A stretch of DNA of 64,000 nucleotides. Origin: an uncultured archaeon (GTDB lineage Archaea; Thermoproteota; Nitrososphaeria_A; Caldarchaeales; Wolframiiraptoraceae). Under the pieces are notes generated by a model. That model was given only the letters and a program-made list of their open reading frames with translations, had not been told where the DNA came from and ran no database searches. The position numbers were made by a program, and so were the translations under genes. The stretch spans positions 128,001 to 192,000 of the forward strand of contig CALKCF010000002.1 of assembly GCA_938083505.1 (NCBI GenBank). Reading direction: 5' to 3'. Shown one piece after another: positions 1-64,000 of this stretch. Within the stretch, counting starts at the first letter, position 1; each line of letters opens with the position of its first letter.

Positions 1-1012
1 CCAGAAGACTGGTAGAATAGGAAGGATAGAGATAACCTCAACATCTCAAGGTAACAAGACCTTAGGGAAAATCTTTATTCCTACAAACCTTGACAGGTTC
101 ACCACAGCCCTCGTAGCGGCGATGTTAGAAAGTATCGATAGAGTAGGCCCTTACCATGCAAAAGTCACCTTAGAGAAGATTGAGGATACAAGGGCTGAAA
201 AGAGGAAGAAAATAATCGAAAGGGCAAGGGCCATACTTTATGAGTGGGAAAAACAGAAGATTCCAGAGGATGATGAGGTACTCAAAGAACTTGAGGAAGC
301 AGTAATCAGAAGTAAAGTCGTAGAATTCGGACCAGAAAGACTTCCTGCTGGACCTGAAGTTGAATCGAGTAGTGAATTGATAATAGTCGAGGGCAGGGCC
401 GATGTGATAAATCTCTTACGCCATGGTTACAAGAACGTGATAGCTGTTGATGGCGTAAAAGTGCCGAAATCGGTATCTGAGTTAACAAGAAGGAAGAAAA
501 CTGTCATAGCATTTCTTGATGGTGATAGAGGTGGTGATTTAATACTCAGGGAGTTATTACAAAACTCTAAGATAGATTTTGTTACAAGAGCGCCCTATGG
601 TAGAGAAGTTGAGGAGTTAACGGGTAAAGAGATCTCGGAGGCGCTACAACGAGCAGTAACGATAGAGGAAGTCATTAAAAACATTAAACATTGGGCTCCA
701 GAAAAATCTTCTCAAATACCTGAAGAACTTGTGCAGTTCGTAAAGGAGGTTGACGGAAATCTCATGGCAGTAATACTGGATGAGTCTTTTCAAATTCTGG
801 CAAAGATACCGGTGAGCGAGCTAGCCCAGAAGATAGCTGAATACAGAAATATGAAGTATCTTGTATTCGATGGTGTAGTGACTCAGAGGCTTGTAGACGT
901 TGTATCGACGCTTGATCACGACGTGTACTTAATAGGTATGAGAATAGGTGAAATTTCAAAAAAGTCGCAGAACGTTCACATAATATCAGCTGACCAACTC
1001 GTCAATAATTGA
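1..1012 (+). CDS. dnaG: Archaeal DnaG-type primase / exosome-associated protein, 5'-truncated by window edge
   Basis: Frame open from base 2 (QKTGRIGRIEI...); TOPRIM motifs IIVEGRADV and FLDGDRGG; C-terminal FDGVVTQRLVD. Confidence 0.93.
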   Translation, partial: QKTGRIGRIEITSTSQGNKTLGKIFIPTNLDRFTTALVAAMLESIDRVGPYHAKVTLEKIEDTRAEKRKKIIERARAILYEWEKQKIPEDDEVLKELEEAVIRSKVVEFGPERLPAGPEVESSSELIIVEGRADVINLLRHGYKNVIAVDGVKVPKSVSELTRRKKTVIAFLDGDRGGDLILRELLQNSKIDFVTRAPYGREVEELTGKEISEALQRAVTIEEVIKNIKHWAPEKSSQIPEELVQFVKEVDGNLMAVILDESFQILAKIPVSELAQKIAEYRNMKYLVFDGVVTQRLVDVVSTLDHDVYLIGMRIGEISKKSQNVHIISADQLVNN

Positions 1013-2084
1013 GTTTCGTCGGATACTTCAATATACCTACAATGCTTCCGAGTGCCTTTATTTTATCACCCGCTTCTGTACCAGGAAGCACTATATACAT
1101 CTCGATGCGTCTTTCATCTACCAAATCCATAATTTGCTGGAATCTTTCGTCATGTATGTTAGCCCAAATAAAATCTTCAGTAACTATGATGTCTTTAATA
1201 GCTGCTAATTCTATCGCCTTGTAAACTTCTTCAAATCCTATAGCTACATTCATCCAATTTTTTGACATAAACTTTATGAAGTTTTCGACGATATCCGCAT
1301 CTTTTACTAGTTTAACGGATCCGCCAACATCACTAAGAAGTTTGTTCCTTAGCGCTTCCTGTAATCCTGCCAAGGACCCGTCCGAAACGTGACTGACCTT
1401 TTTAATTGCTTTGAAGACCTTTTCTCTCTCCTTTCTCAAGAATTTGAGAAAGTTTTCTATGGCTATCTCATTTCCCAGAACAATAATCGTCGGATTTTCC
1501 ATCTCGATTTTTCTTTCAAGTGTTTCGGTAATTTCTGTATAAATATTTTCTATGCTTTTTACGTGCTCACCTGGCCTGTCTTTGCTTTGTGAAATGAACC
1601 TGCCTTTATGCACTACTTCTATACCCGAATTGCTTAAAGACGCTATTGTGAATCGTTCGTCATCTAATAACACACAAAGCAACTTTTTGGTTTTGACCAA
1701 TTTCCGATAGTGTTCTGCAAAACTTTCTAACCTAGAGAAGTCCTTCTCAGCTCTTATGCCCAGCTCGGATCCGACGTTCACGCTCAGCGAATGGTATTTT
1801 CCGATCAAATCAAGCTCGGCACTGGTATATACTATCCTACCGAGTAGGTGGAGCCTTTTCATGAGAGGGTCTAAAGACTTCCTTTCAAGCTCTACACCTA
1901 TTGTAACTCTGACCCTTTCGCTGTCAACTTTCCCATCCGCCCTTTGCTTCTTAATCTCCCTGCTAGTATCCGAGTAAACAACATCGCCCGTGGATATTAT
2001 CCTATATAAGTTAAGTAAGTCGAGTGTTGTCTCAGGTATTAATTTTACAAATTTTTTGTTAGGATTGATTGAGATTATTTCCAA
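1002..2084 (-). CDS. pelA: Pelota/Dom34 ribosome-rescue factor
   Basis: PETTLDLLNLYRII, GKYHSL, eRF1-like C-terminus (AGDKIKALGSIVGILKY). Confidence 0.85.
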   Translation of the reverse strand: MEIISINPNKKFVKLIPETTLDLLNLYRIISTGDVVYSDTSREIKKQRADGKVDSERVRVTIGVELERKSLDPLMKRLHLLGRIVYTSAELDLIGKYHSLSVNVGSELGIRAEKDFSRLESFAEHYRKLVKTKKLLCVLLDDERFTIASLSNSGIEVVHKGRFISQSKDRPGEHVKSIENIYTEITETLERKIEMENPTIIVLGNEIAIENFLKFLRKEREKVFKAIKKVSHVSDGSLAGLQEALRNKLLSDVGGSVKLVKDADIVENFIKFMSKNWMNVAIGFEEVYKAIELAAIKDIIVTEDFIWANIHDERFQQIMDLVDERRIEMYIVLPGTEAGDKIKALGSIVGILKYPTKLNY

Positions 2085-2130
2085 TTAACTTACCCCCTAG
2101 CTGTATAATGCAAATAGGTATGCGACCCTA

Positions 2131-2829
2131 TTATCCATATTCTTTTAGCCTTCTCCTAAGCTGCGGAGATGTATCTATTAACTTTTTCAGAACGCTTTCA
2201 AAGGATTCTTCGGGTTGTAGTAAAATTAACCTATAAACGCCGGTCCTACCTATTTCTTTTCGCCTTTTAAGAACATATACTCTTTTTCTGAGCACGTTGG
2301 GGTCTACGGAGAGCACTTTTGCTGCCTCTTCTATACTACGTTCGACTGCGAACTCGTAATGGCCTTCTTCAGTTGGTATAATAAGCATCAACTCTTTGTT
2401 TATGCCCGGTTTTCTTACATCACTCATCAACTCATTAAGGCTTGCTTTTCCCGCAAGCGAATAGAACATTTCTTCCTCACTTCTCATCGGAATGAGGGGG
2501 AAAGAAACGGACGTTAACTCATCAACGTAGACATATCCCTTCACAACATACGATGGTGTAGCTTGCACAATTTCTCTTGAGATTATGTCGTAATTAGCAT
2601 TTATCAGCGCCAGTTCGATATAATGTGATGGTATAACAGTCGGTATGAAAACGTCAACGTCGCTACTTGGTTTGACATCGCCCCTTACTATACTACCATA
2701 AGTTATGGAGAACAGATTACGCCTCCATAGGGCTTCCATGATCTTGATGGCTTTTCTCCGGAGGTTTTTTAATAACATCCAACGTTCATCGTCATAAGTA
2801 ACATACCTTACAGGGAAGTGATGTGTCAA
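2131..2829 (-). CDS. Archaeal nucleotidyltransferase-domain protein (Pol-beta family)
   Basis: YGSIVRGDVKPSSDVDVFI motif; VQATP; RREIGRTG-like tail. Confidence 0.85.
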   Translation of the reverse strand: MTHHFPVRYVTYDDERWMLLKNLRRKAIKIMEALWRRNLFSITYGSIVRGDVKPSSDVDVFIPTVIPSHYIELALINANYDIISREIVQATPSYVVKGYVYVDELTSVSFPLIPMRSEEEMFYSLAGKASLNELMSDVRKPGINKELMLIIPTEEGHYEFAVERSIEEAAKVLSVDPNVLRKRVYVLKRRKEIGRTGVYRLILLQPEESFESVLKKLIDTSPQLRRRLKEYG

Positions 2830-2847
2830 CTTTATCTGTTATGAAGA

Positions 2848-2900
2848 AGTTCATGATTCTAATTAATATTATGGGCAGCCTTATCGAGTTCATGATTCTA
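2848..2900. repeat. Two identical 14-bp direct repeats AGTTCATGATTCTA (2848-2861, 2887-2900) in the divergent promoter upstream of iorA
   Basis: Exact repeat read from sequence; palindromic TCATGA core. Confidence 0.75.
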
Positions 2901-2926
2901 CTTGTAAAAATAACATTTTTTAACTA

Positions 2927-4855
2927 GTGATTATAGATAGCAAAAAGAAAATGTTAAAAGGTTCTTTGCTTAGTAACGAAAAAGGTAAACGTGTCATACT
3001 TTCTGGGAACGAAGCTATAGTTAGGGGTGCCATAGAGGCTGGTGTCAGATTTGCGACGTCTTATCCTGGAAATCCATGCACAGAGATACTCGACACCTTA
3101 CTATTAGTGTCCAAAGAGCTCGGCATATATGCTGAGTGGTCTATTAATGAGATGGTAGCTTTGGAGGCAGCCTCTGCTGCATCAATTGCCGGCCTTAGGT
3201 CTTTTGTAGCGATGAAACACGTTGGGTTGAACTGGGCCCTTGACCCCCTGATGTGTATAAATCTCAGCGGTATCGAGGCGGGCATGCTCGTTGTTGTCGG
3301 TGACGATCCGCAGAGTAGAGCTTCACAAAACGAAGAAGACATAAGATTTTTAGCATCGATGAGTGAGCTTCCCATGCTGGAGCCCTCAGGTCCGGCAGAA
3401 GCAAAAGACATGTTCGTATGGGGTATCGAAGTTTCAGAACGCATTAAGCTTCCAGTGCTTTTACGCTCTGCACAAAGAGTTTCACATGGTCTAGAGGACG
3501 TCGTTTTAGGAGAAATAATTCAGCCCAACGTTAAAGTCGAATTTAAAAAAAATGAGAAGTACATAGTTGCAGGTGCTGGTGGAAGGTCGGTAAGACTCCA
3601 TGAAGGTTTACATAAAAAGCAGGAATTGATTGAATCTATCATTGAACGATCACCATTTAATAAAGTAATAAAGCATGGTAGAGAAAAATGGGGAATTATC
3701 TCTGCTGGAATAGGTTACGGTATTGCGGTTGAGGCTTTGAAATATTACAACATGGAAGATAAATTTGCGACGTTTAAGCTGGCTGCACCCCATCCACTAC
3801 CAAAGAAACTCCTCAGAGATTTCTGCAGTGATCTTGAGGCGGTTATTGTAGTAGAAGATGTAGAACCGTACTTACAGCATAATATAAGGGCTGTCTTGGC
3901 CGAAGAGGGAATAAATTGTAAAGTGTATGGACGCGGTAGCTTTAATCCAAAACTTGTAGGTGAGGTTACATTTAATGAGGTAGTAAGCTTAATTGAGAAG
4001 GTAGGTGGAGAAAAACTATTTTCTCCAGCATCGAGTAGGAGTCATGTTGCTAGATTTAGGCAAATGCTGATTTCCAGACCACTTACCATGTGTAGCGGTT
4101 GCCCCCATAGAGCCACTTTCTATGCGATGAGGAAAGTTGTGAACAAAATGCTCAAAGATAAAGCGATCTTCTGCGGCGACATAGGCTGCTATAGCTTTGC
4201 GTCACAACCTCCATTCCAATTAATAGATCTAAAATTATCAATGGGCGCAAGTATGGGTTTAGCCTGTGGTTTTGCAAAGTCAAAGGTTGATAGTAAGGTG
4301 TTTGCAATAATTGGTGACTCTACATTCTTCCATGCAGGCATACCCGGTTTGGTAAACGCAGTGTACAACGACGCTAGGTTTGTCGCAGTTATACTGGATA
4401 ACCTTGTGGTAGGCATGACTGGCCAGCAACCATCGCCCAGCATGGGCGTAAGCGCAAACGGCGCAAATACTACGTCCATACTGCCGGAGAATATTGCACA
4501 GGCTATCGGTGTAAAGTTCGTAAAAACTTTCAATCCCTTAGACTTGAAAGAGGCTGAAAGAGCTTTTGAAGAGGCGATTAACTACCAGGGGCCCGGGCCT
4601 GCCATGCTCGTCTCGCGCGCCCCATGTGCAGTATATGTAACTAGGAAAGCTAGGACGAGGGGTGAACGACTACTCAAATACACAATCCTAGAGGATAAGT
4701 GTACCGGTTGTGGTATATGTACACAACAATTTGGATGTCCTGCCATTATAATAGGCGAAAACAATAAGGCTAAGATAGATGGTGATGATTGTACGGGCTG
4801 TGGAGTTTGTGCCCAGATTTGTCCATATCGGGCGATCGTTAAGGAGGGGTCCTGA
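2927..4855 (+). CDS. iorA: Indolepyruvate:ferredoxin oxidoreductase alpha subunit
   Basis: GNEAIVRGA, MKHVGLN, CSGCPHR, GDIGCY, GDSTFFHAG, C-terminal 2x[4Fe-4S]. Confidence 0.93.
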   Translation: MIIDSKKKMLKGSLLSNEKGKRVILSGNEAIVRGAIEAGVRFATSYPGNPCTEILDTLLLVSKELGIYAEWSINEMVALEAASAASIAGLRSFVAMKHVGLNWALDPLMCINLSGIEAGMLVVVGDDPQSRASQNEEDIRFLASMSELPMLEPSGPAEAKDMFVWGIEVSERIKLPVLLRSAQRVSHGLEDVVLGEIIQPNVKVEFKKNEKYIVAGAGGRSVRLHEGLHKKQELIESIIERSPFNKVIKHGREKWGIISAGIGYGIAVEALKYYNMEDKFATFKLAAPHPLPKKLLRDFCSDLEAVIVVEDVEPYLQHNIRAVLAEEGINCKVYGRGSFNPKLVGEVTFNEVVSLIEKVGGEKLFSPASSRSHVARFRQMLISRPLTMCSGCPHRATFYAMRKVVNKMLKDKAIFCGDIGCYSFASQPPFQLIDLKLSMGASMGLACGFAKSKVDSKVFAIIGDSTFFHAGIPGLVNAVYNDARFVAVILDNLVVGMTGQQPSPSMGVSANGANTTSILPENIAQAIGVKFVKTFNPLDLKEAERAFEEAINYQGPGPAMLVSRAPCAVYVTRKARTRGERLLKYTILEDKCTGCGICTQQFGCPAIIIGENNKAKIDGDDCTGCGVCAQICPYRAIVKEGS

Positions 4856-5472
4856 TGGATAAAGTTTGGAATATCATAATCGCGGGCGTAGGTGGCCAGG
4901 GTATAGTAACCGTTGCCAGAATTCTAGCGGAGTCAGCGTTAGCTTCAGGCTATAAAGTCAAAACCACAGACATTGTAGGTGGTGCGCAAAGGGGCGGCGC
5001 GGTACTTAGTCATGTGAGATTCGGTGATTATGTGTACTCATCAATAATTCCGGATGGTCTTGCAGATATAGTGGTTGGGATTGAGCCGCTGGAGGCCTTA
5101 AGGACGTCACTTCAATACCTTAAGCAAGATGGCATAGTCGTATTCAATGATAGGCCAGTTTATCCTTTAACCGTCCAACTTAAACAGCAGAAATATCCTC
5201 CGCTAGTAGACATAAAGTCAGCACTTCTTACTATCACGAATAAAGTATTTGTGGTAAATGCATCAGAGATAGCCAGTTCGGTGGGCTCAAGACTGGCTAC
5301 GGGCAGCGTGCTACTCGGATTTATGAGTGCTGTTTCTGACATTCCGATACCAAAACATAATTTCTATGCAACGATAGAAGGTATGTTTGCAGAAAAAGTT
5401 GCAAAAATTAACATCCGGGCATTTGAGGCCGGCTTCTCCAAAGGGCTTGAGGTAAGCGGCCAGTTAAAGTAA
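4855..5472 (+). CDS. iorB: Indolepyruvate:ferredoxin oxidoreductase beta subunit
   Basis: AGVGGQG, GGAQRGGAVLSHVR; coupled to iorA. Confidence 0.92.
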   Translation: MDKVWNIIIAGVGGQGIVTVARILAESALASGYKVKTTDIVGGAQRGGAVLSHVRFGDYVYSSIIPDGLADIVVGIEPLEALRTSLQYLKQDGIVVFNDRPVYPLTVQLKQQKYPPLVDIKSALLTITNKVFVVNASEIASSVGSRLATGSVLLGFMSAVSDIPIPKHNFYATIEGMFAEKVAKINIRAFEAGFSKGLEVSGQLK

Positions 5473-5480
5473 CCAGAATT

Positions 5481-6425
5481 TTATTGGACAGGGATTTCTT
5501 CTACACCAAGATGTTTGAGTATCTCGCATGTCCTACAAATCTTTCTACTTGTAGGAACGCCACATACTTTACATTTTTGGATCAATATATTAGAAGGTTT
5601 TATCAACCTTTCAAACGATGTTAAAGCTGTGTAAAGTGTTCCAGGATGGTTCTCTTCATATTCAGTTAAAAAGTTTCTAATTATATTACGCATTGATGTC
5701 CTCGCATATGGGCAAACGTGAGATTGAAACGGTATGCCGTGGAGATATGCGTACATCACAACCTCATCCTCCGGTGTGAGCTTGAAGGGAGCGACCCTCG
5801 GAACAAGCCCCTCGATTTCTGTTCTTATACCGAATGGTTGCTTGTCTACATCACCCCTAAATACGTTCATGAGATACGTCTGGACAACATCGTCCAAGGT
5901 GTGGGCCGTCGTTATCACAGTTGCACCAACACGTCTGGCCATGATATCTAGAGCTCTTCTTCTGAGTATGCCACAAACCGTGCAGGGCTTAATGCCTGCC
6001 CTATCTACGATACCATCTTTCACTACATCGTCTAAGGTGAAACCAAAAAGCTCTTTAAAGCTTATCTTTATGTGCTCAATACCGTTCATTCTTGAAATGA
6101 AGTCTTCTGCGTTTTTTATTGCTTCATCCCTGTAAATGCTTATGCCCTCATCAACTGTTATTGCAACCATGCTTGACTTTGGAAATTTGGCCTCAATTTT
6201 TGTCAGAACTCTCAGTAATGTCAGGCTGTCCTTTCCTCCTGAGACTGCTACCGCTATTCTATCGTCGTATTTTAGCATATTATGCTTGGCTATGGTCTTT
6301 GCGACCCTTTTTTCGAAAGTCTTCGTAAAGCATCTTGAACACAACCTCTCGCCAGAATACGCCCTAAAATATACGACTTTGCCTTTATTGCATATATTGC
6401 ATAAGCCTTCTCGTAACTCGTTCAG
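5481..6425 (-). CDS. TtuA/Ncs6-family tRNA 2-thiolation protein; N-terminal zinc finger extends upstream of called ORF to a probable CTG start
   Basis: SGGKDS PP-loop, CTVC, CPY, C-terminal CxxC..CxxC; upstream in-frame LCNICNKGKVVYFRAYSGERLCSRC. Confidence 0.85.
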   Translation of the reverse strand: MNELREGLCNICNKGKVVYFRAYSGERLCSRCFTKTFEKRVAKTIAKHNMLKYDDRIAVAVSGGKDSLTLLRVLTKIEAKFPKSSMVAITVDEGISIYRDEAIKNAEDFISRMNGIEHIKISFKELFGFTLDDVVKDGIVDRAGIKPCTVCGILRRRALDIMARRVGATVITTAHTLDDVVQTYLMNVFRGDVDKQPFGIRTEIEGLVPRVAPFKLTPEDEVVMYAYLHGIPFQSHVCPYARTSMRNIIRNFLTEYEENHPGTLYTALTSFERLIKPSNILIQKCKVCGVPTSRKICRTCEILKHLGVEEIPVQ

Positions 6426-6666
6426 GGTCCCACACCGCGTATTATCGATACCTACTTATAAAATTCTTCTTATGCACCATTTAACCTTTTGCAGTATATG
6501 TACTTAACTGTACTGTCAGTCAAGTAGTCATACATGACAGCACTGGTTAAAGATCTTATAATTTCTTTCTTTAACTTGTATTTTTGTGCCCATGAGTTTA
6601 TCTTGAAACTCACAAAGGTCTAGCCTAACCTTTATATTGTGTTTTTATAAAGGGTCCTGGTGACGT

Positions 6667-7956
6667 ATGTCAAGGGAAATAAGACTTTCGACTGTTAGGG
6701 GCATGGATGACCTTCTACCAGAAGAAATGATAGTTAAGAGGACGATTGAAGACGCTGTGAGAAGAATTTTCAATAAATATGGTTACCAAGAGATAGAGAC
6801 ACCAACCGTTGAACATTATGAAATCTTCGAGGTAAAGTCGGGTGAGGAGATAAGGGAAAGAATGTTTATCTTCGTAGACAGATCTGGTAGAAAGTTGGTT
6901 CTCAGGCCAGAGATGACGGTACCGGCGGCTAGACTCGTGGCCACGAAACTCAAGAGCGCGCCGCTGCCCATTAGGTTGGGATACATAGCAGACTGCTACC
7001 GTTATGATGAACCTCAATGGGGAAGAAAGAGGAGGTTTTATCATGGTGGTTTTGAATTGTTCGGTAGCTCCAGCCCTGCGGCTGACGCTGAGATAATCCA
7101 AGTAAGTAGGGATGTGTTTAATACTATTGGTCTAAAAGAGCACTTTTTTAAAGTCGGCCACGCTGGAACGCTCAGATCTTTAATGGAAGCTGCAGGTATA
7201 GCTGAGGTTGAACAAGATCTCATACTTTCTTTGCTTGATAGGAAAAGGGTTGACGAAGCTCTTTCACTTATGGAGGAATGTGAAGAGAAAAAGGTTATTG
7301 AGAAATTGGTAAACATTTCTGGTAATGTCGAAGAGGTTTTGAAAAAGGGTTATGATTTGATGTCCTCATGGGATAAAGCCATCAAAGCATTGGATAATTT
7401 ATCCGAAATAATAGATCTTGCACGTAGCGCGGGCGTTGACTCAAAGATCATCTTAGACCTCGGTTTTGCTAGGGGCTTGGCCTATTATACGGGCTTCATT
7501 TTTGAACAATACATACCGGGCATAGAAATAGCATTTAACGGTGGAGGGAGATATGACAAACTTACGGAGATGCTTGGTGGGAAATCTTTGCCTGCAGTAG
7601 GTTGTGCTGTAGGCATTACTAGAATACAACAGTATCTCATAGAAAAAGTTGGAGTGCAAAACTTCAATACTTCTAATACCACTGCTCTCCTTGTGAATGT
7701 TGGAGAGGGGAGCCTACACTATGCAGTAAAAGCGGCAGCAGTTATACGAGATATAGGCATGTCACTAGAGTTAGATGTTACAGGGAAAAGGATACCAGCT
7801 GCCATAGAGTATTGTGAAAAGAAGGGCATAAGATGGTTAGTCATAGTCGGCGAACGAGAAGCTCAGCAAAATACCGTTACCATTAAAGATTTACAGACAA
7901 GGACGCAGATAGAGGTCAAGCTTGATGACCGAAGCGCACTCTTAAATGCTTTTTAG
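6667..7956 (+). CDS. hisS: Histidyl-tRNA synthetase
   Basis: RPEMTVP, RYDEPQWGR, ARGLAYYTG, GGGRYD; anticodon-binding domain. Confidence 0.96.
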   Translation: MSREIRLSTVRGMDDLLPEEMIVKRTIEDAVRRIFNKYGYQEIETPTVEHYEIFEVKSGEEIRERMFIFVDRSGRKLVLRPEMTVPAARLVATKLKSAPLPIRLGYIADCYRYDEPQWGRKRRFYHGGFELFGSSSPAADAEIIQVSRDVFNTIGLKEHFFKVGHAGTLRSLMEAAGIAEVEQDLILSLLDRKRVDEALSLMEECEEKKVIEKLVNISGNVEEVLKKGYDLMSSWDKAIKALDNLSEIIDLARSAGVDSKIILDLGFARGLAYYTGFIFEQYIPGIEIAFNGGGRYDKLTEMLGGKSLPAVGCAVGITRIQQYLIEKVGVQNFNTSNTTALLVNVGEGSLHYAVKAAAVIRDIGMSLELDVTGKRIPAAIEYCEKKGIRWLVIVGEREAQQNTVTIKDLQTRTQIEVKLDDRSALLNAF

Positions 7957-7977
7957 TAATCAGTAGGGGCATCTTGC

Positions 7978-8826
7978 TTGCCCTCGCTAGGATTGATCAT
8001 AGAAGCAACACTTGTCATGATCATCCTTCTGTTAATCTCAGTTAAGGCAGGCTTTGTTGACCCAGGTGGTTTGATTTCGTCTTTTGTAATTGGTTATGTG
8101 ATATATGTACTCGGCGATAGACTCTTCTTTGTTCCATTGCTGATATTCTACATTGTAGCTGGTTTAATGACAAAATTATGCTACGAAGAGAAAAAACTCA
8201 AAGGTGCTGCAGAAGAGAAGTTCGGCGCTAGGGGGTGGAAGAATGTGCTTGCAAACGGTAGCGTAGCTTTGATTATTGTTTGTATAGCCACCTACACCAA
8301 TAACATGCAAAGACCTGAATTCTTGGCAGCGTATCTAGGTGCTATCTCGACAGCCTATGCTGATACGCTTGCTACAGAGATAGGATTGCTATATCCGCGG
8401 GAACCAAGGTTGATAACAAACATGAAACCCGTACCCGCTGGAATGCCTGGAGGAGTTTCACCCTACGGAACTGCCGCGCAGCTCCTCAGCGCATTTACAA
8501 TAGTTCCGGCAATCATGCTATTTTTACCGACTAAAGGCGGATTGACGGTATTTTTTAACTTGTTAGCAATCGTGCTCATATCCAGCCTTTTGGGTTCTAC
8601 TTTTGACAGTTTTATAGGAGCGACTGTGCAAGCAGTATACAGATGCAAAATATGTGGTAAGACAACTGAGAGAAGAGTTCATTGCAACACTGAAGCACAA
8701 CTCTTAAAGGGGATTAGATACATTGATAATAACCTGGTAAACTTGATAACGACGATCATAGGTGCCGTGATTGCATATATGCTTGTATATTCTGGCTTAA
8801 TATCATTTGAAAACTATATAGATTGA
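7978..8826 (+). CDS. DUF92/TMEM19 family membrane protein
   Basis: RGWKNVLANG, ADTLATEIG, GGVSPYG, DSFIGATVQ, IDNNLVN. Confidence 0.9.
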   Translation: MPSLGLIIEATLVMIILLLISVKAGFVDPGGLISSFVIGYVIYVLGDRLFFVPLLIFYIVAGLMTKLCYEEKKLKGAAEEKFGARGWKNVLANGSVALIIVCIATYTNNMQRPEFLAAYLGAISTAYADTLATEIGLLYPREPRLITNMKPVPAGMPGGVSPYGTAAQLLSAFTIVPAIMLFLPTKGGLTVFFNLLAIVLISSLLGSTFDSFIGATVQAVYRCKICGKTTERRVHCNTEAQLLKGIRYIDNNLVNLITTIIGAVIAYMLVYSGLISFENYID

Positions 8827-8838
8827 ATTAAAAAGGGT

Positions 8839-9237
8839 TTACTTTAACGGCACATACATGCTGGACCTTGTAGCACCGACACCAGCCCTTCCGTGTATGA
8901 CGCGTTTATTTGTTATCGCAAATTCGCCTAACCTATGACCAATCATCTCGGGGACTATCTCAACCGGTACGAATTCCTTTCCGTTATGCACATGTATTGT
9001 TAAGCCGATCATTTCGGGCAATATTATCATGTCCCTTGCATGTGTTTTTATCGATTTTTGAATTCCAAGCTTCCTATATTTTCTAATTTTAGCAAGAAGT
9101 TTCAGCTGTGCCTGAGTTAGCCCCCTTCTTCTTAAGCTTCTCCTCTGCCTGCTCGGAAGTAATTTAATGAACTGATCCATGCTCATAGACTTGAGCTGTT
9201 CCAGTGTATAACCCCTGTAGAGGAATTCCCTTACCAT
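8839..9237 (-). CDS. rps19p: 30S ribosomal protein S19
   Basis: [34 protein letters not shown]. Confidence 0.97.
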
Positions 9238-9280
9238 TTAAGATCAAAAAGAATGTACCATAGTAGCCTTTATTAAGGGT

Positions 9281-10006
9281 TTAGGTCTTCTTTTTCCTTC
9301 CGGTTCTCTTAGCGGCTATAAGACCGACTTTTCTTCCAGGCGGCGCATTCCTAGAAACCGTTTCAGGTCTGCCTATACGTTTATGACTACCACCACCGAA
9401 TGGATGGAAAGCCGGTGCCATCGCGACACCTCTAACCCTCGGGTATGGTCTTCTCTTAGCCTTCATCCAGTGGTACCTCTTGCCAGCTTTCAAGAATGGT
9501 TTGTCCGGTCTTCCACTTCCCGCTACTACGCCTATCACTGCGAAAGACTTAGAACTCAACTCCACGATTTTCTTTGATGGCAACCTAACTAATGTTTTGT
9601 CACCCATTTGTGCCATAACAGTCGCATAAGCACCTGAAGAGCGGGCTAGTTTGCCTCCATCTCCAGGCCTAAGCTCAATTGAAGATATTACAGTCCCTTC
9701 CGGTAATTTACTAAGCGGAAGGATGTTTCCAGGTTGGATAGGCGCCTCAGAACCTATGTAAACCTTTTGTCCTTCGCTCATACCTTCCACTGCCGCCATA
9801 ACGAAGCTTTCACCATTTTGGAGCTCCACCTCAGCTACGGGAGCTCCACGACCTGGGTCATGATGGAACCTTCTCACTATGCCCACAAGCGTCTTCCCTG
9901 TCTCTACAAGGTTTGTTGGAAAACCTACCTGAAACTTTCTCTTAAGTGAGGCTGCAAAGCTTGGCGAACCTCTGCCGAGCCTCTGAGCCCTTATGTTTCT
10001 TCCCAT
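9281..10006 (-). CDS. rpl2p: 50S ribosomal protein L2
   Basis: HDPGRGAP, RVRGVAM..HPFGGG, PPGRKVGLIAA. Confidence 0.97.
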   Translation of the reverse strand: MGRNIRAQRLGRGSPSFAASLKRKFQVGFPTNLVETGKTLVGIVRRFHHDPGRGAPVAEVELQNGESFVMAAVEGMSEGQKVYIGSEAPIQPGNILPLSKLPEGTVISSIELRPGDGGKLARSSGAYATVMAQMGDKTLVRLPSKKIVELSSKSFAVIGVVAGSGRPDKPFLKAGKRYHWMKAKRRPYPRVRGVAMAPAFHPFGGGSHKRIGRPETVSRNAPPGRKVGLIAAKRTGRKKKT

Positions 10007-10077
10007 ACTAATACCACCTAGCTCCTAAGTGACTATCAAAGATCGTTTAAGAGCTACCTTAAGAGCTTTTGATAAGG

Positions 10078-10338
10078 TTAGAATATTCCGAGCTTAACCG
10101 CAAGCTCAGATGCACTATACTCCGGTTTCAGCTTTACGAATGCCTTCTTTTCACCGAGCGGTGTTATCAGCGTGTTAACCGTTTCTACCTTAACTTCATA
10201 AAGCTTCTCTACAGCATCCTTTATTTGCTTCTTTGTGGCTTTTATGTCGACTATGAAGGTTATTTTGTTCTCTTTTTCTACGAGTGAGACAGTATCCTGG
10301 GTTATGACAACCCTTTTTATCACCTTTTGTGGGTCCAT
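10078..10338 (-). CDS. rpl23p: 50S ribosomal protein L23
   Basis: [26 protein letters not shown]; ATG at 10338 preferred. Confidence 0.95.
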
Positions 10339-10421
10339 GGTAAAAAGCATGATAAAGCCGCTCTATTTTTAGTTTTTTGAAAAAATAAAAAAAGAAGGGA
10401 ATATTTGTGGGCATCGGTAGG

Positions 10422-11037
10422 TTATCCTAGGTTCATTAACGGATCTATCGAAGGTGGGAGGATACGCTCGACAGTCAGCATCGCACCGACTGCGGGCTTT
10501 ATCTCTATGATGAACTTATTGTTCGTTCCAATCCTAACGTCCTCTAGACCGCCATAAAGTGCGTCTAGCTTGAATAGTTATTTGCCACGTTTCACCATAC
10601 TCTAGCAAAACGTCACGATCGCCCCTTACTTCACTGACTAACAAGTTGGTGCCATTGACTAACCGTGCAAGATGAATATGTGGGTCCCATATAACTTACT
10701 GTGAGTGTTTTGTCGCTCATCTCTATAGGTTCTTTTCCAGGACCGGTTTTATGTAATATTGTTAGTTATATATTAGATACGTACCGACTGTTGCCCGATT
10801 CTTAGGATCTTGCTATGACTCCGCCGCTCAACTCTATCGCAGATGTAACCTCGCTAAGACCTGCCCTTATGACTTCTGAACTCTTCTGGATCGTTGTAAA
10901 GCCGAGGTTCAGCACAGCAAATGCAAAGGCAGCGGCAACAACTACAAAGGCTATCAGTATAATGGCAGTCTCCGAGCCCGTTAAACCCCTGTTTCGCACA
11001 CGGTTTTTTTGTATTGAAATATTTTCACGTTCATCAT
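10422..11037 (-). pseudogene. flaB: Archaellin (ArlB/FlaB) pseudogene
   Basis: Class III signal [22 protein letters not shown]; premature TAA at 10802-10804; shifted fragments KTGPGKEPIEMS, GDRDVLLEYGETW, FIIEIKPAVGAMLTVERILPPSIDPLMNLG*. Confidence 0.9.
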
Positions 11038-11419
11038 TATTAATAATACAAAAATCAGACTTGAGGTGAACAGGTTAATGACACAAAAAACAAAAGCCCC
11101 GGATTCGGGGAAGTTTTAGAGTGGCGTGCTTTACTTTATATAAGCAGAATACTAGCAAAGCTGTTCGGTAACCTGACATGTAACACAATATTCTTCAAAC
11201 TTGGGGTTGCTGAAGGGTGCAGAATCACCGATTTACTCTTACAAAAACTCAACTTGCCTACCACTGAAGACGGATTAGACCTCCACATGGTTTTCAAAGA
11301 GTTATCAAAATTTCTAATTGAGAACAATTATGTTGAAAGATTTTGATTTTTTGAGTCCGAGGTCCTAGGCGGTAACTTTAAGGAATACCATGTACGTGTT
11401 AGTAACAACACCGTCTTAT

Positions 11420-11960
11420 CTACACTTGAAAAAGAATCAAGACACTAGAGGAGGAAGTCCAAAAAACGAAGGAACCTCTAGAAAATACTTTGATGGATGT
11501 TAGAGGTTTGATAAATGAGTTAGAAAATCCGTTTGAGTACGTCACAAAACTCATTAGCACGTTTCCCATAAAGGAGTTAAAGTCTGCTAATGAGATTAAT
11601 AAAACTGTCTCAAGTTGAACGCACCATAGAAGGGACAACACAGTCATACATGCCAGCTGGACGTTGTTCTTTAGGTTAGGTTTAACAAAATTTCTTAACG
11701 TTTTAGCACTTACAAGTCTAATGGTGAAACTCATAGGATATGATCGACTGTTAAGCATGCTCAGCTCTACGTTGTGGAGGTCATTAATACCATCTGATAC
11801 GATAGTTCAAATAATAGAATTTCTGGAGATTATCAAGAAGTTCGAGAATAAAGTACAAAACCCGAATTCTTAAAAACACTAACAATTGAGGATTGTTTGA
11901 TATCCATATATCTTCTAAACAAGTTAGTGGGAGGGGGCACTGATCTACTTTTCATTCTTT
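11420..11960 (+). pseudogene. Degraded archaellum accessory gene (ArlC/D/E-like)
   Basis: Fragments RIKTLEEEVQKTKEPLENTLMDVRGLINELENPF and LMVKLIGYDRLLSML, separated by stops; lies just before flaG. Confidence 0.5.
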
Positions 11961-12022
11961 TGCTACTTATCATTAACAGACTTCAATCCGATAACACATT
12001 GAATAGAAAGTGGTGATGCGGC

Positions 12023-12517
12023 GTAGTTTCGACATCGTTCATCAGCGAGGCGATAATAATGATTGCCGCGATCGTAGCCACTTCTGTGTTTGCAACCACA
12101 TTCATATCTGGCATATATACGGTATCCGATGCAAATAAATTTGCGATTAGCCGTGTGGAGCATGAACTTAAGACCGAAGTTAAAATTATCTTTGCCACCC
12201 CAGTTAGCGACAAGGTAATTAAAGTTTAGTTAAAGAATGTCGACCAATCTGCCATATCTTCAGAACTAATAGGATTATCAGACATATTCTTCGGCCCCAA
12301 AGTATCTTTTCAGCACATACCTTACGGAGGTGCGAATCTGCCAAGATGATATTATGAAATCATAAATGACGCTGATGACGATGGTAAATGGGACCCTACT
12401 GAAACAATTGAGGTAACGATAGGGTGGCCATCCAATCTGCAAAGCGAAGATTACTTCCTTAGGTTCGCTACCTACACAGGTCAGTACGCGGACTTCATGT
12501 TCTCTATAGTGAGGTGA
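12023..12517 (+). pseudogene. flaG: Archaellum stator ArlG/FlaG pseudogene
   Basis: One frame: SFISEAIIMIAAIVAT...KV*LKNV...SDIFFGP...PR*YYEII...GKWDPTETIEV; TAG 12227 and TGA 12347 where Trp is expected; no valid start after GGTGA. Confidence 0.85.
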
Positions 12518-12522
12518 TCATA

Positions 12523-13083
12523 TTGGGCAGTTTTGGTATGTTAATTACGGCATGCATTTTGATGATAATCATTTTGCTGATTTTTGGTCAGTGGACATAT
12601 ATGATACAAACTAGAGATTAAAATATACAACGAGGGGTTGGAAGTCTTAGACACAGAATATCATTAGAAAGGACGGACATAAGAATATTTGATATAACAC
12701 CTCAAAGCAATACGACAATTTATGTTAAAGTTAAGAATATAGGTTCATATTCTATACCTGTTACTCAATTTGACAGAATGGAAATTTTTGTCATTGGTAC
12801 ATTAGTGAACCACGCATCCCTGACTATCATAAGAGTGCCGTTTGATCGGCTGTCAATTGGAGAAGAAGAATGGCGGGTGATGGTAGTCTCAACTAATGGT
12901 GTTATGGGTGAGGTGCTGAATCCAATAGAGCCAACCCATGCTTCAAGCGGCAGATGGGACCCATTAGAAGAGTTGGTTATCATAATCACTCTAAGTGATA
13001 AACATACGCTCAATTTGACGTAGCCAGTTAGCATAATACTTGTAGCACCAAACGGCGCATCTATAGCAGAGGTAGGAGTTTAA
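12523..13083 (+). pseudogene. flaF: Archaellum stator ArlF/FlaF pseudogene
   Basis: TTG after GAGGTGA, N-terminal TM, VKNIGS, LNP...GRWDPLEE, VAPNG; early stop/frameshift and TAG at 13021. Confidence 0.8.
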
Positions 13084-13085
13084 AG

Positions 13086-13815
13086 TTGAGTAAGAAGTTT
13101 GTAAAAAGTGCATCCAAAAAAGAATTCACATCGTCCAACATAGAGCTGGATAGAAGAATGGGACTAATAAAGGTACCATCCATTATCCTCATAAGAAGGG
13201 CCTAATGATTCCGGCAAGAGCGTATTATCCCAGCAGTATGTTTACGGAGCTTTACAAAGCGGATTTAGAGTTTACCACGTCGCAACAGAAAGTGGTTATA
13301 GACAATTGATTAAAAATATGGAAAATCTCTTGTTTGACGTTAAGTATTATTTCCTTAACGGTGACTTGAAAGTAGCTGAGCTTCATGTAAAAGAGCTAGA
13401 ATGGAAAAGAGATTTGGCGAAAAATTTTTGGATTTTGATTATAAACCTTATTAAAAATAATCTAACGTTCGACGTCTTTGTTATAGATTCACTTACCTAC
13501 ATAGCCACATATGCATCAGAAGAGGACATACTAAGCTTTTTCACAGACGTGAGGAATCTGATTGAGGAAGAAAACAGGACTCTTATAATAACAGTCCATA
13601 CGCATGCATTCACCCAAGAAATGATGTTAAGGATCCGCTCTATTTGTGATGTACATTTTTTGCTTTCAATAAAAGAAATAGGTGACAGAATGGTTAGAAT
13701 ATTGCAAACACCAAAAATTAAGGGTGCAATAAAATTTACATCAGTTATCCTGAGCTTTGATGTGGATACAGCCTTCGGTATTAAGGTGTTACCGTTCTCC
13801 CAAGCGAGGGCATGA
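13086..13815 (+). pseudogene. flaH: Archaellum RecA-like ATPase ArlH/FlaH with +1 frameshift before Walker A
   Basis: ELDRRMG..IILI / extra A at 13194 / EGPNDSGKSVLSQQ; VIDSLT; RIRSICD; FDVDTAFGIKVLPFSQA. Confidence 0.9.
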
Positions 13816-13821
13816 ATATTG

Positions 13822-14325
13822 ATGGTCCATGAGCAGAAAGAAAAACAACTGAACAAAAGTCTCGCAGAAGCCGTTAAAGTAAACCCTCATCTAGCGAAAT
13901 ACTTAGCAAGTCTGCGTAACAAAGGGCTCGATCAGCCGGCGTATTACGTGTAACTTTCAAGAGATATGAGATACTTAGAGAACGTAAACATTACTTATCC
14001 AGTTGGAGACTCGATATTCATTCATGTTTACGAGCGAGCTAAAGGTGATAGATTATATTACCAAGTAATCGAGCCGACTGTGCCGAAAGAACTTAGTGGA
14101 TTGTTGAAAGAGATCGATAAAGCCCTAGCGGCATTAATAGGCAATGAGGAAGTTTGGGACAGTGAGTCTGAAAAAGAAAGGATCCTGTTATCAAAGATTA
14201 AATCCCTAGTGGTTATAGATTAAAGTCTTCCAACATGGAACTACAAGGTCTTGAAAAAATCTGGCATTCCAGTCAAGATAAGGATGAGTGAGGAAACCTT
14301 ATCAGCCCTAAAATACCAGCTGATT
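13822..14325 (+). pseudogene. flaI: 5' fragment of archaellum ATPase ArlI/FlaI (ATPase domain deleted)
   Basis: NPHLAKYL, NITYPVGDSIFIHV, YQVIEP; TAA at 13951 and 14221; no Walker A follows. Confidence 0.85.
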
Positions 14326-15494
14326 CTTCACGCGGAGTTTGATAGGTATATGGATAGGCTCAAAAGGTTTTCCGAGACCTATTCTGCACTTTTGACTTCC
14401 TTTGCATTTTTATCTGTTTCAATGTTATTAACCTCAATGATATACGGCGGTGTAAGACCTGAACAAATTCTAATAACTTCTGCTGTCATGATGTTAGTAA
14501 CACTAGCCTGCATCATTTTCTTACTATACAGAAATTCGATAAAATTTCCAGCTCTACACTCTTTAAAAGAGAGACCGAACAATATGGCAAGAATCGAGAA
14601 ATTAATACTACCTACACTTATCGGGAGTATTTTAATAACAACCATAATCGGCGTAGTTCCGGTTTATTTCGCTTTACCTGATCCCATATCTTTACTATAT
14701 TCCTGTTCCTCTTCCTTTCTTTGTTGGATCTATTGCTCCCATTTTCGTTGGACTATTAGGTAAAAGAGCAGTGTCTCGAGTAAAAGAAATGGATGTGACT
14801 TTCTTATCCTTCATTAAAGCTCTTGCAGATTCATTATCAGTAACTAGTTCCCTAAAGCTAGCACTAAAGCCAGTATTACTGAACGATTATGGCAAGCTTA
14901 CAGAACTCATAAAGAAAATGATGAATAGGCTTAAGGCCGGATTTGATGCTGGCGTATGTTTATACCTTTTTGGTGTTGAAAGTGGCAGCAAGATCATCGC
15001 TTCATGCTCTTCTGTATTAGGCGAGTGTATAAAGTCCGGCGCTAAGGCGAGCGTCTATGGTAAGGTATTGGGCGATTATATAAACTCTGTCCTAATAAGA
15101 AGAAACAAGCGCGCCCAAGTCGCTGGTAACCTAAAGTGGATCATTATACCCCTACAGGCAACATTGAGCAGCGTTCTAGCACTCATTAAAGCCCTAACTT
15201 GAATCTTTAGGAAACTTATGCAAATGGTCTCTCACCATACGTTTCTATAATACAGGTTCCACTTGAACTTACGGTAAACATATACTTCTTCTCAGTAATA
15301 CTTGCCGTTACTATCAGTAGTAGCCTCACAATATACTTCGTTGAGGGAGAGTCGCGCTTTACGCTACTTACGTACATTGGTCTGCTTATGATAATCTCAG
15401 CAGCATCGTTCTTGATGGTATAGTTCTCCGTCGGGTCACTTTTCCGTACGATGTTTAATATAGAAGAGTTGAGCAATCTTGTAAGATGGGTTAG
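14326..15494 (+). pseudogene. flaJ: 3' portion of archaellum platform ArlJ/FlaJ, frameshifted
   Basis: YMDRLKRFSETYSALL, D..FLSFIKAL, DYGKL, FGVESGS, RRNKRAQVAGNL..IIIPLQ; stops at 14761, 15200, 15421. Confidence 0.85.
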
Positions 15495-16089
15495 ATGCAG
15501 GATTTATCTGATATCGAGTTGATGTTTGCACTTTTTGTTTTTTAGTAATATTTTACATTACATTATGTGTAGTCTTATTATATGTAAAGATCAGGACACC
15601 TAAGGCATTGTCCAACACCCCAAGACACGTTCTGGCAGGATATACATCCAGCCAAGCCGAGCATGTCAGATATGACGAATCTCATTACCATAATACTCTT
15701 AAAAATGAGGGCAGGGCCATAGTGCAGACAATACAAACATCGTATCAGCAAAAGCTGTTTTAAACTCTGAGCCTTCTTTACAGTCACAGCAACCTCAATT
15801 AACTAAGAGCGAAAGTGTCATTAACCTTAACGAAGGTTCAGATGAAGTTGAAAAGTTCATGGAATTAATAGAAAGTTCGGTGAAGAATTTACAAATAAGT
15901 AAAGGAGTCAGAGGTGCGTCAGACGAAGGTGTAGACGTCACAAGCCAAGATCAGGTTAAAATCTTATTAGATAATTATGGTAGATCAGATCACCAAGGCA
16001 TCTCCGAAGACTTTGTTAAGAACCTAAAATATCTAAAAGATGCGATCGATGAACTTAAGAGACGCACAACCAATGACACTATTTCTTAA
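15495..16089 (+). pseudogene. Degraded membrane-anchored helical protein at end of archaellum cluster (ArlX-like candidate)
   Basis: ATG 15495, TM segment split by frameshift in T-run (MFALFVF / LVIFYITLCVVLLYVK); helical C-terminal ORF 15859-16089. Confidence 0.35.
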
Positions 16090-16132
16090 ACATAATAATT
16101 TAAATAGAAGAGCATTAAATTAATTTATTGAA

Positions 16133-17506
16133 ATGGTAACACTAACCACATCAGGCTCTGTTTTGAGTTACACCCCAAGTTTTGAACTTTTAAATAGGTG
16201 GGTAATCGAAAAGCAAATTTGTTGTTATTGTGGCACATGTGCAGGTGTATGCCCCAGGATAGTATTGAATGGAAAAGTTCCAAGACTCATAGATTACTGT
16301 TCCGAGTGTGGAAATTGTTATAAATACTGTCCCCAGACCTACACACCTGTTAATGAATTTGAGAGAAAAATATTCCCTGGCACAAATAAGGAAGAATATT
16401 TAGGATACTACGAAAAATGCATATTTGCACAAAGTACCGATAAAAGCATACTTTCCGTAGCGCAAAACGGAGGTTTAGTGAGTGCATTATTAATTCATGC
16501 ATTGGAGACCGGGCTAATAGATGGCGCCATTCTGACAATAACTGACAAAAATTGGATGCCTAAGCCCATGCTTGCTAGAACCCCTGAAGAAATAAAGAGG
16601 GCGGCTGGCTCAAAATATGTTATGTCCCCAAATATGTTGATTTATCGCGAAGTAATTAATGATCCGACGATTAAAAAGGTCGCTGTCGTAGGACTTCCAT
16701 GCCAAATTAGGGCTGCAAGGAAGTTACAAATGGAGCCTATAATCCCTGTTGAGAATGGAAAGATCGAGTTTATAATCGGATTATTCTGCCACAGGAATTT
16801 TTCCTATGAGGGTCTATTGGAGACGGTTAAAAAGATTCTAAACATCGATCTCTACGAGGTAAAGAAGTTCGATATACGGAAGGGAAAGTTCACGATCCTC
16901 ACCCAGGAGGGTAAACAAGTAGAGTTACCTGTAAAAGAGCTCAGCAAACATTCTTGGTCGTCGTGCGCTTCCTGTACTGACTTCACGGGAAGGTTGGCGG
17001 ATATATCTGTCGGCAATGTTGGCATCATAGACGTCGATTGGAGCTTGGCTATAGTCAGGTCTAAGAAAGCCATGGAGCTCCTAGATAGTGCAGTGAAAGC
17101 TGGAAAGCTGAGAATAGCCGAGGGTAAAGATGCTATAGAAGTAATATTAAAAGAGGCACAAAAGAAGGCAGAGAGGCGGGAAAAGGTTAGTGAGCTACTG
17201 TACCAATACTTCTCTGAGCTTGGCATACCTTCAGACGAGGTGCGTGCATACTTTACTCTGCTGACACTAGGAGGTGCCAGTTCTGAAGAGCTCTCAAAAG
17301 CACTCAACATTGGTGGGGCAGAATTAGATGCAATTCTTGCGAGGCTCTGTGAAAAAGGATGGACAGTTAAGCATGAAGACCGTTATATACCTACTAGACC
17401 GTCTCTCGTTCTACGAATTGAAGTGACAAAGTTCCACAATTTAATCAAGAAGGTTTTAGAGAAAGAGTCTGAGTTGGAGGGCATATACGCAAGGAAGTTT
17501 GGCTAG
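16133..17506 (+). CDS. FrhB/FdhB-family (F420 hydrogenase beta-like) protein with N-terminal 2x[4Fe-4S] and C-terminal TrmB-like winged HTH
   Basis: CCYCGTCAGVCP/CSECGNCYKYCP; AQNGG, AAGSKY, VGLPCQ, IGLFC, CASCTDF..LADISVG; tail LGIPSDEVRAYFTLL..GGASSEELSKAL..LARLCEKGW. Confidence 0.85.
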   Translation: MVTLTTSGSVLSYTPSFELLNRWVIEKQICCYCGTCAGVCPRIVLNGKVPRLIDYCSECGNCYKYCPQTYTPVNEFERKIFPGTNKEEYLGYYEKCIFAQSTDKSILSVAQNGGLVSALLIHALETGLIDGAILTITDKNWMPKPMLARTPEEIKRAAGSKYVMSPNMLIYREVINDPTIKKVAVVGLPCQIRAARKLQMEPIIPVENGKIEFIIGLFCHRNFSYEGLLETVKKILNIDLYEVKKFDIRKGKFTILTQEGKQVELPVKELSKHSWSSCASCTDFTGRLADISVGNVGIIDVDWSLAIVRSKKAMELLDSAVKAGKLRIAEGKDAIEVILKEAQKKAERREKVSELLYQYFSELGIPSDEVRAYFTLLTLGGASSEELSKALNIGGAELDAILARLCEKGWTVKHEDRYIPTRPSLVLRIEVTKFHNLIKKVLEKESELEGIYARKFG

Positions 17507-17684
17507 TCGCATCTACGCTATTTTTCATTGTTGAACGTCGCTTGCTCACATTATCAACTATTCCGTAATTGGTAGAGAATATAGAATATACTACGACATA
17601 ATAAGGTTCACGCGCAGACTCTTCCATCAGCATCCTTAATGATATTAATAACTACCTCAACCCGGCCCCGGGTTCAAAAAATCT

Positions 17685-17791
17685 TGGCGCCCTTCGGCGG
17701 GTGGGGTTTTCAACCCTCCCATGGCCGGGATTTGAACCCGGGTCCGGCGGGCGACAGCCGCCGATACTAGACCGGACTATACTACCAGGGC
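17685..17791 (-). tRNA. tRNA-Asp(GTC) with 29-nt BHB intron (17693-17721) at 68/69 in the 3' acceptor strand; CCA encoded
   Basis: GCCCTGG...CT GTC GC...CCGGG TTCAAAT CCCGG CCA|intron|GGGCG CCA; removal restores 7-bp acceptor stem. Confidence 0.9.
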
Positions 17792-17895
17792 TCCATCTGA
17801 ATATGGTAAAAAGAACCTCTATAAAGCAATTCTTAAAGTTTTCTAGAAAATTAAGGTAGCAAGGATTTTATCCCAGCATAAAAGGTTTTGGCTAC

Positions 17896-18432
17896 ATGGA
17901 GCCAAGGGAGCTTTTAGGTATAATAAAGGGAAGGAGATCTGTGAGAAGGTTCTTGGAGAAGAGGATTCCTGACGAGTGTCTGAAGCTCATAATGGAGGCG
18001 GGCATATGGGCTCCAAGCGGGAGCAACATACAGCCATGGCAGTTCATTCTCGTAAGAGACCCCATATTGATAAAGAAGATAAAGCTCATATCTCCAGGCC
18101 TATTTGGTAACCCTGATGCACTGATCGTAGCGTGTGTGGACAAGAATAGGTACGAGAAGGCTGGTAAGATAGGCTACACGCTGTCGCTCATGGACATATC
18201 CATGGCAACCCAGAACATGATGCTAATGGCGTACAGCCTCGGCATAGGGTCATGTCCGATAGCATCTTTCAACAAGCTAGCCGTGAGTGAAATTCTCGAG
18301 CTCCCGGATAGCTTTGAACCTGTCTTGATGATCAGTTTAGGGTATCCTGAAGAGTGGCCTCGTCCTCCAGAAAGGAGGCCTCTTAGTGAGGTGGTTTATG
18401 TAGATGGTTATGGAAAGCATTATAGAGGATGA
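17896..18432 (+). CDS. Nitroreductase family protein
   Basis: RRSVRRF, APSGSNIQPW, QNMMLMAYSLGIGSC. Confidence 0.92.
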   Translation: MEPRELLGIIKGRRSVRRFLEKRIPDECLKLIMEAGIWAPSGSNIQPWQFILVRDPILIKKIKLISPGLFGNPDALIVACVDKNRYEKAGKIGYTLSLMDISMATQNMMLMAYSLGIGSCPIASFNKLAVSEILELPDSFEPVLMISLGYPEEWPRPPERRPLSEVVYVDGYGKHYRG

Positions 18433-18709
18433 GCACTTCAAGCTCCTAACTTTTCTCATAGTTAGTGCAAGAGGTTGTGTTGATGAACCTTCGCTCTATG
18501 GACCGCTCAGGCTAATAGATGCTGCAGAGAGGTTAATAGGCCTGATGGACAAAATGGGAAAAGCTGACAAAAGGTTAATAGAAATAATGGAAACCATACG
18601 TGAAAGAAAGTTCAGCGTCATGAGTAATGAGGCGGAGTTTATCAAGTTGTTGGACGAACTTGTCTTAAGAATTTCAAGAATAATTAAAGAAACACAACTT
18701 ACAAGGTGA
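18410..18709 (+). CDS. Small helical protein (DUF6092-like)
   Basis: VSARGCVDEPSLYGPLRLIDAAERL motif. Confidence 0.7.
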   Translation: MESIIEDEHFKLLTFLIVSARGCVDEPSLYGPLRLIDAAERLIGLMDKMGKADKRLIEIMETIRERKFSVMSNEAEFIKLLDELVLRISRIIKETQLTR

Positions 18710-18844
18710 TCTCATCCCTACTAATCTCGAAAAACCTATCGTAGCATTTGCTCAGGGTTGAAAGTTCTTTTTAAAAACCTCTAATCTTTGTGAACTAACC
18801 TTCAGCGGACTTAAAAGGGTATCAGACATAAAAATGAAATTATA

Positions 18845-18919
18845 TAGCGGGGGATGGATTTGAACCATCGATCTCCGGGTTATGAGCCCGGCGGGTTATC
18901 CTGGCTACCCTACCCCGCT
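18845..18919 (-). tRNA. Initiator tRNA-Met(CAT), CCA not encoded
   Basis: AGCGGGG start (A1-U72), three G-C pairs in anticodon stem, CT CAT AA loop. Confidence 0.95.
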
Positions 18920-19023
18920 TCGGCACTAAGAATAACTTCGCCTAAATAAATACGTTAACGCACTAACTTTATATTTAATAATAAATAATATTTATTAATG
19001 TAAAAAAGACATTAATTAAAATC

Positions 19024-20871
19024 ATGGTGTTGGGTTACAACAAGCTTCTGTATTTAGACTTGAACTCGGGTAAAGTTGAGGAGAAGGATGTTGACGAGGA
19101 GCTGGCATATGGTTTCATAGGTGGCCGTGGATGGGCAGCTTACATTGTGTTTAAGGAGCTTGATAACATAATTGACGGTCTTCATCCTTCTAACGTGCTT
19201 GTTGTTGCAACCGGACCGTTAACCGCCATACCATTTCAAAGTGGTGGAAAGGCAACGTTCGCAAGTATAAGCCCACAGACTGGCATATACGGCGATAGCA
19301 ACGTAGGCGGCTTCTTTGGTTATAGGATGAGGAGGGCTGGAGTAGATGCATTAGTGATTAAAGGCGCATCTCCACACCCCGTCTACTTACTTGTGGCCGA
19401 TGGCAAGGTAGAGATTCATGATGCGGAGAAGCTTTGGGGCCTTAACTCGCAGGAGACCGATGTAAAGTTAGTGAATGAATACGGTGATTGTTCCGTCGCC
19501 TCAATAGGCACAGCTGGCGAGAAGTTGGTGAAGTTCGCTTGTATTAACGTAGACTGGTCGAGGAAAAGAATGCGGCATGCTCAAGCAGGAAGGACAGGGG
19601 TAGGCGCTGTCATGGGTTCGAAGAGGTTGAAGGCGATAGTTGCGATGGGTGACAAAGAGGTTAAGGTTGCAGATGAAGAGAGGTTGAGGGAGGCTGCAAA
19701 GAAGCTTCAGAAAATGGTGATGGAGAGTCCAAATTACGAAGCCTGGAGAAAGTATGGAACACTGGCTACGATCGAATGGTCGAACAAGGCAGAATGTCTG
19801 CCGACGTATAATTTCCAAAAAACGGTTTTTGAGTACGCGGATAATATAGGCGGCGACGCCATGGATAGGGTGAGAGTATCTACGAGGAGTTGCTCCAACT
19901 GCATAATTCCATGCGAGCATGTTGTTCCGTTTAAGTTGAACGGAAAAGGTGAAGTTGGCATCGAATATGAGACGGCAGCAATGTTGGGTTCAAACCTCGG
20001 GCTGAAGAGTATTGAAGAAGTTGCAAAAGCAAACTACCTGTGCGATTATTACGGACTGGACACTATCAGCACAGGCTCGGTGCTTGCATTCGTCATAGAG
20101 TGCTACAAGAGGGGGTTGATCACGGAGAAGGAGTTAGGCCTTGTGCCGGATTGGGGCGATATAAATGCCATATGCAAGATGATAATAATGATCGCAAATA
20201 GGGAGGGCTTTGGTGATGTAATGGCAGAAGGCGTAAAGGCTCTAGCTGAGCGTATAGGCAAGGGCTCGGAAACTTTCGCCATGCACGTGAAGGGTTTAGA
20301 GATCAGTGCTTATGATCACAGAGCCGCGACCGCCATGGCCCTAAGTTACGCAACTTGTGACATAGGTGCGCATCATAACAGGTCTTGGGCGATAACCTAT
20401 GACCTCGAGGTTGGTAGGGACAAGTACACAGAGGACAAGGTCAAGAAAGTCATCTACCTTCAGCACATAAGACCGTTATTTGACATTTTAGGAGTTTGTA
20501 GGTTTTACTGGGTGGAGCTTGGTATCGACCCTAATGTTTATGCGGATGCGTACTCTGCAGTTACCGGAAAGGAATTTACACTAGACGACCTCTTGTTTAG
20601 GTCGGAAAGGGTTTGGAATTTAACTAGGGCCATTGCAGTCATTCGCAAAGGTATAAGCATGAAGGACGACTTATTGCCGGAAAGGGACTTCTCGGATCCC
20701 GTTCCAGAAGGGCGTACGAAGGGTGCAAAGCTGGATAAGGGTAAGTTCATAGAGATGCTGAAGATGTATTACACTCTCAGGGGCTGGGATGAACTCGGCA
20801 GACCGACCTATGAGAAACTCATGAAGATCGGTTTGGAAGAAGTTGCCAAAAAGCTTTACGGAAAATCTTAA
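19024..20871 (+). CDS. Tungsten aldehyde:ferredoxin oxidoreductase family (FOR-like)
   Basis: GRTGVGAVMGSKRLKAI, CSNCIIPC, EYET, DYYGLDTIS, DIGAHH, CRFYWVELG. Confidence 0.92.
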   Translation: MVLGYNKLLYLDLNSGKVEEKDVDEELAYGFIGGRGWAAYIVFKELDNIIDGLHPSNVLVVATGPLTAIPFQSGGKATFASISPQTGIYGDSNVGGFFGYRMRRAGVDALVIKGASPHPVYLLVADGKVEIHDAEKLWGLNSQETDVKLVNEYGDCSVASIGTAGEKLVKFACINVDWSRKRMRHAQAGRTGVGAVMGSKRLKAIVAMGDKEVKVADEERLREAAKKLQKMVMESPNYEAWRKYGTLATIEWSNKAECLPTYNFQKTVFEYADNIGGDAMDRVRVSTRSCSNCIIPCEHVVPFKLNGKGEVGIEYETAAMLGSNLGLKSIEEVAKANYLCDYYGLDTISTGSVLAFVIECYKRGLITEKELGLVPDWGDINAICKMIIMIANREGFGDVMAEGVKALAERIGKGSETFAMHVKGLEISAYDHRAATAMALSYATCDIGAHHNRSWAITYDLEVGRDKYTEDKVKKVIYLQHIRPLFDILGVCRFYWVELGIDPNVYADAYSAVTGKEFTLDDLLFRSERVWNLTRAIAVIRKGISMKDDLLPERDFSDPVPEGRTKGAKLDKGKFIEMLKMYYTLRGWDELGRPTYEKLMKIGLEEVAKKLYGKS

Positions 20872-20971
20872 AACAGAGGAAAGTCTTTTACGAATGCTAG
20901 TAAGCACATCCTTAAATTCATGTCAACGTACAATAACTATTTGTGCCAACGTTGATGCTGAGGGGAAGAGT

Positions 20972-21361
20972 ATGAGTAAACCGACTGATATGGGCTCTCT
21001 GAAAGTCGGACACAACGTCATAATAGATGGTGAACCTTGTAGGATAGTCGAACTGGAGAAGAGTAAGCCGGGTAAGCACGGTTCGGCTAAAGTCAGACTG
21101 GTCGCCATTGGGATCTTTGATGGTGTTAAAAGGAGCATAGTAGGACCTGCAGATAGCAAAGTTGAGGTTCCAATAATAGAAAAGAGGTCCGGTCAAGTTG
21201 TGTCGATAGGCGACGTGGTCAGCGTCATGGACTCCGAAAGTCTCCAAATAGTCGAGGTGCCGCTACCGCAAGACGAGTCTTTGAGGAACAAGATAGAGCC
21301 AGGCGTTACTGTCGAGTACTGGACAATCATGAACAGACACTTATTAGTGGGTGTTAAGTAG
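20972..21361 (+). CDS. eif5a: Translation factor aIF5A
   Basis: Hypusine loop SKPGKHGSAK; real start MSKPTD at 20972. Confidence 0.95.
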   Translation: MSKPTDMGSLKVGHNVIIDGEPCRIVELEKSKPGKHGSAKVRLVAIGIFDGVKRSIVGPADSKVEVPIIEKRSGQVVSIGDVVSVMDSESLQIVEVPLPQDESLRNKIEPGVTVEYWTIMNRHLLVGVK

Positions 21362-22237
21362 CCCGTTTAATAATCTTATATAGCCCTGGCCCTATCACTT
21401 ATGCCTGGAATTATTCAGGTAATTTAACTGACTATATCCAATTAGAGCATTAGTCGCCTATAACTCACAGAAGCAACGTGTAGAAGAACATAAAGAGGGG
21501 CAGAGAGTTCGTCGAAACGTTAGAGTGGCAACTCCACAGTATACAAGACGCTGAGACAACTCATGAAAAAGATGATTGAAAGACCCACATAGAAAAGATG
21601 GACGAGAAGGTTAGGAAGGTAGCAAATATATAGATGAAACCTATTGATAGGATGCATGACCTTTACTAAACTAACTACAGGCTGGAGTTAAAAAATTAAT
21701 ATGTAGCTCCATATGCATTACAGCATAATGCCTACTATGCAAAGATACTGGATTGTTGTGAGGTACCTCAAAATTGGTAGATCGTCTTAGCTTTTGGGAG
21801 GGCCTAGTAGAAAAGTTAACAATAGTCAGAAAGTGAGAGAAAATCCAATATTATGAGACCAGTGGAAGGTGCAGTTAGATATGACATCATACGTACAAAG
21901 TTTAAGCGGACAAGCCGCTTTGACCTAAGGAAGTTAAGGAGAATAGAGTTATCTGGCCTTACAGATAAGCATCCTCCTGTGAAATTCCGTCATCTTTAAG
22001 GTCCATTCTTTTGCCAGCTCGATTGCATAGCCCTGTAGCTTCCTATTTATTCCATGCTTTTCCCATTCCCTTCTCTTCTCCTCTATTTTTCTCCCTGAAC
22101 TCCTCGTCCAGCTGTTCGGTGCTGAACACCTGGGTTTTGACACCCCTGGACTCAAGGAATCTGCGCACCAGGGGTCTTTTTGACAGAGCCCTCAGTACCG
22201 GGTACTCTTCAGAACCATTATTATAATCTTCTGAGGA

Positions 22238-23303
22238 ATGTTTGTGCTGAGCGATCGCGTTATAGCCAGTATTAGTAATTTTCTTCCGGGCTTCAGAAAA
22301 TATTTAGCGACGGATGAGTGTAAGGAGTTTCTGAAGGAGAGGAGGGAAAGAGAACATGAGTTCAGGAATCTGCTGGGCAAGGACACTATCGAGCAACTTT
22401 CAGAGCCAGACTTCAAGCGTATAATTTCTTCGCTATGGGCTTATAAGATATGGACTAAAAAAGATTACGTTGTCGATATGGTCTTGAAAAGTATCGACTT
22501 CAACACTCTGAGATCGGAGCTTAAGAACCTGCTTTATGGTGATATCCCTCTGGCTAAACGCTATGATAGGTTTTTCGAGGCCGTCAGGGGTATTGGTCCC
22601 TGCAGGCGTTACGGAGATCCTCGCTTTCGTTGACCCATCACAGTATGGTATCTGGAATGATAAGAGTAGAAAAGCCCTCGATATTCTGGGACTGGGAGAG
22701 ATGGTGCCAACCAAAAAGTATAAGATAAGCGGCTCGGAATATGAGAAATTCCTTGAAGCATTGAAATACATCTCCAAGATCGTTGAGCCAAATAAAACAG
22801 AGACAGACTTACTTTACGTGCACCTATTTCTGTACTTCATAACCACTAAAAATGTGGGAGAGTATGGAGTCGCTACTGAAGAAGATTATTATTTTGACCA
22901 TGATGAGATTGTTGAGAAGCTTGTTGAGTTAGGTAGCGGGCTGGGCTTCGAAGCCAGCAGTGAGGTACCGATAGCCAGAGGAGCCAGAGTGGACGTTCTC
23001 TGGCAGGCTAAAATAGCTAACCTCGGGGTCGTTAGTTATGTCTTCGAAGTTCAAAGAGGTGGGAGTATAGATTCTCTCATACTTAACCTACAAAAGGCCA
23101 AAAATAATCCCACAGTCCAGAAACTTATTGTGGTGGCCAACGCAAAGGACTTGAGGAAAGTGAGGGACGAAGTTGAGTCTCTGGGTGAAGAGTTTAGGAA
23201 ATCGATAGTGTACATTGAGGTTAAAGATGTGTTAAGAACCTCAGAGCTACTGGGCGAGCTAAACATGATAATAAGCAAGCTCGAATTGGTGAAAAGTTTC
23301 TAG
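22238..23303 (+). pseudogene. Frameshifted putative restriction-type nuclease (helical N-terminus + PD-(D/E)xK-like C-terminus)
   Basis: Two ORFs join as GIGP/AGVTEIL via one extra base at ~22598-22601; C-terminal RVDVLW...YVFEVQRGG. Confidence 0.6.
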
Positions 23304-23439
23304 AACAACATTGCATTTTAAAAAGAGCAAAGGAAAAAAGAAGATTAACGATTTGCAGGCCTATATTTTCTTAACTCGACCTGAACCTCTAAAATTTTAT
23401 ATAATTTTTACAGACAAGGTACATCGGTGGGTTTTATTG

Positions 23440-25041
23440 ATGGATAAGAAGGATTTGTTAAACCTGCTGATGCTGATAGCCGCATCATATGCTTTGACGT
23501 TTCTAATACCTCCAATGGACTTTCCGCTGTCTGATGACTATGTATACTACAGCGAAGTTAAGACATTCCTTAAAAATGGTGAGATAAAGATGTATCCATC
23601 CACGATGGCAACGTCTGTTGTTCAAATAATCGTAGGCAGTGCATCATCATCTATACTTGGTCTAACTCATAGAACGTTGATGTTAACGACAATGCTCATA
23701 AGCATCGTTCCAATAATCTTCACGTACCTTTGGTTAAGATTATGGGCTGATAGGTTTGCATCTTTCCTTGGATCCATTGTTATGCTTTTAAATCCTGTGT
23801 ACTATTATCATAGTCACACATTCATGACGGATGTGTATTCTATGTCATTCATGGTGCCGTCGCTCTATTTCCTTTATACTGGTATTGTTAAGGGAAGCGA
23901 TAGACGCATGGTGATCGGGGTTATAGTGTCCTTGCTAGGCTTTTGGGTCAGACAGTATGCCATACTCACAGTTGGCGGCCCGATACTATTCTATGTTTAT
24001 AGATTGTTGAAGTATAAGAAAAACGATTTTACTCTTAGGCGCATCTTTATTCTGGTGACGATCCCGGTAATTAACGTCTTAATATGGTGGGTGTTATTCC
24101 CGACACTTCATGACTTGGAACATGCATGTGTGTACGTCATCGGCATAGGTGGATGGGTTCCTAAGAATTTGCTTCAGTTCATACTTTTCTCAGGCTTTTT
24201 TGTCTTCCCAATGGGGTTTGTGTATTTATTAGGCGTAAAAAGGCTTGTAGAGGAATTTAATGGTTTGAACAAGTACTTCAAAATCCTTTTGGTTATGCTT
24301 TTTGTTACACTAATTGTATTTATGGTTTTAAGGACCCTCTACGGTCTCGGGAACAAATTTGTTCCAGCTATGCCCTTTGAGTATGCGACCGCAAACCCTA
24401 GAAGTGTTGGACCGGTACCCATATCGGGTTACAAGGATTATTTGTTTCCGTTGGAGCTCTGGTGGACTATCTCTGCGCTTTCTGTCGTGACTGCCTTCGG
24501 GACGCTTGTAGCTGGACTAAAAAGGCTTAATGAGGGGAGGTTTATACTGCTGTTTGCATTCATAGTGTCCTCAATGGTTCCCCAGACTTTTTACGGAAAC
24601 TTCTTTGATAGATACTACATGTTAATGATTCCGTTGATGTTTCCAGTAATCTTTAGTTTTGTTCAGAATCGACGAATTCTAATACTGTGTCTTACTGTTA
24701 CGGCCTTCATCATAGGCCTATGGTCGTATTACGGTGTGCATGATCACTTCTCGTGGAACTCTGCAAGGTGGGAAGGCATTAACTATCTTCTGAGCAACGG
24801 GGTTTCTGAACAAGAGATAGATGGCGGATTGGAGTACAATTCAAGGTTCTTCCAAGGATGCCAAAACATAAACGTAACGCCCGTGAGATGGTACGGATGG
24901 GGATACAGTATAAGCGATAGCTACATAATTTCCTTGAACAGCATATTGGATGGTTACGAGGTACTTAAGGAGATACCTTATTATAACGTCTTTGGCACCG
25001 AAGTCGGAAAGATTTATGTCTTAAAGAAGTCTGTTTCTTAA
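23440..25041 (+). CDS. GT-C fold membrane glycosyltransferase (PMT/ArnT-like)
   Basis: Many TM helices, PLSDDYVY, TFMTDV, VRQY, FDRYY, IDGGLEYN. Confidence 0.8.
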   Translation: MDKKDLLNLLMLIAASYALTFLIPPMDFPLSDDYVYYSEVKTFLKNGEIKMYPSTMATSVVQIIVGSASSSILGLTHRTLMLTTMLISIVPIIFTYLWLRLWADRFASFLGSIVMLLNPVYYYHSHTFMTDVYSMSFMVPSLYFLYTGIVKGSDRRMVIGVIVSLLGFWVRQYAILTVGGPILFYVYRLLKYKKNDFTLRRIFILVTIPVINVLIWWVLFPTLHDLEHACVYVIGIGGWVPKNLLQFILFSGFFVFPMGFVYLLGVKRLVEEFNGLNKYFKILLVMLFVTLIVFMVLRTLYGLGNKFVPAMPFEYATANPRSVGPVPISGYKDYLFPLELWWTISALSVVTAFGTLVAGLKRLNEGRFILLFAFIVSSMVPQTFYGNFFDRYYMLMIPLMFPVIFSFVQNRRILILCLTVTAFIIGLWSYYGVHDHFSWNSARWEGINYLLSNGVSEQEIDGGLEYNSRFFQGCQNINVTPVRWYGWGYSISDSYIISLNSILDGYEVLKEIPYYNVFGTEVGKIYVLKKSVS

Positions 25042-25309
25042 CCTTCAGAACGTTATGTACGATAGCTATTATAAAGGCCGTGTAAGGTGTGAGTTACGCT
25101 CCTCAACACGATGCCGGAACTCCTGATGCATCTTTTTTACTTTTGGTTACGTTCCAATGGACTCGCCACAGAGCGGTTCATGTTCGTTGTTAAAAATGCT
25201 TTGATGCTGTTGGCGTACCTATACTTAAAATCTCCGTTTTCTAAGGTTTCATCATGAAAAGTTTCTGGGCATCACTTTATATGCTTTACCTCTTTGATTA
25301 TCCTTCGAG

Positions 25310-25735
25310 ACATACCACCGGAGTACGTTTCGACCCTTTTGTCCTTGAACGGTGTCAAGCTCTACAAGCTCAAGTAGCTCAATGGCTCGCCTTTTAGCAA
25401 CATCTTTAGATATACCATAAAGGTCTGCGCATAACATTATGTTCTCATGGCCGGTCAGGTCTTCGTCTGCTGTGCACTCTTGCGGCATGACACCTATGAC
25501 TCTTCTGACTATACTCACCTGCCTGATGATATCGTAGCCGAGTATTGAAGCTCTACTCTCCGTTGGCTTCAAAACAGTTATCAACATATTCATGGTAGTC
25601 GTTTTACCTGACCGTTAGTCCAAGAAAGTCGAAGATTTCTCCTTCTTCCACGCTAAAGCTCATGTAGTCTACGGCCACGAAACCTTTGTTAAAGACCTTT
25701 GTCAACCCTTCGACCTCTATAACCTTTTGACTATT
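25310..25735 (-). pseudogene. 5' part of DrrA-like ABC ATPase, frameshifted and truncated
   Basis: VIEVEGLTKVF, broken Walker A (FLGL/NG/GKTTT), IGVMPQE, ends after YSGGM. Confidence 0.8.
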
Positions 25736-25737
25736 CT

Positions 25738-25985
25738 TACACCCTCCCCCTTAACTTCTTATCTATTTCATCTAACTTCTGGGCAGCACCATTCAAAACG
25801 TCTAGCGCCTCTTTCATAGCTGACTCTGAGAATTTCTCCTCCAAACTCATGCGAAGGTTGAATATAGCCCTGAAGAACCTCTAGTGGTAAGTGTGTAATA
25901 CTTTATTCCGCTTTCCTGTGCAGGTACCTCTTCGATGTACCTGTTGTCCTGCAGCCATGCAAGCAGAGGATAGAGCGATCAGGGT
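25738..25985 (-). pseudogene. 3' remnant of PadR-family regulator
   Basis: P*SLYPLLAWLQDNRYIEE...KYYTLTTRG (PGSLYP motif with TGA). Confidence 0.7.
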
Positions 25986-26133
25986 TACACAGTAACCGAA
26001 GCTATCGCTCACAAAACCTACGTTGAACAAGGTTTATCTGGAATATACTGGAAGATCTATGCGGGATGTTGAAGAATCTAGGGAAGCATTCATATCGCAT
26101 AGGATAGCTTTGAGGAGGGCTAGGTCAAGATGA
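25986..26133 (+). pseudogene. 3' end of a DrrA-like ABC ATPase
   Basis: KLSLTKPTLNKVYLEYTGRSMRD; stop overlaps permease ATG. Confidence 0.7.
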
Positions 26134-27050
26134 GCGAGTACCATCCTAGTGTGCTTCGTAGGTTATTGGCACTAACCATCCGTGAGCTGAAGAAGTGGAT
26201 AAAGGAGCCCATAATACTTTTTGTGTCCATACTGCAACCGGTAATATGGATGGTGCTTCTCGGAAAGGCAAGGCCATGAACCTCAACGCGATTTTTTCGA
26301 TGGATAGCTTGAGCAACATAAACATACCTGACATAAAAATACCTGAGTACGGCATAGTCATTCCGGATTCGCTGATCAGGCAAAAGATGTTGGAGACGTT
26401 TGATAATGTAGGCACTAATATAATGCAAAACGTTTTCGGAGTTACAGATTACTTCAGCTACATGTCCGTGGGCATGATATCCATGATAGTCATGTTTACA
26501 ATAATGTTCAGCGGTATGTCGATAGTTTAGGATAGACGCCTAGGTTTTTGGATAAAGTCTTAAGCACACCTGTTCCGAGGTCGGCAATAATCTTTTCAAA
26601 AGTCCTTAATGCTGCTCTGAGGTTAATATTCCAAGCAACAATAATATTAGCGCTGGCAATAATCTTTGGTCTGAAAATTAGCGCGACGTTCAGTTCGCTG
26701 AACCTTATGGGAATCTACGCGTCTATATTCCTTCTATCTGTGGAGGCTTTCTTCGTTGTTTTTGGCATTAGCGTTGAGATCGACGCGTCATGAGATGCGA
26801 TGGCAGTCGTGAACCTGATAAGCATGCCACTAATGTTCGCGAGCAACGTATTTTTTTCTATATCCATGATGCCTAAGTGGTTGCAGAGCATAGCAAACGT
26901 GAACCCCGTTAGCTACCTGACAGATGCGATAGAACAACTAACGGTATTGCCGCTCAACACATCAGCACTAGTTATGGATTTCGTGTATTTAGGTATGTTC
27001 GCGGCAGCATTATCTGCGAAACGCTTTCGTGGAAATACTTAACGAAGTAA
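26130..27050 (+). pseudogene. DrrB/ABC-2 permease, multiple stops/frameshifts
   Basis: ALTIRELKKW..EP, GMSIV*DRRLG, LSTPVPRS, PLMFASN, MPKWLQ..NPVSY. Confidence 0.85.
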
Positions 27051-27053
27051 CGA

Positions 27054-27731
27054 CTACACCTTACTCACGTAATCTAGGCTGAGTATTTCGTAAACGCCTC
27101 CACTGCCGAACCACTTCTTGATCGCTTCCTTCACCCTAAGCTTTTTCTTAAATAGCGGACAGTCTAGGACAAAGGTTTCGCCCTCACCACCTTCGAAGCA
27201 TATGTTTATTCCAAATCTTTCGCTTAATCGACATAGCTCCTCTATAGCAGCCAGGTCTAACTTCCTACCTAGCCAACTTTTATCAAGACCCTCGGCTGAG
27301 ACAGACGTCACTATAATCTCAAAACCTAAAGCACATTGTTCTCGAAGTAGCCTTTCTGGTTCCATTCCCCAGAGCGGCATGATGCACTTAAGACCAAGTT
27401 CGTTGCAAATCTTCTCGATTCTACTTTTTTGGTAACGGCTTGCGATAACACCCGAAACCAGACCATCTATACCACTCAATCCCTCAAGCGCATTCTTCAG
27501 GTCCTCTACCTCTTCCTCCTTGATTCCCATACTAGGCACCATTACTTGTTTTATACCAACAACATCTGCCTGGTGTCGTGTCATCTCGACGTTTATCCTG
27601 TGAAACATCCAAGAATCCGGATTGTGCGTTATGACAGTCACCAAATATTCTACGGAGTTACCTTCGAGTAGTGTCTTATATATAGCATATGTGCTGTCCT
27701 TTCCTCCGCTAAAAAGGGCTGCAACCCTCAA
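27054..27731 (-). CDS. Diphthamide synthase (Dph6)-family ATP pyrophosphatase
   Basis: LFSGGKDS, SWMFH, YQKSRIE, EGGEGETFVLDCPLF. Confidence 0.9.
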   Translation of the reverse strand: MRVAALFSGGKDSTYAIYKTLLEGNSVEYLVTVITHNPDSWMFHRINVEMTRHQADVVGIKQVMVPSMGIKEEEVEDLKNALEGLSGIDGLVSGVIASRYQKSRIEKICNELGLKCIMPLWGMEPERLLREQCALGFEIIVTSVSAEGLDKSWLGRKLDLAAIEELCRLSERFGINICFEGGEGETFVLDCPLFKKKLRVKEAIKKWFGSGGVYEILSLDYVSKV

Positions 27732-27868
27732 AGCCTATTTTTCTCCATTCGACTAAGCAGATTTCAGGAATATTAACCTATACTTACCGGCGATATTCTC
27801 CAAAATTATGTCATTTTCAGTTACCTCTATAATTTAATTCTAGGCACTTCTTTCCATATGATGAGGAA

Positions 27869-29044
27869 TTGATGAGGATATTCAAGGATGAGGGGAAGCT
27901 GTCGCTGGAATACGTTCCGCCTGTCCTTCCGCATAGGGAAGGAGAATTACGCCTTCTAAAAGCCTTCTTCAGCGGTCTCCTAAAATCCAAACAATGTATC
28001 TCAGTTAAGACCATAATATCTGGCTCCGCAGGTACGGGTAAAACCGCCATAGCGAAGCTTTTTGGCAGACAGATGGAGGCCGAAGCTAAGAGCAAACAAA
28101 TGAACCTCAGATACATTCACGTAAACTGTCGTGTGAACAGAACACTCTTCATGATACTTAAGAGAGTTGTGGAGCATCTAAAGATACCACTACCTTCAAG
28201 GGGATATTCAACTGAGGAGCTGATGCATGGTTTCCTAGACTATCTTGCAGAGAGCGATCTCTACATTATTCTAGCACTTGACGATTTAGAGGTTCTGATA
28301 AAGGAGGAAGGATTAGACCCGTTCTACTTTTTAATGAAGGTTGGTGAAGATAGGGACGATAGGATGTCCAGACTTTCTTTCCTATTCATAGTAAGGAATC
28401 CAGAGATATTGAACATATTGGAGAGTGGTGTAAGGGTCGGAATGCTTAATAATATGGTGCACCTTTCAGAGTATAACGCTATTCAACTTTACGATATACT
28501 GAGCTATAGGGCCTCTGAAGCCTTCTTCGATAACGTCATCTTAGAAGAATCAATAAGGTTAATAGCAGATCTGGCCAGTGAAAGGGGCGATGCTAGGTAT
28601 GCCATCGAGACCCTTTGGAGGAGTGGGAAGTACGCCGAGGCCGAGGGGAGCAATGTCGTAACACCCGAACATGTAAGAAAAGCCGCGGCCAGCATATACC
28701 CTGCTATAAAGAAGGAAAACTTGACGTACCTTTCATTACATGAAAAGTTAATACTCTTAGCCATAACTAGGGCCCTAGCCTCGAACGATAAGGCATACAC
28801 CACCTCTTCCGAGCTGAACGAACTCTACAGGCTTGTGTGTGAAGAATATAAGGTCCAGCCTAAGGCATACACACGCTTCTGGGAATACCTCCAAAAGCTC
28901 GAGGATCAAGGCATAATAAGGATAAAGGTGTCCAGCGAAGGGGTAAGGGGGCGCAGGTCGTACATAACATTGCCTGAGATACCAGTTTCAATACTTCAAC
29001 ATGAGCTAACAAGGTTGCTAGAGAGCGGGAGCAGAGAGCTTTGA
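27869..29044 (+). CDS. cdc6: Orc1/Cdc6 replication initiator
   Basis: YVPPVLPHRE, GSAGTGKT, GDARYAI, C-terminal wHTH. Confidence 0.93.
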   Translation: MMRIFKDEGKLSLEYVPPVLPHREGELRLLKAFFSGLLKSKQCISVKTIISGSAGTGKTAIAKLFGRQMEAEAKSKQMNLRYIHVNCRVNRTLFMILKRVVEHLKIPLPSRGYSTEELMHGFLDYLAESDLYIILALDDLEVLIKEEGLDPFYFLMKVGEDRDDRMSRLSFLFIVRNPEILNILESGVRVGMLNNMVHLSEYNAIQLYDILSYRASEAFFDNVILEESIRLIADLASERGDARYAIETLWRSGKYAEAEGSNVVTPEHVRKAAASIYPAIKKENLTYLSLHEKLILLAITRALASNDKAYTTSSELNELYRLVCEEYKVQPKAYTRFWEYLQKLEDQGIIRIKVSSEGVRGRRSYITLPEIPVSILQHELTRLLESGSREL

Positions 29045-29313
29045 GTAGTTGCGTGAAAAGATTGACGATCATCTCAAAAGGAAGGAGGAAGGTGTTGGAG
29101 GTTCTGGCGAAGTTTGGTGAGGTGAATATATCGAAGATAATAAGGCACACATCGCTTAACCATAAAGTTGTGAATGCCTACCTGAAAGAGATGGAATCGT
29201 TAGGTTTAGTGAAGGAAAGGAAGTTCGGTAGGGTTAGGATGTTCAGGCTTTCTGATCCCAGGATAATCACGCAGATTTTCCAGAACGCTTTCGAGCCGAA
29301 GACGTTCTCTTAG
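29041..29313 (+). CDS. Small winged-helix DNA-binding protein
   Basis: EVNISKII..LNH..L..GLVKERKFGRVRMF; coupled to cdc6. Confidence 0.75.
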   Translation: MSSCVKRLTIISKGRRKVLEVLAKFGEVNISKIIRHTSLNHKVVNAYLKEMESLGLVKERKFGRVRMFRLSDPRIITQIFQNAFEPKTFS

Positions 29314-30607
29314 GCTTTGTTGCTTTAACCTCTACCTCTTCAATCTCCTCTGGCTTACCTGATAAGTAAGATAACTCGGATCCTGATAGTTCGAAAAATC
29401 TTGCAAGAGCTTTTGCAACATTACCATCTTTCTTGGATATGAAGCTCAGGAAAGGAAGCATCTCGATGTTTGCCTTATATGAAGACATGCGACATTTTGA
29501 GGCTATCTTGCTAGCTATACCGTTCCTTAGTTCCCTTTCATGTTTCGTGGCCTGAAGCATCTTAATTCTTTGTGGGAATGAGAATTTGACAAAACCTTTC
29601 GATGTTTTCTTCTTGGAGATTGCAATACCACCGGTCATTATGGGCACTGCATATCTAAGCAGATTCCATCTTTGCATTTTCTTTATTTTTGTGAAGTATA
29701 GGTCGGCCCTTGCAAGGAAGTCCATAGCACGCTCAAGATCCTCGGGGTCTGTCAGCTGTTGCGGAACATTGTCTAAGACCCAGTCGAAAAAGGTATCAAT
29801 ATCCACATCTATGTTTTCTGTTGATGCCCATGCTTCTTTGATAGTTTTTGCATGAAATACTTGAACCAATGCCGAGAATATCTCCTTGACCCTATCTCTA
29901 TAACCTAACGCTACCAACGTAGAGCCGTTTATTTTTGGCCCTACCATCGCTAATGCTTGAAGGTCGTTTATCGCGGACCTTACATCGCCGTTTGACCTTT
30001 CTGCTATTGCCTTCAGCACACCGTCGCTACATTCCAATTTCTCTAGTATACATATCTTTCTCAAATGGGAGATTATGAGTTGCTTATGTACATGTTTGAA
30101 TTCTATCATTTCACACATTTCCCTTATTGTGGCTAACCTCTGGTCCCACGGGTCGTTTGCAACGAGTACAATAGGCACCTTAGTTTTCTCTATCGCCTCT
30201 TTTATGGCTGGTATCCCTCCAGTATCCTCATGACCTGCTATACCATCTACTTCGTCAACCAAAATTATTCTCTTCCTCATACCGTCGAGTGTTGCAAACT
30301 CGCATGCAGAGCCTACGATCATCCTAACCTTCTCAGCAGTTCTCCAGTCGCTAGCATTTACCTCAACTAGGTCGTATCCTTTTTCCGTGGCGTATGCTAT
30401 AACCAACGATGTCTTACCTACACCAGCGGGCCCATATAGGAACGCTGCCTTCTTTGATGGTTTTCCCTTTTCCCAAGACGTCATCCAATTAAGGAATGCT
30501 TCTATTGCTTCTTTGTTACCGATCACTTCTGAGACTCTTTTCGGCCTGTACTTCTCTACCCAAATAGTAGGGCGTTCCTTATCCGCTGTTATTGCCATCA
30601 CTAACAA
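29267..30607 (-). CDS. rfcL: Replication factor C large subunit
   Basis: WVEKYRP, GPAGVGKT, EVNASD, DEVDG, GDVRSAINDLQ. Confidence 0.93.
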   Translation of the reverse strand: MLVMAITADKERPTIWVEKYRPKRVSEVIGNKEAIEAFLNWMTSWEKGKPSKKAAFLYGPAGVGKTSLVIAYATEKGYDLVEVNASDWRTAEKVRMIVGSACEFATLDGMRKRIILVDEVDGIAGHEDTGGIPAIKEAIEKTKVPIVLVANDPWDQRLATIREMCEMIEFKHVHKQLIISHLRKICILEKLECSDGVLKAIAERSNGDVRSAINDLQALAMVGPKINGSTLVALGYRDRVKEIFSALVQVFHAKTIKEAWASTENIDVDIDTFFDWVLDNVPQQLTDPEDLERAMDFLARADLYFTKIKKMQRWNLLRYAVPIMTGGIAISKKKTSKGFVKFSFPQRIKMLQATKHERELRNGIASKIASKCRMSSYKANIEMLPFLSFISKKDGNVAKALARFFELSGSELSYLSGKPEEIEEVEVKATKPKRTSSARKRSGKSA

Positions 30608-30717
30608 ATTTTATTCCAAGCTAATATAAGTTTCACTGAGCCTAATAACTCGCAGACCTATACAAGTTGTTTGTAAATGAATTTTCAGACATTGGTCAAG
30701 TGGTTAAATCCCATCAC

Positions 30718-31722
30718 TTATTTTTTGGTAATTGTGGCTAATTTGGCAAGGAAACTCATAATCTGTACTTCTTCTGATGCACCTTCTGCTATTCTGTAGT
30801 CAATCTCGCCCAAGACATCGAGTAGCTCGACCTTTGATTCCTCCGGAATGTTTAGCGCAAAAATCTCCCTGTAAATTGCCGAGATGAGGTCCCTACCGGC
30901 TATTCCTTGCAAATATAGAATAGCCCTGAGCGCGTCCCTTGCTTCTATAAACTTACCAGACATCGCGTATTCTAGTATCCTCCTGACGTCGCCTCTACTC
31001 ACATACCCTATGACAGTATAAACAGCCTTCTCATCCACAGTCTTTCCGAGTGTAGAAGCTGCCTGTAGGATATTTATGCATTTTCTCATATCTCCTTGTG
31101 CGAAGTCGTATATTGCATCGATGGCCTCATCATCTATCTCCAAACCTTCTGCCTTTGCTATCTTCTTTAAATGGGATGCTACATCGGCCTTGGTTAGGGG
31201 TTTAAACCTAAAGATTGCGCACCTTGACTGTATTGGCTCGATTATCCTGTTGCTGTAGTTGGCTACGAGTATGAACCTACATGTCAAGGAGAATTGCTCC
31301 ATCACACGTCTGAAGGCATGCTGAGCATCGTCAGTGAGCTGGTCACTTTCATCCAAGAGAAGTATTCTGAAGCCAACATTACTGAACGGAATAGACCTCG
31401 CGTACATCTTAACCTTTTCACGGATGGTTGCTATACCGCGCTCGTCGGACGCATTGATTTCCACGAATAGTCCGTCTTTTATATAACCATCGCCATACAG
31501 ATCTCTTGCAAATGCATGCGCTGTCGCGGTCTTTCCCGTACCAGGTGGTCCAGTGAATAGCATATGCGGGACTGCCTTTGTCTTGAGAATGTTTTTTAGA
31601 CTAGAAACTACTTCATGCTGGTTCACTATCTCATCGAGTGCCGCGGGTCTATACTTCTCAATCCAGGGCAGCATACTTACCGCAGACAACTCACGGTCAG
31701 CTTGAGTAACATCCTTAGGCAT
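30718..31722 (-). CDS. rfcS: Replication factor C small subunit
   Basis: WIEKYRP, GPPGTGKT, NASDERG, IIEPIQSRC; no intein. Confidence 0.95.
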   Translation of the reverse strand: MPKDVTQADRELSAVSMLPWIEKYRPAALDEIVNQHEVVSSLKNILKTKAVPHMLFTGPPGTGKTATAHAFARDLYGDGYIKDGLFVEINASDERGIATIREKVKMYARSIPFSNVGFRILLLDESDQLTDDAQHAFRRVMEQFSLTCRFILVANYSNRIIEPIQSRCAIFRFKPLTKADVASHLKKIAKAEGLEIDDEAIDAIYDFAQGDMRKCINILQAASTLGKTVDEKAVYTVIGYVSRGDVRRILEYAMSGKFIEARDALRAILYLQGIAGRDLISAIYREIFALNIPEESKVELLDVLGEIDYRIAEGASEEVQIMSFLAKLATITKK

Positions 31723-31814
31723 AATAAAGATTACTTCGGAACTCTGTAGAAATTTACTTCTATACTGTTCGAGCTCACATTTTTATATCCCATTTATATT
31801 GATAACTTTAAGAT

Positions 31815-32117
31815 ATGGTGATGGGAAAGAACTTATCTTGCATTTGTGGTGCACCTATCGATATCTCGTCACTTATCATAGAAAAAATTGGAGAAGAAAA
31901 TTACAAAATAATATGTCCATCATCAAGATGTCCTTTACGTGAGTTAGGATTCGTAAAAGTAATTCACCACTCGAATCCAAAGTTTGAGGTCAAGTTTTCA
32001 AGAATGTTCAAGGACTGGAATGTATTGCTCGTCGGTAGAGAAAGTTGCGACAAGCTCCTACGTGAACTGCTGAAGCAAATCTCTTTGAGGCTCAAAAAGT
32101 TTTTATTTAACGTTTAA
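31815..32117 (+). CDS. Hypothetical Cys-containing protein
   Basis: Open 100-aa frame with CxC and CxxxxC pairs. Confidence 0.55.
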   Translation: MVMGKNLSCICGAPIDISSLIIEKIGEENYKIICPSSRCPLRELGFVKVIHHSNPKFEVKFSRMFKDWNVLLVGRESCDKLLRELLKQISLRLKKFLFNV

Positions 32118-32741
32118 ATAACGGCGTTAATCTATTTTGAAACTGTACAGCTTATATTCAAGAACACTTATGGGTTCTGTAATCAAAATAGTCTAATGGA
32201 CGACATTAAGTGTGTTCTCACAAATTACGGTGTCTCCATAAAAAACGTGGAGAAGATGCGGAGAACACGTCTGGAAGATAATCGCGGAGAAAGAGAATGT
32301 AGGTATCCTCGTCAATATCTCCTGCAAAAGTGTGCCGATAAAGGAGCTGCCCGCATTCCACTCAAGTGATCTTTCTAGGAACATCTCAATCTGCGAGGTT
32401 GAATTGTACAGCAGTGGTAACGATAGTTTTAATGAGTCAATTTAAGAGAAGGTTCGAATTAGGACTGTTTAGAGCTGGGGGAGTTTAATTAATAATTCTG
32501 CGGTTCATAACACTGGGACCTAAACGGTGCTTAATCTCATGTTTGAGAGTCTTTGTTTGATCCTTCTACGCAGATAACCTACTTGGGCGTCTTCATTAAT
32601 TTCGACCATAAATGAGTTTGGATGCATTCGAAGTTTTGCGCCCATAGAAGTACAACATAGAGGTAGAAGACTCGATGGGCTTTTCAGCCCTTTCCACTTC
32701 CTAGGGGGCGTTCTCCAGGCAGGGGAAGCATGTTAAACGAT

Positions 32742-34265
<1,524 letters not shown>

Positions 34266-34473
34266 CAGGCCTGGAGAAGTACGCCGCATCCCTAGGAATT
34301 TATGGGGGCTGAAAGCCCATGATTAGACCTTAAGCCATCCAATGCTTAGGGTCCTCATTTTGTTCCACGGCCAGGAGGCCGCCCTTACATCTAATGGGCT
34401 CCCACACCCTACGTGTTTGAGGGCGGTACCGCCGTCGAGCCGTGGAGTTCTGCACATTATTGTAATCGCTGCC

Positions 34474-34486
34474 TGTTTATATAGTT
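34474..34486 (-). promoter_or_regulatory. Probable TATA box of the 16S transcript
   Basis: TATATAAA on minus strand ~25-30 nt upstream of GC-rich leader. Confidence 0.5.
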
Positions 34487-34613
34487 TACATAGATTATGT
34501 TTAAAAGGCTTTTTTAGGGTTAAAGGGCTCCTTATACTCCTCAGGTTCTTAAGATACTAAAAAGTCAGACAACCCATGTATTTTTATCTCTTCGACGGCT
34601 ATTTTTTAGTGAA

Positions 34614-34708
34614 GGCCGCGGCTGGGATTCGAACCCAGGCAGCCGGCTCCACAGGCCGGAAGGCTAAACCGCTACCTCTGCGTCCACATTATAGTGGCCA
34701 CCGCGGCC
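34614..34708 (-). tRNA. tRNA-His(GTG) with encoded G-1 and 21-nt intron (34678-34698) at 9/10
   Basis: G-GCCGCGG TG|intron|AGGT AGCGGTTTA GCCT T CCGGC CT GTG GA GCCGG ... TTCGAAT CCCAG CCGCGGC C. Confidence 0.85.
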
Positions 34709-34786
34709 AACCGCGGCCGCTTATTCATTAGAACGAGCTTATCCTTAAGTGTTTCAGTCAGACTTAAAAAATTAAAGCATTGTAAT

Positions 34787-35086
34787 TTATTTCCCCTCTT
34801 TGCCTCTGTGCAGCGCGCCCTTAGGGTCTTTAATGAATAATATTATTTCCCAGACCGTTAACGCAGATAGTAGGAGGATGAAGCCGAGGACTGTAGCTTC
34901 AACAGACATCTCTATGAACTCACTACCTTCCATGAGGTAACCCATGAGTCGGTCGATGAAGGCCATTATGGTCGCGCCCCAAAATATCAGGCTCAGCAGC
35001 TTAAACATGTAGACGTCGTTTTCAGCTTTGGAGTACCATATCGCGCTCGATAGTACCGCGGCCATCGCTAATATTATGAGCCACAC
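34787..35086 (-). CDS. Small 3-TM membrane protein
   Basis: GTG start (MWLII...), LIFWGATIMAFID. Confidence 0.7.
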   Translation of the reverse strand: MWLIILAMAAVLSSAIWYSKAENDVYMFKLLSLIFWGATIMAFIDRLMGYLMEGSEFIEMSVEATVLGFILLLSALTVWEIILFIKDPKGALHRGKEGK

Positions 35087-35157
35087 GGTTCTTAATGAAA
35101 ATGTTACCTTTATATAGGTGTTACTCTTCTTAAAATTAGTATTACGGAGGGTATAAA

Positions 35158-35523
35158 ATGGCGTGCTTCTTAGTTCCAATGGTGCTGGCGATTATAATAT
35201 CGCTCGTCCAAAAGATTGTGCGAAATCTTGCTGAAAAAATTAAACTCTGGATTCTCAACGCACTGCTTTGGGGTGGAGTAATACTGCTAGCGATTGAACA
35301 CGTCTGGCATGGTGAAGTCGTTCCTTGGCCACCGTTCTTGACAGCCATGACAAACCCACTTAACATATCGACAATGTTACATGAAATGCTCACAGTAGGC
35401 ATAATGATGTCCGTCGTAACGTTAGCGACATGGGGAGTGATGCTCGTGGTGTCTGATTATATGCAGAAGATAGCAGTGCTGAGGGGTTTTGCGCATGCAA
35501 AAAAACCAACTACCACACGTTAA
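35158..35523 (+). CDS. Small membrane protein
   Basis: MACFLVP, LWGGVILLAIEHVWHGEVVPWPPFLTAM. Confidence 0.75.
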   Translation: MACFLVPMVLAIIISLVQKIVRNLAEKIKLWILNALLWGGVILLAIEHVWHGEVVPWPPFLTAMTNPLNISTMLHEMLTVGIMMSVVTLATWGVMLVVSDYMQKIAVLRGFAHAKKPTTTR

Positions 35524-35647
35524 ACCTCCCCTTTTATTTGGTGCAAATAGAATACCTTTTAACTTCACGAAGATTTTTGAGAAATCCAGCTTCCTTATTT
35601 CCTTTAAGGAACTTTTGTGAGTATCTTATTCTACCAATGAGCTGAAA

Positions 35648-35725
35648 TGGCGGGCCCGGTGGGATTCGAACCCACGACCTACGGCTTAGGAGGCCGCCGC
35701 CCTATCCATTCTAGGCCACGGGCCC
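35648..35725 (-). tRNA. tRNA-Arg(CCT), intron-less, CCA encoded
   Basis: GGGCCCG...GCGGC CT CCT AA GCCGT...TTCGAAT...CGGGCCC G CCA. Confidence 0.95.
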
Positions 35726-35778
35726 AAAAATTTTAAAATGACGATACATATTTAAACGTAAACCAAAGGTTAAGAGCG

Positions 35779-36522
35779 ATGTTCATCGATGTGCACTGCC
35801 ACCTGACAGATGAAGCCATAAGGGCAAACCTAACGAAATTAATAGAGGACGCTAAGAATTCCGGGATAGGTATAATTGTAACGTCAGGGCTTGGTTATGA
35901 AGATTGTTTAAAGGCTTTAGAGATATCCGATTACAAGATGATCTTCCCATCATTAGGGATAATGTCATATGAGCTTGAGGGTTATGAAAGTGTGTTAAAT
36001 TTGATAGAGAAGAATGCTAAGAAGATCGTTGCCATAGGAGAGGTCGGACTTGATTTTCATATAAGCGTCAAGTCAGATAAAGAATTGCAAAAAAGAGTTT
36101 TCAAAGAATTCATAACACTGTCCTCGGACTTAGACCTTCCATTGATAGTACACTCCAGAAGTGCTGGAAGGCATGCGTTAAAGATTTTAATAGAGTGTAA
36201 CGCGAAGAACGTAATAATGCATGCATTCGATGGTTCGTCGTCCCATTCGCTAATTGGTATCGAAAAAGGTTATTTCTTTAGCATACCACCTTCTGTCGTT
36301 AGGAGCGTCCAGAAACAAAAGCTCGTAAGCAAGCTACCTTTGGACAACATCTTGCTAGAATCCGACGCTCCCGCTCTGTCTCCAGTTCCTGGTAGCACAA
36401 ATGTTCCATCTAATGTGAGAATATCAGCAGAAGTTGTGAGTAAAATAAAGGGAATTTCGTTGAAGAAGGTAGAAGAGATCACAACAGAAAATGCTATGAG
36501 GATACTTAGGATACGAGCTTAG
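35779..36522 (+). CDS. tatD: TatD family hydrolase
   Basis: DVHCHL, IGEVGLD, VHSR, MHAF, LESDAP. Confidence 0.93.
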   Translation: MFIDVHCHLTDEAIRANLTKLIEDAKNSGIGIIVTSGLGYEDCLKALEISDYKMIFPSLGIMSYELEGYESVLNLIEKNAKKIVAIGEVGLDFHISVKSDKELQKRVFKEFITLSSDLDLPLIVHSRSAGRHALKILIECNAKNVIMHAFDGSSSHSLIGIEKGYFFSIPPSVVRSVQKQKLVSKLPLDNILLESDAPALSPVPGSTNVPSNVRISAEVVSKIKGISLKKVEEITTENAMRILRIRA

Positions 36523-36526
36523 AAAT

Positions 36527-37744
36527 TTAAGGACCTATATAGCCGAGAGATGTTTGACAGATCACTGTCTTAAGTCCAATACCCTTTAAAGTCTTCCAAA
36601 CGTTTAACATCTCCGTATAGCTAGGCCTGGAGATCGTAACATTCCTAAACTCTGGCCTATAGTCAAGGACGCAAATCTGTACGCTCTCGTCTATCTTTGC
36701 AACCCTCTCGCCGATCATTATCATCTCATCCATGCTGATAAGCGCCTTGTTGTATGGTATGCCAACACCGATGAATAACCTTTCTTTGTAATTGTCTACT
36801 AGGTACCTAAACGCATCCCAAGACGTTTTTAGATACTTCTCGGCGAGCTCGCGGTCTTTTATACCGGTTATTCTCATGAAAGTTTCAACTTTCAATCCCT
36901 TGAGGTCAGGCCCTATGTCTGTCATTCCTACATCAACAAGTTCGTCTATATAATCTCTCGTGAGTATCGTCGCATTTGTATCTATATGTATCCTTACATC
37001 GCTGTCTTGGTTAAGTTCCTTTAACGTTTTAACATAACTTAAGAGCCATTTTCTATTGAGTGTGCTTTCGCCTCCTGATATGGCCATCCTGTTCACTCGA
37101 TACCTCTTTCTCATGTAAGTTGTTATTCTCGCCGCCTCGGAAGGTGATATGGGTCTACCTTTACCGCAATAAGTCGTTGTCCAATTTTGGCATTGTGGAC
37201 ACCTTAGGTTGCATCCGCATGAAAAGCATGCAATCTCTATGTATTTATCACATTTTAGCCACCAAGGTGTTCCCACACCACCAACCGGATGGTCCGTCCA
37301 ATCGTGCAGTATCCTCTTCGGAACATAGTTTTCTGGAAGTTCTGTTGATATTTCCATACCTTCTTTGACGCTGGTGATACAGCTCAGCATCAGTTCACCG
37401 TTCATTAGCACTACACAAGAGTAACAACCTCCGACAGAACATGGGGCGAATATACTGTCCTTCTCTGGAAAGCTTGAGAATCTATACCCGATTGGTTCTA
37501 AAGCTACCTTTACGGTACTCCTTTCTGGTACCCAGAACTATTCAGCATTTACTTTAATCTTGATATCCTTTGTTTTTGTCCTCTCGAACATACTAATAGC
37601 ATTCCCTGGGCACGCTAGTTGGCATGCGCCACAACCGATGCACAGATCTTCCAAGAATAGCTTTCCGGCAGGGCATGCTACTATCTCCTCGCATGCGCCA
37701 CATCCCAAGCACCTATCTGGTATTCTTTTAGTAAATCTTAACAT
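36527..37744 (-). pseudogene. Ferredoxin-fused radical SAM protein (PFL-activase-like) interrupted by one in-frame TAG (37538-37540)
   Basis: 2x[4Fe-4S] N-terminus, CSVGGCYSC..C, CNLRCPQCQN, ISGGE; both ORFs in same frame. Confidence 0.8.
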
Positions 37745-37903
37745 TCAAGCAAAAATTATTTTTGTGCCAGTTAAGGTTAATCCTAAACCTGAAAAATTTA
37801 AGCATAAAGGCTTGTAGGTAACTGTATTTAAACGTGAGCCTAAACTGTTATAAAACAACACTTAATAGCACCTCTAAGCCCTTTACCAAAAGGGTAAGCC
37901 GCC

Positions 37904-38293
37904 TTGGGAGGCCCTAAGAAACCCACGTTGTCCCAGATTGAAAAGAAGCAAAGGAAGACACAACAAAAGCCTTCCGAGAAGAAGGAGTCAGCGCCGCAGA
38001 AGTACATAGGCAGCATAGCCTTACCAGATGAGAGGGACGTCGTAAACTACATCAAGAGCATGAAGTATGCTACGCCATACCTAATTTCTGAGAAATACGG
38101 AATCAGGCTGTCCGTTGCAAAGAACCTATTGAATAGTCTGGCATCAAAGGGATTGCTCGTGCCAATAGTCGGCGATAACAGGTTAAGGATATTTGCGCCA
38201 GCGCATGCCATAGCAGAGCCCGTAAAAACTCTGGAGGTAGTAAAAAAATCCGAGCCTACGGAGACAAAATCCAAGTCAAAAAAGAAGAAATAA
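37904..38293 (+). CDS. rps25e: 30S ribosomal protein S25e
   Basis: MGGPKKPTLSQIEK, YATPYLISEKYGIRLSVAK. Confidence 0.85.
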   Translation: MGGPKKPTLSQIEKKQRKTQQKPSEKKESAPQKYIGSIALPDERDVVNYIKSMKYATPYLISEKYGIRLSVAKNLLNSLASKGLLVPIVGDNRLRIFAPAHAIAEPVKTLEVVKKSEPTETKSKSKKKK

Positions 38294-38297
38294 GTTT

Positions 38298-38669
38298 TTA
38301 ACTTTTGATGACCCTTATTCTGACTCCGGGCCTCGTCTTTGCGAGTACAGTTAAATCACCAGATAATTTTCCGACTTTCACTGTCTGAGCATAAGGCTTA
38401 GCTTTCTTGAAGACGAAACCCAGGGCGCCGGTTGGAGGCCAGAAGATCATGTCACCGTGCTCCACTTCTTCTACTGACCTTTCAGCACCTCTCACTACAT
38501 GAGTTTCTATGTAAACCGCATAATCCCAAAGCCCAGCCATACCTTCTATCGGCAAGAGCCTTACGAGTTCTGTCACCGTCGCTGGTGCTAAAAATTTTAT
38601 CAGCTCGGCCTCATATTCGCCCACATTCTCGATCCAAACTTTCACCGGAACCCTTATCGGAACTGACAT
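38298..38669 (-). CDS. Cyclophilin-like fold protein
   Basis: LAPATV..LPIEG, GDMIFWPP, VGK. Confidence 0.75.
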   Translation of the reverse strand: MSVPIRVPVKVWIENVGEYEAELIKFLAPATVTELVRLLPIEGMAGLWDYAVYIETHVVRGAERSVEEVEHGDMIFWPPTGALGFVFKKAKPYAQTVKVGKLSGDLTVLAKTRPGVRIRVIKS

Positions 38670-38676
38670 ACCCAGC

Positions 38677-39924
38677 TTACTCACCATACATTGGAACTTT
38701 ACCTAGGTAATTCATAATTATTGACATAAGTTCAACCCCTCTTATTCTACCGAGTGTGCCTACTGCGCAAGATATTTCGTCAAACTTCTTAACATTCCCA
38801 TACCTTGCACCCGGCGCGTACAAAGCCACAGGAACTGGGTCACCAGTGTGTTCTCCAACCTCCGATGGTGTTGTGTGGTCGCTCGTTATAACTATGCATG
38901 TTTCTTCTAAGTTTACCTCTGATATTATTGTGGAGAATGCTGCATCTATTTTTGATATTATTTCGACCTTCTTTGTTGGATTTTTATCATGGCTTACGAT
39001 ATCTGTCGCTTTAATGTGCACGAGTACAACATCATAAACCTTAATGGCGTTTATTGCCGCCCTCATCTTAGCATCCAAGTTCGTGTCCACCGTACCTGTT
39101 GCACCTTTCACTTCGAGAACGTCAAAACCTACCGCCTTGCATACGCCCTTATAAACGGCACCACCTGCTATGACTACGGCCTTAACGCCGAATTTCATCG
39201 GAAACTTCTCTATCACCGGCAGGGTTCCAGCACCCCTTGGCAATACTATATTGGCCGGGGGTTGACCACGCTTTGTCCTACGTTTATTAACCTCGTGTTC
39301 TGTGAGCACCTTTCTCGAAATTTCAACGAACTCGTTCAAAGCGTCTGCTGTCTTTTTCGCAGCAGAGGAATCCGTTAATGGTTTGGAGTGTAAGAACTTC
39401 ACACCTGTTTTGTGAGGGTCGACGTCGGAAACGAATCTTGATAAACCCTCGTCCCTTAATATTAACACGCCCCTGTGCTCTACCGTGTGCTTAAAAAGAA
39501 CTTCGACATCCGAGCTTCTTGTGAGTCTTATACCATTTAAGCTTTCTGATAAAATTTTGGCATCTTCGTTAGATATCCTTCCTGCCCTTCTGTCAATCAC
39601 TGTACCATCATCGCTTACGGTAGCAAAGTTACACCTGAAGGCTACGTCATTAGGTTCGAGCTCTATACCAGCACCCAAGGCCTCGAAGGCACCCCTACCT
39701 GTATAATACTTATAGGGCTCATAACCAAGCATAGCCAGATGAGCTACGTCGCTACCAGGCGGCACTCCCGGCGATATCACATCCATCAAACCGCACTCAC
39801 CTCTCGACGCTACCCAGTCAAAGGACTTTGGCCTTGTCACTTGAAGTGGTGTGAGTCCTCCAAGCGTTGAGCATCGTCTATCCGCCATGCCGTCGCACAC
39901 TAAGATGATGGCTTTGGATATCAC
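38677..39924 (-). CDS. apgM: 2,3-BPG-independent phosphoglycerate mutase
   Basis: DGMADR, PGSDVAH, GRGAFEALG, DRRAGRI, TSDHTTP. Confidence 0.95.
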   Translation of the reverse strand: MISKAIILVCDGMADRRCSTLGGLTPLQVTRPKSFDWVASRGECGLMDVISPGVPPGSDVAHLAMLGYEPYKYYTGRGAFEALGAGIELEPNDVAFRCNFATVSDDGTVIDRRAGRISNEDAKILSESLNGIRLTRSSDVEVLFKHTVEHRGVLILRDEGLSRFVSDVDPHKTGVKFLHSKPLTDSSAAKKTADALNEFVEISRKVLTEHEVNKRRTKRGQPPANIVLPRGAGTLPVIEKFPMKFGVKAVVIAGGAVYKGVCKAVGFDVLEVKGATGTVDTNLDAKMRAAINAIKVYDVVLVHIKATDIVSHDKNPTKKVEIISKIDAAFSTIISEVNLEETCIVITSDHTTPSEVGEHTGDPVPVALYAPGARYGNVKKFDEISCAVGTLGRIRGVELMSIIMNYLGKVPMYGE

Positions 39925-40046
39925 GTAGAACTACGCATTATACTAATGTTTAAGTTTTGTCTGACTTTGTTTTTACTTAGAGTCATCTGAAATAGCGCAT
40001 ATTTTGCTAGCGTTTAAATATCTCGTTGAAAACTGTTGATAAGGGA

Positions 40047-41051
40047 ATGGGTCAGAAGGAAAAAGTGAAAGAGAAGGAGAAAAAGACGTTTGTGGATATA
40101 GAGGATTTGCCGTCAGTCGGTCAGGCCACAGCAGAAAAGCTCAGGGAGATAGGGTATAGTACAATAGAGGCATTAGCGACTGCGACGGTATCAGAGCTGG
40201 TTGCTGCTGGTATCGGAGAGAAAAAGGCAGCTGAGATAATAGCCGCAGCTAGACAAGCGATAGAGATCTCATGGGTGACAGCAAAGGACCTAGCATCGCT
40301 TAGGATGAATGTTGGTAGGATAACGACAGGTGTCAAACAGTTAGATGCTTTAATAGGTGGCGGTGTAGAGACGCAAAGCATAACTGAGTTCTATGGTGAG
40401 TTTGGTAGCGGAAAGTCTCAACTATGCCACCAATTGGCCGTATGCGTACAACTGCCTCCTGAAAGGGGTGGTTTGAACGGTGCGGCGCTTTACATAGATA
40501 CGGAGAATACGTTCAGGATCGAGAGGGTTGAAAACATTGCAAAGCGCTTCGGGCTAGATTTTGAAGAAGTATCCAAAAGGATAATATACGCTGAAGCATA
40601 TACGAGTGACCATCAGATGCTACTTCTTGAAAAATCCGATAGAGTGATAAAGGAAAACAACGTGAGATTAATAATAATTGATTCGTTGACGTCCCACTTC
40701 AGAAGCGAATACATCGGCAGACAGACACTGGCTGAGAGGCAACAAAAACTTAACAAGCACCTCCATAAACTGATAAGGCTTGCGAGAGCTTTCAACGCGG
40801 CTGCTGTGGTGACCAACCAAGTTATGGCAAGGCCGGATGAGTTCTTCTCACCGGCAGCCGTTTCACCAGTAGGTGGACATATAGTCGGTCATACGAGTCA
40901 CACCAGGGTATTCCTTCGCAAATCTGTTGGTAGAAACATAAGAATAGCGAGGCTTGTCTCGAGCCCCTATTTACCCGAAGGAGAGGCTGTGTTTAAGATA
41001 ACCGAGAATGGTTTAGAAGATGTAGAAGAGGATGAGCTTAAGTCTAGGTGA
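40047..41051 (+). CDS. radA: DNA repair and recombination protein RadA
   Basis: N-terminal Hh[30 protein letters not shown]; no intein. Confidence 0.97.
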
Positions 41052-41056
41052 TTCAC

Positions 41057-41458
41057 ATGCCACAACTCAACAAAATGATAAAGACTTTCTACATCACACT
41101 GTTTAGTGGTAAAATTTCAGAAGCTGAGAAGGTTCTGGAGAAAATTAAGAAAAACTTGAGCGATGAAAACGACACAGGTTATTATAATGCACTCTACGGC
41201 ATATACTATGCTTATATAAATGATGATTTTGAATCCTTCGTGTATAAGATTTGGGTGGATGAGAGATTAAAGAAGCATAGGAGGAAGCTGGCAGAAGAAT
41301 TTGAGAAGAAAGCTAAGCTACCATTTACAACAAACCCAGGTTTTTACAGGGCATGGTCAGATTTCCTCAACATGCTTCACGAGTTACCAGTTCCTCATAA
41401 AATCCCGCGAGGAGAGTCATCCAAAGAGTATGTTATAAAAGAGTATCCAACTCACTAA
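41057..41458 (+). CDS. Hypothetical helical protein
   Basis: Open frame after GGTGA; GYYNALYG...GFYRAW. Confidence 0.65.
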   Translation: MPQLNKMIKTFYITLFSGKISEAEKVLEKIKKNLSDENDTGYYNALYGIYYAYINDDFESFVYKIWVDERLKKHRRKLAEEFEKKAKLPFTTNPGFYRAWSDFLNMLHELPVPHKIPRGESSKEYVIKEYPTH

Positions 41459-41692
41459 CCAAATGAGGAAATATGCTGCTAGACCTGTTATGTATGGTTT
41501 CTTAGTTTTCAAATAATCCCTCTGCGCCCTGAAGACAAATGGTGATAACACACTATACACCACGTAAATAAACACGGCGACCATTATGGCGATCATGGAT
41601 GTGGGTTCGTGTAACCTTAAAAAAGCTGAGAAGAAGCCTACAAAGATTCCTAAGAAGACTTTAGACCAGTATAACTTATCTTCGAGCTTCAT
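41417..41692 (-). CDS. EMC6/Rab5ip-like 3-TM membrane protein
   Basis: KLYWSKVFLGIFVG...GLAAYFLIWLVSWILFYN. Confidence 0.65.
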   Translation of the reverse strand: MKLEDKLYWSKVFLGIFVGFFSAFLRLHEPTSMIAIMVAVFIYVVYSVLSPFVFRAQRDYLKTKKPYITGLAAYFLIWLVSWILFYNILFG

Positions 41693-41706
41693 CGCCTCAA
41701 ACCTCG

Positions 41707-43647
41707 GTGGGTTTTATGGAAATATCAGCTCTTGAACTTTCCGTTCTGCTTAATGAGATATCGAATACCCTGCTTGGGTATATAGTGGATAACGTGTATC
41801 AGCTTGATGATGGGAGTATCATTATTAAGCTAAGGGGTAAAGAAGGTAATTATGAGCTTAGGTTATCAGCTGGCAAGTGTCTGTACTTCACACCCCATAC
41901 ATATCCAAAACCGAAGACACCAACAAGTCTCAGCATGAAGCTCAGAAGGTTCCTAAACGGGAGTCGACTCAAGTATTTGGAGCAGATAGACAATGAAAGG
42001 ATTGCCGTCCTAGGTTTTGAGCGGAACTGTAGTTTAAAGCTGATTGTAGAACTCTTACCCAAGGGAAACTTAGTGCTCACTGATGAAACGAATAAGATTC
42101 TCGTCACACTCTTTCATATTAAGACAAAGGATAGAGAGATAGTAACAGGAAAAAATTACACACCACCACCGCCTAGGTTCTCGCTGACAGCTCGTGTTGA
42201 TGTAAGAGGAGTCGTGATGAACGCTAGCTCCAAAAAGAAGCTGGTATCATGGTTGGCATCCGATTTGGGCCTAGGCGGCAAATATGCTGAGGAGGTGGTT
42301 GCAGTAGCTAACGTTGACAAGAACGCACCTGTAGATACACTTGACGAAAATGGAAGACGTAGAGTTGCTGAAGCTATTGAGCGCGTACTTATTGCATTCA
42401 AAGAACCGAAACCCCACGTAGCTAGGCGTGACGCAAACGTCAGGGCTGTCCCCTTTATCCTGAAGAGTCTAGAACGAGAAGGCTACTCTTTTGAATCAGT
42501 TAATTCATTTAACGAAGCAGTTGCAATAGAGTATGAGGCATTCTTAGTAAGTGAATATGAAAATAGGATTATGAGGAATCTCAAGCAGAAGTTAAAGGAA
42601 ATGCAGGAAAGTTTGGAAGCGAAAAGGGGCGCGATTAAAGAATTGGAGGCAAATATCGAACGCATTAAAGGCGTTGCGGAGAGACTCTTTCTAGTATTGC
42701 ACCGAGCGGAAAGTTTTAGGCAATCAATTAAAGAAGGGAGGACCGAATCTACGCCTGCTCTAAAAATCATCAAAGTAGATAGGGCGAGAGACATGGCAGT
42801 GATTTCTGTTAACGGCATAGAGTTTGAGCTTTTGTTAAGCGAGCCTGTTTCTAGACAGATAGAAAAGATGTTTGAGAAAGTGAAGAGGTTGAAGTTGGCA
42901 AAGGAGAGATTATTGAACGAGATAAGCAAGTTGGAGTCTGAGATTTCAAAGACAATGAGCGAGCTTGAATTAAGAAAACTCTCAGGGATTGAACATGTCA
43001 AACATAAAGTAGGTGAAAAGAAAACATGGCTTGAAAAATTCAGATGGTTTGAGACGTCAGAGGGTTTCTTGACAGTTGCTGGCAAGGATTCGTCTTCCAA
43101 CATCGCATTGCTTAAAAAGTACCTACAACCTGGCGACCTAGTCTTTCATGCAGAAATAATCGGCGCTCCTGTCGTCATATTAAAAGGAGGTAGTAAGGCT
43201 AGTGAGCGCTCGATAGAAGAAGCTGCCCAGTTTGCCGCATCTTATAGTAAAGCATGGCGTGAAGGATTATCGTCTATTAACGTCTATTACGTTAAACCTG
43301 AGCAGGTGTCTTTCTCAGCACCATCTGGAGAATATCTTCCAAAGGGCTCTTTTATGGTTACGGGTAAGAGGAATTACGTTAAGACGGAACTGGCCGTTGC
43401 CTTCGGTCTTCGTAAAAGCGACGGAGTTTACGAATTAATACATGGCCCACCTTCTGCAGTAGCCGCTAAGTCTAAATCCCTTGTTAAAGTAATACCAGGT
43501 AATGAGGCGGCGGGTAGCTTAGCGCTAAAAATAGTTAGTTCGCTGTGCCGGCAGATAGAATGTGAACTGAGTAATGAGGAAAGACGTTCCTTAGCCGCAT
43601 TAATAGCCCAGTTAATACCTTACGGAAAAGGCACCTTACAGAGATGA
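41707..43647 (+). CDS. rqcH: Ribosome quality control RqcH/NEMF (NFACT)
   Basis: DNVYQ, ELLPKGNLVL, WLEKFRWF, AGKD, FHAEIIGAP, SGEYLPKGSF. Confidence 0.92.
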   Translation: MGFMEISALELSVLLNEISNTLLGYIVDNVYQLDDGSIIIKLRGKEGNYELRLSAGKCLYFTPHTYPKPKTPTSLSMKLRRFLNGSRLKYLEQIDNERIAVLGFERNCSLKLIVELLPKGNLVLTDETNKILVTLFHIKTKDREIVTGKNYTPPPPRFSLTARVDVRGVVMNASSKKKLVSWLASDLGLGGKYAEEVVAVANVDKNAPVDTLDENGRRRVAEAIERVLIAFKEPKPHVARRDANVRAVPFILKSLEREGYSFESVNSFNEAVAIEYEAFLVSEYENRIMRNLKQKLKEMQESLEAKRGAIKELEANIERIKGVAERLFLVLHRAESFRQSIKEGRTESTPALKIIKVDRARDMAVISVNGIEFELLLSEPVSRQIEKMFEKVKRLKLAKERLLNEISKLESEISKTMSELELRKLSGIEHVKHKVGEKKTWLEKFRWFETSEGFLTVAGKDSSSNIALLKKYLQPGDLVFHAEIIGAPVVILKGGSKASERSIEEAAQFAASYSKAWREGLSSINVYYVKPEQVSFSAPSGEYLPKGSFMVTGKRNYVKTELAVAFGLRKSDGVYELIHGPPSAVAAKSKSLVKVIPGNEAAGSLALKIVSSLCRQIECELSNEERRSLAALIAQLIPYGKGTLQR

Positions 43648-43694
43648 CAACAAATTTAATATCTAACACCAATCACTAATCATGCAGAGGTCGG

Positions 43695-44282
43695 ATGGTT
43701 AAGCCAATTTCTCTTGCGGAAGAATTAAGGGTAAAGGACATAATGAGTAGCCCTGTGATTGATGCTGATGTTGAAGAGACCGCGGAGGATGTTGCGAACA
43801 AGATGGTACGTTACGACATAGGTAGCGTGGTAGTAACCGAGAAGGGCTTTCCAATCGGGATAATAACGAAAAGAGACTTGGTATATAAAGTCGTTGCGAA
43901 AAACCTGAAACCGAGTGAGGTTAAGGCCAAAGATATAATGAGTAGTCCCATACACGTCGCGAACCCAGACGACCTAATAGACAACGCATTAAGGGAGATG
44001 AATAAGTTGAAGATTGACCATCTCGCGGTCGTTCATAAGGATAAACTTGTGGGCATAATTAGCACAACCGATATCTTGCAGGTAACACCGGAAATACTAG
44101 ACATTGTTAGAGAAAAGATGAGGATGAGTAATGTGAAAGCTGGTAGTGAGACCTACACAGAAGGATTTTGTGACGCTTGTGGTGAATGGTCAGACATGCT
44201 ACTTAGAGTTGACGACCAATACCTATGTGAAGATTGTAGAATGGAACTAGAAAGAAGGGGTGGAAGAGAGTCGGAGGGTTGA
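43695..44282 (+). CDS. CBS-pair protein with C-terminal zinc ribbon
   Basis: Two CBS repeats; CDAC...CEDC. Confidence 0.88.
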   Translation: MVKPISLAEELRVKDIMSSPVIDADVEETAEDVANKMVRYDIGSVVVTEKGFPIGIITKRDLVYKVVAKNLKPSEVKAKDIMSSPIHVANPDDLIDNALREMNKLKIDHLAVVHKDKLVGIISTTDILQVTPEILDIVREKMRMSNVKAGSETYTEGFCDACGEWSDMLLRVDDQYLCEDCRMELERRGGRESEG

Positions 44283-44719
44283 TTCAAGAGAAGAGGTTTT
44301 TGGTTAACTCTATGTTAGGAAGTCTTGTAACTTGGCTTAGAATTCTGGGCTACGATACAAAATACTGGAAAGGGGATGATAAGGAGATGATCGAGATAGC
44401 GAAGAAGGAAGGAAGGATAATTCTAACAAAGGACAAGGGTGTTGTAAGGTCTGCTGAGAGGGGCGGTATACCTGTGCTAAATTTATCGAACTCGAACATA
44501 CCAGAAGCTCTAGCGAAAATTGCTGAAACTTTTGAAATAGATTTGGAATTTGACGGGAATAGAACGCGTTGCCCTATATGTAACACACCGTTAAAGAGTT
44601 ACGATTCCCGTTGGCTTTGCGGTAGGTGTGGAAAGGAGTATTGGATAGGAAGTCACTGGGCTGATATAAGCAAGAAGTTATCAGAGGCAAGAAAGATATA
44701 TTTAAGAAGTAAAAGTTAA
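44279..44719 (+). CDS. Mut7-C RNase (PIN-like) domain protein
   Basis: MLGSLVTWLRILGYD, RIILTKD, RCPICN, CGRCGKEYWIGSHW. Confidence 0.88.
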   Translation: MIQEKRFLVNSMLGSLVTWLRILGYDTKYWKGDDKEMIEIAKKEGRIILTKDKGVVRSAERGGIPVLNLSNSNIPEALAKIAETFEIDLEFDGNRTRCPICNTPLKSYDSRWLCGRCGKEYWIGSHWADISKKLSEARKIYLRSKS

Positions 44720-44769
44720 TGATAACCATGTACTAAAACAAATAATAACAAGCTCTTTAACATTATGTT

Positions 44770-45393
44770 TTGATGAGTTTGCTGAGTTTGGATGAGGGTG
44801 TAAAGCTCGTAAAGCTTGCAAGGACCGCGATACAAGGATATTTAAAACATGGTAAAATACACATGGTAGCTGACGAAGGTGGAATTCCGACAAAGAAAAC
44901 AGGGGTGTTCGTCTCGCTTTACACATACCCCGAATGTGAGCTTAGGGGCTGTATAGGCTTTCCTTTACCGGTGATGAGTCTTCCAGAGGCCACGGTGAAG
45001 GCTGCGATCGCCGCGGCGACTGAAGACCCCAGATTTCCACCCGTAGAGCCCGCCGAGATTGATAGAATTGTAATAGAGGTGAGCGTGCTAAGCGTTCCGG
45101 AGAAGATAGAATTTACGGATCCAAAAGAGTTGCCGTCTAAGATTATCATAGGAAGGGACGGTTTGATGATAAAGAGCAGTCGAGGTTCTGGATTACTTCT
45201 TCCCCAAGTGCCAGTGGAATATGGATGGGATTCTGAAGAGTTTCTGTGTCACCTTTGCATGAAGGCAGGTCTGCCAGCTACTTATTGGCTGACCGGAAAG
45301 TTTGATATTTATAGATTCACTGCCGAGATATTCGCTGAAGAGAGTCCAGGAGGGAAAGTTATCAAGAAAGAGCTGAAGGGTTGTGAAGTTTGA
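44770..45393 (+). CDS. AMMECR1 family protein
   Basis: GVFVSL, LRGCIG, DPRFPP, GLLLPQV, KAGL. Confidence 0.93.
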   Translation: MMSLLSLDEGVKLVKLARTAIQGYLKHGKIHMVADEGGIPTKKTGVFVSLYTYPECELRGCIGFPLPVMSLPEATVKAAIAAATEDPRFPPVEPAEIDRIVIEVSVLSVPEKIEFTDPKELPSKIIIGRDGLMIKSSRGSGLLLPQVPVEYGWDSEEFLCHLCMKAGLPATYWLTGKFDIYRFTAEIFAEESPGGKVIKKELKGCEV

Positions 45394-46553
45394 GGGCGTA
45401 CTTTGGTGTCTGCGGAATTGGCATGGGTCATGCAGCCAGGAGCTCGCTTCTCATTAGATCGTTAGTTAAAAATAGATGGGAAGTTGCAGTTTCGTGCTAC
45501 GGCGACGGTGTAGAATACTTCGAGGCTCTTGGCATCCCTGTTAATAAGATCAACCCAGTATCTTATGGTGTCCTTCCGGATGGTAAAGTCAGCATAAAGA
45601 TGACTATATTTAAAAATCTTAACCTTCCGCTCAAGGTATCATTCCAGACTGCAAGAGAAGTTTCCAACATATCTTGTTTTAATCCTTCCGTTGTTATATC
45701 CGACACTAGGATATCAACAATCATAGCTGCAAAGTTGTTGGGCTACCCTGTCATGCTTATACTCAACCAATTTAATGTATTGGTGGAATACCACAAGTAT
45801 AAAACACTAGTTGAACTCGTCGAAGGTGGTGCGCAAATCGTCACCAAGTTTTGGGAGATGGCAGACAGGATCGTGATATCGGATTTTCCACCACCTTACA
45901 CTATATCGCGAGCTAACCTTCTGCTGAGTGATGTCGCAAAGTCGAAGAGTACATTCATAGGTCCGTTATTCGATACATCGGGGCAAAACCTGTTAACGAA
46001 AGAAGAGGTCTGTAAGAAATACAGAATTCCACCGGAGAAGCCGTTGATTTTTGCACATATTAGTGGACCGGTACTTGAGAAGCTCACACTTGCTGAAAAA
46101 CTTGTTAAAATTGTTAGAAAACTTGACAAATACTTCTTTGTCATAACACTCGCAGAGCCAAAGGCATCTAACGTAAAAAGAGAGAAAAACATTCTACTCA
46201 TGAATTGGGTCGAAAATCCTGACGAACTTTACAATGTATCCGATGTGGTCATATCGAGATCAGGGCATGGAAGCATTACGAAGGCGCTAGCGTTCGGAAA
46301 GCCCATGGTATTAATACCCATAAGGGCTCATGGTGAGCAGAAGTCAAACGCCGAATCGGTTGCAAAACATGGTGCTGGTATATTAATTGATGAAGATGAA
46401 TTAGACGAGAGTGTCCTTGAAAGTGCATTAGATAGAATTCTTAACGAGGATGCGTACTTAAAGATTGCCCTTTCTTTCAAGAGGTTGATGGAAAGGCTGG
46501 ACCCCGTAAACGTCACAATCTCGATGATTGAGAAATTAGCGCATAAACCTTAA
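45390..46553 (+). CDS. GT-B glycosyltransferase (GT28/MJ1255-like)
   Basis: GIGMGHAAR, ISRSGHGS, HGEQKSNA. Confidence 0.85.
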   Translation: MRAYFGVCGIGMGHAARSSLLIRSLVKNRWEVAVSCYGDGVEYFEALGIPVNKINPVSYGVLPDGKVSIKMTIFKNLNLPLKVSFQTAREVSNISCFNPSVVISDTRISTIIAAKLLGYPVMLILNQFNVLVEYHKYKTLVELVEGGAQIVTKFWEMADRIVISDFPPPYTISRANLLLSDVAKSKSTFIGPLFDTSGQNLLTKEEVCKKYRIPPEKPLIFAHISGPVLEKLTLAEKLVKIVRKLDKYFFVITLAEPKASNVKREKNILLMNWVENPDELYNVSDVVISRSGHGSITKALAFGKPMVLIPIRAHGEQKSNAESVAKHGAGILIDEDELDESVLESALDRILNEDAYLKIALSFKRLMERLDPVNVTISMIEKLAHKP

Positions 46554-47096
46554 CCACTCAACAAGCAGTCTGAGAGATTTCCCTCTATGTGATACTGCGT
46601 TCTTCTCTTCAGTAGTCATCTCGGCGAAGGTCTTCCCATAACCTTCTTCTGGCACAAATATAGGGTCAAAGCCGAAACCACTCGACCCTTTAGGTTCATG
46701 AGAAATTTTTCCAATGCATACACCGCTGAAAAGTGAAGGGGGTTCTCCGGATATCTTGCATGCTATGCATGACTTAAAGAACGCTGCCCTATTTTCTTTT
46801 TCCTCCATCAGCTTCAGTATGCCGGTGACACCTATCGTTCTATAGACGTAAGACGAGTAAGGTCCCGGGAAACCGTTTAGGCATTCAATGAAAAGACCGG
46901 CGTCCTCAACGAACACCGGCTTCTTTAAAACCCCATAAGCCTCTTCGCAGCTCCTCATCGCTATTTCCTCAAGATTGTCGGATTGTATCTCGGTAAGCTT
47001 TATTGCACACACATCTATCTCAATACCAAAAGTTTTCAGCAGGTTCCTGACCTCATTAGCCTTCCCTCTGTTTGTTGTCACGAAGGTTAACCTCAA
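46536..47096 (-). CDS. rdgB: XTP/dITP diphosphatase (Ham1)
   Basis: TTNRGK, EDAGL, FPGPYS, GFGFDPIF, KNAVSHR. Confidence 0.95.
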   Translation of the reverse strand: MRLTFVTTNRGKANEVRNLLKTFGIEIDVCAIKLTEIQSDNLEEIAMRSCEEAYGVLKKPVFVEDAGLFIECLNGFPGPYSSYVYRTIGVTGILKLMEEKENRAAFFKSCIACKISGEPPSLFSGVCIGKISHEPKGSSGFGFDPIFVPEEGYGKTFAEMTTEEKNAVSHRGKSLRLLVEWLRFMR

Positions 47097-47773
47097 CGCT
47101 TCCTCGTCCCCCTCTCCACGTATCTTCCTCTCGATTTTATTTCCTTAACTTTTTCCAAGACTTCGTGTATCATGTCACCTAAAACTGTCTTGTAACCTTC
47201 TAAGAAATGCTGCATGAACCTATCCCTTACGCCGTAATGGGTGCTTTGAAGAGACCTGTCAAGTAGGTGGATGTCGACGGCAAACTCCTCGATGTCCTTA
47301 GTGAAAGTGGCCAAGCCGAAGTCAATGAGGTAGGGATTCATTTGCTCGTCAACTATCACATTAGAGAGCGTTAGGTCACCATGTGCTATACCACCGTTGT
47401 GCAGCATACCTGTAAGAACGCCAACTTGTCTTGCAAGCAGCGATAGAGCTTCTTGGTTTAAGTTCCCTATGATGTTCCTCGCCTCTACGCCGCGTATCCT
47501 TTGCATGTATATCGTCGCGTCTTCTAGATCCACGAGGATTACCACCGGACATGCCACACCATGCTTTTTGGCCTCGGAGATTATTCTTGCCTCGGAGGCT
47601 GTCCTTTGCATCCTTATCTCTTTGTCAAGTAATGGGTGCCTGTAAATTTTGGGTATCCTCCTCTTAGCCACGAGTTCTATACCGTTCCAGTTCAACGTAT
47701 ATATCGTTGCCTCAGCACCAAGTCTTATAATCGCCGTAGGTTCCCCTAATCTCAACAACCCAGCATCACTCAA
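47093..47773 (-). CDS. bud32: KEOPS kinase Bud32
   Basis: GAEA, KIYRHP, HGDLT, IDFGL, RGRY. Confidence 0.93.
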   Translation of the reverse strand: MSDAGLLRLGEPTAIIRLGAEATIYTLNWNGIELVAKRRIPKIYRHPLLDKEIRMQRTASEARIISEAKKHGVACPVVILVDLEDATIYMQRIRGVEARNIIGNLNQEALSLLARQVGVLTGMLHNGGIAHGDLTLSNVIVDEQMNPYLIDFGLATFTKDIEEFAVDIHLLDRSLQSTHYGVRDRFMQHFLEGYKTVLGDMIHEVLEKVKEIKSRGRYVERGTRKR

Positions 47774-48758
47774 ACCATCTGACTTCTATCTCATCTATCC
47801 TTATCCTAGGCTTAATCCTGCTGTCCTCAACGTCAACCGTCATGCCAGACATGAGTTGCAGGACACCGTTCCAAGCTATCATCGCACCGTTATCTCCGGC
47901 ATACTCATCGGATATTGTGTAAACTTTGGCTCCGCGTTCCTTTGCCATGATCTCGAGCATACTCTTTAGTCTTTTGCTCCTTGCAAGACCACCGACCACA
48001 AGTATCTCATTTTTTGCAGTATAGGCAACGGCCCTCTCGGTCACCTCGGTCAGCATGCTGTACACAGTTTCTGTCAAACCATAGCACACGTCTTCCAGCG
48101 CGACTCCTTGCTTAAGCTTCAAAAGGGCAGCAGTCAGCAGACCTGAGAAGGATACATCCATACCCTTAACAGTGTAGGGAAGTTGGACGAACGACTTTGC
48201 TCTTTCAGCTACAAGTTCTGGTATCGGCATGGGCCCTATGCCTGCTTTTATGCCGAAAGTGTCGAGACAGTTACCAGCCGCTATGTCCAACGTTTCACCG
48301 AATATCCTGTACCTTCCCGCGTTAAATGCAGCTATCAACGTGTTACCACCGGCCACGTAAAGGACCACTGGATCTCTGCAACCTGTGACCAATCTTCCAA
48401 TCTCAATATGGGCAACGCCGTGATTCACCGCTATGAGAGGCTTATTAAGGCTAAGGGCAAGCGTCCTGGCAATTGTTGCGCCGGTCCTTAAGCAAGGGCC
48501 GAGACCGGGACCGACAGAGAACGCTATGCCGTCTAACTCACCAAGAGAGATCCCTGCTTTTGATATACCAGCTCTAAGGGTCTCAGGAGCTACGCGTGTG
48601 TGGTGCTGCGCCGCCTCCCTCGGATGTATGCCACCTTTGGAAGGCCTATAGACCCTATTCTCGTTAGCCAATATCCGGCCGTCTGACGAGGCTATACCAA
48701 CGCCGAAAGTGTGTGCTGTAGATTCTATACCTAGGACTATTTTCTTGTCGCCCTTCAA
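47766..48758 (-). CDS. kae1: KEOPS t6A transferase Kae1 (true start ~48758; upstream ORF extension is antisense to infB)
   Basis: LGIESTAHT, GIHPRE, GPGLGPCL, HGVAHIE, DNGAMIA. Confidence 0.94.
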   Translation of the reverse strand: MKGDKKIVLGIESTAHTFGVGIASSDGRILANENRVYRPSKGGIHPREAAQHHTRVAPETLRAGISKAGISLGELDGIAFSVGPGLGPCLRTGATIARTLALSLNKPLIAVNHGVAHIEIGRLVTGCRDPVVLYVAGGNTLIAAFNAGRYRIFGETLDIAAGNCLDTFGIKAGIGPMPIPELVAERAKSFVQLPYTVKGMDVSFSGLLTAALLKLKQGVALEDVCYGLTETVYSMLTEVTERAVAYTAKNEILVVGGLARSKRLKSMLEIMAKERGAKVYTISDEYAGDNGAMIAWNGVLQLMSGMTVDVEDSRIKPRIRIDEIEVRWFE

Positions 48759-48876
48759 CCCACTTCTGGGAGAGATAATGGCTAAGATGTTTATCATCCT
48801 TATGAGCATCCAAACGACCAAAAGGGCAAAAAGACCCATTAAATGGTAGACAGGGATAAATCGTTGTAGACAGGAC

Positions 48877-50652
48877 ATGCGGCTGAGGCAGCCGATAGTA
48901 GTTGTGTTGGGACACGTTGACCATGGTAAGACAAGTCTACTTGATAAAATGAGGGGCACGCTGGTGGCGGCAAGGGAGGCTGGCGGGATAACACAACACA
49001 TAGGCGCAAGCCTCTTTCCGCTCGACGCGATAATTTCGACGTGTAAAGCGCTACTCGGAGAGATTAAGGTACAGCTGAAGGTTCCGGGCTTGCTCTTCGT
49101 TGACACACCAGGCCATGCGGCCTTTGCCAACTTGAGGAAAAGGGGGGGTTCAATAGCCGACTTAGCAATACTAGTCGTGGACGTGATGAAGGGAATACAG
49201 GAGCAGACACTTGAAAGTTTGGAACTGCTCAAGGTGAGGAAGACACCATTCGTCGTGGCCGTGAACAAGATCGACTTGATACCAGGCTGGAAGTCTGTCG
49301 AGTACGAGCCCTTCCCTAAAGCATTCCAGAGACAGGGTCAAGCCGTGAAGGACGAGCTCGAACGAAGGCTCTACATGATGATCGGCGAGTTTGCAAGTCT
49401 TGGCTTTAGGGCGGACGTCTACACTAGGATTACATCATTCGCTACCACAGTCGCTATGGTCCCGGTGAGTGCTAAGAGCGGCGAGGGTACACCGGACTTA
49501 CTTCTCGTACTTTTAGGACTTGCTCAAGCGTTCATGAAAGACCAGCTTATCCTCCATGAGGATGCACCAGCAGAGGGGGTTGTGTTAGAGATAACAGAAG
49601 AGGAGGGGCTCGGTACAACAGTCAATGCAATAATATACGATGGTGTACTGAAGGTTGGTGACAGAATAGCTCTGCTCGGTCCAGCCGGTGCATTTACAAC
49701 AAAAGTAAAAGCCATATTGATGCCGAAACCTCTCGATGAAATGCGAGACCCGAAGGATAGGTTCAAACCGATAGAGCGCGTCTTAGCCGCCGCTGGTTTA
49801 AAACTTGTGGCTGAGAAGTTGGACAAAACGTACCCGGGCTCGCCCATATATGCGATCGGTCGGAATGAAAAAGAGATACTTGAAAGAATTACAAAAGAAG
49901 TGAGTGAGTTTAAGCTCTTTACAGACAAAGTGGGCATCGTGCTCAAGGCTGACACGCTTGGCTCACTTGAAGCGGCTGTTAACTTTCTCCATGAAAGAGG
50001 AGTGCAGATAAGAGTTGCTGACATAGGTGAGTTATCAAAAAGGGATATAGTCGAAGCGGAAGTTGTCAGGACTAAGGATGAGCTATGCGGTGTTATTTTA
50101 GCGTTTAACGTTAAGGTCGACCCGGATCTTGAGCGTGAAGCCAACAGTAGAGGTATCAGAATCTTCAAATCAAATGTTCTCTTTAGACTTGTGGAAGAAT
50201 ATATGAATTGGGTGAGACAGGAGAAAGATAGGAGAGAGGCCATACAGTTCGAGTCTATCACGAAGCCTGGTAAGATAAGGATACTTCCGGGCTATGTGTT
50301 CAGGAGAAGCAACCCGGCCATAGTGGGTGTGGAAGTCTTAGGTGGAAGGATTAGACCAAAATATGCGTTAATGAATTCTGATGGCAAGCACGTTGCTACG
50401 ATATCACAAATACAGGACAGGGGTCAGAGCATACCTGAGGCCACAGTTGGCATGAGTGTCGCCATCTCTATGAAGGAACCTACCGTTGGAAGACATGTGA
50501 AAGAAGGGGAGATACTTTACACAGTAATACCGGAAAACGAGGCGCGATTGCTCTTCAAGTCTTTTGCCAGTAGATTAACAGAAGACGAGAGGGCAGTACT
50601 CGACGAGATAGCCCAGATAATCAGGAAGAGCAACCCCCTTTGGGCCAGATAG
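48877..50652 (+). CDS. infB: Translation initiation factor aIF5B (IF-2)
   Basis: GHVDHGKT, DTPGH, NKID, KADTLGSLEA, FRRSNPAIVG. Confidence 0.97.
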   Translation: MRLRQPIVVVLGHVDHGKTSLLDKMRGTLVAAREAGGITQHIGASLFPLDAIISTCKALLGEIKVQLKVPGLLFVDTPGHAAFANLRKRGGSIADLAILVVDVMKGIQEQTLESLELLKVRKTPFVVAVNKIDLIPGWKSVEYEPFPKAFQRQGQAVKDELERRLYMMIGEFASLGFRADVYTRITSFATTVAMVPVSAKSGEGTPDLLLVLLGLAQAFMKDQLILHEDAPAEGVVLEITEEEGLGTTVNAIIYDGVLKVGDRIALLGPAGAFTTKVKAILMPKPLDEMRDPKDRFKPIERVLAAAGLKLVAEKLDKTYPGSPIYAIGRNEKEILERITKEVSEFKLFTDKVGIVLKADTLGSLEAAVNFLHERGVQIRVADIGELSKRDIVEAEVVRTKDELCGVILAFNVKVDPDLEREANSRGIRIFKSNVLFRLVEEYMNWVRQEKDRREAIQFESITKPGKIRILPGYVFRRSNPAIVGVEVLGGRIRPKYALMNSDGKHVATISQIQDRGQSIPEATVGMSVAISMKEPTVGRHVKEGEILYTVIPENEARLLFKSFASRLTEDERAVLDEIAQIIRKSNPLWAR

Positions 50653-50706
50653 TTGAGACTTATTAAGAACCTATTAATTAACGAGTATAAACCTGGAGGT
50701 GCTTCA

Positions 50707-51117
50707 TTGTCGGAGAAGAAAGCCGGTCCTAGGCTCGTCCTGTCCGACCCGTCTACGGGTAAGGCGCAAACGCTTCAACTAATGCCGCAACAGTTTTCGC
50801 TATTCATAGGGAAGAAAATAGGCGATGAGTTAGATGGCTCGATACTTGGAAAGTCCGGCTTCAAAATCAGGATAACAGGCGGTACGGACGTAGACGGCTT
50901 TCCTATGAGACCGGATGTGAGCGGCCCGAGAAAAGTGAGGCTGCTCCTTTCTGGAGGAGTTGGCTTCCATCCAAGGGAAAAGCCGCCTTCTAAAAAGAAG
51001 AAGAAAAGGAATAGAAGGAAGAAGGGGGGGCTTAGAAAAAGGGTGACGGTGAGGGGGAACATGATAAGCGATGCAATCGCACAAATAAACGCCGTCTTAA
51101 TACCTGCAAGTGGGTGA
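50707..51117 (+). CDS. rps6e: 30S ribosomal protein S6e
   Basis: ITGGTDVDGFPMRPDV, RKRVTVRGN; TTG after GGAGGTG. Confidence 0.95.
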   Translation: MSEKKAGPRLVLSDPSTGKAQTLQLMPQQFSLFIGKKIGDELDGSILGKSGFKIRITGGTDVDGFPMRPDVSGPRKVRLLLSGGVGFHPREKPPSKKKKKRNRRKKGGLRKRVTVRGNMISDAIAQINAVLIPASG

Positions 51118-51422
51118 TTCTCGTGATTAAGTTATCAATAGTTTCAGAATTTTACAACAAGTTGCTCCACCGGAAGGACATCAAGATGTTAGTAGATTAT
51201 GATGGAGCAACACCTAAGAAGACTGAGTTGTTGAAGCTCATAGCTGATCACCTTAAAATACCGGATGACAGGATAGCAATCGTTAAAATGGAGAACCTTT
51301 TTGGACAGCACAGGCTTGCAGTGCACTGTCACATCTACGACACGGCAGAAGACATGAAAAAGTATGAGAGGGAGTATGTTTTAAAAAGGCAGGAGGTGGA
51401 AGTTTCTGGGAAGACAGGCTAA
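51114..51422 (+). CDS. rps24e: 30S ribosomal protein S24e
   Basis: NKLLHRK, GATP, FG, IYD..E..YVLKR. Confidence 0.9.
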   Translation: MILVIKLSIVSEFYNKLLHRKDIKMLVDYDGATPKKTELLKLIADHLKIPDDRIAIVKMENLFGQHRLAVHCHIYDTAEDMKKYEREYVLKRQEVEVSGKTG

Positions 51423-51588
51423 GCTCTGGGCAAAGTACAAAATTGATGGTGGTAATCTGATGAGGAACATCTTATTCTGTCCAAGGTGCGGAATAGGTTA
51501 CATCATGGCAGAGCATGCTGATAGGTACACCTGCGGTAATTGTCACTATACGGAGTTTAAGAGCAAGGACGAGGCGAAGAAAGCCTAA
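51406..51588 (+). CDS. rps27ae: 30S ribosomal protein S27ae (missed by ORF track; CTG start)
   Basis: FCPRCGIGYIMAEHADRYTCGNCHYTEF; GGAGGTG 7 nt before CTG. Confidence 0.92.
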   Translation: MGRQAKLWAKYKIDGGNLMRNILFCPRCGIGYIMAEHADRYTCGNCHYTEFKSKDEAKKA

Positions 51589-52130
51589 ACCTGCTCTTTC
51601 GCTTTTATGCTTTTTAGTATTGCGTATATTTCCTGCTTCTTATCTCTTGTGACGTTAACTGATACCACGCCAACATTTGGTTGACCGTATATGACAATCG
51701 AGCCCAGTGGGGCTAGCAATATAGTAGGAAGTGTCAGCAAATCTTCTTCACCATCAACATAGATTATGACCCTTCTCCCAGAATGAATTGCCTCCTTCAA
51801 AGCATTCACTGCCTTCGTAGATATCGTCCCTGCAGGATTCTCAGTAAAAATCTGCAAAGCAGCCTCATCGGTAAACCTATCTGAGGTCTTTCTCTCGACC
51901 TTCCCATCAACCACGTAAACGTCAGCGTAGATTCCAAACTTGCTCAGCTCCTTTGCGGAGAAGTCGCCGACTACTATTAACATCGTAGGTTTTCTTTCCT
52001 GTATATGTCTAACAAGCCTTTCCGTCGTTTCTGGTGGTTTGCCCTCAAAAAGCTTGCCTAAGGGTTTTCTAACCTTCTTCTTATCCTCGTCGCTGAAAAT
52101 TATTTCCTCATTGAATTGATAGTTTGACAT
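51585..52130 (-). CDS. GTP-dependent dephospho-CoA kinase (DUF359)
   Basis: VGD, VDGK, NPAGTI, DGEEDLL, YGQP. Confidence 0.9.
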   Translation of the reverse strand: MSNYQFNEEIIFSDEDKKKVRKPLGKLFEGKPPETTERLVRHIQERKPTMLIVVGDFSAKELSKFGIYADVYVVDGKVERKTSDRFTDEAALQIFTENPAGTISTKAVNALKEAIHSGRRVIIYVDGEEDLLTLPTILLAPLGSIVIYGQPNVGVVSVNVTRDKKQEIYAILKSIKAKEQV

Positions 52131-52160
52131 TTACTCACAAACACCAACTGGCATGCACTA

Positions 52161-52706
52161 TTAGATTGTCATACTTTCTTTAGCGTGTCTAACACCTTCC
52201 ATGAAAGCCCTCTCGTTAAGCTCTAAAGCTTTCGGAAATTTCCTCCCTATCACTTTAAGTAAGGATTCACGCTTCACGATACCAGTAATTTCTGAGAACG
52301 CTCCGAGCATCACTATATTGGCAACTATCCTAATTCCGAGTTGCTCGGCTATCTTGGTGGCAGGTATGCCCACCATCTTTATTTCTTTAACCCTAGATAC
52401 ATTCACAAGCTCACTGTCATAGATGAGTAGCTTTTTAGGCTCTCTGTATTCCTTCCAACTTCTGTCTAATCCCTCCTGTGACATGACGATCAGTATATCG
52501 GGCTTTGTAATTAGTGGAAAATCTATCGGCTCATCCGACATCACAACATCTGCCCTCGACCACCCACCGACCTGTTCAGGCCCATAGGCTATGGTTAACA
52601 CAGCGTCTTTCCCCTCCTCCAAGACCGCGGCCTCTCCGAGTATCTGTCCGCCCCTGATTATGCCTTGACCGCCAGAGCCGAATAAACTTATGTTCCACCT
52701 AACCAT
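52161..52706 (-). CDS. korC: 2-oxoacid (2-oxoglutarate-type):ferredoxin oxidoreductase gamma subunit
   Basis: GSGGQG, YGPEQVGG, ANIVMLG. Confidence 0.85.
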   Translation of the reverse strand: MVRWNISLFGSGGQGIIRGGQILGEAAVLEEGKDAVLTIAYGPEQVGGWSRADVVMSDEPIDFPLITKPDILIVMSQEGLDRSWKEYREPKKLLIYDSELVNVSRVKEIKMVGIPATKIAEQLGIRIVANIVMLGAFSEITGIVKRESLLKVIGRKFPKALELNERAFMEGVRHAKESMTI

Positions 52707-53559
52707 GCGACTTCATCTCCTTCATGATACCCTCTATCAATTTCCTCTCCATATCGTTGTATGATGGTTTTTCCTTGTGAATGAAGTTTCCTATGATTAT
52801 AGGCTTACCGGATTTCAAGTCTATATCAACTGTCCTAAGATCTGCTTCATGATTTATAACGCACATCTTCTTAAAGTATCTCATCATGTCGAGGCCTGTT
52901 GGAAAACTGTTATCTTTACCGTACTGCGTCGGGCACGGTGATAAAACTTCTATGAATGCTAAACCATTTACTTTCATGGCCTTGAGCATTGCATCAGTTA
53001 GTTGACGTACGTGGAACGTCGTCCATCTCGCAACAAAAGGAGCGCCAAGCGATGCTGCTAAGAGCGGTATGTTGAACGGGTTGTCTATCGTACCATACGG
53101 TGCGGACGATGTCTTTGAACCGATAGGTGTTGTGGCCCCATGCTGCCCACCAGTCATACCATAAATAAAGTTGTTAATCAGCACAACGTTGATGTCGTGA
53201 TTCCTCCTGATAGCGTGTATGAAATGGTTCCCACCTATAGTAATTAAGTCACCGTCACCAGCTATCACTGTTATTTCAAGCTCGGGTTTTACGATGTTCA
53301 TACCTATCGCAAAAGGTATCGCCCTACCATGCGTAGTGTGGTATGAATCTATGTTTACGTAACCTGGAAGCCTCGAGGAGCAACCTATGCCGGACACGAC
53401 CACGTGCCTTTCGGGCGGTATGCCGCTCTCTTTTATTGCTTTGATGTAACATTTCATCACGATACCTATTCCGCAACCAGGACACCATATATGTGGCATC
53501 CTGTCAACCCTTATCAGGTCGTCATCAGGGTGCTTTTTCGCTAAAATTTCCTTAGGCAT
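52699..53559 (-). CDS. korB: 2-oxoacid:ferredoxin oxidoreductase beta subunit
   Basis: WCPGCG, SGIGCS, HGRA, GDGD, YGMTGGQ. Confidence 0.9.
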   Translation of the reverse strand: MPKEILAKKHPDDDLIRVDRMPHIWCPGCGIGIVMKCYIKAIKESGIPPERHVVVSGIGCSSRLPGYVNIDSYHTTHGRAIPFAIGMNIVKPELEITVIAGDGDLITIGGNHFIHAIRRNHDINVVLINNFIYGMTGGQHGATTPIGSKTSSAPYGTIDNPFNIPLLAASLGAPFVARWTTFHVRQLTDAMLKAMKVNGLAFIEVLSPCPTQYGKDNSFPTGLDMMRYFKKMCVINHEADLRTVDIDLKSGKPIIIGNFIHKEKPSYNDMERKLIEGIMKEMKSHG

Positions 53560-53563
53560 GTCA

Positions 53564-54712
53564 TCACCTCGACACGGACCTGATCATATCGAGTATGATG
53601 TCCGGTGTTGGTACCGCGCCAGGAGCCCAACTTAAACCGACAACAATACATTCAGCGACCTCCTTTACTGGATGAATCATCTGACCCATGTTTATCTCAG
53701 GAACTACGAGTACCTTAGCTTGTTCACTTACCTTCTTTACGATCTCATCTGGAAAGGGCCATAATGTTATTAACCTTAACATACCAGCCTTGATGCCTTC
53801 GGACCTTGCCATCTTAACCGCTTGATACGACGGTCTGGATGTTATACCGTAAGTTATCACAACAATGTCAGCACCTTCCAACATGAAACGCTCCACTTCC
53901 CATATTTTCTTGGCGTTGTTCCTGACTTTCGACACCAGATGCTGCACACACCATGTTGAGACCTCATGTGTATAATGTGGGTAGCCCCTCTCATCGTGTG
54001 TCAGTCCAGTGACGTGTACCCTATAACCCATGCCGGCCAGCGCCATTGGCGGCACTTCGTATCTCGCATCAAACGGTTTGAAGTCTGGAATGCTTGGTGG
54101 AACACATGGTAGCTTCCTGTTCACTATCTTTATCTCCTCGTACGGAGGTATAACTAACGGGCCGTACATATGGCTGACGACTTGGTCGGCCAGCAAAATA
54201 ACTGGCTGTCTGTACTCTTCTGATGCATTAAAGGCCTTTATTGTAAGATCAAACATCTCTTGAACGCTATTTGGAACATACACTATAGCTTCGTAATCTC
54301 CGTGCGAGCCCCATTTGGCCTGCATCACGTCACCTTGCCCAACCAGCGTCGGTATACCAGTACTCGGACCACCTCTCTGAACGTTCACGACGACGCATGG
54401 TGTTTCTGTCATCATACCGAACCCTATACCCTCTTGCATCAATGAGAAGCCGGGACCAGAAGTAGCCGTCATGGATTTTATGCCAGCGTTCGACGCGCCT
54501 AGGACCGCCATGATGCTAGCTATTTCGTCCTCCATTTGTATGAAGTAACCACCTACTTGTGGAAGTCTGTAGCTCATCCACTCTAAAATCTCACTGGACG
54601 GTGTTATTGGGTATCCAGCGAAAAACCTGCAACCGGCTATCAGGGCAGCTTCAGCGCAAGCGATGTTTCCTTGTATAAAATACTTCCCTGGAGGGAGCAG
54701 ACGTTCCGTCAT
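53564..54712 (-). CDS. korA: 2-oxoacid:ferredoxin oxidoreductase alpha subunit
   Basis: GYPITPSSE, QMEDE, TSGPGFSLMQE, QRGGPSTG; start MTERLL. Confidence 0.9.
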   Translation of the reverse strand: MTERLLPPGKYFIQGNIACAEAALIAGCRFFAGYPITPSSEILEWMSYRLPQVGGYFIQMEDEIASIMAVLGASNAGIKSMTATSGPGFSLMQEGIGFGMMTETPCVVVNVQRGGPSTGIPTLVGQGDVMQAKWGSHGDYEAIVYVPNSVQEMFDLTIKAFNASEEYRQPVILLADQVVSHMYGPLVIPPYEEIKIVNRKLPCVPPSIPDFKPFDARYEVPPMALAGMGYRVHVTGLTHDERGYPHYTHEVSTWCVQHLVSKVRNNAKKIWEVERFMLEGADIVVITYGITSRPSYQAVKMARSEGIKAGMLRLITLWPFPDEIVKKVSEQAKVLVVPEINMGQMIHPVKEVAECIVVGLSWAPGAVPTPDIILDMIRSVSR

Positions 54713-54996
54713 GTATCCACCTCCTTTATAAATATTGCAAAATCTGGACAAAGTAGCTCACATATTCTGCAAGCTACGCATGAATCCTCCTTACCAGGCT
54801 TGACTCTTGGATAATGAAAACCTTTGTAGTTTATATTCTCCGATTTTTGTAAGACGGAATACGGACAGAATTCTATACAATACATACACTCTTTACACCT
54901 ATCCGGTATAATATAGATAATACCCTTCGGGCGCTTGGGGGCCTTGTTGCTTAGGACCTTCTGTTCCAAAACCGGAATCTCTTGATGTTCTTCCAA
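54709..54996 (-). CDS. korD: 2-oxoacid:ferredoxin oxidoreductase delta (ferredoxin) subunit
   Basis: CKECMYCIEFCP, CVACRICELLCPDFAI. Confidence 0.88.
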   Translation of the reverse strand: MEEHQEIPVLEQKVLSNKAPKRPKGIIYIIPDRCKECMYCIEFCPYSVLQKSENINYKGFHYPRVKPGKEDSCVACRICELLCPDFAIFIKEVDT

Positions 54997-55067
54997 GGTA
55001 TTTGCCCAAGAATAACTACCGTGCCCAAATGTAAAAAATTTACTTTCTCATAAACATAATTATGGTT

Positions 55068-55094
55068 TATATTGTACAATATACAATATTGTAT
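55068..55094. promoter_or_regulatory. Overlapping perfect palindromes TATATTGTACAATATA (55068-55083) and ATACAATATTGTAT (55081-55094) in kor/por divergent promoter
   Basis: Read directly; overlaps a TTTATA box. Confidence 0.6.
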
Positions 55095-55104
55095 TGAAGT
55101 TAGA

Positions 55105-56109
55105 TTGGGAAAGAATAGCGTAGTTAGAGGACTCATTGCCCTTTTTGAAAACTTCTGTCCCCTTGAATGTAACGAAAATACATATACCTACAATCCGCCT
55201 TTCATGTTATTCAAAGCGAGTAATTCAATAATCCTTAGCGTGGACCCTTTTTGTGACCCAGTAGTAGAGCATGCGCTAAGTAGTGCTGGTGTGAAAATAA
55301 CTCAAGGCAACTCTTACTTCTTATTAGCACCCCCTGCCCAAAAAACCCTTACGATGTTTGATTGGTTTGTGAGGCGTAGCTGGCATAAGGCAGAATATGC
55401 CGTAACTTGGTCTATACTGAATTTGTTAAAGGGAGCACCAGAGTGTCACTTAAACATTGAACAAGTATGCGAGCGGAGCGGGCTCGACCGAACAACATGC
55501 ATAGGAGTTCTCAGCTCGCTCGGCATTAAGATAGAAAACGGCGGCTCTATCATTGCGTCGAGAGAGAAAATCATATCACTTATCGAAGAATTGGTGCGCA
55601 GACTACCAAGCTGGATAGAAGAGGGGGTCATGGATCTAATATGCTCCAACGTAAATGTTTCTGCCGCAGATGTAAATTCGTACTTGTCTTACTATGGCCT
55701 AAGCCCAAGTATGACGTATAAGATATTAAGAAAGCTAAAGTCAGAAGGTTGGATTAAGGTAATGAGGCATGTAAGAGTAAAGCCAAGGGGGCCGATGCGC
55801 GAGTTAATGTCTTCTGATTGTAGAAACTGCTTCTTTGGTTACTCATCCTCCGTTAATTGCTTTAAGGCAAGTTTCTACCAGCTTGAGAAGTTGGTAGAAA
55901 GGTTGATAGGCAGACCTATGAAGATGCACGAGGTTGAGGAACTATATCAAGAAATCAGTAAGCTACCTTTTAGTGAAAGAACGTTAAGGTCTGTCAACAA
56001 GGCACTGGTTCTCGCACTACAATTTTCAGAAATGTCAAAAGAAAAGGGTGTCGCGACAGTACTTCGTAAACTGAGCGAGACTTTAAACTTTAAAATACTC
56101 GGCACATAG
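55105..56109 (+). CDS. Hypothetical protein with two HTH-like segments and a Cys cluster; putative regulator
   Basis: LNIEQVCERSGLDR; SPSMTYKILRKLKSEGWI; DCRNCFFG...NC; start uncertain. Confidence 0.55.
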   Translation: MGKNSVVRGLIALFENFCPLECNENTYTYNPPFMLFKASNSIILSVDPFCDPVVEHALSSAGVKITQGNSYFLLAPPAQKTLTMFDWFVRRSWHKAEYAVTWSILNLLKGAPECHLNIEQVCERSGLDRTTCIGVLSSLGIKIENGGSIIASREKIISLIEELVRRLPSWIEEGVMDLICSNVNVSAADVNSYLSYYGLSPSMTYKILRKLKSEGWIKVMRHVRVKPRGPMRELMSSDCRNCFFGYSSSVNCFKASFYQLEKLVERLIGRPMKMHEVEELYQEISKLPFSERTLRSVNKALVLALQFSEMSKEKGVATVLRKLSETLNFKILGT

Positions 56110-56170
56110 TCTTGGAATGTTTAAGCACGTATCAAAAATCTTTTTAAGGTAACGTTCGTATAGTTAATTA

Positions 56171-56479
56171 TTGATGAATGCTTTAAGTAAATGTTGCAAA
56201 GATTGCAACTACTGGTCGCCTCTTGATGTCCTATCGACGCTTGGGGAATGTCGTAATATAAAAAGAAAGAAGTTTGGTAAAGTTGCCTTTTATGATGATG
56301 CTTCTTGTAAAGATTTCGAAGAGAGATGTTTCATCGAGTCAGAGTTCTACTGGTGCAAGGACTGCCGAACAACATTTTACCGCGAAGAGTTAAAAATGCA
56401 CGAGGGGCACAAAGTATTTATTGACATCTCGACATTACCAGTTGAGGATATAATAGAGCATACGTTTGCAGGCGATTGA
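56171..56479 (+). CDS. Small Cys/His-rich metal-binding protein
   Basis: CKDC..GEC..C and CKDC..H.GH. Confidence 0.7.
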   Translation: MMNALSKCCKDCNYWSPLDVLSTLGECRNIKRKKFGKVAFYDDASCKDFEERCFIESEFYWCKDCRTTFYREELKMHEGHKVFIDISTLPVEDIIEHTFAGD

Positions 56480-56480
56480 A

Positions 56481-57044
56481 TTGAAAAAGTTAGTTGAAGT
56501 AAGATTCCATGGAAGAGGCGGCCAAGGTGTTGTCACGGCCGCAAGATTATTGGCTGAAGCTTGTCTTTTAGAAAACAAGTATTCGCTCTCGTTCCCTGAA
56601 TTTGGTCCCGAACGTTCCGGCGCTCCAGTGAGGGCGTACGTTAGGATATCCGATGAACCCATAGACATTAGGTCTTTAGTCTATGACCCGGAAGTTGTTG
56701 TGTCAATAGACCCGAAAATATCCTCTTCTGTTGAAATAATTGCTGGGCTGGATGACGAAGGAGTCGTTGTCATAAACTCGAAGAACGTCAACAACGCTCT
56801 ATTGGAGGCCCTATCTTCCAAACCGCAGGCAAAGTTGTTTTATGTGGATGCAAGGGGCATAGCTCTTTCCCTAGGTGATGTGAGGTTCGAAAACTCAGCG
56901 ATTTTGGGAGCCCTAGCTAAGGCGACAGGAATCGTATCCTTAGCCTCGTTGGAATCCGTCCTAAGAACAAGGTTCAAAGGAGCCATTCTTGAGAATAACC
57001 TTAAAGCGATGCAGTTAGGATATGAGAAGGTGGGACAGGCCTAA
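56481..57044 (+). CDS. porC: Pyruvate-type 2-oxoacid:ferredoxin oxidoreductase gamma subunit
   Basis: RFHGRGGQG, FGPERSGAP. Confidence 0.9.
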   Translation: MKKLVEVRFHGRGGQGVVTAARLLAEACLLENKYSLSFPEFGPERSGAPVRAYVRISDEPIDIRSLVYDPEVVVSIDPKISSSVEIIAGLDDEGVVVINSKNVNNALLEALSSKPQAKLFYVDARGIALSLGDVRFENSAILGALAKATGIVSLASLESVLRTRFKGAILENNLKAMQLGYEKVGQA

Positions 57045-57316
57045 TGGCAAGTGTTAAAACAACTACACTCCCCGGCGGCATTATAAACAGGCCGGGCTCC
57101 ACTATTGATTATAAAACAGGAACCTGGAGGGTTAAAAGACCGGTAGTTAACTTAGATAAATGCATAGGCTGTCTTATATGCTGGATATACTGCCCTGAAC
57201 CGGCAATTATAAAAAGAGATGACGGAAAGATCGATTTCGATTACGACTATTGTAAAGGTTGCGGCATATGTTCTCTCGAGTGTCCAACTAAGGCTATAAG
57301 GATTGTGGAGGAGTGA
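57044..57316 (+). CDS. porD: POR delta subunit
   Basis: KTGTWR, CIGCLICWIYCP, YDYCKGCGIC. Confidence 0.92.
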   Translation: MASVKTTTLPGGIINRPGSTIDYKTGTWRVKRPVVNLDKCIGCLICWIYCPEPAIIKRDDGKIDFDYDYCKGCGICSLECPTKAIRIVEE

Positions 57317-57355
57317 GAGGAGACGTCACTTCTTCAACCCAAGACCCTTAAGCCG

Positions 57356-58519
57356 ATGTCGACTTCAGAGGCGATTGCGTATGCTGTTAAACAGGCAAAT
57401 GTTGACGTCATAGCTGCCTATCCGATCACACCGCAGACGATAATAGTTGAGCGGCTTAGCGAGTATGTTCATAACGGTGAGCTCGATGCTGAATATATTG
57501 CCGTAGAGTCGGAACATTCAGCAATGTCTGCGTGTGTGGCAGCAAGCCTCACCGGTGCTAGGGTTTTCACGTCAACCGCCAGTCAAGGACTTGCACTTAT
57601 GCATGAAGTCCTCTATCTAGCTTCTAGCTTAAGGTGTCCGATAGTCATGGCCATTGCAAACAGGGCACTATCCGCTCCTATAAACATACACTGCGACCAC
57701 TCCGACATGATGGGCTCGAGGGATGCCGGATGGGTGCAAATATTTGCAGAAAACGGTCAGCAGGCGTACGATAGAATCTTCCAAGCGTTCAAGCTCGCGG
57801 AGGATGAGGACATACTCCTACCAGTTGGAGTGAACATCGACGGTTTCTTCCTCTCACATGCCGTAGAGGGCATTGCGACGATATCAGACAGTGAGGCGGC
57901 AACGTTCCTTCCACCCAGAAAAGCGAAGTATTACCTTGATTACTCGATGCCCATGACGTTTGGTGCCTTCGCACTGCCAGATTGGTACTTTGAGATAAAA
58001 CACCAAGTAGTAGAGGCGATGGATAGAGTCCCGAAGAAGCTGGCAGAAATAGAGGAGACCTATTATAAGATGACCGGTAGAAAATACGATCATGTTGGTG
58101 TCTATAAGACAGAGGATGCTGAAGTTTGCTTAGTATGCGCAGGTTCGTCGGCTGCTACAGCAAAGTTTGCCATAACGAGGTTGAGGGAGAAGGGAATTAA
58201 GGCAGGACTTCTGAGCATCAGGCTTTTCAGACCCTTCCCCGTTGAGAGTATACTCCTACATGTGAAGGATGTGAAGGCCTTAATTGTAATGGACAGGGCA
58301 ATGAGTCCGGGTGCACCATCCGCACCGATAGCCCAAGATATAAAAGCCACGCTGTATGATGCTGGTCTCAACATACCAGTCGCAAACTTTGTTTACGGGC
58401 TTGGAGGTAGGGACATATCGGCCGCAGAGTTTGAGAGCATAATCATGAAGATTGTAGAAAGTTTGAAGGCAGGAAGGCCTATAGAAAAAGGCGTAATGTA
58501 TTGGGGGTTAAGGGCCTAA
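57356..58519 (+). CDS. porA: POR alpha subunit
   Basis: AYPITPQT, ESEHSA, SQGLALM, NRALSAP. Confidence 0.92.
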   Translation: MSTSEAIAYAVKQANVDVIAAYPITPQTIIVERLSEYVHNGELDAEYIAVESEHSAMSACVAASLTGARVFTSTASQGLALMHEVLYLASSLRCPIVMAIANRALSAPINIHCDHSDMMGSRDAGWVQIFAENGQQAYDRIFQAFKLAEDEDILLPVGVNIDGFFLSHAVEGIATISDSEAATFLPPRKAKYYLDYSMPMTFGAFALPDWYFEIKHQVVEAMDRVPKKLAEIEETYYKMTGRKYDHVGVYKTEDAEVCLVCAGSSAATAKFAITRLREKGIKAGLLSIRLFRPFPVESILLHVKDVKALIVMDRAMSPGAPSAPIAQDIKATLYDAGLNIPVANFVYGLGGRDISAAEFESIIMKIVESLKAGRPIEKGVMYWGLRA

Positions 58520-59454
58520 TGTTAGTGGGTGAGATTAAAACTATAAAGGAACTTTATGGCTTAGACCTAATAGCTCCAGGTCATAGAGCCTGCGCTGGCT
58601 GTGGTGCCCTCATAGCCGTGAGACAAATACTGATGGCTTCTAAGAGGCCTCTTATTGTGGTGAGTGCTACGAGTTGTCTAGAAGTGACCAGCACACCATA
58701 CCCGCAGACGATGTGGAAGACTCCTTGGGTCCATCTATTATTCGAGAACGCGGCCACCGCGGCATCTGGCATAGAGGCCGCACTTAAAGTCCTTTCCAGA
58801 AAATACAACCGCCAGGAGCACTACATCATAGCCTTTGGCGGCGATGGTGGTACGTTCGATATAGGCATACAGGCACTTTCTGGAGCCCTCGAAAGGGGTC
58901 ATAGGTTCATTTATGTGTGTTATGACAACGAAGCCTACATGAACACAGGTATACAGAGGTCTGGCGCTACACCATTAGGAGCTGCTACAACGACGTCGCC
59001 GGTAGGTACAAAAATTGTGGGAAAGACTCAGCAAAAGAAAGACTTAATGGAGATCGTCGTGGCACATAGGATACCATACGCTGCTACGGCTTCACCATCG
59101 CACTGGAAAGACCTTGTAAACAAAGTGAGGAAAGCACAGAGCTACGACGGACCGTCCTTCATACACGTCATAGCACCATGCACAAGAGGGTGGTACTTCG
59201 ACACAAGCGAGACGATAAAGGTAGCAAGACTGGCAGTCGAGACAAGGTACTGGCCACTCTACGAAGTGGAGAACGGAAGGTACAGGATAACCCACCCGGT
59301 TCCGAATCCTAAACCTTTGGAGGAATTCTTAAAAGTGCAGAGGAGACTTAGCCACTTACTATTACCAGAGAACGCCGAAATACTTGAGAGTTTAAAGGCT
59401 TACGTAAACGAAAGATGGGAAAGGCTCCAGAAACTCTCTGCCTGCTTCGCCTAA
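58519..59454 (+). CDS. porB: POR beta subunit
   Basis: GHRACAGCG, FENAA, GGDGG, YMNTGIQRS. Confidence 0.92.
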   Translation: MLVGEIKTIKELYGLDLIAPGHRACAGCGALIAVRQILMASKRPLIVVSATSCLEVTSTPYPQTMWKTPWVHLLFENAATAASGIEAALKVLSRKYNRQEHYIIAFGGDGGTFDIGIQALSGALERGHRFIYVCYDNEAYMNTGIQRSGATPLGAATTTSPVGTKIVGKTQQKKDLMEIVVAHRIPYAATASPSHWKDLVNKVRKAQSYDGPSFIHVIAPCTRGWYFDTSETIKVARLAVETRYWPLYEVENGRYRITHPVPNPKPLEEFLKVQRRLSHLLLPENAEILESLKAYVNERWERLQKLSACFA

Positions 59455-59588
59455 CGTTCCAAAGACACCAGAGGCATCAAAAGTCAGGTTATCTTTAGTG
59501 TTAAGTTTAATATTTTTATGTATGGAGTTTACTAATTCCATTGTTGCATCTTTAGGAAAGCGAGGAAGGTGTGCACTTTACATTGTTT

Positions 59589-60548
59589 TTATATTAACTT
59601 GCCCCAATCTGACTTTTTCGTAGGACGTCCCATCAGCTGCTGTATGTAGTTATAAGCTGAGAGGGCTGCGATGGCGCCCTGAGCCGCTGCTATCACCGTC
59701 TGTTTATAGAGCATATCGGTAACGTCACCTGCTGCAAAGACCCCTGGCCTGCTCGTCATTCCAAGTTTGTCTGTGATTATCTCGCCGTTCTCGTTCAGCT
59801 GAACGAAATCCCTCACCCAATCCGTTTTTGTCGTGTAACCCATCTCGACAAATACACCGTCAACTTCTAGCTCGTCCTCTTCATTTGTCTTAACGTTCTT
59901 CAGCCTTATCGCCCTAACCTTCGTGTCACCTTTTATCTCCAAAACGGTAGTGTTCGGTATGTAAATTATGTTCATCTCCTTGGAGTCCTTTATCAGCTCT
60001 TCATCCGTGAGCTTGGCCTCGCTTTTATGGATTATGTAGACTTTGTTGTCGTAAGCACGTAAAAGCTTCACAGCTCTAAAGGCATGATCGCCCCAACCCA
60101 CTACTGCGACCTTTTTACCCCTGAACAAAGGAGCATCGCATATCGCGCAATAAGACACTCCCTTGCCGACAAACTTATCCTCTCCTGGAACGTCAAGCGA
60201 CTTTGGAGTCTTTCCGAATGCAAGTATGACCGTGAGGGCCTCATAATCTCCGCTAACCTTCGTTGATACTCGGAAAGTGTTGTTTATTTGGGATATAGCG
60301 ATAGCCTCGTCATAGACGAACTCTGCTCCGAATTCTTCTGCCTGTTCTTTTATTGATTGAACAAGTTCCAGACCGGCCACGACCTTTATTCCAGGATAAT
60401 TCTCGATTTGTGGGGCGAGAAGCAACTGCCCTCCGATGTCCTTTGTCACGACCAAGACTTTCAAGCCCTGTCTCGCCGCATAGAGTGCAGCACTCAGCCC
60501 AGCTGCGCTTCCACCCACGATTATTGTGTCGTATATTCCTCTGCTCAT
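59589..60548 (-). CDS. trxB: Thioredoxin reductase
   Basis: GGSAAG, IENYPG, SYCAICD, FAAGD. Confidence 0.92.
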   Translation of the reverse strand: MSRGIYDTIIVGGSAAGLSAALYAARQGLKVLVVTKDIGGQLLLAPQIENYPGIKVVAGLELVQSIKEQAEEFGAEFVYDEAIAISQINNTFRVSTKVSGDYEALTVILAFGKTPKSLDVPGEDKFVGKGVSYCAICDAPLFRGKKVAVVGWGDHAFRAVKLLRAYDNKVYIIHKSEAKLTDEELIKDSKEMNIIYIPNTTVLEIKGDTKVRAIRLKNVKTNEEDELEVDGVFVEMGYTTKTDWVRDFVQLNENGEIITDKLGMTSRPGVFAAGDVTDMLYKQTVIAAAQGAIAALSAYNYIQQLMGRPTKKSDWGKLI

Positions 60549-60666
60549 ACAGCCACCGTAGTCGAGGTGCATGTTAGGAAATATAAACACTCGCCTGACC
60601 TAGGAAAGCCCGGCACAACCTTAAATCCATTCTGACGATATAAACCTCTGACGTTGGTGGTCAAAA

Positions 60667-61098
60667 TTGGGTGAGAGCGGTAGAAGGTTCTTGGAACACA
60701 TGTCCGACGTTTACGTGGAGGCATACGGAGAGACTATGGAAGATGCCTTTAAGGAGGCGGGCATGGCTGTGTTTGATATCATATCAGACACAAGGAGTGT
60801 CAAGCCCGAGATAGAGAAAGAGGTCTCTGCGGAAGGTTTTGATATGTATTCCCTTCTCTACAATTGGCTGGAGCAATTGCTACTCCTGTTTGAACTGGAA
60901 GGTTTCTTAGCATCTAACATCGAAGTGCATGCCATAGAGAGGTCTGGTGATGTATTCAGGATTAAGGCGACGGCAAAGGGCGAGAGGTTTGATCCAACGA
61001 GGCACAAACACGGAATAGGGATAAAATCCGTGACGTATGCCCTCATGGAGGTCGTAGAGAACGAGGTGAAGAAAGTTAGGTTCGTCTTGGACATATAG
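60667..61098 (+). CDS. Archease (RtcB cofactor)
   Basis: FLEHMSD, LLYNWLE, IKSVTY, FVLDI. Confidence 0.92.
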   Translation: MGESGRRFLEHMSDVYVEAYGETMEDAFKEAGMAVFDIISDTRSVKPEIEKEVSAEGFDMYSLLYNWLEQLLLLFELEGFLASNIEVHAIERSGDVFRIKATAKGERFDPTRHKHGIGIKSVTYALMEVVENEVKKVRFVLDI

Positions 61099-61113
61099 CG
61101 AAGGAGAGGTTAT

Positions 61114-61962
61114 ATGTCAACGAGGTTTGAGGAGGTGCCGAGAAGGAGATGTAGGCTCGACGTTCTACTTCCGTCGAGTCTGACGGCTGAGACGCCACAC
61201 CTGAGGGAGAAGACCTTTAGGATTGGGCTTGTCGCAAGATTCCTTGCGACGTTCAGGGTCGACAACCTGATAATTTATTACGAAGACCTTGAGCCGGACA
61301 AGAACGCAGAACTCATAAAGGACATCATGGACTACTTGAACACCGCGCCGTACCTTAGGCGGAGGTTGTTTCCAATCAAGCCATCATTGAGATATGCGAG
61401 CTTGCTTCCACCCCTAAATATACCGACGCATCCCGAGGTAGGCTCCGAAGGTACGTTCCACTACAGAGAAGGTGTTGTGGCCTCGCCCGGCAGAGTAGAC
61501 GCAGGTTTAGGAAGGCTTATCAAAACAAAGGAGCGCTTGAAGAAGGGAACGAAGGTCATAGTTGTTGTGAAACCAGAATCCGGCAAATTCAAGCTAATCT
61601 CTAGGAAAAAGTCACCAGTATACACCGGTTTTAAAACTACCATAGTACCGGAAAGGTTGGACGAGATAGTGGCGCGTTATGATGTTAAGATTGCGACTTC
61701 TAGGCTTGGCAAACCATTCCACGAGCTGGTTCAACCACTAGCATCAAGGCTTTCGACCGCCAAGAATATCTGCATAGCTTTCGGCTCGGCCAAAAGAGGT
61801 CTGTACGATATAGCCAAGCTTCAAAACTTCAATTTGGACGAGGTCTTCGAATTCGTGATTAACTTGGTCCCGGAGCAAGGTGTACGGACCATAAGGACCG
61901 AGGAGGCGGTCTGCATAACCCTTACGACGATCTCAGCGCTGGAGCTTCTCTTCGGGCGCTAG
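61114..61962 (+). CDS. SPOUT RNA methyltransferase (DUF171/C9orf114-like)
   Basis: PYLRRRLFP, LPPLNIPTH, IATSR, QGVRTIRTEEA. Confidence 0.9.
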   Translation: MSTRFEEVPRRRCRLDVLLPSSLTAETPHLREKTFRIGLVARFLATFRVDNLIIYYEDLEPDKNAELIKDIMDYLNTAPYLRRRLFPIKPSLRYASLLPPLNIPTHPEVGSEGTFHYREGVVASPGRVDAGLGRLIKTKERLKKGTKVIVVVKPESGKFKLISRKKSPVYTGFKTTIVPERLDEIVARYDVKIATSRLGKPFHELVQPLASRLSTAKNICIAFGSAKRGLYDIAKLQNFNLDEVFEFVINLVPEQGVRTIRTEEAVCITLTTISALELLFGR

Positions 61963-62007
61963 CGTCAGTTTATATTTAACCGCTCATAGCTTAACCTCTG
62001 AAGGCGC

Positions 62008-63225
62008 TTGTCGGACGAGAAGCAGAAGGTTTTCGAGTTCAAGGTTCCGTTCATAATCGTTAGATCTAGGAGGGTTACCGAGCTATTTGCTTGGGCAGCA
62101 AGGGGAAAATTCCTCGGTCCGTTGGGCTGGCTCATGGTAGCGCTCCTTCCAATATCCTCAGCCGTTGGACTATTCTTGATAGTAAATTCTGTCTCCTCCA
62201 TCCTGATCTCGCCGGAGATAAGGGAATTAGGGAGGCAGATGGGCGCTCAGGCCTATCTCTTGATACCCGGTATAAACCCTTACCTACCGATAGTTTATGG
62301 CTGGATAGGAATAGTCGTGGCGATAATCATCCACGAGTTCTCGCATGGGATAATGGCAAGCCGGCTCGGCTTTAAGGTGAAGTCAAGTGGCATCCTACTG
62401 CTCATCGGCATCCCGATAGGTGCTTTTGTCGAAGTTGACGAACAACAGCTCAAGGATGCGAGCTTGAGAAAATCCGCAAGGGTTCTTGCAGCAGGCCCCG
62501 GCACAAATATATCCTTCGCCGTCGTATGCCTCGTCGCACTGCTCGTACTGGTTTCCGGCCTATCGCCTTCTTTAGATGGCCTCTACGTTTTAAGGGCCGA
62601 GGAAGGGATGCCGGCCCGACTGGCAGGAATATCTGAAGGCGATGTCATAGTATCCGTGAACGGTAAGCAGGCGTTTACTGTGGACGTCTTGAAGCAGGCC
62701 TTGGAGAACCCACCTCCTGATGGCACGCTATTATTGGAAATCAGAAAGGGAGAAGGCTGGAAGGAAAGCATAACGCTCAAGTTGGTACCGGTTGAGACGT
62801 CAGAAGGTTTGAAAATAGGTGTGCACATCGTGGAGCTCAGGACAACGTCCATCCTTGAGAATTACAAGAGGCTGGCCTACTCTTCGCCGCTCCTATATTT
62901 TATCCCTCCGACCATGGGCGGCGCTCAAGGTTTTGTTCCTTTCTCTGACACGCTACATATCTTCTACCAGCACCCCATCGGGCCGAGCTATTACTATGTG
63001 GCCAACCTACTTTTCTGGCTTTGGTTCATCAACGTGAACGTCGGGATCTTCAACTCACTTCCGATCTACCCACTTGACGGAGGCCAAGTATTCATGAGTA
63101 GCCTAAGGGTCTTTGCCAAAGGCAGGTTGAAGGAGTCCGTCATTAGAGGTATAACGGGAGCTATCTCAGCTGCACTTGCGATGCTTGTCGTTTCTATGGT
63201 CGTGCTACCTTTCCTGATCAGGTGA
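62008..63225 (+). CDS. Site-2 protease (M50) with PDZ domain
   Basis: HEFSH, AGPGTN, NSLPIYPLDGG, GISEGDVIVSVNG. Confidence 0.92.
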   Translation: MSDEKQKVFEFKVPFIIVRSRRVTELFAWAARGKFLGPLGWLMVALLPISSAVGLFLIVNSVSSILISPEIRELGRQMGAQAYLLIPGINPYLPIVYGWIGIVVAIIIHEFSHGIMASRLGFKVKSSGILLLIGIPIGAFVEVDEQQLKDASLRKSARVLAAGPGTNISFAVVCLVALLVLVSGLSPSLDGLYVLRAEEGMPARLAGISEGDVIVSVNGKQAFTVDVLKQALENPPPDGTLLLEIRKGEGWKESITLKLVPVETSEGLKIGVHIVELRTTSILENYKRLAYSSPLLYFIPPTMGGAQGFVPFSDTLHIFYQHPIGPSYYYVANLLFWLWFINVNVGIFNSLPIYPLDGGQVFMSSLRVFAKGRLKESVIRGITGAISAALAMLVVSMVVLPFLIR

Positions 63226-63269
63226 AGCTAAATAAATGGAGCGTACAATCCAAAATCGTTAGGGTTGAT

Positions 63270-63357
63270 GCCGGGGTAGCCTAGCTGGTAAGGCGCAGGC
63301 CTGGAGAGCCTGTGGCCCCTTCGGGCCTCGTGGGTTCGAATCCCACCCCCGGCGCCA
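63270..63357 (+). tRNA. tRNA-Ser(GGA), long variable arm, CCA encoded
   Basis: GCCGGGG...CAGGC CT GGA GA GCCTG...TTCGAAT...CCCCGGC G CCA. Confidence 0.95.
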
Positions 63358-63607
63358 ATGTTTTGGGGTCCAAAACCCTTTCTTTCTGCCTTTTAAGTCC
63401 ACACACCTTTTCTACCGAAAAGATGCAGGAATGGACGGCATATACGACTTTGACGAGGAGAATGAAGCATTATTGTTCGGATCATCGCTAGATTGAGGCG
63501 GATTGTTAAACCAACAAATATAAGTAAATTAGAGAAAGTAGCGTTTGAAGTAACTTTTAAGCAATACATTTATATAACACTGTTATACAATTATATTTGG
63601 TGATGTA

Positions 63608-64000
63608 ATGCCAAAAATATCCATAATAGTGTCCTCAGAAAAACTGGATAAGCTATTTCCGGCGGTGACGCTGGCTACAACAGCGGCAGTTATGGGCTGG
63701 GAATCAGAGATTTTCTTTACATTCTGGGGACTATTAGCTCTAAAAAAGGATTATGAAGCGAAGGATGTTAGTTCGGATTATAAAGTTTATGAAGACGGTC
63801 TAAGAAGGGCTGTTAACTCAGGAGCCATGCCAAGCTGGTTAGAAATATTAGAACAGGGGAAGAAGACTGGAAGGTTGAAGGTTTACGCTTGCTCCACAAC
63901 AATGAGTTTTCTCGGTGTGAAGGCTGAAGACTTATTAGAATATGTTGATGAAATTGTTGGCGCCGCATCCTTTTTAGGTAAAGCGAAAGATTCAGATATT
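63608..64000 (+). CDS. DsrE/DsrF-like (DsrE2) sulfur-relay protein, 3'-truncated by window edge
   Basis: FFTFWGL, KVYACSTTM, IVGAASFL. Confidence 0.85.
   Translation, partial: MPKISIIVSSEKLDKLFPAVTLATTAAVMGWESEIFFTFWGLLALKKDYEAKDVSSDYKVYEDGLRRAVNSGAMPSWLEILEQGKKTGRLKVYACSTTMSFLGVKAEDLLEYVDEIVGAASFLGKAKDSDI

Follow-up and report, generated by a model that had tools for sequence, protein, structure and literature searches.

A ferredoxin-FrhB flavoprotein of a hot-spring archaeon carries a TrmB-type DNA-binding domain that may serve mainly in dimerisation

Why should an enzyme of the F420-reductase type end in the DNA-binding domain of a transcription factor? The question is raised by one gene in a 64,000-nucleotide stretch of contig CALKCF010000002.1 (the window) from a hot-spring archaeon of the Caldarchaeales, whose 1.15-Mb genome is that of a tungsten-dependent fermenter. 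The standard adaptor between enzymes and coenzyme F420 is an FrhB-type module; the product of the gene analysed here is a stand-alone version that carries, as an addition without precedent, the entire DNA-binding domain of a TrmB protein. We estimate a probability of about 55% that the product is a homodimeric ferredoxin:F420-type oxidoreductase in which the TrmB-derived tail is a pairing device. The original prediction had proposed a one-component redox sensor or trigger enzyme, in which the FrhB/Fe-S/FAD part would read the redox state of ferredoxin or F420 and the linker helix would alter the geometry of a dimeric TrmB-type tail, and with it promoter DNA binding and the regulation of redox genes; we regard this as possible but unlikely. 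Less probable still is a docking adaptor, in which a partner enzyme (a ferredoxin-dependent oxidoreductase, an Mvh-like hydrogenase or a complex-I-like enzyme) would be bound through the winged helix and so be wired to F420 by the F420-reductase module, in the way that CODH carries the zeta subunit and Fwd carries FwdI.

Ferredoxin, FrhB and TrmB-like segments do lie in one reading frame, as had been predicted (Table 1). In Pfam searches, FrhB_FdhB_N (PF04422) matched residues 98-168 (E 1.5e-23, 83.1 bits against a cut-off of 22) and FrhB_FdhB_C (PF04432) matched residues 181-331 (E 4.5e-42, 143.9 bits against a cut-off of 23.3), with weak Fer4 matches over the two CxxCxxCxxxCP motifs (C30/33/36/40 and C56/59/62/66). 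Among 11 fused proteins there was no variation at C30, C33, C36, C40, C59, C62 and C66 of the ferredoxin domain, or at C190, C219, C278 and C281 of the FrhB module, which align with cysteines of 8RIU_B and are, by homology, the ligands of the FrhB [4Fe-4S] cluster; the FrhB motifs were likewise unvarying across the fused clade. Two [4Fe-4S] clusters are expected in the ferredoxin domain, and FAD with one further [4Fe-4S] cluster in the FrhB_N and FrhB_C module. All cofactor ligands being kept, the protein gives no hint of an enzyme turned pure sensor, which counts against the regulatory reading. The closest sequence matches in the PDB were 8RIU_B (E 6e-64, residues 22-335) and the FrhB chain 6QII_B (E 1.5e-56), and the FrhB-family member HCAR was a weaker match (E 2e-17); some members of the family, HCAR among them, work with ferredoxin and not with F420. 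The nearest solved relatives serve as F420-reductase subunits that plug into larger complexes, which favours a docking role, but 8RIU is anchored by its N-terminal ferredoxin domain and not by its C-terminus.

Table 1. Features of the fusion gene and its surroundings, in window coordinates
Feature	Coordinates	Strand	Description
Small upstream ORF	15859..16089	+	76 aa; conserved in the genus; no known family
TATA-box-like element TTTAAATA	16099..16106	+	26 nt upstream of ATG; present in 6/6 genus genomes
FrhB-TrmB fusion CDS, whole	16133..17506	+	457 aa + stop; ORF limits exact
Ferredoxin domain, N-terminal	16205..16342	+	About aa 25-70; two CxxCxxCxxxCP motifs; weak Fer4; aligns with 8RIU_B
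FrhB_N + FrhB_C F420-reductase module	16424..17125	+	aa 98-331; Pfam and PDB matches
Long linker helix	17132..17218	+	aa 334-362; DSSP on model
TrmB-type winged helix-turn-helix	17219..17398	+	aa 363-422; Pfam, profile, AlphaFold2, Foldseek
Recognition helix and wing	within 17219..17398	+	aa 395-408 (helix), aa 411-420 (wing)
Two C-terminal helices	17399..17503	+	aa 423-443 and aa 445-456; TrmB coiled-coil helix + extra helix
tRNA-Asp	17717..17791	-	Convergent on fusion gene; between fusion gene and nitroreductase

The tail was identified by several routes. Pfam TrmB (PF01978) matched residues 362-417 at 32.1 bits (curated cut-off 25.6), and the tails of orthologues matched the same family at 21.9-47 bits. 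AlphaFold2 modelled the tail as helix-helix-helix-hairpin-helix with a pLDDT of 89.9 in the full-length protein and 90.1 for the tail alone, and Foldseek superposed it on TrmBL2 (5bpd; TM 0.67, rmsd 2.7 A, 106 columns), with MarR proteins also among the matches. A profile of the fusion tails searched against the PDB found TrmBL2 (E 6e-6) and Pyrococcus furiosus TrmB (E 6e-5), spanning the winged helix and the helix that follows it. Together these confirm that the TrmB-type DNA-binding domain is complete, from the winged helix to the C-terminal helices, where the original prediction had expected a TrmB helix-turn-helix from profile searches and modelling. The protein ends with the tail and has the FrhB module before it, so that there is no sugar/effector-binding domain as in TrmB and TrmBL1; TrmBL2 and MreA also lack this C-terminal domain (PMC4158304), which is therefore not defining for the TrmB family as a whole. 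A confidently predicted winged-helix fold spanning the entire DNA-binding domain, dimerisation helix included, favours a regulator, and it is equally a point against a pairing device, since a full DNA-binding domain, kept across two phyla, far exceeds what a dimerisation helix would need.

The fusion was present in all six genomes of the host genus and in about 25 Asgard protein clusters, and altogether in about 33 protein clusters of two phyla, a retention that again favours the regulatory reading. With a C-terminus that models as a winged helix-turn-helix and a fusion that is kept in relatives, two of the three points on which the original prediction could fall have been tested, and it survived both. 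In a quick tree of the FrhB core, the fused proteins formed one clade, separate from the order's unfused homologues; these were set aside as candidate ancestors, since they sit in other parts of the tree and lack conserved partner genes. Because the fusion is common to Asgard archaea and a single hot-spring genus of Caldarchaeales, it was probably transferred horizontally between them. When the tail alone was searched against 1.84 billion representative proteins, only 12 matches were found at E <= 0.001. One further fused protein and one fragment of a fusion were among them; the rest were a handful of small TrmB proteins and two longer proteins, P0114 (with ankyrin repeats) and P0123, which align with just a short stretch of the tail. 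Judged by its sequence, the tail is a divergent TrmB subfamily without an informative stand-alone twin. Our literature search found no published description of an FrhB-TrmB fusion, and a survey of archaeal fusion proteins (PMC11237513) does not mention one.

The evidence for pairing comes from structure prediction of a homodimer, which scored 0.66 as against 0.00 for the best of three controls. Of proteins solved as pairs of one chain, 20 of 30 reached the mark for calling a dimer, and of those solved as single chains, 1 of 23 did; this yardstick holds only roughly, because an alignment of our own was used. The runs agreed in at least 91% of contacts, with a partner pLDDT of at least 86. The predicted interface was made almost entirely by the tail (residues 350-364, 377-381 and 419-457), with the two C-terminal helices as its core, heptad-like spacing of the contacts along the helix 423-443, and the linker helix joining in with its C-terminal part. 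Because TrmB dimers are among the solved structures, the success of the prediction may partly reflect the likeness of the tail to TrmB. The recognition helix and the tip of the wing (residues 392-418) lay outside the predicted interface and may therefore be free, as in the DNA-binding dimers of TrmB. A predicted dimer built on TrmB-like helices with the recognition helices left out favours a DNA-binding regulator, and contacts predicted between the tail of one chain and residues 13, 22-23 and 68-70 in the ferredoxin domain of the other would offer a route for coupling redox state to DNA. The same free face of the winged helix would also be available to a docking partner.

The DNA-reading surface itself also bears on these readings. 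In P. furiosus TrmB, Tyr50 is important or essential for DNA recognition (PMC4158304); in the fusion it is aligned with Asp397, and the preceding Arg/Lys (Arg48 of TrmB) is aligned with Glu395. The Tyr50 position is occupied by Asp, Gly or Glu in all eight sequences of the genus clade, as against Tyr in eight of nine canonical TrmBs, and the net charge over the N-terminal half of the recognition helix averages -2.0 in the genus as against -0.4 in the canonical proteins. The DNA-facing half of this helix is the least conserved segment of the tail in the genus (58%, compared with 78% for the whole protein), whereas in a canonical TrmB paralogue of the same six genomes the recognition helix is 100% identical. 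The most conserved segment of the tail in the genus is the terminal helix (93%), which belongs to the predicted dimer interface and of which L448 and I451 are invariant across phyla, a pattern that favours the pairing device. The tail has lost its DNA-reading residues in the host genus, which weakens the regulatory reading and argues against the canonical mode of DNA binding, and the former DNA-reading face is most likely now free of the constraint expected of an operator-binding regulator. Variability of this exposed face would be unexpected for a fixed protein-protein interface as well, and so tells against docking.

The Asgard proteins present a different picture, for in the Asgard_A subclade Tyr is kept in 11 of 13 proteins, the recognition helix is 72-78% identical and the winged helix is basic (mean charge +4.4). 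DNA binding would, on these residues, be more likely for that subclade, and since it combines the Tyr, the conserved recognition helix and the basic winged helix, the ancestral fusion may well have bound DNA. It is this one subclade, with its Tyr and its basic helix, that keeps the sensor reading among those we consider possible. The TrmB-family regulator MreA is also functional with Ser instead of Tyr (PMC4158304). Both observations count against the tail as a mere pairing device, as do the free recognition helices of the predicted dimer.

The surroundings of the gene were then asked for an operator, a target or a partner. From its fit to the archaeal TATA consensus, the TATA-like element is probably the fusion gene's own promoter, and with it as promoter the mRNA would probably be leaderless or nearly so; the stretch between the element and the ATG is not conserved across the six genus genomes. 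No conserved operator-like palindrome was found around the TATA box in these six genomes, which counts against the sensor. The sole inverted repeat around the promoter (16086-16103 / 16115-16132) was rejected as an operator, being AT-rich and having a downstream arm that the other genomes of the genus do not preserve. The small upstream ORF shares 61% identity with a 63-residue ORF at the equivalent place in one relative, had no Pfam match, and had no counterpart when one was looked for at the Asgard loci; it was dropped as a family-wide partner, as it has no similarity to the 104-residue ORF upstream of the Asgard gene.

The neighbours of the fusion gene are this ORF, the tRNA-Asp gene, and genes for a nitroreductase, a DUF6092 protein and AOR. 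The gene was correctly described at the outset as standing alone, for the adjoining genes are unrelated to hydrogenase, and no other gene of the FrhB family is present in the genome. The further suggestion that it possibly controls the nearby nitroreductase/FOR genes gained no support from gene order: the nitroreductase lies downstream of the fusion gene in only four of the six genus genomes and is split off by the convergent tRNA-Asp, and AOR is absent at the orthologous loci. The nitroreductase/DUF6092 genes and AOR, considered as regulon targets, were accordingly rejected as conserved neighbours, and that nitroreductase and AOR are neither conserved neighbours nor co-transcribed with the fusion is a point against the sensor. 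At the Asgard loci, the fusion gene adjoins HdrA/HdrD-like genes and an FlpD-FrhB gene. Comparison of the loci of both phyla revealed no conserved neighbouring target or partner gene.

Whether the host could supply F420 to such an enzyme was judged from its genome, in which CofD (349.9 bits), CofE (284.2 bits) and Fno (254.2 bits) all scored above their cut-offs and three luciferase-like oxidoreductase genes were present. CofG and CofH were not found in this genome, which is 98.5% complete, so that scavenging would be needed to supply the Fo headgroup. The check for F420 genes that had been proposed thus gave CofD, CofE and Fno without CofG and CofH, a gene content that makes the use of F420 by the host plausible. 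Coupling of FrhB to F420 biosynthesis is not tight across related genomes, with CofE in 35 of 41 and FrhB in only 16 of 41; CofE without any FrhB gene is common among relatives in the order, and the enzyme is therefore accessory, which counts against the favoured reading. The idea that the fusion supplies the missing FrhB subunit of a hydrogenase was rejected because both [NiFe] hydrogenases of the genome, one Vhu/Mvh-like and one sulfhydrogenase-like, are non-Frh types (136-147 bits against the FrhA cut-off of 392.5), and the genome has neither FrhA nor FrhG.

We therefore favour, at the odds given above, a homodimeric iron-sulfur flavoprotein of the FrhB/FpoF type, most likely a ferredoxin:F420 oxidoreductase. 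Reduced ferredoxin, made in this fermenter by enzymes of the AOR/POR type, would deliver electrons to the N-terminal 2x[4Fe-4S] domain, from which they would pass to the FrhB [4Fe-4S] cluster and to FAD, and as hydride onto F420; the reaction may also run in reverse, from the F420 side to ferredoxin. Substrates, electron path and direction are here inferred. The C-terminal 120 residues would be a TrmB DNA-binding domain gained by an old gene fusion, which in the host genus would mainly hold the dimer together, by way of the terminal helix and the helix that follows the wing.

Of the proposed redox-sensing regulator or trigger enzyme, then, the architecture, the winged helix and its conservation stand, and the replacement of Tyr by Asp397, the acidic and variable reading helix and the missing palindrome weigh against it. 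It is doubtful that the FrhB-TrmB family is a hitherto unrecognised class of one-component regulators or trigger enzymes whose member in the host genus binds DNA through a non-canonical surface, and equally tentative that, in such a class, the Fe-S/FAD enzyme domain would couple the redox state of ferredoxin or F420 directly to transcription. A docking adaptor draws some support from the HdrA/HdrD-like and FlpD-FrhB neighbours of the Asgard gene but, with a partner gene conserved beside the fusion in neither phylum, is improbable.

These alternatives differ in what they would teach. If the tail only pairs the enzyme, the fusion clearly exemplifies the reuse of a transcription-factor domain as a structural part, and is a caution against calling such fusions regulators by domain content alone; if it binds DNA, it would be the first transcription factor to sense redox through an F420-type flavoprotein. 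On either reading, the gene suggests a way for the host to connect its ferredoxin pool with F420 and then, via Fno, with NADPH.

Among known systems, PutA, BirA and NadR are trigger enzymes or enzyme-regulator fusions with demonstrated DNA binding and known operators, and like the fusion they combine an enzyme and a DNA-binding-type domain in one polypeptide. TrmB (3QPH, P. furiosus) and TrmBL2 (5BPD) share with it a winged helix and, next to it on the C-terminal side, an amphipathic dimerisation helix, through which the predicted dimer also runs. Unlike TrmB, the fusion has its winged helix-turn-helix at the C-terminus and not the N-terminus, lacks a sugar-binding effector domain, replaces Tyr50 by Asp397 and Arg48 by Glu395, and has a wing three residues shorter and an extra terminal helix. 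FrhB, the beta subunit of the F420-reducing [NiFe] hydrogenase, has the same FrhB_N and FrhB_C domains, motifs and cluster cysteines, but the fusion has an extra ferredoxin domain, a genome without FrhA or FrhG, and a score of 236.8 bits, below the cut-off of 331.5, against the FrhB equivalog model TIGR03289. FpoF/FqoF resemble it in domain layout over residues 24-350 and in their proposed stand-alone ferredoxin:F420 chemistry, soluble FpoF being credited with ferredoxin:F420 oxidoreductase activity in PMC9012536, which cites Methanosarcina mazei work. FpoF has no winged-helix tail, however, and since the fusion scored far under the cut-offs of the NCBIfam FpoF/FqoF models (136.8 against 475 for NF040616 and 141.1 against 444 for NF006808), it is not an FpoF orthologue. 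The closest parallels are the zeta subunit of the F420-reducing CODH/ACDS (8RIU chain B) and FwdI (8RJA chain E) of Ca. Ethanoperedens thermophilum (PMC11493965), which have the same domain layout, although no CODH or Fwd partner gene lies beside the fusion within the window or at orthologous loci. Zeta joins a ferredoxin domain to an F420-reductase, and in zeta and FwdI the C-terminal add-on forms the homodimer interface, as is predicted for our protein; in zeta it is a 20-residue extension on a CODH subunit, and in the fusion a 120-residue TrmB DNA-binding domain on the product of a stand-alone gene.

In the 457-residue product of the FrhB-TrmB gene, two CxxCxxCxxxCP motifs lie N-terminal to three Pfam domains (see the table), and the original prediction of ferredoxin and FrhB motifs followed by a TrmB-like tail was therefore correct in every detail, including a tail start near 17190 (residue 353). 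The first 350 residues were nearest to FrhB and FpoF, yet under every NCBIfam equivalog cut-off (FrhB, 236.8 bits against 331.5; FpoF, 137-141 against 444-475). A full-length AlphaFold2 model built from a 50-row alignment was confident (pLDDT 89.9, pTM 0.84), as was the tail modelled by itself (pLDDT 90.1), which fitted TrmBL2 (5bpd) with a TM-score of 0.67 and an rmsd of 2.7 Å over 106 columns; MarR proteins also superposed. In the PDB, a profile built from 12 fusion tails picked out TrmBL2 (E 6e-6) and P. furiosus TrmB (E 6e-5), with matches spanning the winged helix and the helix forming the TrmB coiled coil. Judged by sequence and model, the whole of a TrmB DNA-binding domain is present in the tail, including the winged HTH that had been expected.

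Features of the FrhB-TrmB gene, its product and its surroundings (window coordinates unless marked aa, residues of the fusion protein, or G000, the source genome with contigs C4, C6 and C7)
Feature	Position	Strand	Remarks
rpL23 gene	10078-10350
Broken archaellum-like ORFs	10400-15500		~5 kb
KaiC/FlaH-like fragment	13306-13815
Small acidic ORF	15859-16089	+	76 aa; no Pfam family
TTTAAATA element	16099-16106		26 nt 5' of ATG
FrhB-TrmB fusion ORF	16133-17506	+	457 residues
FrhB_FdhB_N	aa 98-168		Pfam, E 1.5e-23
FrhB_FdhB_C	aa 181-331		Pfam, E 4.5e-42
TrmB	aa 362-417		Pfam, 32.1 bits (cut-off 25.6)
Long linker helix	aa 334-362		AlphaFold2
Three helices	aa 367-379, 384-391, 395-408		AlphaFold2
Beta hairpin	aa 411-414, 417-420		AlphaFold2
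Two terminal helices	aa 423-443, 445-456		AlphaFold2
tRNA-Asp	17717-17791	opposite to fusion gene	between fusion gene and nitroreductase/DUF6092 pair
Nitroreductase	17896-18432	+
DUF6092	18404-18709	+
AOR	19024-20871
CofD	G000 C6:134337-135245
CofE	G000 C7:113157-113897
Fno	G000 C4:10666-11310

Each of the six other genomes of the Terraquivivens genus carried the fusion (in one, split by contig ends), which was not found in the other genera of the family; homologues in other families of the order were unfused (351-399 aa, 34-36% identity). A tail-profile search among longer proteins yielded 33 FrhB+TrmB clusters, about 25 of them from Asgard archaea (Promethearchaeota, Hodarchaeales; 478-484 aa), and the fusion is thus kept in relatives, as its proposed role presupposed. 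With the tails cut off and only the FrhB core kept, a quickly built maximum-likelihood tree placed all 31 fused proteins in one clade (SH-aLRT 89), with Terraquivivens (100) and Asgard (100) as sister groups and the unfused homologues of the same order branching apart. The simplest history is a single fusion event, then transfer between the two phyla in either direction. We concluded that this architecture is genuine as well as old and conserved; no account of it was found in the literature searched. Other FrhB-family proteins (P0029, P0046, P0036, P0111) carry differing C- or N-terminal add-ons (CBS pairs, methyltransferase, polysaccharide pyruvyl transferase), and, judging from these sequences, the FrhB module evidently takes part in fusions often.

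The recognition-helix Tyr50 of TrmB is important for DNA binding, and Asp51 to a lesser extent; both are conserved in TrmB, TrmBL1, TrmBL2 and MalR, MreA being an exception with Ser at the Tyr50 position (PMC4158304). Where TrmB has R48-V-Y50-D51, the HMMER alignment places E395-L-D397-A398 of the window protein. The canonical TrmB paralogue of the same six genus genomes (265 aa; TrmB domain 83.6 bits) served as internal control, with conservation taken as mean pairwise identity. Its recognition helix (IPYSKIYEVLGSLEEKGW) was 100% identical, whereas the fusion showed 58% in the N-terminal, DNA-facing half of that helix, 65% in the wing, 78% over the whole protein and 93% in the terminal helix. 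Mean net charge of the recognition half-helix was -2.0 in the Terraquivivens clade against -0.4 in canonical TrmBs. The family is not uniform. One Asgard subclade, comprising 13 clusters and marked by the helix KPEIIYNILKTLKQRKW, differs clearly: 11 of the clusters (P0128, P0130-P0133, P0136, P0137, P0139, P0141, P0142 and P0144) keep a Tyr that HMMER aligned to TrmB Tyr50, the winged helix is basic, with a mean charge of +4.4, and the recognition helix is well conserved (72-78% identity). Its members would be the best candidates in the family for DNA binding. A second Asgard subclade is Terraquivivens-like (Tyr in 0 of 12 sequences; half-helix identity 29%).

Our preferred reading, to which we assign a probability of about 0.55, is that the window protein is a ferredoxin:F420-type oxidoreductase that forms homodimers and keeps its TrmB-derived tail for pairing. 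Three homodimer prediction runs on an 11-row alignment of fused proteins gave a score of 0.66 (best control, 0.00), a pass that may owe something to likeness with the TrmB dimers, whose structures have been solved. In calibration, 20 of 30 proteins solved as same-chain pairs reached the mark, as did 1 of 23 solved as single chains, counts that are only rough here because our own alignment was used. The runs shared at least 91% of contacts, with partner pLDDT of at least 86. The confident predicted interface comprised residues 350-364, 377-381 and 419-457 and a few ferredoxin-domain residues (13, 22-23, 68-70), the contacts on helix 423-443 recurring at heptad-like intervals, a feature of the TrmB coiled coil too, and the recognition helix and wing tip lying outside. 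This predicted interface coincides with the tail segment that is best conserved, which would explain why constraint is strongest there.

The original prediction was of a redox-sensing regulator, possibly acting on the nearby nitroreductase/FOR genes. That idea is stronger for the Tyr-retaining Asgard subclade, but for the window protein we consider it doubtful, and less likely than pairing; a docking adaptor is more improbable still. The neighbourhoods of genus, Asgard and unfused same-order loci indicate neither a regulon nor a fixed partner. The suggested targets did not stand as conserved neighbours: a convergent tRNA-Asp intervenes, the tRNA-Asp/nitroreductase/DUF6092 arrangement occurs in four of six genus genomes, and AOR is absent from orthologous loci. 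The TTTAAATA element is kept in all six genus genomes, unlike the stretch that separates it from the ATG, and this pattern points to a promoter of the gene's own and a near-leaderless mRNA; no conserved operator-like repeat was found, the only inverted repeat near the promoter being AT-rich and not conserved. Asgard contexts differ among themselves, one having two glutamate dehydrogenase genes, another an Mpt_N protein, HdrD/HdrA-like genes and an FlpD-FrhB gene, and a third a nitroreductase fragment and hemerythrins, and unfused same-order homologues likewise stand alone.

Several further features of these loci were observed. On a Hodarchaeales contig (L042), a 623-aa FlpD(MvhD-like)-FrhB fusion (2930-4801, minus strand) is divergent from the FrhB-TrmB gene, near an HdrD-like gene and a 1036-aa HdrA-like gene. 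In the window, the nitroreductase and DUF6092 genes overlap by 29 bases and the pair is kept in relatives L001-L004, so they are probably translationally coupled. The small ORF, whose counterpart at the corresponding position in the genus is 61% identical, ends 43 bp 5' of the fusion gene, which has a separate TATA box. Between rpL23 and this ORF lie the broken archaellum-like ORFs; the interval is only ~750 bp in L001-L004, where the region has therefore been wholly lost.

The cluster cysteines and FrhB motifs are all invariant throughout the fused clade. In the Asgard fused proteins P0011-P0013, Asp replaces the first Cys (column of C56) of the second ferredoxin motif (DPECxxCxxxCP), which could give an Asp-ligated or [3Fe-4S] cluster. 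The fusion gene is the sole FrhB-family gene of the source genome (1.15 Mb, 10 contigs, 98.5% complete), whose two [NiFe] hydrogenases belong to the Vhu/Mvh-like and sulfhydrogenase-like types rather than to Frh. A check of this genome for F420 genes gave a divided answer: it encodes CofD, CofE and Fno along with three luciferase-like oxidoreductases, but neither CofG nor CofH, the genes for Fo synthase, was found, which suggests Fo scavenging, so that F420 use is plausible provided the Fo headgroup is scavenged. CofE was present in 35 of 41 genomes of the order and not found in the six genomes of one sister genus. Soluble FpoF has been reported to function as a ferredoxin:F420 oxidoreductase (PMC9012536); the window protein would have the same chemistry and, with Fno, could link ferredoxin to NADPH. 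Among solved structures its closest relative (E 6e-64) is 8RIU chain B, which in Ca. Ethanoperedens serves as zeta subunit of the F420-reducing CODH/ACDS. There, a ferredoxin domain (1-83) anchors the subunit to its partner, an F420-reductase domain spans 84-349, and a C-terminal extension (350-370) makes the homodimer interface (PMC11493965); the ferredoxin and F420-reductase parts are common to both proteins.

Follow-up and report, generated by a model that had tools for sequence, protein, structure and literature searches.

A conserved 3' trailer complementary to the T arm is a candidate processing stem for an acceptor-stem intron in a Terraquivivens tRNA-Asp gene

The sole tRNA-Asp gene in a 1.15-Mb genome of Candidatus Terraquivivens, a thermophile genus of the Caldarchaeales (PMC9246946), raises a structural question: how can an intron be removed from the 3' strand of its acceptor stem when the BHB at the intron is built from bases that also form the T stem? 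The gene, tRNA-Asp(GUC), lies on the minus strand of the window (the whole 64,000-nt stretch of DNA that was analyzed), with its 5' start at position 17791. A sequence-only reading of this stretch had proposed that the 3' trailer of the gene is antisense to its own T arm and takes over the T-stem strand that the BHB leaves free. We examined this proposal by enumeration of possible splice sites, comparison among relatives, and folding in silico.

Both ARAGORN and Rfam detect the tRNA-Asp gene, but they place its 3' end wrongly at 17717, with two acceptor mismatches. Excising 29 nt between positions 68 and 69 as a non-canonical intron instead yields a perfect 7-bp acceptor stem followed by G73 and CCA. 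The product spliced in silico has standard D, anticodon, and T arms and matches its intron-less orthologues, as expected of a canonical tRNA. The features of the gene, with exons assigned by reading of the sequence, are as follows.

17820-17825, minus strand: putative TATA-like box some 30 nt before G1, conserved in five of seven species
17722-17791, minus strand: exon 1, positions 1-68 of tRNA-Asp(GUC)
17724-17729, minus strand: C61-C66, the BHB exon strand, with C63-C66 in the central helix and C61-C62 in the outer helix
17693-17721, minus strand: 29-nt non-canonical intron between positions 68 and 69, placed by the sole BHB fit and kept in all seven species of the genus
17695-17701, minus strand: 3' part of the intron, with CCC (17701-17699) in the inner helix and GCCG (17698-17695) as partner of the central helix
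17685-17692, minus strand: exon 2, G69-G73 (17692-17688), plus the encoded CCA (17687-17685)

When every cut pair that gives the correct tRNA-Asp product was enumerated, exactly one offered a 4-bp central helix. In this helix, C63-C66 pair with the final GCCG of the intron (17698-17695), all by Watson-Crick pairs. The flanking 3-nt bulges (17723-17721 and 17694-17692) are each cut after the second base, and the intron helix h' (3 bp) and the exon helix h (2 bp, C61-C62 with G70-G71) are both at least 2 bp long, which fits the published definition of the hBHBh' motif (10.64898/2026.10.13.758758, section 4.8). The proposal that the BHB needs the T-stem 3' strand is borne out by this enumeration, as the only BHB compatible with a correct acceptor stem uses that strand. 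Because C61-G65 also constitute the T-stem 3' strand, BHB and T stem are mutually exclusive. The genome encodes one RtcB and two EndA paralogues of about 190 aa, the latter being the expectation for a broad-specificity heterotetramer (PMC5829648). No 3'-side intron was found in the other tRNAs among the 42 tRNA loci of the genome, so there is no within-genome replicate of this arrangement.

Downstream of the encoded CCA, a trailer 17-mer (17678-17662) is complementary at 16 of 17 positions to the variable loop, T-stem 5' strand, and T loop, the sole mismatch being a G opposite A46. The antisense relationship noted earlier is therefore real, although a pattern search places its target at 17747-17731, one base away from the 17746-17730 first given. 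Within it, 12 contiguous Watson-Crick pairs join 17678-17667 to C48-A59 (17742-17731). As a test of chance, the 50-nt trailer was shuffled 3,000 times with its dinucleotides preserved and compared with the 107-nt precursor; at least 12 perfect pairs arose once and a 16-of-17 match never. Across the 42 tRNA loci, the tRNA-Asp trailer is the only flank-to-body complement of at least 9 bp beyond simple acceptor stems. The elements involved are the following.

17731-17742, minus strand: trailer target C48-A59, comprising the last variable-loop base, the T-stem 5' strand, and T-loop bases 54-59
17679-17684, minus strand: variable linker and first bases of the U-run, differing in length and sequence between species
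17667-17678, minus strand: conserved anti-T-arm trailer element of 12 nt (13 nt in three species), invariant in all seven species and all metagenome copies
17659-17666, minus strand: species-specific extension giving four extra pairs across the G.A mismatch, absent from the six other species

The final four pairs, CCGG (17665-17662), on which the 16-of-17 match depends, occur in this species only. Of the 17-nt complement first described, 12 to 13 nt are thus conserved and the remaining bases are not. The trailer could also fold on itself, with 17674-17669 pairing with 17664-17659 as a 6-bp stem with a 4-nt loop; this 16-nt near-palindrome (17674-17659) is likewise confined to the present species, and the self-fold may help trailer release or may be a chance extension.

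Intron and 12-nt core are both present in 7/7 species-level Terraquivivens genomes. The core is invariant across the genus, with a thirteenth pair in three of the seven species, while the linker, U-run, CCA, and intron loop vary (the encoded CCA reads CTA in 4/7) and the DNA 3' of the core cannot be aligned. Alignment fails there even among the species that share the convergent neighbor gene, the product of which is only 75-81% identical. The core is also retained in three species with different downstream DNA. No intron-bearing tRNA-Asp copy lacking the element was found in the genomes and metagenomes searched; a metagenome scan for further variants returned only the same species and two unrelated tRNA-like matches. 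Within the genus, no covariation is seen, the T arm being invariant. The tRNA-Asp genes of 23 further genera in the order are intron-less, and their complement does not exceed 8 nt.

Two further features of the locus were noted among these relatives. In other Terraquivivens species, tRNA-Asp carries an additional intron, after position 7 in L006 and in the D loop in L007, which indicates recent intron gain within the genus. An open reading frame just past the trailer (17445-17633, minus strand, 62 aa), which overlaps the end of the convergent 457-aa gene, has no match in relatives and is probably spurious.

To look for the arrangement elsewhere, a T arm followed by its own complement 30-60 nt downstream was sought in 401 sampled genomes of the phylum, with T arms of one sequence type. 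Besides convergent tRNA pairs and chance matches of 8-10 bp, the survey yielded two further lineages, g83 and G105. The other 8-mer matches extend for only those 8-10 bp and stand behind intron-less tRNAs; we took them as chance. In g83 (represented by G171 and another species), tRNA-Thr(GGU) is interrupted by an intron at 70/71 and followed by a trailer in which 13 nt are complementary to G49-C61. The T stem of this tRNA, GCGGG, differs from that of tRNA-Asp, and its trailer matches GCGGG. Orthologues of this tRNA-Thr without the intron, from 23 genomes of the same and neighboring families, show a complement of at most 8 nt, a ceiling that therefore applies to all 46 intron-less orthologues (23 tRNA-Asp and 23 tRNA-Thr). 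In G105, tRNA-Glu(UUC) combines a 70/71 intron with a trailer complement of 13 pairs, wobbles included, and tRNA-Glu(CUC) has the same intron type with a different trailer that forms nine pairs with bases 47-55.

A pattern for the 70/71 intron type that was blind to the trailer retrieved five genes: the g83 tRNA-Thr, both G105 tRNA-Glu genes, and tRNA-Glu(CUC) of G133 and G112. The complement is present in all five, with 10 pairs in G133 and 8 in G112, and all three changes in the G112 gene keep the pairing via wobble. Altogether, three other lineages of the phylum have 70/71 introns in tRNA-Thr or tRNA-Glu, and each trailer fits its own T arm; the arrangement recurs independently, with tRNAs and T-stem sequences unlike those of the Terraquivivens gene. 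Throughout, the partner bases of the trailer are those just 5' of the BHB exon strand. Outside the genus, a global scan of species genomes for the Terraquivivens T arm and its complement at 30-60 nt gave nothing beyond pairs of convergent tRNAs in DPANN archaea and two bacterial matches in no recognizable tRNA context, the latter probably due to chance. Separately, metagenome contig Ga0081606_1016022 (L043) holds a tRNA-like sequence that shares the T-arm-to-CCATGGG junction, followed by a small hairpin; it may represent another 3'-acceptor-strand intron from an unrelated organism.

Other tRNA genes of the Terraquivivens genome also have unusual flanks. The tRNA-His gene (window positions 34613-34730, minus strand) has a 21-nt intron near position 9/10 and, two bases upstream, a second copy of G-1 and the acceptor 5' strand. 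This leader copy was considered as a second helper, but it is kept in six species, including one (L057) without the 9/10 intron, and so does not track the intron. ARAGORN mis-calls the two tRNA-Gln genes (G000 C7:67070-67190 and C2:12345-12431), giving one of them as "Asp atc." The acceptor stem of the former gains 5 pairs from leader and trailer bases and so reaches 12 bp; that of the latter is lengthened by about 2 pairs.

Folding was compared with and without the trailer, as the sequence-only reading had suggested. Constraint folding gave ddG values (BHB fold relative to cloverleaf) of +4.3 (37°C) and +1.8 kcal/mol (70°C) without the trailer, and of −8.1 and −4.7 kcal/mol, respectively, with the 12-nt element. 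The shift in silico from cloverleaf towards BHB thus amounts to roughly 12 kcal/mol (37°C) and 6.5 kcal/mol (70°C), which makes the pairing thermodynamically plausible. The trailer helix encloses the BHB, as the nested hairpin first proposed would have it, and continues the weak 2-bp outer helix of the motif. The precursor of tRNA-Thr folds with the same switch, its BHB lying directly inside the trailer helix. In the unconstrained MFE fold with the trailer, the trailer helix is formed and the BHB is not, the BHB fold being 4-5 kcal/mol worse. Even in a precursor that has no trailer, the freed T-stem strand could pair with C3-G7 of the acceptor 5' strand; the element may therefore not be strictly required. 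After splicing in silico, the tRNA-like fold is about equal in energy to the trailer helix, which makes release of the trailer after ligation plausible. Fold z-scores of the whole precursor (−0.9 and −0.8) are uninformative.

From these data, we consider it likely that the trailer acts in cis as a processing stem, whose formation opens the T arm and completes the BHB while tethering the 5-nt 3' exon. In the unspliced precursor, the 12-13-nt element would pair with the stretch immediately 5' of the BHB, namely the T-stem 5' strand and bases 54-59 of the T loop, and the complement to the loop could serve as a toehold. Opening of the T hairpin would free C61-C66 to form the BHB with the 3' end of the intron and G70-G71. 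The 2-bp outer helix of the motif would thus be prolonged into a long processing stem, a stable flanking helix for EndA. Comprising just 5 nt plus tail, the 3' exon would stay attached after EndA cleavage, so that RtcB could join it. Once the acceptor stem was complete, the tRNA fold would become competitive again, and the trailer would be displaced and trimmed. The trailer does pair with exactly the freed T-stem 5' strand plus the loop, as had been claimed; describing this as capture of a freed strand, however, is less apt than regarding it as an extended outer helix and tether of the BHB, because the trailer always pairs just 5' of the BHB exon strand. We infer that the element is transcribed, that it influences cleavage and ligation, and that processing follows this order.

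Transcription must pass the U-run for the element to act on the precursor. In this species, the T6 run begins 4 nt past CCA, and many transcripts could terminate there without reaching the element, a caveat raised at the outset. Across the seven species, the T-runs before the element are 6, 4, 5, 7, 6, 5, and 3 nt long. The caveat is weakened by the two species with only T4 and T3, and no run of five or more Ts precedes the element in the tRNA-Thr analogue. In addition, a run of at least five Ts within 25 nt downstream is found at only 13/42 tRNA genes of the genome, and 18/42 have none within 120 nt, so that long tRNA trailers may be common in this organism. Given the short runs in two species, the absence of such a run in tRNA-Thr, and the 13/42 count, read-through into the element is likely. 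An intrinsic-terminator-like hairpin does not describe the region, as the U-run comes before the helix's 3' strand and lies partly within the helix; nor is the run conserved at five or more Ts.

An RNA element linked to the intron without aiding cleavage could account for some of the same observations: its non-tRNA fold might block premature 3' trimming, CCA addition, or decay, or it might assist 3'-end formation. Association with 3'-acceptor introns and conservation would fit any intron-linked role, and the U-run is part of the element in the tRNA-Asp gene. RNase Z and the CCA-adding enzyme, however, should in any case have no substrate while the acceptor stem is interrupted. The helix also directly adjoins the BHB in four genes, and the short T-runs of two Terraquivivens species and the lack of a T5 or longer run before the tRNA-Thr element likewise count against this reading. 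We regard a role of this kind as unlikely.

The complement might instead be a neutral by-product of intron origin, for example through inverted duplication at the T-arm palindrome, or a relic of a convergent tRNA or an integration scar. The T arm is itself a near-palindrome, intron and element arise together on a single branch per lineage, and convergent tRNA pairs give the same pattern match in other genomes. At this locus, however, ARAGORN and Rfam find no tRNA or pseudogene on the plus strand, related genera have no convergent tRNA gene there, and in every species only 12-13 nt match before similarity stops. The sharp conservation boundaries inside otherwise saturated intergenic DNA, the registers and sequences that differ among four gene families, the two tRNA-Glu genes of one genome that share an intron type and not a trailer, and the G112 changes that preserve pairing through wobble all argue against a neutral origin, and we consider any of these histories very improbable.

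A DNA-level site, such as a regulator-bound palindrome, could be read into the 16-nt near-palindrome (17674-17659) to which the element is extended here, or the element could resemble a guide RNA, yet the palindrome is confined to this species, the complementarity follows each tRNA's own T arm across lineages, and, by eye in seven species, no conserved C (RUGAUGA) and D (CUGA) boxes flank the core as a 10-12-nt guide, so that such readings are scarcely credible.

The proposed processing stem can be set against three known systems. Non-canonical BHB introns of archaeal tRNAs are cut by broad-specificity (αβ)2 or ε2 EndA and joined by RtcB (PMC4090602, PMC6379350, PMC5829648). The tRNA-Asp intron resembles them in its 4-bp central helix, two 3-nt bulges, 2-bp exon helix, and 3-bp intron helix, and in the two EndA paralogues and RtcB of its genome. 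It differs in its position in the 3' acceptor strand with a 3' exon of 5 nt, in a BHB that is incompatible with the T stem, and in that the substrate appears to include conserved sequence belonging to neither intron nor mature tRNA. If the proposal holds, archaeal tRNA splicing would gain a third component, a cis helper flank, beside exon and intron, and archaeal tolerance of introns at sites for which the tRNA body cannot provide the BHB, and which leave only a 3-5-nt 3' exon, would be explained. An obligatory order of processing would follow for such genes: splicing would precede end trimming, and the flank would act as a strand-displacement switch that frees the tRNA once the acceptor stem is sealed. 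With somewhat more doubt than confidence, we suggest that introns at the end of the acceptor stem in archaeal tRNAs may generally depend on a gene-encoded flank that changes the precursor fold so that a long processing stem surrounds the BHB. Such flanks could also serve as a signal for gene finders; the 3' end of this essential single-copy tRNA-Asp gene is mis-called by ARAGORN and by Rfam alike.

In rRNA processing stems, the BHB is embedded in a long helix formed by sequences flanking the mature RNA (PMC7714728, PMC10515664). The BHB of tRNA-Asp would likewise sit within a long helix, but both strands of the rRNA stem are flanks, whereas one strand is mature tRNA in tRNA-Asp. A search of full texts and reviews found no description of a trailer-to-T-arm helper, and the reviews describe flank helices only for split or permuted tRNAs and rRNA (PMC4090602, PMC3218864, PMC7714728, PMC10515664).

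Split tRNA genes are known from Nanoarchaeum equitans and Caldivirga, and permuted ones from Thermofilum pendens and red algae (PMC4090602, PMC3218864, PMC3978253). In these, a flank of about 12-14 nt forms a long helix beside the BHB and holds the pieces for cleavage and ligation (PMC4090602, PMC3218864). The tRNA-Asp trailer, of similar length (12-13 nt), would also build a long BHB-adjacent helix. The tRNA-Asp gene is nevertheless single and co-linear: in split and permuted tRNAs, two flanks pair with one another and both are removed by EndA, whereas the tRNA-Asp trailer pairs with bases 48-59 of the mature exon and, lying 3' of the 3' exon, cannot be removed by EndA and must be displaced and trimmed afterwards. 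A processing stem of this kind would thus provide a mechanistic link between ordinary intron-bearing tRNA genes and split or permuted tRNAs.

Follow-up and report, generated by a model that had tools for sequence, protein, structure and literature searches.

The reviews on archaeal tRNA introns (PMC4090602, PMC4033280) cover non-canonical introns, split and permuted tRNAs and the various types of splicing endonuclease. Introns that lie beside the acceptor stem pose a folding problem, because the bases needed for the splice signal are also those of the tRNA's most stable helix. We have analysed such a case, a tRNA-His gene in which a leader element directly repeats the 5' strand of the acceptor stem. 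The gene resembles those with non-canonical introns in the Thermoproteales and other intron-rich archaea in that its intron is short, lies outside the anticodon loop, has a relaxed splice motif and is presumably removed by proteins. In contrast, the two reviews contain no leader element that substitutes for an acceptor strand engaged in the motif, and a full-text literature search, together with these reviews, yielded no published account of a leader that replaces an acceptor strand, although an earlier description may exist.

In the split and permuted tRNAs of Nanoarchaeum equitans, Caldivirga and Cyanidioschyzon, as in the arrangement proposed here, a fold that can be spliced depends on a sequence that is absent from the mature tRNA and can pair with another part of the precursor. 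There the flanks pair with one another, form the motif and are removed by EndA, whereas here the leader would pair with a strand of the mature tRNA, outside the motif and in cis within one gene, and its removal is expected from RNase P. The present gene is single and colinear, and no bulge-helix-bulge was found at the junction between the copy and G-1. In Caldiarchaeum subterraneum, which belongs to a related Aigarchaeota-type lineage, the integration of mobile elements has been linked to displaced 5' fragments of tRNA genes (PMC3293823). Also there an extra tRNA 5' part lies upstream of an intron-bearing gene, but at a distance of at least 1.8 kb and with a recombinase gene in between (PMC3293823), whereas here the copy is directly adjacent, 10 nt long and conserved across species, and no element was seen.

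Anatomy of the tRNA-His locus

The genome studied (G000; 1.15 Mb, 10 contigs) is that of a Candidatus Terraquivivens, an Aigarchaeota-type archaeon of hot springs; NCBI places Terraquivivens in the Wolframiiraptoraceae, Nitrososphaerota. The window (the whole stretch of 64,000 nucleotides that was analysed) contains the following features of the locus, listed in the direction of transcription:

34763-34780, minus strand: alternative AT-rich box ATGCTTTAATTTTTTAAG, a second candidate promoter or else the terminator of the upstream ORF
34741-34755, minus strand: candidate BRE/TATA-like box GAAACACTTAAGGAT, in which CTTAAGGA starts 31 nt upstream of the leader copy
34709-34718, minus strand: leader copy GGCCGCGGTT (a spare G-1 to U8), the proposed stand-in acceptor strand
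34699-34708, minus strand: tRNA-His 5' exon, G-1 to G9 (GGCCGCGGTG), placed by alignment with intronless orthologues and by a bulge-helix-bulge scan
34678-34698, minus strand: 21-nt intron at position 9/10, excision of which reproduces the intronless orthologue sequence exactly
34614-34677, minus strand: 3' exon, A10 to C73, with the D arm, anticodon arm (GUG), T arm and 3' acceptor strand (Rfam, ARAGORN)
34614-34625, minus strand: 3' strand CCAGCCGCGGCC, which pairs with the true 5' strand (8 bp) or with the leader copy (8 to 12 bp)

The copy thus abuts the true 5' end of the tRNA, and the minus strand reads ...AAGC GGCCGCGGTT GGCCGCGGTG GCCAC..., with a 20-nt AT-rich spacer and GC between the candidate box (34755-34741) and the copy. 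The original prediction, that the leader duplicates the 5' strand of the tRNA-His acceptor stem, describes a real feature: the 9-mer GGCCGCGGT occurs at 34710-34718 and at 34700-34708, with an expectation for a single 9-mer of 0.13 per shuffled window, and Tandem Repeats Finder reports a period-10 array (34696-34718) in which the repeats are directly adjacent. Six independent assemblies from the genus all contain the tandem copy, which rules out an assembly artefact. Among the 42 tRNA genes of the genome, tRNA-His alone has two perfect copies of its own 5' acceptor strand.

The boundaries of the gene were obtained by comparison with other genera. Among the matches listed, 14 tRNA-His genes from four genera of the family read GGCCGCGGTGAGGTAGCGG after unrelated leaders; these orthologues lack the intron at 9/10, and some of them have a canonical 37/38 intron. 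The comparison with intronless orthologues therefore fixes G-1 at 34708, the intron at 9/10 and the mature sequence. The insert GCCACTATAATGTGGACGCAG (34698-34678) is followed by AGGTAGCGG..., which continues via the GUG anticodon and the T arm to CCAGCCGCGGCC, ending at 34614. G-1 is encoded in the genome (G at 34708 opposite C73 at 34614, with anticodon GUG) and the CCA is not. A scan for tRNA-His genes with these exons and a 9/10 intron returned about 100 chance matches in GC-rich bacteria, and real genes from Terraquivivens only.

Gene finders mis-model this gene and would stand to gain if spare leader strands were taken into account. The Rfam tRNA match (34622-34678) covers only model positions 9-63, the default ARAGORN model, which starts at 34685 with a poor acceptor stem, is wrong, and so is the intron-mode model, which starts at 34718, at the leader copy.

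The splice motif consumes the 5' acceptor strand

We searched for the motif under the rule of a 4-bp helix and 3-nt bulges with a cut after the second bulge base, which was checked by eye on a canonical tRNA-Ala intron of the same genome. Such a generic scan returns many chance motifs in a GC-rich stretch, and comparison with the orthologues alone singles out the right one. A single bulge-helix-bulge fold restores the orthologue junction, and it is composed as follows (in the bulges, a slash marks the cut):

helix h: G1C2C3 (GCC) with G11G12U13 (GGU)
bulge 1: U8 G9 / G
central helix H: G4C5G6G7 (GCGG) with intron ACGC (34683-34680), 3 of the 4 pairs formed and one G.A mismatch
bulge 2: A G / A10
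helix h': intron hairpin CCAC/GUGG (34697-34694 / 34687-34684)

This is a bulge-helix-bulge with two 3-nt bulges, a 4-bp helix and flanks of at least 2 bp, in a relaxed form. Excision of 34698-34678 gives GGCCGCGGUG/AGGUAGCGG, a canonical mature tRNA identical to the intronless orthologues. It had been supposed that the true 5' strand is needed for the motif, and this is borne out: the fold that yields the correct junction takes bases 1-7 of the 5' acceptor strand. Because the motif requires bases 1-7 as well as 11-13, it is incompatible with the acceptor stem or the D stem.

The machinery expected for a non-canonical intron is present at the gene level. The genome encodes two EndA paralogues (tRNA_int_endo, PF01974; ~190 aa each), an RtcB ligase and a type-A RNase P RNA; two EndA paralogues also occur in the broad-specificity heterotetrameric type of endonuclease, to which the enzyme of this genome may belong.

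Energetics of the two folds

The leader had also been predicted to pair with the 3' end of the tRNA, and in the minimum-energy fold the copy indeed forms 12 bp with CCAGCCGCGGCC, comprising 8 bp with bases 66-73 and 4 bp that reach the T stem. The complementarity to the 3' acceptor strand thus exceeds 7 bp, and the duplex (-19.4 kcal/mol) is far stronger than those of the 39 other tRNA leaders of the genome (mean -3.3, sd 2.7, strongest -9.0).

Comparing the folds with and without the leader, as the original prediction had suggested, gave a clear difference. When explicit structures were evaluated at 37 C, the splice fold of the leaderless precursor had -24.5 kcal/mol against -41.8 for the cloverleaf with the intron hairpin, a penalty of ~17 kcal/mol; with the leader, the splice fold plus the leader:3' helix has -42.8 against -41.8 kcal/mol, so that the two are level. 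The same relation holds at 60-85 C. In partition-function calculations for the five intron-bearing species (see below), the 3' strand pairs with the copy when the leader is present (P 0.65-1.0, with the true acceptor stem near 0), whereas in its absence P is 0.95-0.99 for the true acceptor stem and 0.000 for the splice helices; leaders with a shuffled sequence behaved in an intermediate manner. The copy thus removes the penalty of ~17 kcal/mol, and in each of the five species the predicted ensemble has it paired with the 3' strand. The central helix H nevertheless reaches a probability of just 0.00-0.09 in the presence of the leader, and the model puts the freed strand elsewhere; the calculations therefore speak for a release of the true strand and not for a predominance of the motif. 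Because the acceptor sequence is palindromic, a hairpin between the copy and the true 5' strand is possible as well.

For the spliced precursor the two 8-bp alternatives are isoenergetic, and the nearest-neighbour model still favours the leader-paired state. An exchange of strands after splicing would therefore require a push that is not modelled, such as tertiary folding or the irreversible cleavage by RNase P.

Candidate promoter and probable transcription of the copy

The earlier proposal of a TTAA-type box that would include the copy in the transcript agrees with the spacing found here: CTTAAGGA starts 31 nt upstream of the copy, the normal distance for a tRNA gene, with the qualification that the box scores weakly on the promoter matrix (2.5). 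It is kept in 5 of the 6 species. The other tRNA genes of the genome have an AAAnTTTAAA-type box whose start is most often found at -33 to -37 relative to +1, the mature 5' end, and the tRNA-His box AAACACTTAAGG has this usual spacing when counted from the copy, not from G-1; no TATA-like sequence with a spacing suited to a start at G-1 was found in the upstream region of tRNA-His. In five analogous genes of other families (see below) a TATA-like box starts 28-30 nt before the leader element (hand count). The best matrix score upstream of tRNA-His (4.1, at -63) belongs to the alternative box, 56-63 nt upstream of the copy, and its use would make the leader ~40 nt long, with the copy still within. 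Both candidate boxes would place the copy inside the transcript. The copy should thus be transcribed, because the spacing of the box matches that of other tRNA genes and of the analogous leader copies.

Upstream of the leader copy, at a distance of 69 nt, is the end of a 130-aa ORF without Pfam match (34787-35179, minus strand), and the T-rich run at 34776-34765 may serve as terminator of this ORF instead of as a tRNA promoter. In T. tikiterensis (L005 / L083) the sequence upstream of the copy is GC-rich and rearranged, and CTTAAGG lies ~15-17 nt further upstream than in the other species.

Conservation within the genus

The locus was found in five further species genomes of the genus; it occurs in Candidatus Terraquivivens tikiterensis (G006) and in T. 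ruidianensis. Copy and intron are both present in G001, G003, G005 and G006, which together with the genome studied makes five intron-bearing species, and the duplication is thus kept in all the relatives that share the intron, as had been asked of it. The 11 nt CGGCCGCGGTT, which comprise the copy and the preceding C, are invariant in these five species (11/11 columns). The stems of the intron are likewise conserved, and the intron loop, the trailer and the sequence farther upstream are variable. The Asp, Met and Ser leaders of these species served as controls, and in their last 10 nt between 5 and 10 of the 10 columns are variable. The acceptor stem does not vary inside the genus, so that covariation is uninformative there.

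The sixth species (G004) lacks the intron and has a copy that reads GACCGCGGTT. At least one real gene of this type was also recovered in a metagenome scan for the tandem copy. The copy of G004 has a G-to-A change opposite C72, which weakens its pairing with the 3' end (-12.4 instead of -19.4 kcal/mol) and makes the cloverleaf the more stable fold by 3.7 kcal/mol. Loss of the intron in this species appears likelier than its primary absence, because G004 clusters with the genome studied (support 82/90 in a weakly resolved three-protein tree), an AU test against a basal position gives p = 0.041, and a neighbouring tRNA-Arg(CCU) is common to G004, G000 and G003 only; a single-protein tree did not resolve the genus. 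G004 may accordingly be viewed as a natural experiment, a sister species that probably lost the intron and in which the spare strand is weakened. The weakened copy fits a helper that has become useless or harmful, as a single case, and the persistence of a copy without an intron counts against a role in splicing.

These observations bear on two other readings of the locus. The copy could be a neutral scar of the origin of the locus, left by a tandem duplication of the first exon or by a 31-nt insertion (copy plus intron) after U8, and removed by RNase P without any role in splicing. The repeat unit is nearly exactly the first exon, the locus equals an intronless gene with one 31-nt insertion after position 8, the first copy has the usual distance of a tRNA 5' end from the box and so looks like the original 5' end, the copy survives in G004, and for a related archaeon a published model ties the integration of mobile elements to both tRNA 5' fragments and the gain of introns (PMC3293823). 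Against this, the copy has zero changes across five species while flanking leaders, intron loop and trailer diverge, and G006 retains the 13 nt before G-1 despite a rearranged upstream region. The adjacency of the repeats does not fit the duplication of an attachment site either, and no integrase or recombinase domain was found in the five neighbouring ORFs that were scanned (a phosphoglycerate mutase, an RFC subunit, a radical SAM protein, a TatD protein and the 130-aa protein without Pfam family). We consider a functionless scar rather unlikely, and note that a duplication origin and a present function are compatible with each other. The invariance of the copy might instead reflect homogenisation by the adjacent true copy; that divergence is possible is seen in G004.

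The second reading takes the first copy as the real first exon, with the second copy inside a 31-nt intron, as suggested by the start of the ARAGORN intron-mode model at 34718 and by the promoter spacing, which fits the first copy. Hand analysis and the scan, however, gave no bulge-helix-bulge with 3-nt bulges around such an intron, the first copy of G004, GACCGCGG, would place A1 opposite C72 as a mismatch, and the 10 extra bases of that species could not be excised by any splice motif. This makes the reading very improbable indeed.

Recurrence in other tRNA genes of the phylum

We carried out two pattern searches on 401 genomes of the phylum. The first was directed at tandem acceptor strands (GGGCCSG, 1-6 nt, GGGCCSGT) and was blind to introns. 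It gave 43 matches, and a reversed control pattern gave a similar number, which implies that most of these are due to chance. Eight matches lie at tRNA 5' ends, and in 7 of the 8 an intron follows right behind the acceptor strand; these seven genes are tRNA-Lys(CUU) genes of families f26 and f30 and tRNA-Arg genes of family f28. The eighth is an intronless tRNA-Ala, about the number expected by chance. This tRNA-Ala(UGC) gene (L338; G285:C58, ~5985-6075) is from another family and has GGGCCGG C directly before its own 5' end GGGCCGGT; its leader is either a chance match (about two were expected) or a leftover helper like that of G004.

The second search (GGGCCCGT, 13-43 nt, GCTCAGC) was directed at the intron and disregarded the leader. 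It recovered nine such intron genes in families f26, f30 and f54: four tRNA-Lys(CUU), four tRNA-Lys(UUU) and one with anticodon CAU. The tRNA-Lys(CUU) gene of G118 was left unscored, as its 3' acceptor strand is interrupted, and the other eight leaders have duplexes of -14.7 to -21.0 kcal/mol with the 3' end. The four Lys-CUU leaders are exact or near-exact copies of the acceptor strand. Three of the Lys-UUU leaders (f26, f30) read GGCGGGCC, which is not a copy and pairs in a shifted register with bases 68-75, and the two leaders of f54 (CAU and Lys-UUU) are copies with a C-to-U change that preserves a G.U pair. A Lys-UUU gene of f30 was found by hand analysis to have the same build as tRNA-His, with a motif that consumes the 5' acceptor strand. 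In the unscored gene of G118 (L348; G118:C78), the copy in the leader and the 9/10 intron are accompanied by further introns, and the apparent interruption of the 3' acceptor strand (CGGGC/ATCCAG...) is near a contig end.

Taken over both searches, 9/10-type introns occur in 12 other Lys, CAU and Arg genes, and all of the scorable leaders (11/11) pair strongly with the 3' end. Including tRNA-His, 16 intron-bearing genes were scored (five His, three Lys-CUU, four Lys-UUU, one CAU and three Arg) with -14.7 to -21.0 kcal/mol; the genes of the first search were selected for having a copy and the eight scored genes of the second were not, and they represent few lineages that are not phylogenetically independent. 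The leaders with a shifted register or a wobble-preserving transition can pair with the 3' strand although they are not exact copies, and this speaks against a simple remnant of a duplication.

They also bear on a reading in which the copy serves the maturation of the 5' end or regulation, where a hairpin with the true 5' strand (CCGCGG-UUGG-CCGCGG) or the leader:3' helix would guide RNase P to -2/-1 or control the output of tRNA-His. To keep G-1, tRNA-His does depend on an unusual cut by RNase P, the palindromic acceptor strand permits the hairpin, and the copy is retained in the intronless G004. The 14 listed tRNA-His genes of four other genera, intronless or with a canonical intron, nevertheless share the stem and G-1 and have no copy, and analogous leaders occur on Lys, CAU and Arg tRNAs that lack G-1 and have the same kind of intron. 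We therefore regard such a role as improbable.

A proposed maturation pathway

The sequence anatomy of the locus, its conservation, the energetics and the recurrence in other lineages are established by the present analysis. From these we judge it probable, with moderate confidence, that the leader copy acts as a stand-in acceptor strand that aids the removal of the 9/10 intron. The interpretation offered with the original prediction is thus supported in every part that is open to computation. The primary transcript would probably start at or just before GGCCGCGGUU, and the copy would pair with bases 66-73 of the 3' acceptor strand. The true 5' strand would thereby be free to build the bulge-helix-bulge, bases 1-3 with 11-13 and bases 4-7 with ACGC, completed by CCAC/GUGG. 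The splicing endonuclease would then cleave after G9 and before A10, and RtcB would ligate the exons. The true strand, now continuous with the D arm, could oust the copy, and RNase P would trim the 10-nt leader and leave G-1, the order of the cleavages being the one we presume. Archaeal tRNA maturation would in that case gain a step, an exchange of strands before the action of RNase P.

The proposal can be extended to a general class of cis-acting folding helpers, in which introns at ~8/9 to 10/11 come with a leader strand that engages the 3' acceptor strand, without which they could not be spliced and thanks to which introns can settle at these positions; whether this generalisation is correct we regard as evenly balanced. 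If true, a spare leader strand would explain how such introns are tolerated, and the helper would be expected to decay once the intron is lost, as in G004.

Further tRNA genes of the genome

Many tRNA genes of the genome studied (on contigs C1-C8) have non-canonical or multiple introns. In tRNA-Asp(GUC) (17685-17791, minus strand) the 3' acceptor strand is interrupted (...CCCGG CCA, then 29 nt at 17721-17693, then GGGC G CCA), and its GC-rich trailer aaCCCGGGGCCGGG resembles T-arm sequence; this gene may be a mirror-image case of a helper flank. ARAGORN mislabels several genes as 'Stop(tta)' (C3:103135-103245), 'Asp(atc)' and 'Pro(agg)'. Finally, identical tRNA-Lys(UUU) genes with identical flanks are located at C1:10-107 and C3:221443-221540, and for this reason the start of C1 and the end of C3 probably overlap.
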